Virus record (IMG/VR): IMGVR_UViG_3300032320_000694
Location: 1-31,677 of that record
Source: a virus
Lineage: Duplodnaviria > Caudoviricetes
Direction: 5' to 3' (one strand)
Length of the DNA: 31,677 bases
In this document: positions 1 through 31,677 of the stretch, piece after piece
Numbering within the stretch: position 1 is the first letter of the stretch
How the letters are laid out: every line of letters begins with the position of its first letter
Program-made: the position numbers and the translations under genes
The notes under the pieces: generated by a model
Database searches by the model: none
Told to the model about the DNA's origin: nothing
Seen by the model: the letters and a program-made list of their open reading frames with translations, nothing else

Positions 1-35
1 CCTGCGGACTGTGCGGATACAAAATTAGTTGGCAT
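1..35 (-). CDS. Start of next tail-region gene (partial, MPTNFVSAQSA...)
   Basis: ATG at 35, 1 nt after the stop of 37..585; frame open to the window edge. Confidence 0.5.
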   Translation of the reverse strand, partial: MPTNFVSAQSA

Positions 36-36
36 A

Positions 37-585
37 TTAACTCATCATAGAAATTGCTAAAGCCACACGAGAAGCAGGTGTAGCGGAATTGGATGGTCCA
101 AATGGTATATTAACATCATTTCCAGTGTACGTAAAGTTGCTTGCACCAGCTAAAGCCCCTGCATTATTATACTGCACTTCAGTCGTTAAGCCAGCAGCGC
201 CTGCTGTTACCGGTTGCCAAGAAGGAGCTACACCTGTACCGTTTGATACTAAAGCCTGTCCAGACGTTCCGGGGTTATTAGAGGCGTAAACTGCAACTTC
301 AGCAGGGTAGTCAATATACGCTATTACAGGACCGGAAAAGGTCACGGCAGACCCCGAATTAGATGAGGATAAGATAGTTGTACGGGTTAGGGTTGGTCCT
401 GTGGTTGAGTATGTCCCTATGCCAACTTCCCAGTTTACACCGTCTGTAGCACCGTAATAAGTCGTATTTGTATTACCAACAACAGCAAAAGTCTGATAGC
501 CTGTAACCGCTCCAGACAAAGTGAAGCTAACCGTAGTGTTTGCGGTTGCGTTTTCCTGTACTCTATTTGCTAGGTTAAATGCCAT
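37..585 (-). CDS. Putative tail/tail-fibre-associated virion protein; paralog of 1122..1616
   Basis: 182 aa, T/G/S-rich; N-terminus (LANRVQE..TANTTVSFTLSG..TGYQ..WEVGIGTY..TLTRTT) is a typical phage tail-protein pattern; tightly packed in the late operon. Confidence 0.75.
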   Translation of the reverse strand: MAFNLANRVQENATANTTVSFTLSGAVTGYQTFAVVGNTNTTYYGATDGVNWEVGIGTYSTTGPTLTRTTILSSSNSGSAVTFSGPVIAYIDYPAEVAVYASNNPGTSGQALVSNGTGVAPSWQPVTAGAAGLTTEVQYNNAGALAGASNFTYTGNDVNIPFGPSNSATPASRVALAISMMS

Positions 586-586
586 A

Positions 587-1120
587 TTATTGTCTATTAT
601 CTATTAATACCCAGTCGTTGGGTTCACTATCATCAATTCTAATCCAAGCCCAGCCTATTGGCAATTCTGCAAGATTAATATTTTCTATCCCTGTTGCAAA
701 CTGCGTTCTTAATGTAGTTGAATTATCCGCCATATTTATATTTTCAATAACATCTTTAACAAAAGTAGCTAAAATCGTAGATACATCTTCTACACCAAAA
801 TTTTCAGCAACGTCTACAACAATTACAATAATGCCATCTTGCGTATTATCCACCGATAAAGGTTCGGTAATTACCGAAATAAACGCCGCTACTACAGACT
901 CCAATTCAGCCAACTGTATGTTTTCGTTTATTGCAGAAAACTGTGTAAGTAATGCAGTTGATGCGTCTGCTGCGGTTAAAGCCTCGGTTATTGCTGATAC
1001 AAATGCCGCCGTTAAAGCTTGTGAATCCCCTGAAGTAAATGCCTCAGTAAGTGCTACTTCATATTTTATTGAACCTAAAGAAGCGTAAGGTGCTTGTGCA
1101 AAAGCAGCGTACCCAAACAT
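587..1120 (-). CDS. Virion structural protein (MFGxxxFAQAPxASL family)
   Basis: 177 aa acidic protein with internal repeats; 1-nt spacing to both neighbours. Confidence 0.7.
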   Translation of the reverse strand: MFGYAAFAQAPYASLGSIKYEVALTEAFTSGDSQALTAAFVSAITEALTAADASTALLTQFSAINENIQLAELESVVAAFISVITEPLSVDNTQDGIIVIVVDVAENFGVEDVSTILATFVKDVIENINMADNSTTLRTQFATGIENINLAELPIGWAWIRIDDSEPNDWVLIDNRQ

Positions 1121-1121
1121 A

Positions 1122-1616
1122 TCAAAGTACTACCCATCTTTGACCTGAACTAACAGTGACTGACTGCCCGCTTGCCACCGTAATTGGACCAACTGAAATT
1201 GCATTACTTCCTGTAGGTACTGTAAAAGATGCAGATACTGTAGCGTTGTTTAATAAAAGACCATTACTAGCGTTAAATGCTGGTGAAAATGCTGTGCCTG
1301 TTGTAGCGTCTTGATTTACACTTCGGCTTGCTGGATACGTGACAAATACGTTTACTGTGCCTGAGAATGTAACCGCCGTATTGGAATTAGACGAAGAATA
1401 GACAGTGGTTCTTGTTAGCGTAGGTCCAGTTGTTGAGTATGTACCAAGACCCGCCTCCCAGTTACCTGAAGCGTCAAACGCACTATAGTACGTTGTATTC
1501 GTATCCCCAATGCCAGCAAGTGACTGAAACCCTGTCACAGAACCGCTTAAAGTAAAGCTTACGGTAGTGTTTGCTGTTCCAGTCTGCTGCGCACGGTCAA
1601 TCAGCACCAGAGGCAT
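1122..1616 (-). CDS. Putative tail/tail-fibre-associated virion protein; paralog of 37..585
   Basis: 164 aa; C-terminal SVGPITVASGQSVTVSSGQRWVVL is typical of phage tail proteins; GGAG RBS at 1623-1626. Confidence 0.75.
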   Translation of the reverse strand: MPLVLIDRAQQTGTANTTVSFTLSGSVTGFQSLAGIGDTNTTYYSAFDASGNWEAGLGTYSTTGPTLTRTTVYSSSNSNTAVTFSGTVNVFVTYPASRSVNQDATTGTAFSPAFNASNGLLLNNATVSASFTVPTGSNAISVGPITVASGQSVTVSSGQRWVVL

Positions 1617-1626
1617 TTAAAACTCC

Positions 1627-2238
1627 TTACGAAGTAGCAGTTGTGCTATATGTAACCGCTAAAGAATCGCCGTTTGCAACTGTTTTTGAACCGCCAGTAA
1701 ATGACCCAGCAGAATACAAAGTACCTGTTGTTGTGTCTTTAGTGGCAGAAGCGCCTGAACCAGAGTTAATGAAACATCCAGCAACCGTACCAGAAGATGT
1801 CATTGCAAATGTCAAAGCCGGAGCAGTCTTAGTTGTTACGTTTGAAGGTGTTGTACCTGAACTAGTAGCAGTTGACCATGTAGGGGCTTGTCTATTACCT
1901 GTGTAAGCTGGAGCATTAGTGCCACCAACTTCAGTCCAAGCTTTAGAAGACATTGTATCTGCCGCTGTGTAAGTAGTAGTACCACCTAAAAGACCTAAGT
2001 AGTTAGCGCCTGAAGCTGTACCGCCGTTAGATGTAGCACCGAAGTAAAAGTTAAATAAGTCTTGCTTACCAACAGCAGTAACGAGGTTAGGGGCAATATC
2101 TTCCCACTTTAAATTACCGTCAGCGCCGTAGCATCTTACTGTGTAATAACCCTGAATCCCTAAAGTCTCGTCTGAACCTGCGCCACGAGTAACGGAGGCA
2201 ACTGAAGTGTCTCCAAAATTTGATTTTTCAATGCTCAT
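1627..2238 (-). CDS. Putative tail structural protein
   Basis: 203 aa T/S/G-rich with motifs DGNLKWED..NLVT.VG and KTV.NGDSL.VTY; GGAG RBS upstream. Confidence 0.7.
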   Translation of the reverse strand: MSIEKSNFGDTSVASVTRGAGSDETLGIQGYYTVRCYGADGNLKWEDIAPNLVTAVGKQDLFNFYFGATSNGGTASGANYLGLLGGTTTYTAADTMSSKAWTEVGGTNAPAYTGNRQAPTWSTATSSGTTPSNVTTKTAPALTFAMTSSGTVAGCFINSGSGASATKDTTTGTLYSAGSFTGGSKTVANGDSLAVTYSTTATS

Positions 2239-2246
2239 AATTGCTC

Positions 2247-2663
2247 CTAAGAAATTGTTAAAACAGCAGTTGTTGATGTAGCCGTTGGAAAAGTTACAGT
2301 AAAAGACCCTGACGCTATTTTGTCAGACCCAAAATCTAATACACATACAGCCGCATTCGTAGTCCCATTATAAATCAAAGCACCCCTAGTGGTAAAGGAT
2401 GCTCCGGACCAAGTGACGTTATTAAACGAAATATAAGCAATATTATTGGTGGTATCACTTGCTGGCGGTATGTTAACTAATACTTCGCCTCCGGCGGTAT
2501 ACCCTGCTCCGGAAACTTCATTGGAAGTAGTATAGGCGGTGGTTGTATTGTTTAGATCCGCTAAAGCCGTGTACAAGGCTATTTTGTACGTACCGCTTGT
2601 AAAGTTCTCCAGACCATTTAGTAGGTTCTGTTTAAATATTGTTGTTTGCCCTTGGGCTATCAT
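2247..2663 (-). CDS. Conserved phage tail-region protein
   Basis: 138 aa with KIALYT, GYTAGG, RGALIYN and VLDFGSDK motifs; ATGA overlap with the upstream gene. Confidence 0.75.
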   Translation of the reverse strand: MIAQGQTTIFKQNLLNGLENFTSGTYKIALYTALADLNNTTTAYTTSNEVSGAGYTAGGEVLVNIPPASDTTNNIAYISFNNVTWSGASFTTRGALIYNGTTNAAVCVLDFGSDKIASGSFTVTFPTATSTTAVLTIS

Positions 2664-3385
2664 GCGACACCGCCTTTAGGTGCAGCGTTTAATTTTAACA
2701 TTCCATCTCTATACGAATCACCCCGTTCAAGAGCATCACATAAGCGTCTTAATTGTACAAAGGCTTCATCGTACTTTGCTTTATATACAGTCAAGGTATC
2801 TGCTTCGGCTTTCATAAACACAGCGGCTTCTAATAAAGCGCCATACAGTAGAATAGGGTCGTAATTATCTCCAAGCCAAGACGTTCCAGCCGTAACTATA
2901 GACTCAGGATAGAAGAAATAGTGCATCTCAACTTGGTAATTAGCGTCAGGCGTAGGTCCTAGAATATAAGACAAAGCGTTGGGGTTGTTGTATTGCGTAC
3001 CGAATAAAGCATAGTATCTAGGTGTTCCAGTAGCTGCCGGATATGGATATGCTTCACGAATAAAGTTAACGTCTTTATTTAAAAGATACGTATATGGCGT
3101 TGAGTAGTCATTCGTATAAACCGCAACGGAATACGCTGACAACCAGTCAGACGGCAAAGACAAATATTGATTCCCAGCGCTTACCGTACCGGTGACATTA
3201 CGTCTTAATGTGGGTATATTAACCGAGTTATAAATCCTCTTCTCGGCTTGCGTAATAAAGGTATTAACTTGAGTACTGCTTACTGTAGTTACAGACGTAA
3301 CACCGTCACTACCGGTAAAGGTAGTACTTGGAAACTCATTTTCTGTATAAGTTTTTACGGTGTTAAATAATTCTGTATAGTTCAA
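2660..3385 (-). CDS. Head-tail adaptor / tail tubular-like protein
   Basis: 241 aa; FITQAEKRI, LP.DWL, G.P.YY, LGPTPDANY and LLYGAL.EA motifs typical of podophage adaptor proteins. Confidence 0.65.
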   Translation of the reverse strand: MNYTELFNTVKTYTENEFPSTTFTGSDGVTSVTTVSSTQVNTFITQAEKRIYNSVNIPTLRRNVTGTVSAGNQYLSLPSDWLSAYSVAVYTNDYSTPYTYLLNKDVNFIREAYPYPAATGTPRYYALFGTQYNNPNALSYILGPTPDANYQVEMHYFFYPESIVTAGTSWLGDNYDPILLYGALLEAAVFMKAEADTLTVYKAKYDEAFVQLRRLCDALERGDSYRDGMLKLNAAPKGGVA

Positions 3386-3666
3386 GCCATCGGTCCTCTA
3401 GCCATAACACCTTTAGTTGCTGCGCCTGTACCACGTATTTTCATGCCGTCTGTTTTAACATAGTCATTTCCCGGATCACCTGCGCTTACACGCATAGCTA
3501 CACTACGTGGTCCAGTTTCCTTAGCGCTTAAAGTATTTGGATCTTTTCTAACTTGAATACTTTTAGAATCCGCAGTTACTTTTCCGCCAGTCATAGTGTG
3601 CGGTTCAGCATAGACTTTGGCTTCGCCAATTTCCTTGCCTTTTACTTTATTAGAAAACTTTGCCAT
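3382..3666 (-). CDS. Small basic virion-associated protein (RGTGAATKG family)
   Basis: 94 aa ending KIRGTGAATKGVMARGPMA; overlaps both neighbours. Confidence 0.7.
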   Translation of the reverse strand: MAKFSNKVKGKEIGEAKVYAEPHTMTGGKVTADSKSIQVRKDPNTLSAKETGPRSVAMRVSAGDPGNDYVKTDGMKIRGTGAATKGVMARGPMA

Positions 3667-3854
3667 TATTTACCCCTTTGTGCGGCAATCTTAGCCATAT
3701 TACGACCCATAGATTTCATGTTAGCATTTGTCTTGCCAACAGTATGTTTCATCGGTCCTTTTCCAACTTTTACAGTTGGTCCAGAATCACCAAGATTTTT
3801 ACCCTTAGTTTTGCCTTTTTTTGTGATGCCATCTGCGCCTGATTTATATCCCAT
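3666..3854 (-). CDS. Small basic K/G-rich protein (ADGxxKKGKTKG motif)
   Basis: 62 aa; GGAG RBS; shares the ADG..(K/R)GKT(K/R)G motif with genes at 5488-6846. Confidence 0.7.
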   Translation of the reverse strand: MGYKSGADGITKKGKTKGKNLGDSGPTVKVGKGPMKHTVGKTNANMKSMGRNMAKIAAQRGK

Positions 3855-3864
3855 TTTAAACTCC

Positions 3865-4287
3865 TTAGTTAACGGTTACACTATTAATTGTACCAATTCC
3901 CACCAAATAATTGGGGGTTAATTCTCTATCAAATCCAGAAGAACCGCCAACTGGCGCAAAACCCCACTGAATTACTCTACTACCACCTCCTGGAAATCCA
4001 TTCTGATCAATATTAGTACTACCACCATTTTCTATTTGTAATCCAGTCAATCCAGAAGCTCTATAACTAATATCAGGTCTTGGTTCACGAACAGCTTGCG
4101 GATCATTCACAGGATAAAGACCTAATCGCAACTGTGGGTGATCCATTTCCCAACACTCATTACATACTTTAATACTAACTTGTTTAGTTTTAATTGTTAA
4201 CTTTTTTAACTGTACAAGTTTAAATCTTTGTCCACAACGGTCACATTCGGCAATACTGTGCTTACCTGATGCATAATTACTAGGCAT
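3865..4287 (-). CDS. Zn-ribbon (CxxC...CxxC) late protein
   Basis: CDRC and CNEC pairs, then HPQL and DPQAVREPRPD. Confidence 0.7.
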   Translation of the reverse strand: MPSNYASGKHSIAECDRCGQRFKLVQLKKLTIKTKQVSIKVCNECWEMDHPQLRLGLYPVNDPQAVREPRPDISYRASGLTGLQIENGGSTNIDQNGFPGGGSRVIQWGFAPVGGSSGFDRELTPNYLVGIGTINSVTVN

Positions 4288-4289
4288 AA

Positions 4290-5243
4290 TTATCTCGAAT
4301 AAGAAAAATTACGTGGTACAAACCTTATCGGTGCTTTTTCTCTATCTTCTTCAGCAGCCAATTTAAATTGCTCTTCATAATCTTGTTTTAAAAACAATAC
4401 TCTAGCCGGATCTGTACCCTGTATCTTTACACTCATATAGTAAGACAAACCAGCAACAGCAACGGGAATCCATCTAAATGGTACGTCTTGAACATTTACC
4501 CCTGTCCCAGCATCTTGAATTCTACGCATGCGCCAGTACACAAGTGTGTAAGGACCACCGCCACCGTCAGGCGTAGGCCAAACATTTAAGCACGGCAAGT
4601 ATTGAATACTAATTGCATCATTTGCAGTATGTGCAGCGGCTACTGTATTATTCTGCGCTCTCCAGCAATTTTGTAATTGGTTGCCAATAATATTTGTGTA
4701 CGCAATAGTCTCATTACCAATTCTAATAAAACCTGTAGATCGTAGATTTAAATTAGCAATGTCCGCATTAGTTGCGGTTTTTAATGTAATTGTTGTGTCC
4801 GTTGCGCTAATGCTTGTTTTTAATAAGTACTCAGATACATCTGAATTACCTGATTGTCTATTAAAATAAAATTGAATAGGTCTTCCTGTTGCAAGCTTAT
4901 TAGGAATAGTGGCGTAAGTAGACTCAGATATACGGCTAAGATTAATATCAACTTGGTTGGAAGTACTTGCATTATTTGTACGAGTTTCAATATCTAAAAT
5001 ATCTATTGTATCCGCTGGTATAGCGTAAATGCCTTGATTGGTAGTTAATTGAATACTTACTTCTTCAACAGTCCAAAGATTAATGCCCCTATTAATCCAT
5101 TCAATAGTCATCAAATTAATACTTCTTCTGGCTGTTTTTAAATCATAGCCCGAACGCATTTCTGAGCCACAACGCTCAAAAGCCTCCTCAACCAGCTCGG
5201 TTAAGTCAAGGTTAAATGCGCTAGTTCCTGATGTGTACGCCAT
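4290..5243 (-). CDS. Head-tail connector/adaptor protein with an inserted beta domain
   Basis: 317 aa; EEAFERCG, TARRSINL..W.NRG.NLW, GRP.Q, WPTPD and VP.RW motifs. Confidence 0.65.
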   Translation of the reverse strand: MAYTSGTSAFNLDLTELVEEAFERCGSEMRSGYDLKTARRSINLMTIEWINRGINLWTVEEVSIQLTTNQGIYAIPADTIDILDIETRTNNASTSNQVDINLSRISESTYATIPNKLATGRPIQFYFNRQSGNSDVSEYLLKTSISATDTTITLKTATNADIANLNLRSTGFIRIGNETIAYTNIIGNQLQNCWRAQNNTVAAAHTANDAISIQYLPCLNVWPTPDGGGGPYTLVYWRMRRIQDAGTGVNVQDVPFRWIPVAVAGLSYYMSVKIQGTDPARVLFLKQDYEEQFKLAAEEDREKAPIRFVPRNFSYSR

Positions 5244-5491
5244 TATTTTTTAGCCGTTTTTGCTGAATTGATGAAATCCTGACGGGAGGGGGCTCCTTTA
5301 GAGCCCGGCTTGCGCATTTTTTCTTTAGACCCAGCAGCAATGCGAGCTTTCTTTCTATGAATGTTTTCATAAAGACCAACCTTTCCACCTTGAGCATACT
5401 CAGCAAAGTCCGTATTATCTTTACGGGCTTTCTTTTTAGCACCGGGCATTTTTGATGGGTTGATATCACCCATACCGCGCGAGGATCTCAC
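5243..5491 (-). CDS. Small basic protein (GLYENIHRKKARI..GS.EKMRKPGSKGAP family)
   Basis: 82 aa; start/stop overlaps with both neighbours. Confidence 0.7.
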   Translation of the reverse strand: MRSSRGMGDINPSKMPGAKKKARKDNTDFAEYAQGGKVGLYENIHRKKARIAAGSKEKMRKPGSKGAPSRQDFINSAKTAKK

Positions 5492-5772
5492 TTTTTACCC
5501 TTTGTCATACCACCGCCACACATAACCATAGTACCTTTGGTTTTGCCACGTTGCGCACATCCATCACCACGAGAAGAAGCTGAAGAAACTTTACCACCTT
5601 TTTTCATTGGCTTTCCTACTTGCGCTGCTTCCATTGCGGCAAGTTGTTTTTTGTAATCTTCGTTATTTTTTTCTAGTGCAGATATTCTTGCATCAGCATC
5701 ACTTTTACTTGTAAGGTTATCTATTGCATTTGTTGCAATACCAAAAAGACCGTGTTTTAAAATGTTATTCAT
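5488..5772 (-). CDS. KKGG-motif basic protein
   Basis: C-terminal MKKGGKVSSASSRGDGCAQRGKTKG; start moved to the ATG at 5772, just after the upstream stop. Confidence 0.7.
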   Translation of the reverse strand: MNNILKHGLFGIATNAIDNLTSKSDADARISALEKNNEDYKKQLAAMEAAQVGKPMKKGGKVSSASSRGDGCAQRGKTKGTMVMCGGGMTKGKK

Positions 5773-5774
5773 GA

Positions 5775-6560
5775 TTAGCAAAACTTTCCACGAGTTTTGC
5801 CTTTAGATGCAATTCCATCGGCAGATTTATGTCCAGATGCTAAACCGCCGCCAGCCATTTTCTTCATTGCCATACCGCCTTTTTTAAGGGTAGCTAAATC
5901 AGTTTTCTTACCGCCATGCATTTGTCTGTCATGCATACCAACCGCTTTTTTTACTATGGCTTTATCTTTTTTAGTGTCATCTTTAGTTATGCCACCCATA
6001 GCCATTTTTTTAACACTACCACCTTTTTTGTACTCACTACCGGGCATCATGTCTGAATTTTTTTCAGCTATACCTGCATCTTGCATTTTTGTTCTTTTTG
6101 CGACAATACCTTCTTTTCTAGCTGCGGCTTGTTCTTTGCCAGATTCACTGCGGTCATATCTATTTACATCTTTTGTATCAGACGGACTTAGTTTTCCTAG
6201 ACGTGTATTAGAAGGCATATTTAAACGTGAACCTACATAAGCTTCACCACCTGATGCCATCTTTTTAACACTTCCGCCTTTTTTCATCATTCCACCCATA
6301 CCACTTGCAGGAGCCATATTGCCCATCATTGGCTCTTCCATTCGTGGTTGTCTTTTTGCGGCCATCATTCTAGCCATTAGTTTTGGATCCATTTTTTTCT
6401 TCGTTGCCATAGTTTCACCACCCTGTTTAAAAGTTTTGCCTTTATCGGCATTGTTAAAATCTTTGCCCACAGATTGTGGGACTCCTACCTTTTTAGCAAA
6501 TGCAGGGTTATGTGCAATTGCCGACATAAAATTGTGTTGCTTTTTACTTGTACTAGGCAC
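5775..6560 (-). CDS. Lys/Met/Gly-rich repeat protein with several KKGG/KKMA.GG units
   Basis: 261 aa; MPSTSKKQHNFM.A.AHNP.FAKKVG N-terminus; ends ADGIASKGKTRG. Confidence 0.75.
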   Translation of the reverse strand: MPSTSKKQHNFMSAIAHNPAFAKKVGVPQSVGKDFNNADKGKTFKQGGETMATKKKMDPKLMARMMAAKRQPRMEEPMMGNMAPASGMGGMMKKGGSVKKMASGGEAYVGSRLNMPSNTRLGKLSPSDTKDVNRYDRSESGKEQAAARKEGIVAKRTKMQDAGIAEKNSDMMPGSEYKKGGSVKKMAMGGITKDDTKKDKAIVKKAVGMHDRQMHGGKKTDLATLKKGGMAMKKMAGGGLASGHKSADGIASKGKTRGKFC

Positions 6561-6846
6561 GAGTCTTTCCTCTTATAGCACAACCATCTGCACGAGCAGA
6601 AGCTGATTTAACTTTTCCGCCTTTTTTATACGGTTTAACACCTTGCATTCTTGCATCTATTAATGCTTTTGTAGCGTCAGATGCGTCTTGCATGTTTTTC
6701 TCTGAACCATAATGTTTTTTAGCAAAGTTCTCGTTCTCTCGTTCTTTAGCTTTTGAAACTTCTACTTCTTTTGGAGATAAATCTTTAACATCGTATGTAC
6801 CTGTTTTGCTATTGTAACTATAGCTTTTTCTTTTTTCATCGCTCAT
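6553..6846 (-). CDS. KKGG-motif basic protein
   Basis: 97 aa ending YKKGGKVKSASARADGCAIRGKTRA. Confidence 0.7.
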   Translation of the reverse strand: MSDEKRKSYSYNSKTGTYDVKDLSPKEVEVSKAKERENENFAKKHYGSEKNMQDASDATKALIDARMQGVKPYKKGGKVKSASARADGCAIRGKTRA

Positions 6847-6847
6847 A

Positions 6848-7093
6848 TTATTTCCAATGACTTATTAACCAAGTTATACCACTACCTACAAGACCTGCAG
6901 CACCGCCTACAGCTAATAACATTCTCCAGCCGCCTTTAGCTTCAGACAAAGTCTTTTGTATTTCAACAATAGCTTTTTTTATTTCTTCCATGTCGCTAAC
7001 AAGTTTATCCATATCGTCTTGAAGATGTTTAATTTCTGATGCATGAGTAGCAAGTTCTCTTGCCGTTACAATTTCTGGGTTAATATCACTCAT
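6848..7093 (-). CDS. Coiled-coil plus C-terminal TM protein, possible holin
   Basis: Heptad helix followed by hydrophobic MLLAVGGAAGLVGSGITWLI; TAATG coupling at 7091-7095 supports the start at 7093. Confidence 0.6.
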   Translation of the reverse strand: MSDINPEIVTARELATHASEIKHLQDDMDKLVSDMEEIKKAIVEIQKTLSEAKGGWRMLLAVGGAAGLVGSGITWLISHWK

Positions 7094-7353
7094 TAACATT
7101 TCCACCTTGCTAAACTTGCTGCCTTACGTGTTGGCTTGCCTTTTTCATCCTTCATTGGTCCGGGCATTCCTGACATTCTAGCGCAAAACGACTTCTTCCT
7201 ACTACCACCTTCAGGCTGTGGAGCCTTTAGGTTTGACCCAGTCGCCGCATTATACTTTGCACGACCCTTAGCAGTAAGTCCAGCCCCTTTAGAAACCGGG
7301 AGTTTTTCGCCTCTTCCAACTGCAAGTGAGGGGGTTTTCTTCTTAGTAGCCAC
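7093..7353 (-). CDS. DUF6321-like basic phage protein
   Basis: GLTAKGRAKYN..TGSNLKAPQ..G.RKKSFCARMSGM..RWKC; GTG start at 7353 just after the upstream stop (the ORF-track N-terminal extension overlaps the upstream gene). Confidence 0.7.
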   Translation of the reverse strand: MATKKKTPSLAVGRGEKLPVSKGAGLTAKGRAKYNAATGSNLKAPQPEGGSRKKSFCARMSGMPGPMKDEKGKPTRKAASLARWKC

Positions 7354-7358
7354 ATTAA

Positions 7359-7655
7359 TTATCCATGAAAAATAGTAATACCGGTTACAGAACCAACACT
7401 TAATGTTAAGTATAATCCAGCGCTTGCTAAAATTCCTTCGCCGGGAATTACTATACAAGTTGTATTTGGTGTGCCAAGGCTCGCTATGTCCATTGTATAA
7501 AGAACAGGACCTGTAGCGCTTGTAGTGCGTATTTCAAAAGTAGCCGCTGTAGATACAGCAGGTGTAACAATTATACCTTTTAGTCTTGTGCGATTATTTG
7601 CATAAAAAGTACCTGCCGCACTAAGATGCGCTGATTTAACATCTGTTTGCATCAT
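7359..7655 (-). CDS. Small beta-rich virion protein
   Basis: 98 aa, MQTDVKS..R.RLKG..IPGEGIL; AGGAG RBS. Confidence 0.7.
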   Translation of the reverse strand: MMQTDVKSAHLSAAGTFYANNRTRLKGIIVTPAVSTAATFEIRTTSATGPVLYTMDIASLGTPNTTCIVIPGEGILASAGLYLTLSVGSVTGITIFHG

Positions 7656-7676
7656 AATTAATCTCCTAAAGTTGAA

Positions 7677-7690
7677 GGGGGCGAACCCCC
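7677..7690 (-). other. GC hairpin with UUCG tetraloop (mRNA stabiliser or weak terminator)
   Basis: Minus strand GGGGG-TTCG-CCCCC, 7 nt after the stop of 7698..8234; no long U tract. Confidence 0.55.
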
Positions 7691-7697
7691 AGATTAA

Positions 7698-8234
7698 TTA
7701 AGCAGTGCGTGAGAATACGTAAGCGGTTGCACTAGAGAACATAATAGTGAATCTAGCTAAACCTGTTACACCGTGAGGCACAGTCAAGAGACCAAAATTG
7801 GCTCCAGAACCAGCAGCTGCTGCGGCAGAAAGAATACCGTTTGTAGCTACAGCGATTGTTACTGTGTTTGCACCAGCAGTATTGTCAACATAAAAATCTA
7901 AAACCGTTCCAGCGGTTGCTCCAACTGCTGCGCCAAGAAGAGTACCAGTAGGCAGTGTGATTGTTGTTGTTGAAGCAGATGTAGAGGTGATATATCCAGT
8001 TAAAATTTCAGCCGCTGTAGCTGTAGCTGTTGCGTTAATTGCAGCGCTTGTTGGGTGTCTATTACTGGTATAAACTAAATTTGTTGCTGTTGCTGTTGTG
8101 GCTGATAAATTTGTTACGCTAGTATCAGGACCGATAGTAGACGTTGTTACTACTGCGCCAGTGGTTGAATTAACAGTAACAGTTTGAAAACCGTTTTGTG
8201 ACCTAATTGGACCGCTAAATGTGCTATTTGCCAT
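7698..8234 (-). CDS. Capsid-associated fibre/decoration-like protein (MA.STFSGP family)
   Basis: T/A-rich; start at ATG 8234 with AGGA RBS; follows the capsid gene. Confidence 0.7.
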   Translation of the reverse strand: MANSTFSGPIRSQNGFQTVTVNSTTGAVVTTSTIGPDTSVTNLSATTATATNLVYTSNRHPTSAAINATATATAAEILTGYITSTSASTTTITLPTGTLLGAAVGATAGTVLDFYVDNTAGANTVTIAVATNGILSAAAAAGSGANFGLLTVPHGVTGLARFTIMFSSATAYVFSRTA

Positions 8235-8249
8235 AATTTTTCCTATATA

Positions 8250-8315
8250 CAAGTAAGCTTATTAATCGGTATATCGTCTGCTGGGGCAGTTTAATAAGCT
8301 AATTTACCCAGATAT
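8250..8315 (-). ncRNA. Structured RNA element downstream of the capsid gene, probably the Mu-gpT-DE motif
   Basis: Perfect 10-bp stem AGCTTATTAA/TTAATAAGCT (8291-8300/8256-8265) enclosing hairpin CTGC-CCCA-GCAG; the loop can pair with 5' CTGGG (8307-8311) as a pseudoknot. Position matches the described Mu-gpT downstream element; the name is recalled, not searched. Confidence 0.6.
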
Positions 8316-8318
8316 CTA

Positions 8319-8346
8319 ATCATACTACATTTTTATGTTTTTTCAA
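8319..8346 (-). promoter_or_regulatory. Putative sigma-70 promoter after the capsid terminator
   Basis: TTGAAA-16 bp-TATGAT on the minus strand, just upstream of the structured element. Confidence 0.5.
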
Positions 8347-8359
8347 ACATTTTTAAAAT

Positions 8360-8384
8360 AAAAAACCCCGCCTTGTGAGCGGGG
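8360..8384 (-). terminator. Rho-independent terminator of the capsid operon
   Basis: CCCCGC/GCGGGG stem, 7-nt loop, then a U run on the minus strand, 22 nt after the capsid stop. Confidence 0.8.
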
Positions 8385-8406
8385 CTAAACCGGAGGAGGG
8401 GTTTAA

Positions 8407-9315
8407 TTAAGCGCCTGGTGATCCATACATACCCAATGGATCTGACCAACCAAATGAATAACGCTCACGAGACTTGTAACGCACGTTACCAGTTTCAAAA
8501 TCGCCGTCCATTGCATTGGAAAGAGGAGTACGTACAAAGTGCTTCATACCGTTAGGAACATCAGTCGTCAAGAACCATGCATTAGAATCGGTCAAGAAGT
8601 GATTGATTGTGTAACCTTCAGGAATAGAACCATTGTTCTTGATAGCGTTAATATCGTTATCAGTTGTACCAACACGGAGTTCTGTCTCTAACAAACGAGT
8701 AGCAACGAACTGTAGTGCAGGTGGAACAATTAATTTCTTAGGTTTTGCAGCAATTAACAAACCACGCTCATCAGTCCAAGCAGCAATTTGAATAACGGCG
8801 TTCTCTAAAGAAGTCTCATTCAAGTCAGCCGCAGTAGCTGGAGTGTTGCTGTTAACAGAAGTGTTAATCAATGGATGTTGTGTGTTAAATAATGAAACAC
8901 CATCACCGCCTTGATAACCGTTATTAAAGCCGTTGTTTAATACAGCAGCAGCCTTAACTTGCTTCGTGTATGACATAGCACGAGCTAAACCTTTAGTATA
9001 GCGAGCTGATAAAGAATCGTAGAGGTTATCTTCAATTGCTTCTTCAGTCAAGCTAAAGCCAAGGGCGATAGTTTCGTGATTATAGCGAGCTGTCCATGCT
9101 TCTTGTGCGTTGTCGTAACGAATAGCCTGACCTTCGTTTTTAACTGGCGCAGCAGAGAATCCAGACAGTTTTGTTTCTTCTTCAAAAGAACGCTCAGAGG
9201 TCTCTGTTTCATAGATCTCTTTATGTTCTTCACCGTAGCGAGCATACTCCAAACCAAACAATGCGTTCAATCCAGGTAGGAGCTCTTTTAATAGTTGTGC
9301 GCGAGAAATAGCCAT
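8407..9315 (-). CDS. Major capsid protein (Mu gpT-like)
   Basis: 302 aa MAISRAQLLKELLPGLNALFGLEY...RERYSFGWSDP, a recognisable MCP family; GGAG RBS and downstream terminator. Confidence 0.9.
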   Translation of the reverse strand: MAISRAQLLKELLPGLNALFGLEYARYGEEHKEIYETETSERSFEEETKLSGFSAAPVKNEGQAIRYDNAQEAWTARYNHETIALGFSLTEEAIEDNLYDSLSARYTKGLARAMSYTKQVKAAAVLNNGFNNGYQGGDGVSLFNTQHPLINTSVNSNTPATAADLNETSLENAVIQIAAWTDERGLLIAAKPKKLIVPPALQFVATRLLETELRVGTTDNDINAIKNNGSIPEGYTINHFLTDSNAWFLTTDVPNGMKHFVRTPLSNAMDGDFETGNVRYKSRERYSFGWSDPLGMYGSPGA

Positions 9316-9327
9316 TTAATTTGCTCC

Positions 9328-10155
9328 TTAAGCTATGTTGTAACGATGAACACCAAAGTTAAACTTAACGATGGCTTCGGGGGTTTCTATTAACACAACA
9401 GTACCAGCTACTTGCGTTGCAACTGAAGTAACAGATAAAGTTGTATTTCCTGTAGTTGATACAGTTGTTGCTGAACTTAATGTTGAGCCAGTGTACTGCA
9501 ATTGACCGCTTACTAAGTTATATACGTCTGTTCCGACTGGTAAGAATGTACCAACAGCCAAGCCAGATACAACAACAGAAGTTGCCGAAGGGGCTCCGCC
9601 AGATACATAAGTAGCAGAAAGTTCAGTTTGTGTGTCAGGTACTAAGCTAACAATACGGAAACCAGCAGTCGATGCGCCAGCAGCAGAGGCTGAAACAATA
9701 GACATTCTGGAATTACCAGTAGAAGTTAAACCAGACTGTGTACCACCAACGATGTTAGAACCAACCAATAGGGATGAAACAGAACCAATAGTTGTTCCGC
9801 CAGCGGAAGTTGTAGCTGCCACTTGGAATAATGTGTCAGGATCATCGCAAACAATCGCAGTAATATCGCCGGCTGTTACGTTGCCAGGGTAGTACTGTGA
9901 GAATAAGCGTTGTTTAGTTACAGGGCTAGTATAGTAACAACCTAAAAATACACCAACAACAACGTTAGTTGAGTTGACAGGATAGGATGGTATTGTTGCA
10001 TAACCAGCGGTTAATGTTACTGCATCGCCGTAAAAAATAGGGGTAGTGTAGTTGTACTGGATCGGGAAATTGCGAGTTGATCCAGCGAACGGTTGTCCAC
10101 CGATAAGATTAACGGGCTTTAGACCATAAGGTCCTGATATTTCTGGATAAGCCAT
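9328..10155 (-). CDS. Capsid decoration/cement-like protein
   Basis: PYGLKPV.LIGG, IF.GD.V, GVF.GC and V.DDP..LF motifs; directly upstream of the MCP; GGAG RBS supports ATG 10155. Confidence 0.65.
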   Translation of the reverse strand: MAYPEISGPYGLKPVNLIGGQPFAGSTRNFPIQYNYTTPIFYGDAVTLTAGYATIPSYPVNSTNVVVGVFLGCYYTSPVTKQRLFSQYYPGNVTAGDITAIVCDDPDTLFQVAATTSAGGTTIGSVSSLLVGSNIVGGTQSGLTSTGNSRMSIVSASAAGASTAGFRIVSLVPDTQTELSATYVSGGAPSATSVVVSGLAVGTFLPVGTDVYNLVSGQLQYTGSTLSSATTVSTTGNTTLSVTSVATQVAGTVVLIETPEAIVKFNFGVHRYNIA

Positions 10156-10174
10156 AAAAATCTCCAATTAAAAG

Positions 10175-10624
10175 TTAAGTTCCTTTACCAAAACGAACTT
10201 CAGATTTACTCTCTTTAAAGAGTGGCATCCTAGGATCGCTTTGACGCATTAAATTATTATCTACAGCTTCCGTCTGATCTTGTGTTTGCTTGTCGTAATA
10301 TTGTGTACGCTGCTCAACAAATTCTTTCGGAGTTTTGCAAAGTAATAACCCGCCAATCTCAATGTTGTCTTTAAACTTTCCATCGCTATTAGCTAACAGT
10401 TTAAATTTTGGTTGCTCTTCAATACTTACTGGCTCCCAACCCTCCCTTAATTTCGCAGAAATATTACGGGGGTCAGCATTAGTTAGTGTTGAAACACGAA
10501 TCCAACGATACGCATACCCTTCCTGTTTATCAGGTTCAGGTAATAGTTCAGGTGGCATCCACTGTTTAGGACGTTCTGTTTGTTGTCTTGTGGCGATTTC
10601 GCGTGGTTCTCTATTATTAGTCAT
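10175..10624 (-). CDS. Conserved head-module protein
   Basis: 149 aa W.PP..L, YRWIR, REGWEPV and GGLLLCK motifs. Confidence 0.75.
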   Translation of the reverse strand: MTNNREPREIATRQQTERPKQWMPPELLPEPDKQEGYAYRWIRVSTLTNADPRNISAKLREGWEPVSIEEQPKFKLLANSDGKFKDNIEIGGLLLCKTPKEFVEQRTQYYDKQTQDQTEAVDNNLMRQSDPRMPLFKESKSEVRFGKGT

Positions 10625-11507
10625 TTTGGGACTCCAATTTATTTACTTCATTATGATATTGTTCTGGCGTAAGCTTGAATTTCTTCGCCAAAGCCAATTG
10701 CGTAGGTGTAAGTTTGATACGTTTTGATTGGGTAGATCGAGACGCGGGCGCTACAACCGATGATTTTTTAGTTGTGGCGGAATCTTTGGTTCCCGCATTT
10801 TCCCCAAATTTATCAGGGAATCGTTTTCTCATTTCTGTATCAATAACATTCCAGTAATAATCGGAGCCGTTTGGAACCCCTTCTTTTTCTAGACGTTTAT
10901 GAATACCTAAAGCAAGAAAACTCATATCTTCATCCACACCGTACCACTTGTTTTTGTCAAGCCAAGCCTGGGTTTTTGCTTCCAGTCTTTGGGGTGGTTG
11001 CGATATTTCTATTGCATTTGATTCATATTGTATATCATTATTTTGATATTGTGTGTCATAAATATCAAATTCTTTGAGTTTTATCTTAATATCGGTCAGT
11101 TTTTCTTGAGCCTCTACTAAGCGGTCAGCATCGCCAGAATCATAAGCATCTTTATATTCTTGCTTTGCCACTCCCAAATCTTGCGCAGTTTTTTCTTTTA
11201 CGCCAGATGATAATCGACCTTTTAATTGTTTGTTTTCTTCAACAATAATTTGGGCAATTCGGGTTGCTTCTGTTTGTTCACGTATTGCAGCATCTTTTGC
11301 TCTACGCTCATCGTTAATTAACTTTTTCATTTGAAGCAAGCGTTGCTTTGCTTCTTTTGAATAAGACTCTAAGTCATCATTATCAATTTCGTCAACAATA
11401 TCTTTTGGTAGTGGTTGAGCATTAATCCGATCTTCTTCTGGAACATCGTCAATAATTTCAATTTCTACTTCTTCATCTGGAAATTTATATTCTTCAAAGT
11501 CAGCCAT
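10617..11507 (-). CDS. Putative scaffolding protein
   Basis: Acidic N-terminus, long coiled coil, W..KN.W.G motif, C-terminal LTP.Q..LAKK..LT.EQY; lies between portal and MCP. Confidence 0.65.
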   Translation of the reverse strand: MADFEEYKFPDEEVEIEIIDDVPEEDRINAQPLPKDIVDEIDNDDLESYSKEAKQRLLQMKKLINDERRAKDAAIREQTEATRIAQIIVEENKQLKGRLSSGVKEKTAQDLGVAKQEYKDAYDSGDADRLVEAQEKLTDIKIKLKEFDIYDTQYQNNDIQYESNAIEISQPPQRLEAKTQAWLDKNKWYGVDEDMSFLALGIHKRLEKEGVPNGSDYYWNVIDTEMRKRFPDKFGENAGTKDSATTKKSSVVAPASRSTQSKRIKLTPTQLALAKKFKLTPEQYHNEVNKLESQND

Positions 11508-11516
11508 GATTTCTCC

Positions 11517-11933
11517 TTAAGCTCTTGAAATTCCACGAGGATCTTGAACAACTCCCTCGACAGAATCATCGTTAATAATACGGAATTCTTTTCCGTGAAT
11601 TTTTAATCTTGTTCCAGTGTTTGGTCTGGCAAGAATAAAATCACCCACATTACACCATGGGCCAGTTGGGAAACGATCTTTGTCTGTATAACAGTCAGGA
11701 CCCATTTTTACAACAAAAAATACCGTTGAAAGTACTTCTTCCATGTGTAAAGTTGAATCTGCTTTTATAAGACCGCTGTTGCCGTATTCTTTTTCTGCAT
11801 CAGGAATGGCTACTAGCATATGATATCCACAAGGTTCTGGAAGCTGTTTGGCTTTTTCTTCTGGATCGGTTGGTAAGGTTGTTACATTTTTTACGTCATC
11901 GGGGTTTGATCCGATTAGTAGACTGTCAGTCAT
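11517..11933 (-). CDS. groES: GroES/Cpn10-like co-chaperonin
   Basis: P.G..MLV, SGLI mobile loop, VVKMGPD.Y, VGD.IL, G.E.RIINDD.V.GVV. Confidence 0.8.
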   Translation of the reverse strand: MTDSLLIGSNPDDVKNVTTLPTDPEEKAKQLPEPCGYHMLVAIPDAEKEYGNSGLIKADSTLHMEEVLSTVFFVVKMGPDCYTDKDRFPTGPWCNVGDFILARPNTGTRLKIHGKEFRIINDDSVEGVVQDPRGISRA

Positions 11934-12120
11934 CAAAATTCTCCAAGTTCTTTTTGAGGTCCATAATATACATCCGCACAGACAATAGACCTGTAATTTG
12001 CCCGCACATTTTTTGGTATTCAGCGTAGTCTTTGGCTACGCCTGTACCTAGAGATTCTTCCAAATCTCTTACTTTTACATCTACTTTTTGGAATAGATGG
12101 TCAAGAATTTTTTCTTTCAT
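11926..12120 (-). CDS. Small conserved head-module protein
   Basis: 64 aa, G.AKDYAEY...CG.I.GL; overlaps the portal stop. Confidence 0.7.
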   Translation of the reverse strand: MKEKILDHLFQKVDVKVRDLEESLGTGVAKDYAEYQKMCGQITGLLSVRMYIMDLKKNLENFDD

Positions 12121-14594
12121 TTATTTTCCTTTTTTGATGGATTTTGCCCTTTATTTTGCTGGCTTTGTCTTTGTTGGTTTAATTGTGCTTGAGACTGGCT
12201 TACTTGTTGCCCAATTTTCAACCCTTCTATTTGTTGTTTAACTTTTAAATTTGCTTGATCTGATGCGGCTTTTGCACCAACTTGCATTCCTGCTATTTCT
12301 TTTTGTGCAGAAATTCGCATTCTTTCTATTTCTAGTTGATCTGCTCCTTTTGCTGCATCTATCTGCATTTTTTGTTGTTTTATTTGAATTTCTTGTTCTT
12401 TTAACTTTAATTCTTGCATTTGCATTTGAATAATTGGGTCTTGCGCCGCTTGTTGTGCTTGTTGAGCAGCCATTTCTGTTTGATTCATTCCCAATAAGTT
12501 TTGCGCAGCTGGAACCGCAAACCGTGATATTTGCATTTCTTGTTCTGGCGACAGTTTTACTTCATCATCTTCAGAGTAAGGAATATTCATACCCATTTGC
12601 TGTTGCATTTGTCTCATGTATTCCATACCTACATGCTCTGCAATGTGCGATTGTAATGCCTGGTGCATTTGCGGGGCTTGTGGATTTTGCGACATGACTT
12701 GTTTAATTTTAGGATCATTCATTACTGCCATATGAATTTGTATATGGGCTTGATGATCTTGATACATAAAGGCTTTAATTGGTTTTAATTTTAATACGTT
12801 AGCGTTTTCTGTCACCGGATCTTCAGGTTTCATATCATCCGGCATAGGAACTAGTTTTTCTGCATTTTTAATGCCTATTGCCTCTAGCATTTGTCTATGC
12901 AAGTAAGGCAAATTATATAGTTGTGGGGCAGTTTGTGAAAGCTGTAAAACTGCTTGATATTGCACAACTTTTTGTGACATTGTTGCCGAGTTAGGGTCAC
13001 TTACTGGAATAATATTAATCATTTCATAGTCAGACTTACGGGCTTTTTTGTTGCCTGTATCTGGTTCATATGAATAATTTTCAGGAGCATAGTCCGCAAT
13101 TATCTTTTTAAGCAATTTAAACTCTTGCTTCATAGAATAATGGATGCGCGCCTGTATTGCCGACATGACTTTTAACGTTCTTTCCAGAATAGCCAGCGTT
13201 GTACCTACTGGTGACTGGCTTGACATATCAGATACCTTTAAATCTCCGCTTGATGCAAACCTTCTTGCCTCATCTACAATTTGATTGAGCAGGGTATACA
13301 ATACTTGGCTAGGTTCTTTGTAAGGAAGAGGCATAATATTGTCACGCATTGTGCCACTTGGTACATCTACGTCTCTAAATTCACCCGGAGCTATCGGTGT
13401 GTCATCGCCTTTTACACGTAATCCCCTAGTTTTAAAGCCGCCCGGTAAATTTGCTAAAGATCCAGCATCTACTAACTGTCTTAATATGGATGTTCCTGAT
13501 TTTGCAAACGCTCCAAGTAAGTGTATTAAGCCAAAATGATAAAATCCAAAGCCAGGAATATAGCCATAATGCACAAAATGTTGGCGTTTTTGGTGTTTAT
13601 TGTCTTCTGGATCCCAGTTTCTGCGTATTGCTAAAACAGTATTACTGGATTTTTCAATGGTTACCACATATGGCAAAGCAAGTCCCGTAGGATTGCCGTC
13701 TTTATCCTTATGCTCATAACCAGGAATATCTAAATTGGTATGAATTTCCAATATTTTATAACGGTCATCCGATGTTGCCCTAAAGCCTAGTTTTTCCGCT
13801 ATCTTTTTTTCTACTTCATCTAAGGTGTTGCTTGGATCGCCAAGATCAATGTTACGGTAAAAACCTTCTAATTGTAAATGAATGAGTTCATTTTCGGTCT
13901 TTCGCATGACATGGGTAATGCGTTCCGCAGATTCTAGACTTGATGCCCCATAAGGAACAACCAAATCTTCTGCCGGTATATACATCGATACTTGTCTGTC
14001 AAATGTTGGATCTATATATACTTTTTTAAATCCATTGCCAGATAAACCTACTCCCCAGAGCATTCTTTCATGTTCTACTCTGTATTCTTGCATTCTTTCT
14101 GTTAATTCATAATTCATGTCATCGACTACTCGTGTCATGGCATCTTTTTTCTCTGGCGTTTCTTTGCCAATCATTTCTCCACGCACAGGTCCTGCCGCTG
14201 GAAATGTTTCCATAATTGTTTCTGACTGAAACTTAATGACCGCTTCAGCTAAAACAGGGTGAAATACGCCACATGCACCTTCCCATGGTTCTGATCGTTC
14301 TTCTATTTTTAAGCCAAGGAGTTCTAAACCATCAACATACGTCTGTACCCAGTCTTTTCTTGAATCAAGGTCTGTTTGAAATTCGCCAACCAAATCCCCT
14401 GCAATTTGCAATAATTCTGCTTCAGATAATTCTTCTGCTAAATTAATATTAAAGTCATCTTCTTCTTTGCCAATATTAATTTCCAAGTCACCAATGTCTA
14501 TATTGACTTCTTCCGGATCTATAATCTCAATTTCTATTGGTTCAGAATCCATCATTGGTAAACCACTTTGGTACATTGCTTTATCTATTGACAT
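12117..14594 (-). CDS. Portal protein
   Basis: 825 aa right after terL; PWEGACGVFHP, G.GFKKVY, GFY.FGLIH motifs and a Q-rich C-terminal coiled coil. Confidence 0.85.
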   Translation of the reverse strand: MSIDKAMYQSGLPMMDSEPIEIEIIDPEEVNIDIGDLEINIGKEEDDFNINLAEELSEAELLQIAGDLVGEFQTDLDSRKDWVQTYVDGLELLGLKIEERSEPWEGACGVFHPVLAEAVIKFQSETIMETFPAAGPVRGEMIGKETPEKKDAMTRVVDDMNYELTERMQEYRVEHERMLWGVGLSGNGFKKVYIDPTFDRQVSMYIPAEDLVVPYGASSLESAERITHVMRKTENELIHLQLEGFYRNIDLGDPSNTLDEVEKKIAEKLGFRATSDDRYKILEIHTNLDIPGYEHKDKDGNPTGLALPYVVTIEKSSNTVLAIRRNWDPEDNKHQKRQHFVHYGYIPGFGFYHFGLIHLLGAFAKSGTSILRQLVDAGSLANLPGGFKTRGLRVKGDDTPIAPGEFRDVDVPSGTMRDNIMPLPYKEPSQVLYTLLNQIVDEARRFASSGDLKVSDMSSQSPVGTTLAILERTLKVMSAIQARIHYSMKQEFKLLKKIIADYAPENYSYEPDTGNKKARKSDYEMINIIPVSDPNSATMSQKVVQYQAVLQLSQTAPQLYNLPYLHRQMLEAIGIKNAEKLVPMPDDMKPEDPVTENANVLKLKPIKAFMYQDHQAHIQIHMAVMNDPKIKQVMSQNPQAPQMHQALQSHIAEHVGMEYMRQMQQQMGMNIPYSEDDEVKLSPEQEMQISRFAVPAAQNLLGMNQTEMAAQQAQQAAQDPIIQMQMQELKLKEQEIQIKQQKMQIDAAKGADQLEIERMRISAQKEIAGMQVGAKAASDQANLKVKQQIEGLKIGQQVSQSQAQLNQQRQSQQNKGQNPSKKENK

Positions 14595-14603
14595 TATCTA
14601 TCC

Positions 14604-16094
14604 TTAATAATAAGATTTCTTACGTTTAAATTCTATTGGCTCATCTTCTTCATCTGAAGGCAGCTGAATAAACCCGCCTCTTCTGAATCTTAAAAGTGCT
14701 TGCGTAGTCGAGTCTACCAAGTCGTCATGGTCTGAATTTGGAAATGCAGCTAATTCCTCTACTACTTCTTCAGCCCATCTTTTAGGTGGACACCACACTT
14801 TGCCAGAAGCAAATAAATCAGATACAGAATTTACACGAGCAATTTTATCATTACCTCGTGTTGGAGTAAACTCCTGTACCGGTATTCCCATTCTTCTTAA
14901 TTCAAATATTAATGGCGCTCCAGAAGCTTTTGCTTCTACAATAAAGGCATCTGGTTCATATTCTTTATACATATCATATGCACGTTGTTTTAATTCTGGA
15001 AACTCTAGCCGTTCTTTTAAAGCATCTAAAAGAATTATATTTGCGTCATTTTGATCTTCATTTAAATAAAATACCCCCCAAGTTGTACACGCAGAATAGT
15101 CAGATCTTTCGTTCTTTGTAAAAGCCGTATCCCAACTTTGTATAATAAACTCACACTTTGGCGGTCTTTCTTGTTCCCACATCTTCCACCATTCTCTTTT
15201 TACCAAAGCACCCTGTTCGCTGGTTGGGTCCTGTTGATACTGTGCCTGCCATTTAGATAATGGTAATTCAATTCTTAATTTGTTTAATTCTTCATAACTC
15301 CAGAACTCTGGCCATAAAGGTGTCTCATTACGCTTAATTGCCGGTAAACTAATAATCTCCCAGTCATCTCCGTCTCTGTCAATCATTGACTGACAAATCT
15401 TGCCTGTCAAGTCTCTCTTAGACCATCTAGTCATTACGATGACTATTGACCCTCCAGGCTGAAGACGCTGTCTCGGTCCAGAGGTATACCATTCATAGAC
15501 TTTATCAAATACGCTAGGATCTCCAGAAGCCAAAGCTGCTTCTTGTTCCGAGTGCGGATCGTCAATAATAAGCAAGTCAGCGCCCTTACCCGTTACTGTA
15601 CCGCCAACCCCAATCGCAAAGTATTCGCCGTTTTCATTAGTACTCCAACGCCCCGCTGCCTTAGAGTCTGACCTTAGAGCTACATTAGGAAATACCTTAG
15701 AGTAGGTTTCATTGCCTACTAAGTTCCTTACCTTACGACCAAAACCTACTGCAAGTTCTGCCGTATTAGAACACTGAATAATTTTCTTATTTGGAAACTT
15801 GCCTAAAAACCACGCCGGTAACAGATAACTAGCAAACTCCGACTTCGTATGTCTAGGAGGCATATTAATAATCAACCGCTTTGTCTTACCAGAGGCTATC
15901 TCTTCAAATTTTGTTGCCATGAGTGCATGATGTGCGCCATGAATAAAACCCGGCCACATGGTCTGCACAAATGTCATAAAGTCTATCTGCCCAGTTTCAC
16001 GTATCAAAGAATCTTGATAAGCCAGAGCCAAAGGCATTAATTGCTCTCTCTCCTGCTCCGGCAACATCTTTAATATATCTAATATATTATCCAT
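14604..16094 (-). CDS. terL: Terminase large subunit
   Basis: Walker A-like MPPRHTKS, Walker B LLIIDDP, VMTRW, YQQDP; nuclease motifs SWDTA and HDDLVDS. Confidence 0.95.
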   Translation of the reverse strand: MDNILDILKMLPEQEREQLMPLALAYQDSLIRETGQIDFMTFVQTMWPGFIHGAHHALMATKFEEIASGKTKRLIINMPPRHTKSEFASYLLPAWFLGKFPNKKIIQCSNTAELAVGFGRKVRNLVGNETYSKVFPNVALRSDSKAAGRWSTNENGEYFAIGVGGTVTGKGADLLIIDDPHSEQEAALASGDPSVFDKVYEWYTSGPRQRLQPGGSIVIVMTRWSKRDLTGKICQSMIDRDGDDWEIISLPAIKRNETPLWPEFWSYEELNKLRIELPLSKWQAQYQQDPTSEQGALVKREWWKMWEQERPPKCEFIIQSWDTAFTKNERSDYSACTTWGVFYLNEDQNDANIILLDALKERLEFPELKQRAYDMYKEYEPDAFIVEAKASGAPLIFELRRMGIPVQEFTPTRGNDKIARVNSVSDLFASGKVWCPPKRWAEEVVEELAAFPNSDHDDLVDSTTQALLRFRRGGFIQLPSDEEDEPIEFKRKKSYY

Positions 16095-16314
16095 TGATAT
16101 TTCTTATATTTAAGTAGGACGGTCTAATACTTCTAGTGTTCCTCGTATTACCTTTACAATACCCTTGTTTAATTAATGCCCGCATTTTACGAGCAACATT
16201 CCCGCGACCCTTCTCGCCAGTCATGTACATAATATCATCAATGGTAGGACCAAAGCCGTAACTCTCCCACCACTTCTCAATAATATGAAAAACCTCCTTC
16301 TGCGCAGGTGTCAT
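16087..16314 (-). CDS. LexA-type winged-helix DNA-binding protein (no peptidase domain)
   Basis: MTPAQKEV...I..W....GFGPTIDDI......G.V......L...GY.....R.IR resembles the LexA N-terminal domain; ATGA overlap fixes the start at 16314. Confidence 0.65.
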   Translation of the reverse strand: MTPAQKEVFHIIEKWWESYGFGPTIDDIMYMTGEKGRGNVARKMRALIKQGYCKGNTRNTRSIRPSYLNIRNING

Positions 16315-16640
16315 AGAAACTCTTTCCACAATCTCGCCAGACGTAATACATTTTCCTTATTCTCCCGAAACTCAGGATTATTCTTGTTCCGCTTGGCGTG
16401 AGCAATAAAAGCCTCATCTGTCATATCTAACTCAACCTCCGCCTCAGTCTCTAGCCAAACATACGCCCCGCAGCTCAACGGCTTATCAGGACTATACACT
16501 ACCTTACTCTCCCCAAGTATCCTAACACTATGAGCATACCTATTCTCCTTATATGTCTTTACCGTAATAACAGGATCATTTAATCCTTCTTTTTTGTTTT
16601 TTCTTATAACGTGTTGATTAATATGGATAATTTTTTTCAT
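16311..16640 (-). CDS. Conserved phage hypothetical protein
   Basis: IHINQHVIR.N, PVITVKTYK.N.Y and PDKPLSCGA.VW.ET motifs. Confidence 0.7.
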   Translation of the reverse strand: MKKIIHINQHVIRKNKKEGLNDPVITVKTYKENRYAHSVRILGESKVVYSPDKPLSCGAYVWLETEAEVELDMTDEAFIAHAKRNKNNPEFRENKENVLRLARLWKEFL

Positions 16641-17482
16641 ATACCCCCCACCCCTTTTTCATTATAATCGCTGACGGGGGGTGTTTCACGTGAAACATTT
16701 TCTTCCTGTGTGGAAAAATTTGATACCCCCACCTCTGGTAATTTATTGTGTGGAATACTATGCAAGTTGGCTGGCAACGCAACCGTCAATTCAGGGGTGT
16801 CGGGGGTGCGTAGGGTGTCAGGATTCCCATCGGAAACCCCATGCCCACTGCAATCATCCACATCATCCACATCATGTGCGTCATCTGCATCTACCTCAGT
16901 GTATGTTGCATCTACACAAGTGAGTTCTTCCAATAGTTCTTTAGCCGTGACCTTAGTCCTTGCGTGGATGGTTCTACTATTCTCTATGGCTTTGCTCACT
17001 GCTTCCATGAGTTTCTCTTTGAGTGTATTACTATCCAGTGAATGCACTATCTCTCTTCTCTCTGAGAACAATGCGACCTCACTCATCTTGCCTACCAGTT
17101 CCAATGCCTTAAGTTGCTGTGCTGGTGGTAGTTCGTCATCCAGTGCCATGTTGGTGAGTTTCTGTATTGCCATTGCCCTGATGCGTGTAGGTAAAAGATA
17201 CTCCTCTGCTTCTTTAGCCAGTGTGAGAGCATTTATGTATGTGTCCACATGGGGATGACTCGATACTTTGATAGCATCCCTACTGGCAGTTTCTCTCTTA
17301 CCATTGGTGTTATATGCTCTTCTATATGCCTCAGTCTTATTGCCAGTCTTTACGACTTCCTCTGCAAACCTTTTCTGTTTAGGAGTTAGTTTCTGTTCTA
17401 GTTGGTTACTTCCTAGTAATACTCTCTCGATTGGGATTGACTGTATCGCTTCGCTGATTTGTTTCTTTGTCAGACGTTTCAT
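16637..17482 (-). CDS. terS: Terminase small subunit
   Basis: LTPKQKRFAEE....GN.TEAYRRAY HTH, ALELVGK...LF, disordered C-terminal tail; upstream of terL. Confidence 0.8.
   Translation of the reverse strand: MKRLTKKQISEAIQSIPIERVLLGSNQLEQKLTPKQKRFAEEVVKTGNKTEAYRRAYNTNGKRETASRDAIKVSSHPHVDTYINALTLAKEAEEYLLPTRIRAMAIQKLTNMALDDELPPAQQLKALELVGKMSEVALFSERREIVHSLDSNTLKEKLMEAVSKAIENSRTIHARTKVTAKELLEELTCVDATYTEVDADDAHDVDDVDDCSGHGVSDGNPDTLRTPDTPELTVALPANLHSIPHNKLPEVGVSNFSTQEENVSRETPPVSDYNEKGVGGI
16682..16697. promoter_or_regulatory. Perfect parS consensus palindrome TGTTTCACGTGAAACA
   Basis: Exact 16-bp match to the canonical bacterial chromosomal parS, inside the terS C-terminal region (NVSRET). Confidence 0.7.
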
Positions 17483-17512
17483 AGGTATCTTTCAGGTATC
17501 TGTCCTTTCGTG

Positions 17513-17540
17513 ATTTTATCATCAAAAATACAACAATCAA
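17513..17540 (-). promoter_or_regulatory. Putative promoter for the terS/late operon
   Basis: TTGATT-16 bp-TAAAAT with TGn extended -10 on the minus strand. Confidence 0.5.
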
Positions 17541-17544
17541 AATA

Positions 17545-17599
17545 AATGTAAATATTTATTAAAAAAGTATTGACAGTCAAGTATATTCATCTTTAAACT
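17545..17599 (+). promoter_or_regulatory. Strong sigma-70 early promoter
   Basis: TTGACA (17570-17575)-18 bp-TAAACT (17594-17599) with an AT-rich UP element; the -35 lies within palindrome TTGAC-A-GTCAA. Confidence 0.7.
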
Positions 17600-17650
17600 C
17601 TAGTTATGCAATACATGAAACCTCTCTCAACCCATCTACTAGGAGTTCTA

Positions 17651-17830
17651 ATGGAAATTACAGTAAAAATCAAACCAGTCTATGGAGTAGATAACATCTA
17701 TCCTGTATGTCCTCAAGCCCATCTATTTGCTCGTCTTGCCAATACCAAGACTCTTACAAGAGATTCAATCAAGACCATTAAAGACTTGGGCTACACAATC
17801 AAAATTGAACAACAATCTATCTCAATCTAA
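17651..17830 (+). CDS. First early gene, hypothetical (VYG...IYP family)
   Basis: 59 aa from ATG 17651 with CTAGGAG RBS. Confidence 0.75.
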   Translation: MEITVKIKPVYGVDNIYPVCPQAHLFARLANTKTLTRDSIKTIKDLGYTIKIEQQSISI

Positions 17831-17839
17831 GGAGCATCT

Positions 17840-18019
17840 ATGAAAATCACAATCTATATCAAAACCGACAGTCAAGCACACCAAGACAGTCCTGCGTTTG
17901 AGTTACAAAGAAACATGACGCAAGTTACTCAGGCTCTGCTTTGCTACTCACCACCACATGAAGGGCATTTCAATGATTCCAATGGTAATGCTGTTGGTCT
18001 TTTCTTCATTGAGGAGTGA
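17840..18019 (+). CDS. Hypothetical protein, not in ORF track (MKITIYIKTD...DSNGNAVG...)
   Basis: 59 aa translated by hand; AAGGAG RBS; fills the gap between neighbours. Confidence 0.75.
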   Translation: MKITIYIKTDSQAHQDSPAFELQRNMTQVTQALLCYSPPHEGHFNDSNGNAVGLFFIEE

Positions 18020-18095
18020 TACCTATAAGCCCATGCACTGCGTGGGTTTATGGATTATCACTTGATAGTCAATAACTTCTGCTAGGAGATTTTAA
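18015..18095 (+). promoter_or_regulatory. Structured intergenic leader, copy 1
   Basis: 14-bp hairpin 18023-18053 (3 G-U pairs), second hairpin GATTATC/GATAGTC, then TAACTTCTGCTAGGAGATT RBS. Confidence 0.65.
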
Positions 18096-18455
18096 ATGCA
18101 AACAATAGATTTATCAGGCTTTATTGGCACATCTGCCTACCATAGGAGCAGTCTTTTTTCCAAAATGGTTCACACGGATGGTGTTGAATCATTCTGTAAT
18201 CAGGCTCATGCCTACTGGTTCTTAGATATCTGTTCTACCGAGATTCATCCACTACTCGATAAGGAGTTTTTTCTCAGCATTGAGTTGGATGTATTTAATC
18301 ATCAAGAATTTGGCAGTCGTCATGCAATTATCATGGTTACAGATGGGGATGAGAATCATATGCTCACAAAGTTTATCGAGTTTACTGACTGCCCCGTTGG
18401 GAAATACACATTCTTCATGACCGACAATGTTCTCATGCTTACTCAGGAGTATTGA
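18096..18455 (+). CDS. DUF6876-like protein
   Basis: GT..YHR, TDGV, AYW.LD, DG....L....IEFTD.P and VLML..EY motifs. Confidence 0.7.
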   Translation: MQTIDLSGFIGTSAYHRSSLFSKMVHTDGVESFCNQAHAYWFLDICSTEIHPLLDKEFFLSIELDVFNHQEFGSRHAIIMVTDGDENHMLTKFIEFTDCPVGKYTFFMTDNVLMLTQEY

Positions 18456-18456
18456 T

Positions 18457-18624
18457 ATGGATGATAAGCAAGATATGTTTGATTTTTTGACTGCCCTGAG
18501 AGATTCAGGCACGACCAATATGATGTTTGCTCCCAGTTATCTCATGACGCATTACGATTTATCTAAAAGAGATGCTATGCAAGTCTTTACTGACTGGTGC
18601 GAATCTTTGAGGAGCAAAGCATGA
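18457..18624 (+). CDS. Hypothetical protein (LRDSG.TNM family)
   Basis: 55 aa from ATG 18457; AGGAG RBS. Confidence 0.7.
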   Translation: MDDKQDMFDFLTALRDSGTTNMMFAPSYLMTHYDLSKRDAMQVFTDWCESLRSKA

Positions 18625-18827
18625 GTGAGATATCCGTATTACACGACCAAGAGCAGATAGCCATGTATCGCTTACTGACCTTGCGTCAGGCGTTGAAATT
18701 GGAAATGAAAGGACTCAAGGTTAGTCGTGGTAAGACTGCCTACTCCATCATCAAAGCCGAGTTAGGACTCAAGGGCAGTCGTGAGACTGTATTCAAAGAA
18801 TTATCAACCATCTTAGGAAAGGACTAA
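18621..18827 (+). CDS. Hypothetical protein (LKLE.KG...SRG family)
   Basis: 68 aa; ATGA overlap; GAGGAG RBS. Confidence 0.7.
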   Translation: MSEISVLHDQEQIAMYRLLTLRQALKLEMKGLKVSRGKTAYSIIKAELGLKGSRETVFKELSTILGKD

Positions 18828-18831
18828 GAAC

Positions 18832-19002
18832 ATGGATGCCATCATCTATAACAACCAGTTACAGGTGGTGGCATTCCATCATCTGCCTACTTCAATCGAA
18901 GCATTTGAATGGGTGGAGCAGTATCTCGGATGGCATGGTTTAAAGAGACTGGAGACGAAAGTCAAAGGGAAAACAATCAAAGTATTGACGGAGAAATTAT
19001 GA
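18832..19002 (+). CDS. Hypothetical protein, not in ORF track (MDAIIYNNQL...)
   Basis: 56 aa; AAGGA RBS; ATGA-coupled to the next gene. Confidence 0.65.
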   Translation: MDAIIYNNQLQVVAFHHLPTSIEAFEWVEQYLGWHGLKRLETKVKGKTIKVLTEKL

Positions 19003-19178
19003 AATACAAACCAACGAAACAGATGCAAAAAATTGCAGAAACACTGCATACAGAATTACAAAAATCAGATATAGAAATGAAAGTAGTAAATGAATTGATT
19101 CAAAAATCTTTGAAATTACATAGCATGATGATTTTAAAAAAATATAGCGTATTAGATATCAATGACGCAGTTTATTAA
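18999..19178 (+). CDS. Hypothetical protein (MKYKPTKQ...)
   Basis: 59 aa; GGAG RBS; ATGA overlap. Confidence 0.65.
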   Translation: MKYKPTKQMQKIAETLHTELQKSDIEMKVVNELIQKSLKLHSMMILKKYSVLDINDAVY

Positions 19179-19192
19179 TTGAGGAGATTTAA

Positions 19193-19273
19193 ATGGATGG
19201 CACGATTACAGTTTTATGCGTTTATGCAGTGATAGCAGTTTTCTTTTTATATTTTATTTTAACGGAGGAATGA
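19193..19273 (+). CDS. 26-aa single-pass membrane peptide MDGTITVLCVYAVIAVFFLYFILTEE
   Basis: GAGGAG RBS; hydrophobic core; coupled to the next gene. Confidence 0.6.
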   Translation: MDGTITVLCVYAVIAVFFLYFILTEE

Positions 19274-19437
19274 TGCACGAACATACTGGGTATGTGTGGG
19301 ATGAATATGACGCACAAGGCATATTCTTAACAAGGGTTTGCGAATCATGCGTGGCTGAGAAACTCTCAAAATACAGACCTGAGATTCTTTCAGGTTATTC
19401 ACAATCAGATGTAGACGAACAGATAGAGGAGAATTAA
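19270..19437 (+). CDS. Small Zn-binding-like protein (YDAQGI...VC..C)
   Basis: 55 aa; GGAGG RBS. Confidence 0.65.
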   Translation: MMHEHTGYVWDEYDAQGIFLTRVCESCVAEKLSKYRPEILSGYSQSDVDEQIEEN

Positions 19438-19659
19438 ATGGAAGCCGAATTAGATAACTGGGTTTATGCGTGTGTGGCACGATTGACAGATAACTTTGGT
19501 TGGAATGACCAAGACATCAATCAGGCTGAAAGAATAGACATTGAGGGTAAATTGATTGATGCTATTTGTTCTGATAAAAAACTAGCAGACGAGTTTGTTG
19601 AAATCTGTTTAGAACATGGCATTGTTGAAAGTGATTACTTTGATACTTTGGAGGATTGA
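19438..19659 (+). CDS. Acidic hypothetical protein
   Basis: 73 aa; GAGGAG RBS. Confidence 0.7.
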   Translation: MEAELDNWVYACVARLTDNFGWNDQDINQAERIDIEGKLIDAICSDKKLADEFVEICLEHGIVESDYFDTLED

Positions 19660-19662
19660 AAG

Positions 19663-19848
19663 ATGAAAACTGACAAGCATTTTTTAATGGATGATATTTA
19701 CGATTATTTAATGGAAAACTCTGCCAACATAGGAACAAATATTCGTGACGAGTTTACAGATTGTTATATAGATTGTGAAAAAGCCATTATTTATTTGGGA
19801 GGCTCTAAAACTTTTCCAAAATTTAAATTAACTATTGAAGAGGTGTGA
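19663..19848 (+). CDS. Hypothetical protein
   Basis: 61 aa; GGAGG RBS. Confidence 0.65.
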   Translation: MKTDKHFLMDDIYDYLMENSANIGTNIRDEFTDCYIDCEKAIIYLGGSKTFPKFKLTIEEV

Positions 19849-19849
19849 T

Positions 19850-20308
19850 ATGGGATTAGATATGTATTTAAGTGCAAGGCGTTATCTGTGGTCAGATGAT
19901 GACAAGGTATTGTCGAAGAAGATTAGTGACATGATTGATGTTGATGTAGACGAAGACAGAGGAATCAATGGTTCTACACTGCGTGTCAAGGGCATTGAAA
20001 TTGATGCTATGTATTGGAGAAAGGCAAATGCCGTTCATGGTTGGTTCGTTGAAAATGTGCAAGAAGACGAAGATGATTGTGGAGAATACCATGTTGAAAG
20101 GAGTCAACTGGAGGACTTGATTCGTGAATGTGAACAGGCATTGACCAGTCGTGATTCTAAAAATCTCCAACCAAAATCAGGTTTCTTTTTTGGTTCAACA
20201 GATATTAACGAAGGGTATTGGTCTGACTTAGAGGACACTGTTGTGGGTTTGAAAAGGGCGTTGACATTGTCTAATGATTATTCGTTTTATTACTCTTCAT
20301 CTTGGTAA
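19850..20308 (+). CDS. Conserved phage early protein (MGLDMYL...YWRKAN.VH.WF...Y.SSW family)
   Basis: Recognisable motif set including GFFFGS; GAGGTG RBS supports ATG 19850. Confidence 0.8.
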   Translation: MGLDMYLSARRYLWSDDDKVLSKKISDMIDVDVDEDRGINGSTLRVKGIEIDAMYWRKANAVHGWFVENVQEDEDDCGEYHVERSQLEDLIRECEQALTSRDSKNLQPKSGFFFGSTDINEGYWSDLEDTVVGLKRALTLSNDYSFYYSSSW

Positions 20309-20317
20309 GGAGGGATT

Positions 20318-20602
20318 ATGAACATATGTGAAGATGGTTACTCAGGCAATAACGACCCATTCTTTCAAGAGATATCAGACGATTATGATGAAATTCAAAT
20401 GAGTCCTGATACGCTTGATGATGGTTCAGTAGTAGTCAATTTTGATGTATATGACAACGAGAATAATCAGGTTATCAAGACTGGTGGATATGTCATGGTG
20501 CGTAAAGATGAAGACGAGAAACGCTTTACCATTCTCGTATTTGATAAGGATGGTAATTCAGTATCTCAAACCCTGTTACCTTTTGATTGGAGTGATGTAT
20601 GA
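20318..20602 (+). CDS. Highly acidic hypothetical protein
   Basis: 94 aa D/E-rich; AAGGAGG RBS. Confidence 0.7.
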   Translation: MNICEDGYSGNNDPFFQEISDDYDEIQMSPDTLDDGSVVVNFDVYDNENNQVIKTGGYVMVRKDEDEKRFTILVFDKDGNSVSQTLLPFDWSDV

Positions 20603-20877
20603 AAATGACGATTAAAGGCTATCATGCCGTTATCAGTTCTGACTGGCTTGGAGATGGTTCAGCAGTTCTGATTGGGGTTGTGGAAGACGGACATCCCTGT
20701 GAAGCCTACTTTGACTCTGATGCAGATGAAAGGATTTATTTCTATCTGTCTGAGGAAGAGTTAGCGAATCTCAAGGTTGGTGATGTGCTAAATGATGGTG
20801 AGGACTTTACGATTGTCGAGATTGACAAAGACGAGCCTCATATTTTTGAAATTGAATATGACGAAAAGGAGTTTTAA
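20599..20877 (+). CDS. Highly acidic hypothetical protein
   Basis: 92 aa; ATGA overlap. Confidence 0.7.
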   Translation: MKMTIKGYHAVISSDWLGDGSAVLIGVVEDGHPCEAYFDSDADERIYFYLSEEELANLKVGDVLNDGEDFTIVEIDKDEPHIFEIEYDEKEF

Positions 20878-21042
20878 ATGCCGTTATTTAATGTATTGAT
20901 GACTACCACTGACTATGTCGAGGTTGAAGCCGACAATCCCAGTGACGCTAAATTGAAAGTAATGCTCATGTATCAAGAGGGCGATATTGCTACTGAAGAT
21001 GCTGAGTTTTTTTGTGAAGAATGTGACGAGGTGAAATTATGA
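20878..21042 (+). CDS. DpnD/PcfM-like small acidic protein, not in ORF track
   Basis: 54 aa MPLFNVLMTTTDYVEVEADNPSDA...; the V.VEA....A motif; AAGGAG RBS. Confidence 0.6.
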   Translation: MPLFNVLMTTTDYVEVEADNPSDAKLKVMLMYQEGDIATEDAEFFCEECDEVKL

Positions 21043-21281
21043 AAGACTGGGACTTACATTGGTTAATCGAAGCCAAATCGCAGTTATTGAATCGCAAGAT
21101 TGTCGGAGTCCGTTACATGACCAAAGAAGAGATGGATAACTTTGGTTGGTATAACAGACCAGTGGTCATGGAACTGGATGATGGCAATACGATTTTTCCA
21201 TCTGCTGATGACGAAGGAAACAATGGTGGTGCATTGTTTACCACAAATGATGCAAACCCATGTTTGCCAGTGTTGAGGTAG
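21039..21281 (+). CDS. Conserved hypothetical protein (S.DDEGN.GGAL)
   Basis: 80 aa; L..RKIV.VRY, LDDG..I.PS.DDEGN.GGALF motifs. Confidence 0.75.
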   Translation: MKDWDLHWLIEAKSQLLNRKIVGVRYMTKEEMDNFGWYNRPVVMELDDGNTIFPSADDEGNNGGALFTTNDANPCLPVLR

Positions 21282-21285
21282 AGCC

Positions 21286-21474
21286 ATGAAACTAGAAATG
21301 AAAATGTATTTTGCTGACATGGACTCACTGAAGTCTGCCTTGAAAGATTTAATCAATGAGTTAGACAGGTGTGACATGGGAACAGTCGAGAGTTATCCGT
21401 TTTACATTGGATCATTCAGACGAATCAATGAAAAGATTGATGTGACAGACTTGGATAGTGGTGTGCATTGGTAA
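21286..21474 (+). CDS. Hypothetical protein
   Basis: 62 aa; GAGG RBS. Confidence 0.65.
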   Translation: MKLEMKMYFADMDSLKSALKDLINELDRCDMGTVESYPFYIGSFRRINEKIDVTDLDSGVHW

Positions 21475-21549
21475 GTGTCAATCCTTATGCTCGAAAGGGC
21501 ATAGGGATTATCATTTCGGTAATCATTTAACTTTTGCTAGGAGATTAAA
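21473..21549 (+). promoter_or_regulatory. Structured intergenic leader, copy 2
   Basis: 13-bp hairpin 21480-21509 with a GAAA tetraloop, second hairpin GATTATC/GGTAATC, then TAACTTTTGCTAGGAGATT RBS. Confidence 0.65.
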
Positions 21550-22236
21550 ATGCCAAATTGGTGTGACAATAGTTTGACTGTATCGCATACAGATACGAGA
21601 AAGATTGAAGTTTTGGTGAGAGCATGGACACAGGGGAAGTTCTTTGGAACAATTTTGCCTGAACCTGACTACACCACTACGCCAGTCAACAAGACTTTCC
21701 CTGACTTACACTTACAGTATGCCAAGACTGACGAAGAGAAAGCCAAAGTGCTAGAACCGACAATCAGCGAGGATAACTGGTGGGACTGGAGGGTGCAACA
21801 CTGGGGAACAAAATGGGAAATTGAAACTGAAGGACAGCCTTATTACTGGCAAAACAATCATTTGACGCTTTCATTTGACACTGCTTGGAGTCCTCCACTG
21901 GGTATTTATGAAGCATTGATGGCACAGGGATACTCTGTGCGAGCCAAGTATTACGAAGGTGGTATGTCTTATTGTGGTGCGTGGACTGATGGATTTGATG
22001 ACTGCTACGATATTGAAGGGGGATATGACTGGATTATCAAAAACATCCCACAAGAAATTGATGCAGAGTTTTGTATTTCTGAAAATGCATTGGAGTGGAA
22101 TATGTCCGAATTGACAGACAATATTGAAGCCACTGAAGAGAAACTGAAGACTGCTACTGGTGAAGAGAAAGTAAAACTGGAAGCCGAATTGAAAGCATTT
22201 CAAACTGAATTATCTATTTTAGAAAGGTGTGCATAA
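21550..22236 (+). CDS. YubB/Api92-like ferredoxin-fold (DUF1281-type) protein
   Basis: MPNWC.N, W.DWR...WGTKW, FDTAWSPP and YYE.GM...G motifs. Confidence 0.8.
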   Translation: MPNWCDNSLTVSHTDTRKIEVLVRAWTQGKFFGTILPEPDYTTTPVNKTFPDLHLQYAKTDEEKAKVLEPTISEDNWWDWRVQHWGTKWEIETEGQPYYWQNNHLTLSFDTAWSPPLGIYEALMAQGYSVRAKYYEGGMSYCGAWTDGFDDCYDIEGGYDWIIKNIPQEIDAEFCISENALEWNMSELTDNIEATEEKLKTATGEEKVKLEAELKAFQTELSILERCA

Positions 22237-22529
22237 TGGGTGCGACTAATTTTATGTGTAGTGAAAGTGGTAAATCTGCGAAAGAAGCGTTTAGAAGTGC
22301 AGTGAAACAAGCCCAGTATGATCATGGGCATAGTGGTTATACAGGCACAATCGCTGAGAAAAGTGAGTTTGTGATGATTCCCTTGCCGAAAGGTATGAAT
22401 CCAGTGACTTATGCCAACAAACTTTTTGACGATAACGATTCTCGGATTGATGACAAATGGGGTGCGTGTGGTTGTATTGCTATTCCTGAGTCAGACGAAT
22501 ATCTGTTCTTTGGTTACGCATCTTGCTAG
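22236..22529 (+). CDS. Conserved phage protein (GH.GYTGTIAEK...DKWG...FFG.A)
   Basis: 97 aa; TAATG coupling at 22234-22238. Confidence 0.75.
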   Translation: MGATNFMCSESGKSAKEAFRSAVKQAQYDHGHSGYTGTIAEKSEFVMIPLPKGMNPVTYANKLFDDNDSRIDDKWGACGCIAIPESDEYLFFGYASC

Positions 22530-22537
22530 GAGAAAAT

Positions 22538-22768
22538 ATGCCGTTTGAAGTGCAACACTACACTCTCTGTGATGGTTGGATTAACACATGGAGAGATATT
22601 AACGAAAGGGGGGAGGAAACTCCCTCCATCTACTGGACATACACTGAGGCTTTAGATGAGTTGACAGATTTTCTTGCTCAAGAGCATGAAGCATTTGCCG
22701 AAGGCAATATAGATTCAATGTATGACATTAACGAATTTAGGATTATGGAGATTACAGATGCCTACTAA
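22538..22768 (+). CDS. Acidic hypothetical protein (TLCDGW.N.W family)
   Basis: 76 aa from ATG 22538 with TGCTAGGAG RBS. Confidence 0.7.
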   Translation: MPFEVQHYTLCDGWINTWRDINERGEETPSIYWTYTEALDELTDFLAQEHEAFAEGNIDSMYDINEFRIMEITDAY

Positions 22769-22928
22769 AACTTTGAAAGAAATTGAAGACGAAATTCAGT
22801 ATATTTATTATGTTTACGACACTTGCAAGTTGCAATATCACGAATGGGATTTAAGCGATAAATTGCGTTATGGTCGCTTGCAAGCCATGAAAGATAGAAG
22901 ACTGGCACAACAAAAGGAGGAGGTATGA
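22758..22928 (+). CDS. Hypothetical protein
   Basis: 56 aa from ATG 22758; GGAG RBS. Confidence 0.6.
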   Translation: MPTKTLKEIEDEIQYIYYVYDTCKLQYHEWDLSDKLRYGRLQAMKDRRLAQQKEEV

Positions 22929-23104
22929 TTACTAAAAAAGAAATTCTGAAAAATGGTTATACAGTTTTGCCAAAAGGTGGATGGTTTTATGTTGATCCTG
23001 AGATTGTTCCACATGACTGGCATGACATTTGCAAAGACTTTGGGATTGATGTTAGTGCCAAAGGTGCGTATTTATGTATCGTGGGGGTAAAGCAAGATGA
23101 GTGA
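22925..23104 (+). CDS. Hypothetical protein, not in ORF track (MITKKEILKNG...)
   Basis: 59 aa; GGAGG RBS; ATGA overlap. Confidence 0.65.
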   Translation: MITKKEILKNGYTVLPKGGWFYVDPEIVPHDWHDICKDFGIDVSAKGAYLCIVGVKQDE

Positions 23105-23177
23105 TTTTATGTTGGGTTACTTACTTGGCTATTTATGTGGAGTATTAGTTTATTTTATTTTAAGGAGGATTAAATGA
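23097..23177 (+). CDS. 26-aa membrane peptide MSDFMLGYLLGYLCGVLVYFILRRIK
   Basis: Hydrophobic with GxxxG repeats; overlaps both neighbours. Confidence 0.55.
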   Translation: MSDFMLGYLLGYLCGVLVYFILRRIK

Positions 23178-23341
23178 GTAAATATAACAGTGATTTATTA
23201 GATGATTTTTGTGAGGAAGAGTTTGGTCATAAGGACTGGACAATGGACTGGGACAAAAACAAAAATCTGATTATTAAGTTTTATAAAAAGCCTAGACCTG
23301 AGTATCTTGAAGAATTGGAAGAAGAGGAGGAAGAAGAATGA
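23174..23341 (+). CDS. Acidic protein with a poly-Glu tail, not in ORF track
   Basis: 55 aa ending LEELEEEEEEE; AAGGAGG RBS. Confidence 0.65.
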   Translation: MSKYNSDLLDDFCEEEFGHKDWTMDWDKNKNLIIKFYKKPRPEYLEELEEEEEEE

Positions 23342-23505
23342 AGCGATATGATGTTACATTCGTGATGCAAAGAAAGGTCTATATTACTGTAGATGTTCCC
23401 AATGGTGAGGATATTGTTCAGTGGGCGTGGGATAATATTACAGTCAATAATGGCGAAGACATGATTGATGTAGACTACTATGAGGTTGATCCTAATGAAT
23501 ATTAA
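23338..23505 (+). CDS. Small acidic beta protein, not in ORF track (MKRYDVTFVM...)
   Basis: 55 aa; GAGGAGG RBS; ATGA overlap. Confidence 0.65.
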   Translation: MKRYDVTFVMQRKVYITVDVPNGEDIVQWAWDNITVNNGEDMIDVDYYEVDPNEY

Positions 23506-23776
23506 GAACTGTGGTGGTAAAGTTCCAGTATTTGTGGGGGGCGAAAGCCCCTACAAACTGGTTGATTTTCCTTCAAAAGAGGTGTTTAATGAATGTTTTA
23601 AACGAAGCAAACCTGAAGACCAAGATAAATACTGGACAATGCTTCATATGCGTCTTGAAGGCAATTCTTTGAGTCAGGTTGCTTCTAAATACAGTTTGAC
23701 AAGAGAAAGGATTCGTCAGATTGAGGCTAAGTTTTTAAGGAGATTAGCCATTTCTTTAAACTCTGCGAAGCCTTGA
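23495..23776 (+). CDS. Stand-alone sigma-70 region-4 HTH protein
   Basis: SLSQVASKYSLTRERIRQIEAKFLRRL closely matches RpoD region 4.2 (TRERIRQIEAKALRKL). Confidence 0.8.
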   Translation: MNIKNCGGKVPVFVGGESPYKLVDFPSKEVFNECFKRSKPEDQDKYWTMLHMRLEGNSLSQVASKYSLTRERIRQIEAKFLRRLAISLNSAKP

Positions 23777-24545
23777 CCTTGCCTAATCTAAGATGATAGT
23801 CGTTAAAATCTTCACCAGTTGTGTCGGAAAGCCAATACGGTTTGCCTGTATCTTTGGCAGATCGTTCTCCGATACCATTGGTGTCGTTATCAGCGATGAC
23901 GAAGCCATGCCTAATGTTCCTTGCTATGAACTTCATGTTGCTTGCACTAAAGCAAATGTGGATTTGATAAGGAATATTCAAATGATTCATCACTTCCCTG
24001 ATGGAGAGTCCAGTGGCGAATCCTTCGCAAAATATGGGAATGCCCTTTGTGCCGATAACAAAGGATGCTCCCTTCGTGGTTTGACCATTGAGGAACTTTT
24101 TACTCCCCTCTTGGTCGATGAGTTGACATCCTACTATTACTCCATCAATACTCATGGGAATCGCTAAAAGTTTGACGAAGCCCTTGACGAAGCAATTTGC
24201 TAATTCATTTTCAAACCCTTTTGCAGCCAAATAAGGATGCGTTTCTAAACTACACTGGCTCATTATCCATGATGCCTTTGACGAAGCCTTTTTTGCATTC
24301 TGCTGTCGATTATCCATTGATTTAGTGATTTGCTGTCGGATTTGTTTCTCATTGACTCCATTTGCAAACCATGTGACTGGCTTTTCCATTGTTGACCAGT
24401 TTTGCACCCATCCTACATCCCCTAAGATTTTATATCTGCCATTTCTCTTCTGTGGATGATCTTCTGTTGGCGTAGCAATCCATTTGTCGTATTCCAGGCT
24501 ATCAACAATCAAGCCATGATCTCTTGCGAAGTTTACAAAGTCCAT
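23727..24545 (-). CDS. Toprim-domain DNA primase
   Basis: HPYL..KG, L.IP, CEGFATG, IADND and G.DFND Toprim motifs; coupled to the helicase. Confidence 0.85.
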   Translation of the reverse strand: MDFVNFARDHGLIVDSLEYDKWIATPTEDHPQKRNGRYKILGDVGWVQNWSTMEKPVTWFANGVNEKQIRQQITKSMDNRQQNAKKASSKASWIMSQCSLETHPYLAAKGFENELANCFVKGFVKLLAIPMSIDGVIVGCQLIDQEGSKKFLNGQTTKGASFVIGTKGIPIFCEGFATGLSIREVMNHLNIPYQIHICFSASNMKFIARNIRHGFVIADNDTNGIGERSAKDTGKPYWLSDTTGEDFNDYHLRLGKVKASQSLKKWLISLKT

Positions 24546-26029
24546 TATTTAATCCCCATTTTTTGATTTCTTTTGACCCACGCTATGGTTCTATGCTTTA
24601 CCCAGTTTTGGGTATCCAGTGAGGGTATTCTTGGTTCTTCTGACAATCCTCTGGGCCATACTCCAAACTTTGCTCGATATTGATTACTAGCCCAGTTGAT
24701 GTTGTATTTTCTGTCTTTTGCCATGTAAATTAACTCAGAATAAAAGTTCTGTTTGACCTCTTTTGATACATTTTCTTTTATTCCTAACTCAGTCATTTCT
24801 CCTGCCACTGCCTCTATTTGCTTAATCGGTCTGACGTAGCCACAATAAACGCAGGTATTGCTATTTTTTTCCCATAAAGCCGAGCATTTAGGGCATTTTG
24901 ATTCTTTCTTTTCTTTTTCAGGTGGCTCTTTTTTGGCTTTTTCAGTCTTTTCATCCAGTTTACTCACGCCATTGGCATAAATATCATCCCAGTCTTCCCT
25001 AAATCGCAGATAATTGCCTGAATGATCAAGCCAAACACCAAATTCTTTTCCTTCTGAAGCTCGCATTACCCTACCCATTTGTTGAATGTGGGATGACAAT
25101 GACTTAGAAAATGGTCTAGCAGAGATGCCAATCATGACATCAGGCACATCAAACCCTCTAGTCAATACGTCAGTTGCAATTAAGCCATGAATTTTTGTAT
25201 CAGGCTTAGAAAAGTCCTCAATCATTTCACGCTTAAATTCAGAATCATCAAGGTAAGAAATACTAACAAAGTTATAACCTTTTCTGGCAAACTGTTCCAC
25301 CAAGTCCTGACCATGCTTAACTCCTGCACAAAATACAATCGTTTTTCTTGGTCTGCCAAAGATTTCAAGTGTTTTCTTTTCCCATTCAACCACAATATCG
25401 CCAGTAATCTTCATGCCTCGTTCCGTTACTTCGTCAGGACTCCATTCTCCCGCTAGTAACTTAGCCCCTGTCATGTCGATTTCTTTGGCAATATAGATTC
25501 GTAAAGGACTTAGCCAACCCTTTTCAACCAAGTCCTCTGTCGTAGCCGCACAAACCACATGGTCATAAATTTTTCCTAAACCTTTGGTAAATGGTGTTGC
25601 AGTTAAGCCGATGACTTTGATTTGAGGATTGTTTTTGATGATGGAAGTAATTTGACTTCGCGCGATATGGCACTCATCAACAATCAATAAATCCATCTCA
25701 GGAAACTTTTTACGTTTTTCTAAGGTTTGTGATGAACATATCTGAATACGTTTTAAAGCACTTTGACGGTAATGGTTCGCCTGTATTACGCCATGATCTA
25801 TGGAATACTTGTCCAAGCGATTACTGGTTTGATCTATCAACACAATACGGTCTAGAATCATGCCAGCACGATTAAATTTATCTGCCGTAGCCTTCATTAA
25901 GTAAATGGCTACCTCAGTCTTGCCAAAGCCAGTTGGAGCATACAACAGTTGCGTTCTATGCCCATCTTTAAAACCCTGACGAAGCATCTCCACAACACCT
26001 GTTTGGTGTTCTCGTAAAGATAATTCCAT
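24545..26029 (-). CDS. Superfamily II DExH helicase with C-terminal Zn ribbon
   Basis: APTGFGKT, DECH, LTATP, GFDVPD, QQMGRVMR, CPKC...CVYC. Confidence 0.9.
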   Translation of the reverse strand: MELSLREHQTGVVEMLRQGFKDGHRTQLLYAPTGFGKTEVAIYLMKATADKFNRAGMILDRIVLIDQTSNRLDKYSIDHGVIQANHYRQSALKRIQICSSQTLEKRKKFPEMDLLIVDECHIARSQITSIIKNNPQIKVIGLTATPFTKGLGKIYDHVVCAATTEDLVEKGWLSPLRIYIAKEIDMTGAKLLAGEWSPDEVTERGMKITGDIVVEWEKKTLEIFGRPRKTIVFCAGVKHGQDLVEQFARKGYNFVSISYLDDSEFKREMIEDFSKPDTKIHGLIATDVLTRGFDVPDVMIGISARPFSKSLSSHIQQMGRVMRASEGKEFGVWLDHSGNYLRFREDWDDIYANGVSKLDEKTEKAKKEPPEKEKKESKCPKCSALWEKNSNTCVYCGYVRPIKQIEAVAGEMTELGIKENVSKEVKQNFYSELIYMAKDRKYNINWASNQYRAKFGVWPRGLSEEPRIPSLDTQNWVKHRTIAWVKRNQKMGIK

Positions 26030-26030
26030 G

Positions 26031-26297
26031 TTATTTCTTCGCTTTTAATTGACGAATGAGATCTGCATTGCGATTCTGATACATATCTCTACTGTCTTTT
26101 AAAGATTCATTTTCTTTCTCAAGAATACGAATAGTTGATTTTAATTCTTCTACAACGTCAAGAATGTAATCTTGCTCAAAGTCTGTTGCATCCCATTTCT
26201 TTGTTGCTACGATAGTTTTATATTTATCTAACTCTTGATCTAAGTAAACAATAGTGTCAGTTAATTCGTTGATGTTGCTTTGTGTTATATATTCCAT
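26031..26297 (-). CDS. Coiled-coil protein, first gene of the helicase-primase operon
   Basis: 88 aa; LK.SRD.YQ..NA.L; CTGCTAGGAG RBS. Confidence 0.75.
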   Translation of the reverse strand: MEYITQSNINELTDTIVYLDQELDKYKTIVATKKWDATDFEQDYILDVVEELKSTIRILEKENESLKDSRDMYQNRNADLIRQLKAKK

Positions 26298-26323
26298 GTA
26301 TTCTCCTAGCAGTTGGAAATTTT

Positions 26324-26351
26324 AGTATATCAAATTTAAATGTTATTGCAA
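26324..26351 (-). promoter_or_regulatory. Sigma-70 promoter of the replication operon
   Basis: TTGCAA-16 bp-TATACT with TGn extended -10. Confidence 0.65.
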
Positions 26352-26354
26352 TAG

Positions 26355-26857
26355 GTATTCCTGAGGGAGCGCAACGAAATTGAAAGTGAGGTTTCCCCCA
26401 ACCCCACAGAGCAGGGCTGAAGAAAAACTCATCTTGATATTCCCTCAGTCGCTTACTTCATATCAAGTTAATGAACCATTGGTAGTCTAGTTCACATACC
26501 AGTGCTTTCTACTCATTACTACGAGTTCGTTTAAGTGTCACTGGATGATCCCTATTTCTCCCAATCGTTCTCAGACAGGGTAAAGATCACGTTTCCACAC
26601 CTTGAGCTTAAACAGTCTTCTTTGCTCACTATCACGCCAATTTAGGAAGAACGTACCGTATGTCTTTTTGCCGTTCTACTTAACTTCAAGGGCAACTTTC
26701 TCACATACTCAGACCGATAGACCTAAACCATCGTTCTAGGTAATAAGCATCACAAATCGCATAAATTTATACACGTTAAATTAATATGTATAAAAAATAC
26801 TTAATTTGTTGCATGAAATTGTTTCAGTTCATGTAGAAGCTTATGACCTAGCAGAAC
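26355..26857 (-). ncRNA. Candidate large (~500 nt) structured non-coding RNA
   Basis: No ORF of 60 aa or more; own promoter; about ten nested helices, many G-U pairs valid only on the minus strand; 8-bp pseudoknot near the 3' end. Confidence 0.7.
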
Positions 26858-26860
26858 TAT

Positions 26861-26889
26861 AGATTACACCAAGTAAATTTATTTTGCAA
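26861..26889 (-). promoter_or_regulatory. Sigma-70 promoter of the large ncRNA
   Basis: TTGCAA-17 bp-TAATCT, immediately after the sRNA terminator. Confidence 0.6.
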
Positions 26890-26890
26890 G

Positions 26891-26927
26891 AAAAAAAAGA
26901 ACCCTAGAGTGTGAAATCTAGGGTTCT
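26891..26927 (-). terminator. Rho-independent terminator of the small RNA
   Basis: Perfect 11-bp stem AGAACCCTAGA/TCTAGGGTTCT, 8-nt loop, U8 run on the minus strand. Confidence 0.85.
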
Positions 26928-27024
26928 GGGGGGGTGGGATCAAGGTGGATCCTACTGTCTATGAAGAATAACCCTGCTAGGAGCGTCTACACGTTGTGAT
27001 GACAGTAGTAGATGGGGTCTACAT
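26891..27024 (-). ncRNA. Candidate trans-acting anti-RBS small RNA (~135 nt)
   Basis: Promoter plus intrinsic terminator with no ORF (ATG followed at once by TAG); stems GTAGA/TCTAC, CTACTGTC/GACAGTAG and GGATC/GATCC; central loop complementary to several phage RBSs. Confidence 0.7.
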
Positions 27025-27029
27025 GAATA

Positions 27030-27059
27030 AATATACCACATATATTATAGATCAGTCAA
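27030..27059 (-). promoter_or_regulatory. Sigma-70 promoter of the small RNA
   Basis: TTGACT-18 bp-TATATT with TGn extended -10. Confidence 0.65.
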
Positions 27060-27068
27060 CTATTAATA

Positions 27069-27353
27069 CTATATATTGATAAAATTATTCTCAAATAACC
27101 AACCTATAGTGTTTCTGTGGGCATTTTCCCACATTTCTAGACGTTCTTCCCTTGATAAACGGCTTCCTTGATCTATTTCAATATGACATTTAAAGCATAA
27201 AGATGCGATACGGTAATCATGGGCTTTAATTCCTCTACCTTTTCCATCCCGTAATTGGTTTGAATGCGCTGCCACGACTGTTCCATCCTGAATCCCGCAG
27301 ATCTGACACGGGGACTGTCTCACTATTTCCAGCAATTTCTTGTTTCTGTACAT
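27069..27353 (-). CDS. YbcO/DUF1364-like Zn-binding HNH-type nuclease
   Basis: PCQ.CG...TVVAAH.N...GKG.GIKA.D....LC..CH; start at ATG 27353. Confidence 0.7.
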   Translation of the reverse strand: MYRNKKLLEIVRQSPCQICGIQDGTVVAAHSNQLRDGKGRGIKAHDYRIASLCFKCHIEIDQGSRLSREERLEMWENAHRNTIGWLFENNFINI

Positions 27354-27459
27354 AATAAACACCGTCAATTAATTTAATTAAAAAACCTAATTCTTCGTAA
27401 CTCATTTGTAAATCTTTTGTGTTATGATTCATGTGATTACACCCCATAAAGGTAATAAA

Positions 27460-28683
27460 ATGCCCACATCAAGTTTAACCAATGAGCAATTGCAGGCCGT
27501 TGTTGATGCGTTTAATAAGACTGGATCTAAAATTGAATCAGCCAATCTTCTCAAGTTAAATCATAGCACATATAACCATCGTTTTAGAAGTGCCATGAAA
27601 AAGGGGTTCAAAGCAAACAAACAACCCGAAGAAAATTTAATTGACAAATTAAAAGACGCAAACGACAGAATAAAAGAATTAGAAGCGTATTCAAGTAAGC
27701 ATGTGGAAGATCAGTTGACTGCTGATTATGTAAAGAAAAAAATTATTAAACTGAAAGATGGAACTGTTAAAGTGCCATCTTGGATAGTAAAACACAAAGA
27801 TAAAAAGAAATTTACTGGAGTCCCTACGCTCATGGCTTCCGACTGGCACTGGGGAGAGATTGTTGATCCATCGCAGATAAATGGCGTAAACGAATACAAC
27901 TTAGAAATTGCCAGAAGACGAGCTAGAACTATGGTGGAAAAGACCATAGAACTACTTCAGAACTATATTGCCAATCCCAGTTATCCTGGGATTATTTTTG
28001 TCTTAGGCGGGGATATGGTTAGTGGTGATATTCACGATGAACTAAGCGCCACAAATGAAAAAGAAATCATGCCGATTGTTTTAGACTTGTTCGGAGTCTT
28101 ATGTTGGTGTATAGAAACTCTTGCAGAAGAATTTGGTAATGTTTATATCCCTTGTGTATCAGGAAATCACGGAAGAAACACGCATAAAATCCGCAATAAA
28201 GGCAGAAACTATACTTCTTTTGACTGGCTTCTATATCAATTCTTAGCAAAAAGATTTGAAAATGATGTTCGGATTACATTTAACATACCGGATGGTCCAG
28301 ATGCGTATTATTGTGTCTACGGACATCGTTATCTTTTAACACACGGAGATCAAATGCGAGGTGGTGACGGTGTGATAGGCGCTCTCGGCCCAATCATTCG
28401 TGGAGACCATCGTAAACGCTCTAGAAACGCTCAGATTGATATGAGTTACGACACAATGCTACTAGGTCACTGGCATCAATTAATTCAACTGGAACGTCTT
28501 ATAGTCAATGGTAGTCTTAAAGGATATGATGAATACGCATATTCTAATAACTTTGGCTTCGAACCACCAAGACAAGCAATGTGGATCACGCACCCACAAC
28601 ATGGCATTACGTTTTCTATTCCAGTCTATGTGGAAAAACAAACTAAAAAATTTGAATCTAGCAGTTGGATTTCTTGGAAATGA
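27460..28683 (+). CDS. Calcineurin-like metallophosphoesterase with N-terminal HTH/coiled coil
   Basis: SDWH, GGDMV.G.IH, GNHG, THGD and GHWH motifs; AAGGT RBS supports ATG 27460. Confidence 0.85.
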   Translation: MPTSSLTNEQLQAVVDAFNKTGSKIESANLLKLNHSTYNHRFRSAMKKGFKANKQPEENLIDKLKDANDRIKELEAYSSKHVEDQLTADYVKKKIIKLKDGTVKVPSWIVKHKDKKKFTGVPTLMASDWHWGEIVDPSQINGVNEYNLEIARRRARTMVEKTIELLQNYIANPSYPGIIFVLGGDMVSGDIHDELSATNEKEIMPIVLDLFGVLCWCIETLAEEFGNVYIPCVSGNHGRNTHKIRNKGRNYTSFDWLLYQFLAKRFENDVRITFNIPDGPDAYYCVYGHRYLLTHGDQMRGGDGVIGALGPIIRGDHRKRSRNAQIDMSYDTMLLGHWHQLIQLERLIVNGSLKGYDEYAYSNNFGFEPPRQAMWITHPQHGITFSIPVYVEKQTKKFESSSWISWK

Positions 28684-29024
28684 AAATAACACCCAAGATC
28701 ATGAAGAAGGTTTACATATTATTATGTAATTGCAAACCTTTTGATCGCTGGAAGCTTCCTTTGCCGGAAGAAATTAAGTTTGTTGTGGATAGCAGTGAAG
28801 ATGCACTGGGTACTTATGTATATGATGAAGATATCGGCATGCATGTTATCACCATTTCAAAAGCCAAATGTGGCCATTTAGATACGCTTATTAAAACACT
28901 TGCACATGAAGTTATTCACATGACCAGGGGCAAGACTAGCAAGTATTCTGCCCACGATGAATACTTTAAAAGAAAATCGCGCGCTATTGCTTTGGAACTT
29001 GGCTTTGATCCATTAGAGCTTTGA
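28680..29024 (+). CDS. SprT-like zinc metallopeptidase-domain protein
   Basis: TLAHEVIH (HEXXH) plus downstream H...F; ATGA-coupled to the phosphoesterase. Confidence 0.75.
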   Translation: MKITPKIMKKVYILLCNCKPFDRWKLPLPEEIKFVVDSSEDALGTYVYDEDIGMHVITISKAKCGHLDTLIKTLAHEVIHMTRGKTSKYSAHDEYFKRKSRAIALELGFDPLEL

Positions 29025-29159
29025 TTCTAAATACAAGCCAAAATTAGCCAAAGCATACGCTAGAAAAGTAATCCCCATGCCGATTTGCTGTTTTAAAATA
29101 AAATCTAAACCAATATAACAATAAATGGCAGCAACAAAAATAATTAAAAAGCCACTCAT
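29013..29159 (-). CDS. 48-aa two-helix membrane protein, not in ORF track
   Basis: MSGFLIIFVAAIYCYIGLDFILKQQIGMGITFLAYALANFGLYLESKL; ATGA overlap with the upstream gene. Confidence 0.65.
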   Translation of the reverse strand: MSGFLIIFVAAIYCYIGLDFILKQQIGMGITFLAYALANFGLYLESKL

Positions 29160-29368
29160 TTGAAATCCTTAGACTTAATAATTGCTTTTTCTAACGCACG
29201 AGTCATCATCTGTAAAACAGTTTCCAACTCGCCCAAAGTTTCTCCACCCACCGCAGCACTACAGTGACCCATTGGCTTGCCTAAATGGTCGTAATATACC
29301 TCACGGATCTCTAAATATTCCTCCTCTGTTTCTTCGTCTTTGGTCTTCAGAACTCTATAATTCCACAT
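29156..29368 (-). CDS. Conserved phage protein (WNYRV...I.EVYY)
   Basis: 70 aa; GTG start with GGAG RBS. Confidence 0.75.
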   Translation of the reverse strand: MWNYRVLKTKDEETEEEYLEIREVYYDHLGKPMGHCSAAVGGETLGELETVLQMMTRALEKAIIKSKDFK

Positions 29369-29546
29369 CTTTAGTCTCCTCTAACATTTCAGGTTTAACG
29401 GCGGACTCAGATGTATCTAACGATCGCTTTAAAACCGCAAGAAAGCCCTCACCAATCAAATACTCTTTGGTTTCACTAGATATGTCTAATGTACATATGG
29501 CAGAGCCATCAGGTAGTTCTTTCATCTTCTTTACAATAATATTCAT
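29355..29546 (-). CDS. Hypothetical protein (E.PDGSA family)
   Basis: 63 aa; overlaps neighbours. Confidence 0.7.
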   Translation of the reverse strand: MNIIVKKMKELPDGSAICTLDISSETKEYLIGEGFLAVLKRSLDTSESAVKPEMLEETKDVEL

Positions 29547-29707
29547 TTTTCTTCCTTTTGGATTAATTGAAACTTCAGGTCTTGGTTAGCCGTACGTAAA
29601 TCAGCTATCTGCTCCTCTTGACTGCGGATGATCTCGTTAAGCTTACGCAACTGTGACTCAAAAAATGTCCTTTCAGCCATTAATGTTTTAATAATATTTT
29701 CAGTCAT
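29543..29707 (-). CDS. 54-aa coiled-coil protein, not in ORF track (MTENIIKTLMAE...)
   Basis: ATGA overlaps at both ends. Confidence 0.65.
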   Translation of the reverse strand: MTENIIKTLMAERTFFESQLRKLNEIIRSQEEQIADLRTANQDLKFQLIQKEEK

Positions 29708-30000
29708 TTTTTTCCTTTTTTAATTTTTTCTTTAAACTTAGCAATAACTCCAAACTCCGGATCAACCAACATACGCTTTTCCTCTTCCACAATCTTGCTT
29801 TGTGTATGTATGATCATTGCCTCTTCAGACAGTTCTTCCAATTGCTTAATATACACGTCTAATATTTCAGCACAACCCCATAGTGGGCTACTATAACCAT
29901 CTTCTTTAACACCCTCGGCAACCAGTTCAATGATCGCCTTGACTGAGTCCAACCTAAAGCTTATACGCTCGATTTCATTTGCTAAATTCCATGAATCCAT
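29704..30000 (-). CDS. Hypothetical protein
   Basis: 98 aa; GGAGG RBS. Confidence 0.7.
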   Translation of the reverse strand: MDSWNLANEIERISFRLDSVKAIIELVAEGVKEDGYSSPLWGCAEILDVYIKQLEELSEEAMIIHTQSKIVEEEKRMLVDPEFGVIAKFKEKIKKGKK

Positions 30001-30001
30001 A

Positions 30002-30202
30002 TTACACCTCCAAAATAGTTTTAATTGCGTTTAAACGGCTACGTAATTCTACAATTGTTGCATCACGTTCATCTAGCTTCTTTTGAAGACTCGCAACCGT
30101 TGCGGATAAATAAATATTATTTGCTTCTCTTTCCTCGTGGTCTCTTTCCATTGACCTCAATAACTTCTGACTTGCTTCAATTTGACCCTGTATATAATTC
30201 AC
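30002..30202 (-). CDS. Coiled-coil hypothetical protein
   Basis: 66 aa; GTG start, AAGGAGG RBS. Confidence 0.7.
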   Translation of the reverse strand: MNYIQGQIEASQKLLRSMERDHEEREANNIYLSATVASLQKKLDERDATIVELRSRLNAIKTILEV

Positions 30203-30367
30203 ACTTCCTCCTTAAATTGATACCTATAGGTTAAAAAATAAACTACAAAATGTTACTCAAAATGCACAAAACCCCTTACTTATGTACAAAATGTGTTACA
30301 AACTACACTTTTATTCTATATTCAAGAATACCGAATGACTCATAAAAAACCCCGAACGGTGATTAAA

Positions 30368-30652
30368 TTAATCCTTAACCGCTTTATCGCTCAATATATT
30401 ACCGCTCGCACACTTTAACACCGCTCTGCCTCTTTGGATTAATTTTTCTTTTGCTTGTGGCGATGTTGCAATATATATCATAAAATCTTCATCGTTTAAA
30501 CATAATGCATCAACTATTTCCTCATCGGTTAATTCACGCACAACAACTGCCTTGCCCTCACACAAATCATATATTGCCTTGTTTAAAGGGTCTGGCAACT
30601 TCTCACCGTCAAGTAAATCAGATAGCATTTGCCACATTCCTTGAGTAATCAT
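30368..30652 (-). CDS. Hypothetical protein with a RELTDEEI module
   Basis: 94 aa; ATGA overlap inside the junction repeat. Confidence 0.65.
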   Translation of the reverse strand: MITQGMWQMLSDLLDGEKLPDPLNKAIYDLCEGKAVVVRELTDEEIVDALCLNDEDFMIYIATSPQAKEKLIQRGRAVLKCASGNILSDKAVKD

Positions 30653-31227
30653 TTCTCACTCGCTTTCTTTAGTATTGCTCTTGAAAAATCTTTGTATCTA
30701 AATGTATGCCCATCTTCAGGTTCATCAATACATTTAATCATTTCTGCGTATATTTCTTCATCCGTTAGTTCACGCAAACCATCATATCTACCAATCAAAT
30801 AAGACCTTGTATCCAAAGTTTCAATTTCTTGCCCAATGTCAGATAACTTTTGTAGTGCTAGTTCTTTTTTTAATGTTTCCATCTGTTCTTTAGTCATTCG
30901 ATTTACATACTCATCACCTTCACGAATCCATCGTTGAATTAAATTAGGGTTAAAATGCACTTCTTCATATGCCTTCCAAACTCCCTCACCACTTGCGTCT
31001 GTAGTTAACTCCCATCCATCAGGATTTGGCACACCTACGGCATTGTTATAAATCATCACCGCACTTTTTATTTCCTGTTTAAACATAAAGTCTAGTTGTA
31101 ATTCTTTTTTCTTTAGTTCTTTACGCAGTTCATCAATCTCTTCTTGCATGACTTCTTGAATCTTTGCATTGGTAACAATCTCGCCAGCATCAAACTTTTC
31201 GCATCGTTCATTCCATGTTAGTATCAT
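30649..31227 (-). CDS. Mosaic hypothetical protein (RELTDEEI ... RAILKKASEK)
   Basis: 192 aa; bounded by two junction repeats. Confidence 0.7.
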   Translation of the reverse strand: MILTWNERCEKFDAGEIVTNAKIQEVMQEEIDELRKELKKKELQLDFMFKQEIKSAVMIYNNAVGVPNPDGWELTTDASGEGVWKAYEEVHFNPNLIQRWIREGDEYVNRMTKEQMETLKKELALQKLSDIGQEIETLDTRSYLIGRYDGLRELTDEEIYAEMIKCIDEPEDGHTFRYKDFSRAILKKASEK

Positions 31228-31424
31228 TTCTCACTCGCTTTCTTACTTATTAATGGCACTCCGCCATTATCATCGCCTTTAAATGCACCGTAAAACATTT
31301 GCGAACTAAAAGCATTTAATATCCTACGTTTAGCTTCTTCTCTTTCTTCTTCAGGAAAATCTGCCACAGACTCTTCTAAACATTTCATAAATTCATTAGC
31401 CACTTCTTTTGCTGGGATTATCAT
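31224..31424 (-). CDS. Hypothetical protein ending KKASEK
   Basis: 66 aa between repeats. Confidence 0.65.
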   Translation of the reverse strand: MIIPAKEVANEFMKCLEESVADFPEEEREEAKRRILNAFSSQMFYGAFKGDDNGGVPLISKKASEK

Positions 31425-31582
31425 TTCTCACTCGCTTTCTTTAACCAATAAAATAATTTAACTGCCAATCTAAACCATAATGGCACGTTAGGTTTAACAG
31501 TATTTTCTTCAGCCGTTTTGGGCTTTCCATACAGACTTCTTGGGTCATGCCAACCAAATGTGTATTTTTCTTTTTGTTTCAT
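31421..31582 (-). CDS. 53-aa protein ending KKASEK, not in ORF track
   Basis: MKQKEKYTFGWHDPR...LFYWLKKASEK; ATGA overlaps at both ends. Confidence 0.65.
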   Translation of the reverse strand: MKQKEKYTFGWHDPRSLYGKPKTAEENTVKPNVPLWFRLAVKLFYWLKKASEK

Positions 31583-31677
31583 TCTTCATCCTCCACGAAG
31601 TCCAATACCCCATCAAATCTAAACCCACAACCACGCAAGAAGTCCTCAAAGTTAGCCAAAATGTCAGGCAATGTTAG
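31579..31677 (-). CDS. C-terminal part of a conserved phage protein (FEDFLRGCGF), partial
   Basis: Open frame from the window edge: LTLPDILANFEDFLRGCGFRFDGVLDFVEDEE-stop. Confidence 0.65.
   Translation of the reverse strand, partial: LTLPDILANFEDFLRGCGFRFDGVLDFVEDEE

Follow-up and report, generated by a model that had tools for sequence, protein, structure and literature searches.

A structured RNA family outside Rfam ahead of phage replication genes, probably a variant of RNA-driven replication initiation

A stretch of about 500 nt ahead of the helicase-primase operon of a tailed phage encodes, on the minus strand, a non-coding RNA that belongs to a real family outside Rfam, and this large RNA is probably a variant of RNA-driven replication initiation. 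It lies in a window of 31,677 nucleotides (the whole stretch of DNA analysed, IMG/VR record IMGVR_UViG_3300032320_000694), which represents about half of the phage genome. The first-pass annotation had treated positions 26355-26889 as a single 500-nt unit; the evidence presented here supports instead two parts, an antisense-target domain and an exchangeable core. Our preferred reading, held with somewhat better than even confidence, is that this two-part element is an RNA-dependent replication origin with ColE1-like antisense control. Of the two guesses made in the annotation, the second (a replication-linked RNA) is favoured by the comparative evidence, and the first (a new large ncRNA or ribozyme) is supported as regards an ncRNA outside Rfam, but no sign of a ribozyme was found.

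The window contains head-region genes (terminase, portal, capsid and an SU10-type adaptor), and the stretch is flanked by an HNH-like gene (27069-27368) and by a minus-strand operon coding for an 88-aa protein (26031..26297), a superfamily-2 DNA helicase of 494 aa (24545..26029; phrog_16, ResIII, Helicase_C) and a Toprim primase of 272 aa (23727..24545; phrog_2249 and phrog_510, with Toprim_3 under its cut-off). This operon has a separate predicted promoter (26351-26324, within 26305..26351, minus strand). The 88-aa protein corresponds by eye to the C-terminal part of a 284-aa protein of the relatives, and this long form gives a ParB-like match; the reduction of the ParB-like gene to its C-terminal part was seen in the window and in loci L006, L036 and L057, and parallels the truncated initiators described below. 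On the other side, a 419-aa exonuclease-family gene and an SprT-like gene (27424-28683, plus strand) are oriented against their neighbours, and a similar inverted gene pair precedes the helicase operon in L057. The sole regulators seen in the window were a small LexA-type DNA-binding protein (16087-16329, minus) and a sigma-70 region 4 protein (23480-23776, plus). The Rfam family name of the RNA present in relatives, together with the host of Acidovorax phage AP1, point to Betaproteobacteria as hosts; the helicase had three matches in GTDB genomes, all of them in genome bins and none informative for the host.

No frame in the stretch stays open for more than 34 codons on the minus strand or 51 codons on the plus strand, in agreement with its earlier description as free of ORFs, and every helix listed at that time was found in its place. 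The minus strand of positions 26355-26860 folded with -144.9 kcal/mol (z -3.96) and none of 100 shuffled sequences did as well, whereas the plus strand reached a z of -1.59, with 7 of 100 shuffles as good. When the core was folded alone (381 nt, 60 shuffles in each case), z was -2.6 for minus-strand RNA, 0.0 for plus-strand RNA, and -0.45 and 0.1 with DNA energies. This indicates that the core is significant solely as minus-strand RNA, the form in which it had been annotated. Rfam gave no match at gathering score and six chance-level matches at E up to 10, none within the core. The models for GOLLD, ROOL, ARRPOF, PAGEV, group I and group II introns and ribozymes had no match in the window, and the RNA is, as previously noted, not assignable to GOLLD or ROOL. 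Motifs resembling group I P7 and group II D5, picked out by eye with what we take to be the consensus of these elements, were discarded because they stood in the wrong order and were without Rfam support.

The predicted promoter of the large RNA is the motif TTGCAA-17-TAATCT (26861..26889, minus strand; -35 at 26889-26884 and -10 at 26866-26861). As annotated, the motif is present, but it fails a consensus promoter scan; it is kept ahead of cores of four types (A, B, C and D, see below) in 50 loci. Behind it, the variable 5' domain (26736..26854, minus) consists of a closing helix, which includes an 8-nt tag (26854-26847), and two inner hairpins. The conserved core, named type D, spans 375 nt (26361..26735, minus), with eleven nested helices and one candidate pseudoknot. 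In its 3' hairpin (26388..26430, minus) the G-rich arm (26407-26392) is invariant and the partner strand varies; this arm has two alternative possible partners, 26393-26386, which is terminator-like, and 26368-26361.

Homologues of type D came to light in 2 of the 80 loci picked by their helicase and, with exact patterns, in 9 of 12 and 11 of 11 loci. Pairing is kept in 98.5% of the 731 cells of a six-row alignment, and both sides have changed in 15 of the 123 pairs, a number reached by none of 500 shuffles. Twelve of these two-sided changes affect the 5' domain (12 of its 31 pairs) and three the core. Among the 92 core pairs, 76 are invariant, 12 show one-sided changes, which depend on G-U pairs, three are two-sided and one has a broken row. 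Covariation support for the core is modest, since its structure was derived from the very rows compared and these contain essentially about two core haplotypes. The pseudoknot formerly proposed between 26441-26448 and 26361-26368 did not hold: 58% of its cells pair, four of its eight pairs are broken in all five homologues with none compensated, and its central pair is also broken in three contig haplotypes spanning both arms. A better candidate partner for the loop may be 26717-26712, which could form with 26450-26445 six pairs that are held in all rows, with one one-sided change. On these sequence grounds, a conserved, structured, minus-strand non-coding RNA family is supported.

A small RNA, absent from the annotation, is predicted immediately upstream, as a separate gene on the same strand as the large RNA. 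Its predicted ends (26890..27024, minus) delimit about 130 nt with a fold z of -5.3; the predicted promoter (27030..27059, minus) has 10 of 12 consensus matches, with a similar spaced pair in relatives, and an intrinsic terminator (stem 26927-26898, minus) is predicted from the sequence. One arm of the small RNA (26992-26974) is complementary, imperfectly and over about 20 nt, to positions 26854-26831 at the start of the large RNA. This relation was assessed in 20 non-redundant arm-target pairs (out of 34 distinct), with the shared tag excluded. The cognate duplex ranked best in 12 of the 20 and none of 20000 permutations was as good, the mean energy being -15.4 kcal/mol for cognate duplexes versus -8.2 kcal/mol; three pairs ranked 8th or worse. 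This shows that the sequences of the small-RNA arm and of the 5' domain of the large RNA vary together; the binding itself is predicted, and the 5' domain is the likely target of the small RNA.

The tag is found in other places as well. Exact or with one mismatch, it stands directly before five start codons of the window (17636, 18079, 21534 and 22523 on the plus strand and 26312 on the minus strand), the last of these copies (26312-26305) covering the ribosome-binding site of the replication operon, and the complete type D phage G001 has five exact tag sites directly before start codons. With one mismatch allowed, 20 copies were counted in the whole window and 15 were expected. Since this number is not above chance, the evidence lies in the placement before start codons. 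The small RNA may act on these copies too, as a repressor of several early genes.

The position occupied by the type D core is a slot that in relatives holds one of three other cores: A (the Rfam family Betaproteobacteria-1, RF02932), B or C. Among 80 loci picked by their helicase, 71 had a core (B in 39, A in 29, D in two and C in one), and in every one of these the core and the helicase shared a strand. Six of the nine core-less loci have less than 1 kb upstream, and L025, L036 and L057 lack a core with at least 2 kb upstream. The pattern of promoter plus tag retrieved 75 viral loci; a core is present in each of the 50 that also show the small-RNA motif (A 33, B 6, D 6, C 5) and in none of the 25 that do not. 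Each of four near-complete relatives carries one core, A or B and never both, and G001 carries D only.

These cores are unrelated as far as can be detected, since neither HMMs nor covariance models revealed any likeness of D to A, B or C. The best score of the core B model in the window was 2.8 bits, versus 184-212 bits in phages with B, and short words shared by B and D had suggested a kinship for which HMM and covariance model gave no support. Neither the RF02932 model (cut-off 49.4 bits; as positive control, it matched two of the four near-complete relatives) nor our own HMM matched D. Type A is about 210 nt long; the Rfam model spans 120 nt, and conservation continues for about 90 nt on its 3' side (e.g. 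L031:1560-1775). Core B measures about 240 nt and was seen as 35 distinct sequences across 80 loci; it covaries strongly, in 24 of 29 predicted pairs, and has probable pseudoknots (L066:3986-4230, L003:1752-1975). Core C (about 260 nt) was found in six loci (among them L006:1485-1745, L168 and L180). Seven loci with cores C, D and B variants gave no Rfam match at gathering score. Upstream of core B in L004, L032, L045, L058, L061 and L066, a different 5' module replaces the tag hairpin; it is a long imperfect hairpin that we take, by eye, to be c4-like.

Type D was seen solely in the helicase-primase slot (43 loci, many of them the same contig again), and no truncated initiator lay next to it in any locus. 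Annotated phages and plasmids (for the latter, blastn at E 5 against 72,556 plasmids) gave no real match to D; plasmids had no match to cores A or B either, and B had none in annotated phages. Four exact patterns and an HMM run over 606 loci, used to find distant homologues of D, returned the same close family, L084, L088, L093 and L489 being chance matches. Contigs from sequencing runs yielded D variants only, and no RNA holder was present among the runs listed. In distant phages with the same helicase (PS-1, YA3, Shpa, Vibrio 1.233 and MW202426), no core of types A-D was present in the stretches examined. Long gene-poor gaps lie beside the helicase-primase pair in the Pseudomonas phages PS-1 and YA3 and in MW202426 (L209:2870-3500, L208:2765-3510 and L210:7270-8340), and these gaps are candidates for other origin RNAs.

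The gene neighbours of core A were analysed in 120 loci picked with the type A pattern alone (of an estimated 390 or so stretches), 119 of which were confirmed. The core lies by a helicase/primase pair in 31 loci, always on the same strand and in 19 of them after the primase; before a protein of about 124 aa that consists solely of an initiator C-terminal domain in 30, mostly after a Cro-like gene; and before a T7-type primase-helicase in two. When the 80 loci with long flanks were considered, 57 had a same-strand replication set (26 a helicase/primase on either side, 29 the initiator domain and two the T7-type protein); the remainder are mostly short contigs, and L221 and L254, with full flanks, fit no class. 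In the cultured Acidovorax phage AP1, type A comes right after the primase.

The stand-alone initiator domain corresponds to positions 179-261 of phrog_270, its full-length homologues carry an N-terminal HTH, and no solved structure was found for it. In 80 loci picked by this domain (of 567 found), the initiator was truncated in every case, with 40 or fewer open codons ahead of the domain, and core A (36 loci) or B (36, ten of them partial) lay upstream in 72. Of the eight core-less loci, four have less than 2.5 kb upstream, three have other structured leaders as judged by eye, and one, L356, has a DUF1376 gene upstream of the stand-alone domain. Structured leaders upstream of the initiator domain were noted in L386, L394, L376, L388 and L360, some of them ending like D in a pyrimidine arm and a G-run hairpin; these are possibly more core types. 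As a control, 80 of 521 loci were picked by their Cro-like gene, which left 76 after removal of four already in the set (both queries, domain and cro, were taken from A-carrying phages). A core was present in 68 of the 76, and the domain was truncated in all 56 loci that had it in range; two loci end at cro. Six of the core-less loci contain a DUF1376 initiator gene, which is complete and has short internal repeats in five and is cut by the contig end in one. Since the phages with a full initiator all fall on a single branch of the cro tree, together with three core A rows, the contrast is worth one or two evolutionary events.

Thus, cores A and B are associated with truncated initiators as well as with three sets of replication genes; their occurrence after the primase, before a T7-like primase-helicase and before truncated initiators (72 of 80 loci) is reported here as new. 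Lambda O binds iterons inside its own gene. The contrast between a core with a truncated domain and no core with a full initiator therefore suggests that, in lambda-like phages, the slot RNAs occupy the place that normally belongs to the initiator's DNA-binding half and repeats. No initiator N-terminus was found in the 120 type A loci, the 80 helicase loci, G001 or the window. In G001, no initiator, polymerase or integrase was found in the 43 of 62 ORFs (at least 90 aa) that were scanned, many of which had no family; the other 19 comprise the helicase operon, the HNH gene and the head-region genes.

The first alternative to be weighed, which we regard as unlikely, is that the large RNA is a cis-acting leader controlling transcription, either an attenuator or an antiterminator on the model of HK022 put, gated by the small RNA as in the immunity of P4 (CI) or P1 (c4). 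The RNA does lie behind a promoter and ahead of an operon, its invariant G-rich arm has three possible partners, one of which forms a terminator-like stem with a U-rich tail, and the small RNA covaries with the 5' domain. However, type A comes after the primase gene in the 19 loci mentioned above and in phage AP1, the helicase operon has its own predicted promoter, and a terminator switch leaves unexplained both the pairing of cores with truncated initiators and their absence beside full-length ones. Less probable still is an ornate RNA that acts in trans as a free molecule, or a ribozyme, of the GOLLD/ROOL kind or self-processing, whose site would reflect only early expression: size, dense helices, strong conservation and the lack of an ORF between the large RNA and the next promoter of the window would suit it, but no Rfam ribozyme, intron, GOLLD or ROOL match appeared even at E 10, the window has no tRNA, and a single core per genome is found in fixed orientation beside replication genes. 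An origin acting as folded ssDNA (a priming or helicase-loading signal exposed by transcription) would have the same replication gene links, and PMC5737381 mentions an action as ssDNA as a possibility for such plasmid motifs, but it is very improbable here, given that with DNA energies the fold of the core does not beat that of shuffled sequences, that 12 one-sided changes need G-U pairs and that the counterpart of the 5' domain is an arm of an RNA.

In the preferred reading, an RNA-dependent origin, transcription from 26889-26861 would make the large RNA, and the 375-nt core, in the role of an origin-binding initiator, would melt the DNA or bring in replication proteins. The nascent RNA could stay on its template near the invariant G-rich 3' arm, as an R-loop like that of ColE1 RNA II, or the core might instead bind a loading protein; the phage helicase and primase would then enter and begin synthesis. 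Invasion by the small RNA would begin at the tag, whose 5' end is unpaired, and would open the 5' domain and block the origin, and the same molecule, through the shared tag, would cover early ribosome-binding sites and repress early genes. Diverging arm-target pairs would give rise to immunity groups. Core D would do what A and B do; its proposed origin role is carried over by the equivalence of slot position, since D has no likeness to A, B or C and never lies beside a truncated initiator. Further points speak against an origin: plasmids gave no match to a core, the initiator could be the ParB-like protein or some ORF that was not recognised as one, and a primase-carrying phage has no obvious need of an RNA primer. 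The RNA strand is G-skewed in 133 of 133 A, 62 of 67 B and 11 of 11 D cores, with G runs near the 3' end, and the 60 nt behind the cores are AT-rich in 126 of 133 A, 58 of 67 B and 8 of 11 D; these features fit an R-loop origin, and also G-U pairing and promoters, and hence carry little weight. Placement of the origin by GC skew in the window was dropped because the skew tracks the coding strand.

Small antisense RNAs encoded beside their targets are known in phages: c4 of P1/P7 and CI of P4, cloverleaf RNAs processed by RNase P, pair with short boxes in early transcripts, and the P4 CI RNA lies ahead of a primase-helicase. The system described here resembles them in having tag boxes where the large RNA begins and immediately ahead of five start codons, and differs in the absence of an Rfam C4 match, in the small RNA's own promoter and terminator and in a main target that heads a large conserved RNA rather than an ORF. 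Betaproteobacteria-1 takes up this slot in relatives, where it likewise follows the promoter and the 5' domain; unlike this RNA of about 210 nt, D measures 375 nt and is matched by neither the Rfam model nor an HMM.

The closest comparison is ColE1, which, according to PMC5043065, is initiator-free and uses an RNA of about 550 nt that forms a lasting hybrid with the template, a process blocked by an antisense RNA of about 110 nt directed against the 5' end of that transcript. As in this account of RNA II and RNA I, we predict a non-coding transcript of about 500 nt with its own promoter, no origin-binding initiator was found among the ORFs scanned, and an antisense RNA of 110-130 nt matches the 5' end (by covariation and predicted binding). 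In ColE1-type origins the persistent hybrid is cut by RNase H and extended by Pol I. Unlike ColE1, this is a phage and not a plasmid, with its own helicase and primase, and D has no sequence match to plasmids; and in contrast to the fully complementary, opposite-strand antisense RNA of ColE1, the small RNA here comes from a separate upstream gene on the same strand, pairs imperfectly over about 20 nt and has further putative targets. ARRPOF is located in a region that sustains replication without Rep, and a tie to origins is likewise described for PAGEV and GEBRO (PMC5737381, PMC12990946). These plasmid motifs (223-349 nt) share with D a structured nature and a tie to replication regions, but D is longer, has an antisense-target domain and no Rfam match. 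GOLLD and ROOL, often near tRNAs, are likewise large and helix-rich, GOLLD also having a variable 5' and a conserved 3' part (PMC12286853); in contrast to them, D has no tRNA neighbours in the window (about half of the genome), a shorter core, a fixed link with replication genes and no Rfam match. In the literature other than subscription papers and the supplement of PMC5737381, neither an origin role for Betaproteobacteria-1 nor any paper on the D RNA was found.

A broader proposal can be put forward tentatively, as one that we judge plausible and rather less than evenly probable. In many small tailed phages, the origin-binding half of a lambda-O-type initiator and its iterons would be replaced by a folded RNA, with at least four unrelated, interchangeable folds (D, Betaproteobacteria-1 and two unlisted ones) marking the origin for any loader, helicase or primase, and in the present phage a diversifying antisense RNA would set immunity and replication together. 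To our knowledge, a function is lacking for most large bacterial and phage RNA motifs. Since the cultured Acidovorax phage AP1 has type A after its primase, a bench test is within reach. If true, the origin reading would provide a testable job for the Rfam orphan Betaproteobacteria-1 and for three unlisted RNA families, would show that RNA-driven initiation, known from ColE1-type plasmids, also occurs in common phages, and would explain how replication starts in phages that have half an initiator or none.

Follow-up and report, generated by a model that had tools for sequence, protein, structure and literature searches.

Whether a tailed phage can hold back its own early and replication genes with one small RNA is the question raised by a short non-coding unit upstream of a phage helicase gene. 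The unit lies in a 31,677-nucleotide (nt) stretch of DNA (hereafter referred to as the window) from an uncultured tailed phage; near-complete relatives are roughly twice as long (61–66 kb). The left part of the window carries the terminase, portal, GroES and capsid genes on the minus strand. An early run of about 24 small open reading frames (ORFs) occupies 17.6–23.8 kb on the plus strand, with an early promoter (17570–17599, plus strand) upstream of its first gene (ATG 17651), and the primase and helicase genes lie at 23.7–26.0 kb on the minus strand. The phage-encoded GroES gene (11517–11936, minus strand) is located between the portal and capsid genes, and three consecutive genes at 30368–31424 (minus strand) have AAGAAAGCGAGTGAGAA upstream of the start codon. 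The capsid protein is 62–70% identical to those of Pag-Yong1, HTVC023P, HTVC027P and DSL-LC04; Pag-Yong1 is the cultured phage with the nearest capsid (70%), and the 40 kb of it that were checked contain neither a match to our model of the small RNA (sRNA) nor the ribosome-binding site (RBS) tag described below. Three genome matches are metagenome-assembled genome (MAG) contigs from three unrelated taxa and are probably mis-binned phage DNA. A first-pass annotation had seen no CI-type repressor or integrase in the window; to that picture we add a protein consisting only of a LexA DNA-binding domain (PF01726, no peptidase match; 16087–16314, minus strand, between the terminase genes) and a sigma70-region-4 helix-turn-helix (HTH) protein where the early run ends (23480–23776, plus strand), which is a possible transcription regulator.

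The unit lies on the minus strand between a predicted sigma70 promoter with an extended −10 element (P1, TTGACT-18-TATATT, 27059–27030) and an intrinsic terminator with an 11-bp hairpin followed by a U run (26927–26898), both of which we found as first described. These promoter-like and terminator-like ends of its own suggest a primary transcript, and we infer an sRNA of about 132 nt (predicted ends, 26891–27024) that folds in the window into four hairpins: SL1, SL2, SL3 and the terminator. SL2 contains the stem CTACTGTC/GACAGTAG (27001–27008/26952–26959), also as first annotated, a hypervariable arm (26984–26999) predicted to pair with a second transcript of the same phage, and, 3′ of the arm, the seed CUCCUAGCAG (26974–26983) with its invariant core CCUAGCAG and an exposed hexaloop, CUAGCA, that opens with a YUNR motif. 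The earlier description of this loop as open holds for the hexaloop, which is mostly unpaired (mean 0.71–0.91 over 21 units), and less well for the anti-Shine–Dalgarno (anti-SD) bases, which are partly paired (0.32–0.59). The 132-nt unit has a fold z-score of −4.5, and none of 200 shuffled sequences folds as well; the terminator supplies most of this value, as the body without it is unexceptional (z −1.3). The unit thus has features of trans-acting sRNAs, namely its own predicted promoter, an intrinsic terminator and no conserved ORF, together with a short, conserved, accessible seed and several predicted targets at the computational level. Similar −35 and −10 elements precede the units of most relatives, and no opposite-strand ORF over the unit is conserved among 21 units. 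An Rfam search of the window gave no credible match, the one match at E 0.39 falling on a late terminator; the check for known immunity RNAs suggested with the first-pass annotation returned no C4 match at E values up to 1 and no CI match. Of two DNA sequencing runs, X1 may be the source of the window, and the reads of X2 do not cover the sRNA; record 12 of X2, a contig of a related strain, differs from the window at five places, four of them in the variable target arm (window 26834–26839), at a depth of 4.3 at which they may be errors.

We collected 80 loci by helicase similarity (60–75% identity; the best 80 of 194). Upstream of the helicase gene, an antisense CCTAGC followed by a terminator occurs in 28 of these 80 loci, including duplicates, which leaves 20 distinct units besides that of the window. 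The core CCUAGCAG is invariant in 22 aligned sequences, although six of its eight bases had been used to find the units, which leaves the final two as the unbiased part of this result. SL1, SL2 with the enclosed seed, SL3 and the terminator are present in 18 of the 21 distinct units, with different stem sequences. Because the stem lengths differ, the MAFFT/RNAalifold consensus recovered only the terminator; our model R1 therefore captures chiefly primary sequence, and we compared the helices separately for each unit. When the alignment model was applied to the window and to 77 of the 80 loci (again the best 80 of 194), nine more units emerged at E < 1e-6 and a tenth at 0.0013. The seed and SL3 pattern alone yielded a second locus set of 87, 59 of them distinct. 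The exact 19-base seed pattern had no match in viral_contigs, and the sRNA region none among 50,697 phage records. A weak model match in a Manatee Spring record lies inside a gene and was discarded, as were L045, L051 and L054, in which the antisense copy resembles an RBS serving a gene on the opposite strand. We also searched de novo for other seed–tag pairs in the loci that lack the RNA; nothing firm came of it.

Two further observations concern the distribution of such units. A family member at 8269–8365 of L083, a contig binned with a Microbacteriaceae MAG, is accompanied by a tag at the helicase start and has no sense copy behind its terminator. At the same place, L043 (6600–6708) and L055 (950–1057) carry a different multi-hairpin unit with CCUCCGU stretches; the RBSs of these phages include AACGGAGG, and their unit is possibly an analogous RNA. 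Taken as a whole, the sequence comparison strongly supports a real, conserved family of phage sRNAs. The family is apparently undescribed: we found no description in a literature search, in which subscription journals were thinly covered, and none in the covered part of a review of phage sRNAs (PMC12197685).

The best-supported partner of the sRNA had been missed by the first-pass annotation, whose target list was to that extent incomplete. Directly behind the sRNA terminator lies a predicted second promoter (P2, TTGCAA-17-TAATCT, 26861–26889, minus strand), which is below the cut-off of the promoter scanner and conserved in position; a P2-like pattern is found in 29 of 32 units. The 5′ end of the P2 transcript (26830–26854, minus strand) is bipartite, consisting of the complement of the seed, a bulge and then the complement of the arm. 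Among 25 non-redundant units, the leader of the same phage is the one favoured by the sRNAs (double-centred energy −9.7; permutation s.d. 0.88, relatedness being ignored in the permutation), and the own partner is the best match for 16 of the 25 sRNAs and 20 of the 25 leaders. In the second locus set, a downstream sense copy is present in 27 of 27 units with a terminator, compared with 2 of 29 other matches; three were short of flank. The variable arms alone favour the own partner (−4.9, s.d. 0.54) across 19 non-redundant pairs of this set, from which five known repeats of the first set had been left out beforehand and among which two further repeats, L173 and L177, were kept.

Individual pairs illustrate how the arms change. 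L031 and L035 share 0.97 of their helicase DNA and 0.87–0.91 of the flanks, but just 0.18 and 0.50 of the two arms, whereas both arms are identical between L028 and L034, whose helicase identity is 0.77. In L115, the arm fits its own leader less well than the arm of L110 does. A test of G–U pairs by strand was not significant in either set (14/25, p = 0.34; 14/19, p = 0.12). The co-variation strongly supports the prediction that the sRNA of each phage pairs with the 5′ end of its own P2 transcript, arm by arm.

Further along the P2 transcript, a fold-back strand (26734–26748, minus strand; fold z −3.5) is predicted to hide the P2 target once it has been transcribed. The fold-back prefers its own sequence (−3.7, s.d. 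0.55) and is the best match in only 6 of 25 cases. The non-coding body (26380–26733, minus strand) ends in a terminator-like hairpin (26407–26386) and differs between relatives; that of the window is matched solely by L001 and L002 among the best 80 of 194 loci. In three relatives, the P2 transcript contains a match to the Rfam family Betaproteobacteria-1 (RF02932; L023 8826–8944, L028 8867–8983 and L068 7968–8084), to which the window body is unrelated. A predicted promoter P3 (26324–26351, minus strand) precedes the run formed by an 88-amino acid (aa) gene, the helicase and the primase.

The complement of the loop marks the starts of several genes. As first reported, TGCTAGGAG occurs five times in the window (mean 0.15 and maximum 1 in 100 shuffles): four copies are the RBSs of the genes at 18096 (a DUF6876 gene; tag at 18080–18088, plus strand), 21550 (21535–21543, plus strand), 22538 (22524–22532, plus strand) and 26297 (26303–26311, minus strand; the 88-aa gene ahead of the helicase and primase), and the fifth is antisense, in the loop of the unit. 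The shared TGCT extension is the commonest 4-mer before AGGAG (5 of 53), the site at 18096 can form 17 pairs with one bulge, and the late region contains no exact copy. Of the six target genes originally proposed, four thus have solid tags, and a single-mismatch variant (17637–17645, plus strand) precedes ATG 17651, the gene that follows the early promoter and opens the early run. The sixth, at 17840, is doubtful: its 12-of-13 match of arm and SD (17830–17842, plus strand) is present and ranks seventh of 69, but an energy as good is attained by 240 of 1,000 shuffled arms at one or another start of the early or replication genes, which places the site within chance.

When 69 sites in the window were scored with accessibility costs, by an approximation rather than IntaRNA and with the helicase start taken as 25987 (26029 is correct), the top eight were early starts, the head of the replication operon or P2. 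The 18096 site scores highest (−14.5, compared with −6.8 for the best late site); over all sites, early and late scores differ at p = 0.08. Of the loci with a CCUAGCAG unit, 26 of 28 have at least two tags, compared with 2 of 29 of those without (57 of the 80 loci had enough flank, from the best 80 of 194), counts that contain near-duplicates and kin. The tags are found on many unrelated genes. The predicted pairing with the tags involves the invariant core of the sRNA. Of the co-variation between sRNA and RBS, proposed as a check by the first-pass annotation, the tag flanks show none: they have no preference for the phage's own sRNA (16 units, p = 0.15). By eye, just 13 of 27 units retain the anti-SD dinucleotide that lies 5′ of the core; in many duplexes, part of the SD would therefore stay uncovered.

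A promoter-like, hammerhead-like or long-hairpin element precedes 48 of 74 tags, compared with 24 of 258 untagged starts, by patterns written after the tags had been inspected. In the window, long hairpins lie ahead of the tags at 18096 (18014–18063, plus strand; z −3.9) and 21550 (21473–21516, plus strand; z −4.6) and may be processing sites; the window has no hammerhead-like motif. A long hairpin ending in GGATTRYCA, possibly an RNase III site or a new RNA motif, precedes 25 of the 74 tags and none of the 258 untagged starts. Twelve hammerhead-like elements listed in relatives have a tag immediately after their end; such elements occur before tags in the early regions of L003, L007, L023, L024, L026, L028, L029, L031, L064 and L074, and those of L023 and L028 are not reported by Rfam at the gathering score. 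In addition, L086, L089 and L090 carry a conserved gene of 72–75 aa that lies away from the early run and directly follows a promoter-like site and a tag, as a further tagged operon head.

A second clade provides a natural exchange of the seed. The units found by the model share the layout but carry other loops, mostly CUCUCUC, and form one branch of a quick helicase tree. In this clade, the seed and the P2 leader have changed together, and the YUNR motif is absent, whereas the first-clade hexaloop opens with CUAG. The old tag is found at none of 111 early starts in the second clade, compared with 78 of 450 elsewhere, and GAGAGR sites at 14 of 111 compared with 7 of 450; neither start count was de-duplicated. 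Three or more new tags occur in only four of eight second-clade loci, and on the quick tree the switch of tag at the level of the clade is a single event. Because of the co-occurrence of tags and units, the ranking of sites and this one clade-level seed switch, we regard action of the sRNA on tagged RBSs as moderately supported by sequence, and a multi-gene RBS regulon as probable.

We therefore favour, with a probability of roughly 0.6, the reading that this conserved phage gene encodes an antisense RNA that acts in trans to hold down the early and replication genes, by way of the RBS tags and the head of the P2 transcript. An RNA off-switch is likely because the loop mirrors the tags of several early genes and has co-varied with the 5′ end of the predicted transcript next to it. 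The sRNA would be made from P1 and end at its own terminator. Its CUAGCA hexaloop would pair with UGCUAG, immediately 5′ of the SD, and thereby distinguish tagged sites from ordinary SD sequences. On tagged mRNAs, the duplex would then spread over AGGAG, and 30S subunits would be kept from the cistron that comes first after a promoter or processing site. Where the P2 transcript is still nascent, the duplex would spread through the strain-specific arm before the fold-back strand exists and so prevent the fold-back; since the arm that pairs with P2 is strain-specific, the RNA of each phage would gate mainly its own P2 RNA. We infer repression as the direction on the tagged genes; the effect on P2 may run in either direction, the P2 RNA may be a leader or a stand-alone RNA, and the biological role is probably early-gene shut-off together with kin-specific exclusion or immunity.

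The same observations can be arranged differently. The sRNA might regulate only the neighbouring P2 RNA, as a switch of termination, folding or replication, with the RBS complementarity as a by-product: if the tag were the standard strong leader of the phage, shared by the P2 5′ end, its match to the loop would be incidental. The confinement of unit-by-unit co-variation to the P2 pairing, the tag flanks that do not co-vary and the variable anti-SD bases of the seed speak for such an arrangement. It is nonetheless unlikely, as the core is kept in L032, L066 and L083, which have tags but no downstream sense copy; as leaders starting with GGGCTAGG (L007, L009, L022, L024 and L068) cannot pair with the A of the hexaloop, yet this A is kept; and as the type of tag follows the seed in the second clade. 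Alternatively, the sRNA might repress the tagged RBSs while the P2 RNA serves as its sponge or antagonist, the P1:P2 ratio setting the switch; in a variant, it would control a replication primer, as in antisense-controlled plasmids. The P2 RNA of the window does end in a terminator-like hairpin, with P3 as a separate promoter for the replication genes, and the P2 duplex is long, strain-specific and favourable even against the folded leader (−8.5 kcal/mol). The fold-back, however, hides the site by raising its opening cost from 4.9 to 10.2 kcal/mol, so a co-transcriptional switch suits the data better than a standing sponge, and we consider this second arrangement quite improbable.

A purely DNA-level role is more improbable still. 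TGCTAGGAG could serve as a DNA operator or be bound by a protein, such as the LexA-type or the sigma70-region-4 protein, given that such HTH proteins are encoded in the window and that several copies lie just behind promoters. Against this, the copies are in the sense orientation at the SD position before start codons, the lone antisense copy is in the hairpin loop of a promoter–terminator unit, the bulged, co-varying arms indicate base pairing, and 18 of 21 units, including that of the window, have no CTG-N10-CAG LexA-type box nearby. It is hardly credible that the copy at 26975–26983 is simply the RBS of a small plus-strand gene: an open frame of 26–27 codons does follow in the window from 26996/26999, but the spacing is 12–15 nt, the start position and length (1–130 codons) are unconserved over 21 units, and three units lack a start codon.

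Tyrosine integrase, resolvase, recombinase, ParA and S24-peptidase repressor genes are each absent from all five near-complete relatives, three of which have a weak HTH_3 match below the cut-off. Lysogeny is thus not to be assumed, and early shut-off with kin exclusion during a lytic cycle fits equally well; the first-pass proposals of a 'master repressor', immunity and a carrier state describe what the RNA may do. A more far-reaching version, which we hold only tentatively, is that a widespread family of integrase-free phages relies on RNA for its whole decision circuit, with the sRNA in place of CI and the arm setting immunity groups through the partner RNA, allowing a carrier state or kin exclusion without a protein repressor. 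In such a circuit, the first RBS of every early unit would carry the tag, and promoters, hammerhead ribozymes and long hairpins would expose tags at fresh 5′ ends.

The C4 RNA of phages P1 and P7 is processed from a precursor by RNase P. C4 is a trans-acting antisense RNA on the phage's own genes, and small sequence differences in immI separate immunity types, according to the accessible parts of two papers (PMC8201110, PMC6906374). The latter differences resemble the hypervariable arm of the window sRNA. What C4 regulates is icd/ant, an antirepressor that counters a protein repressor, within an immI operon containing icd and ant, whereas the window sRNA would act on many unrelated early genes sharing one RBS tag, and its neighbours are a nuclease gene, a non-coding region, the 88-aa gene, the helicase and the primase. 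No antirepressor family is present among the 71 ORFs of the window, and seven related loci have no match to C4 (RF01695), nor to CI, at the gathering score. The CI RNA of P4 is a small phage RNA that pairs with nearby downstream sequence ahead of replication genes; it is processed from the leader that it controls and pairs with upstream and downstream sites, causing termination (accessible part of PMC4825925). The window has a similar, seqC-like complement downstream, before the replication genes (26830–26854, co-varying). The window sRNA has its own predicted promoter and terminator, with the strong terminator and a second promoter-like site separating it from its P2 partner, and it has several distant predicted RBS targets. 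By analogy, then, the sRNA would work like P4 CI or P1/P7 C4 but belongs to neither.

In plasmid incompatibility groups, partners show specific sequence drift, which the sRNA–P2 pairs resemble. Plasmid kissing-loop antisense RNAs carry a YUNR motif in the recognition loop (accessible part of PMC4485353), as does the start of the window hexaloop. These plasmid RNAs lie opposite their target, so complementarity is automatic; the sRNA and P2, in contrast, are in tandem on the minus strand about 130 nt apart, so they must co-evolve. P22 sar and lambda OOP/aQ block or destabilize phage regulatory mRNA, sar by hindering translation initiation, and have one target gene each in the covered part of the review (PMC12197685), whereas the window RNA has a short seed and several predicted trans targets. 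PreS and VpdS (Hfq-type) are phage-encoded trans-acting sRNAs described mainly as working on host mRNAs or Hfq; the covered part of that review (PMC12197685) mentions no tag built into the RBSs of the phage itself, such as the window sRNA is predicted to read.

The seed–tag claim is testable in Escherichia coli without the phage's own host, and the natural matched pairs of sRNA and partner provide orthogonal regulators ready for use. C4, CI and sar, the phage immunity RNAs already known, control one locus each, as far as the accessible parts of the cited papers describe them. If our reading is true, the RNA described here would be a repressor on the scale of a regulon, combining a shared tag at many of the phage's own RBSs with a separate variable arm that discriminates kin, and it would offer an answer to how phages without an integrase or a cleavable CI restrain their lytic genes.
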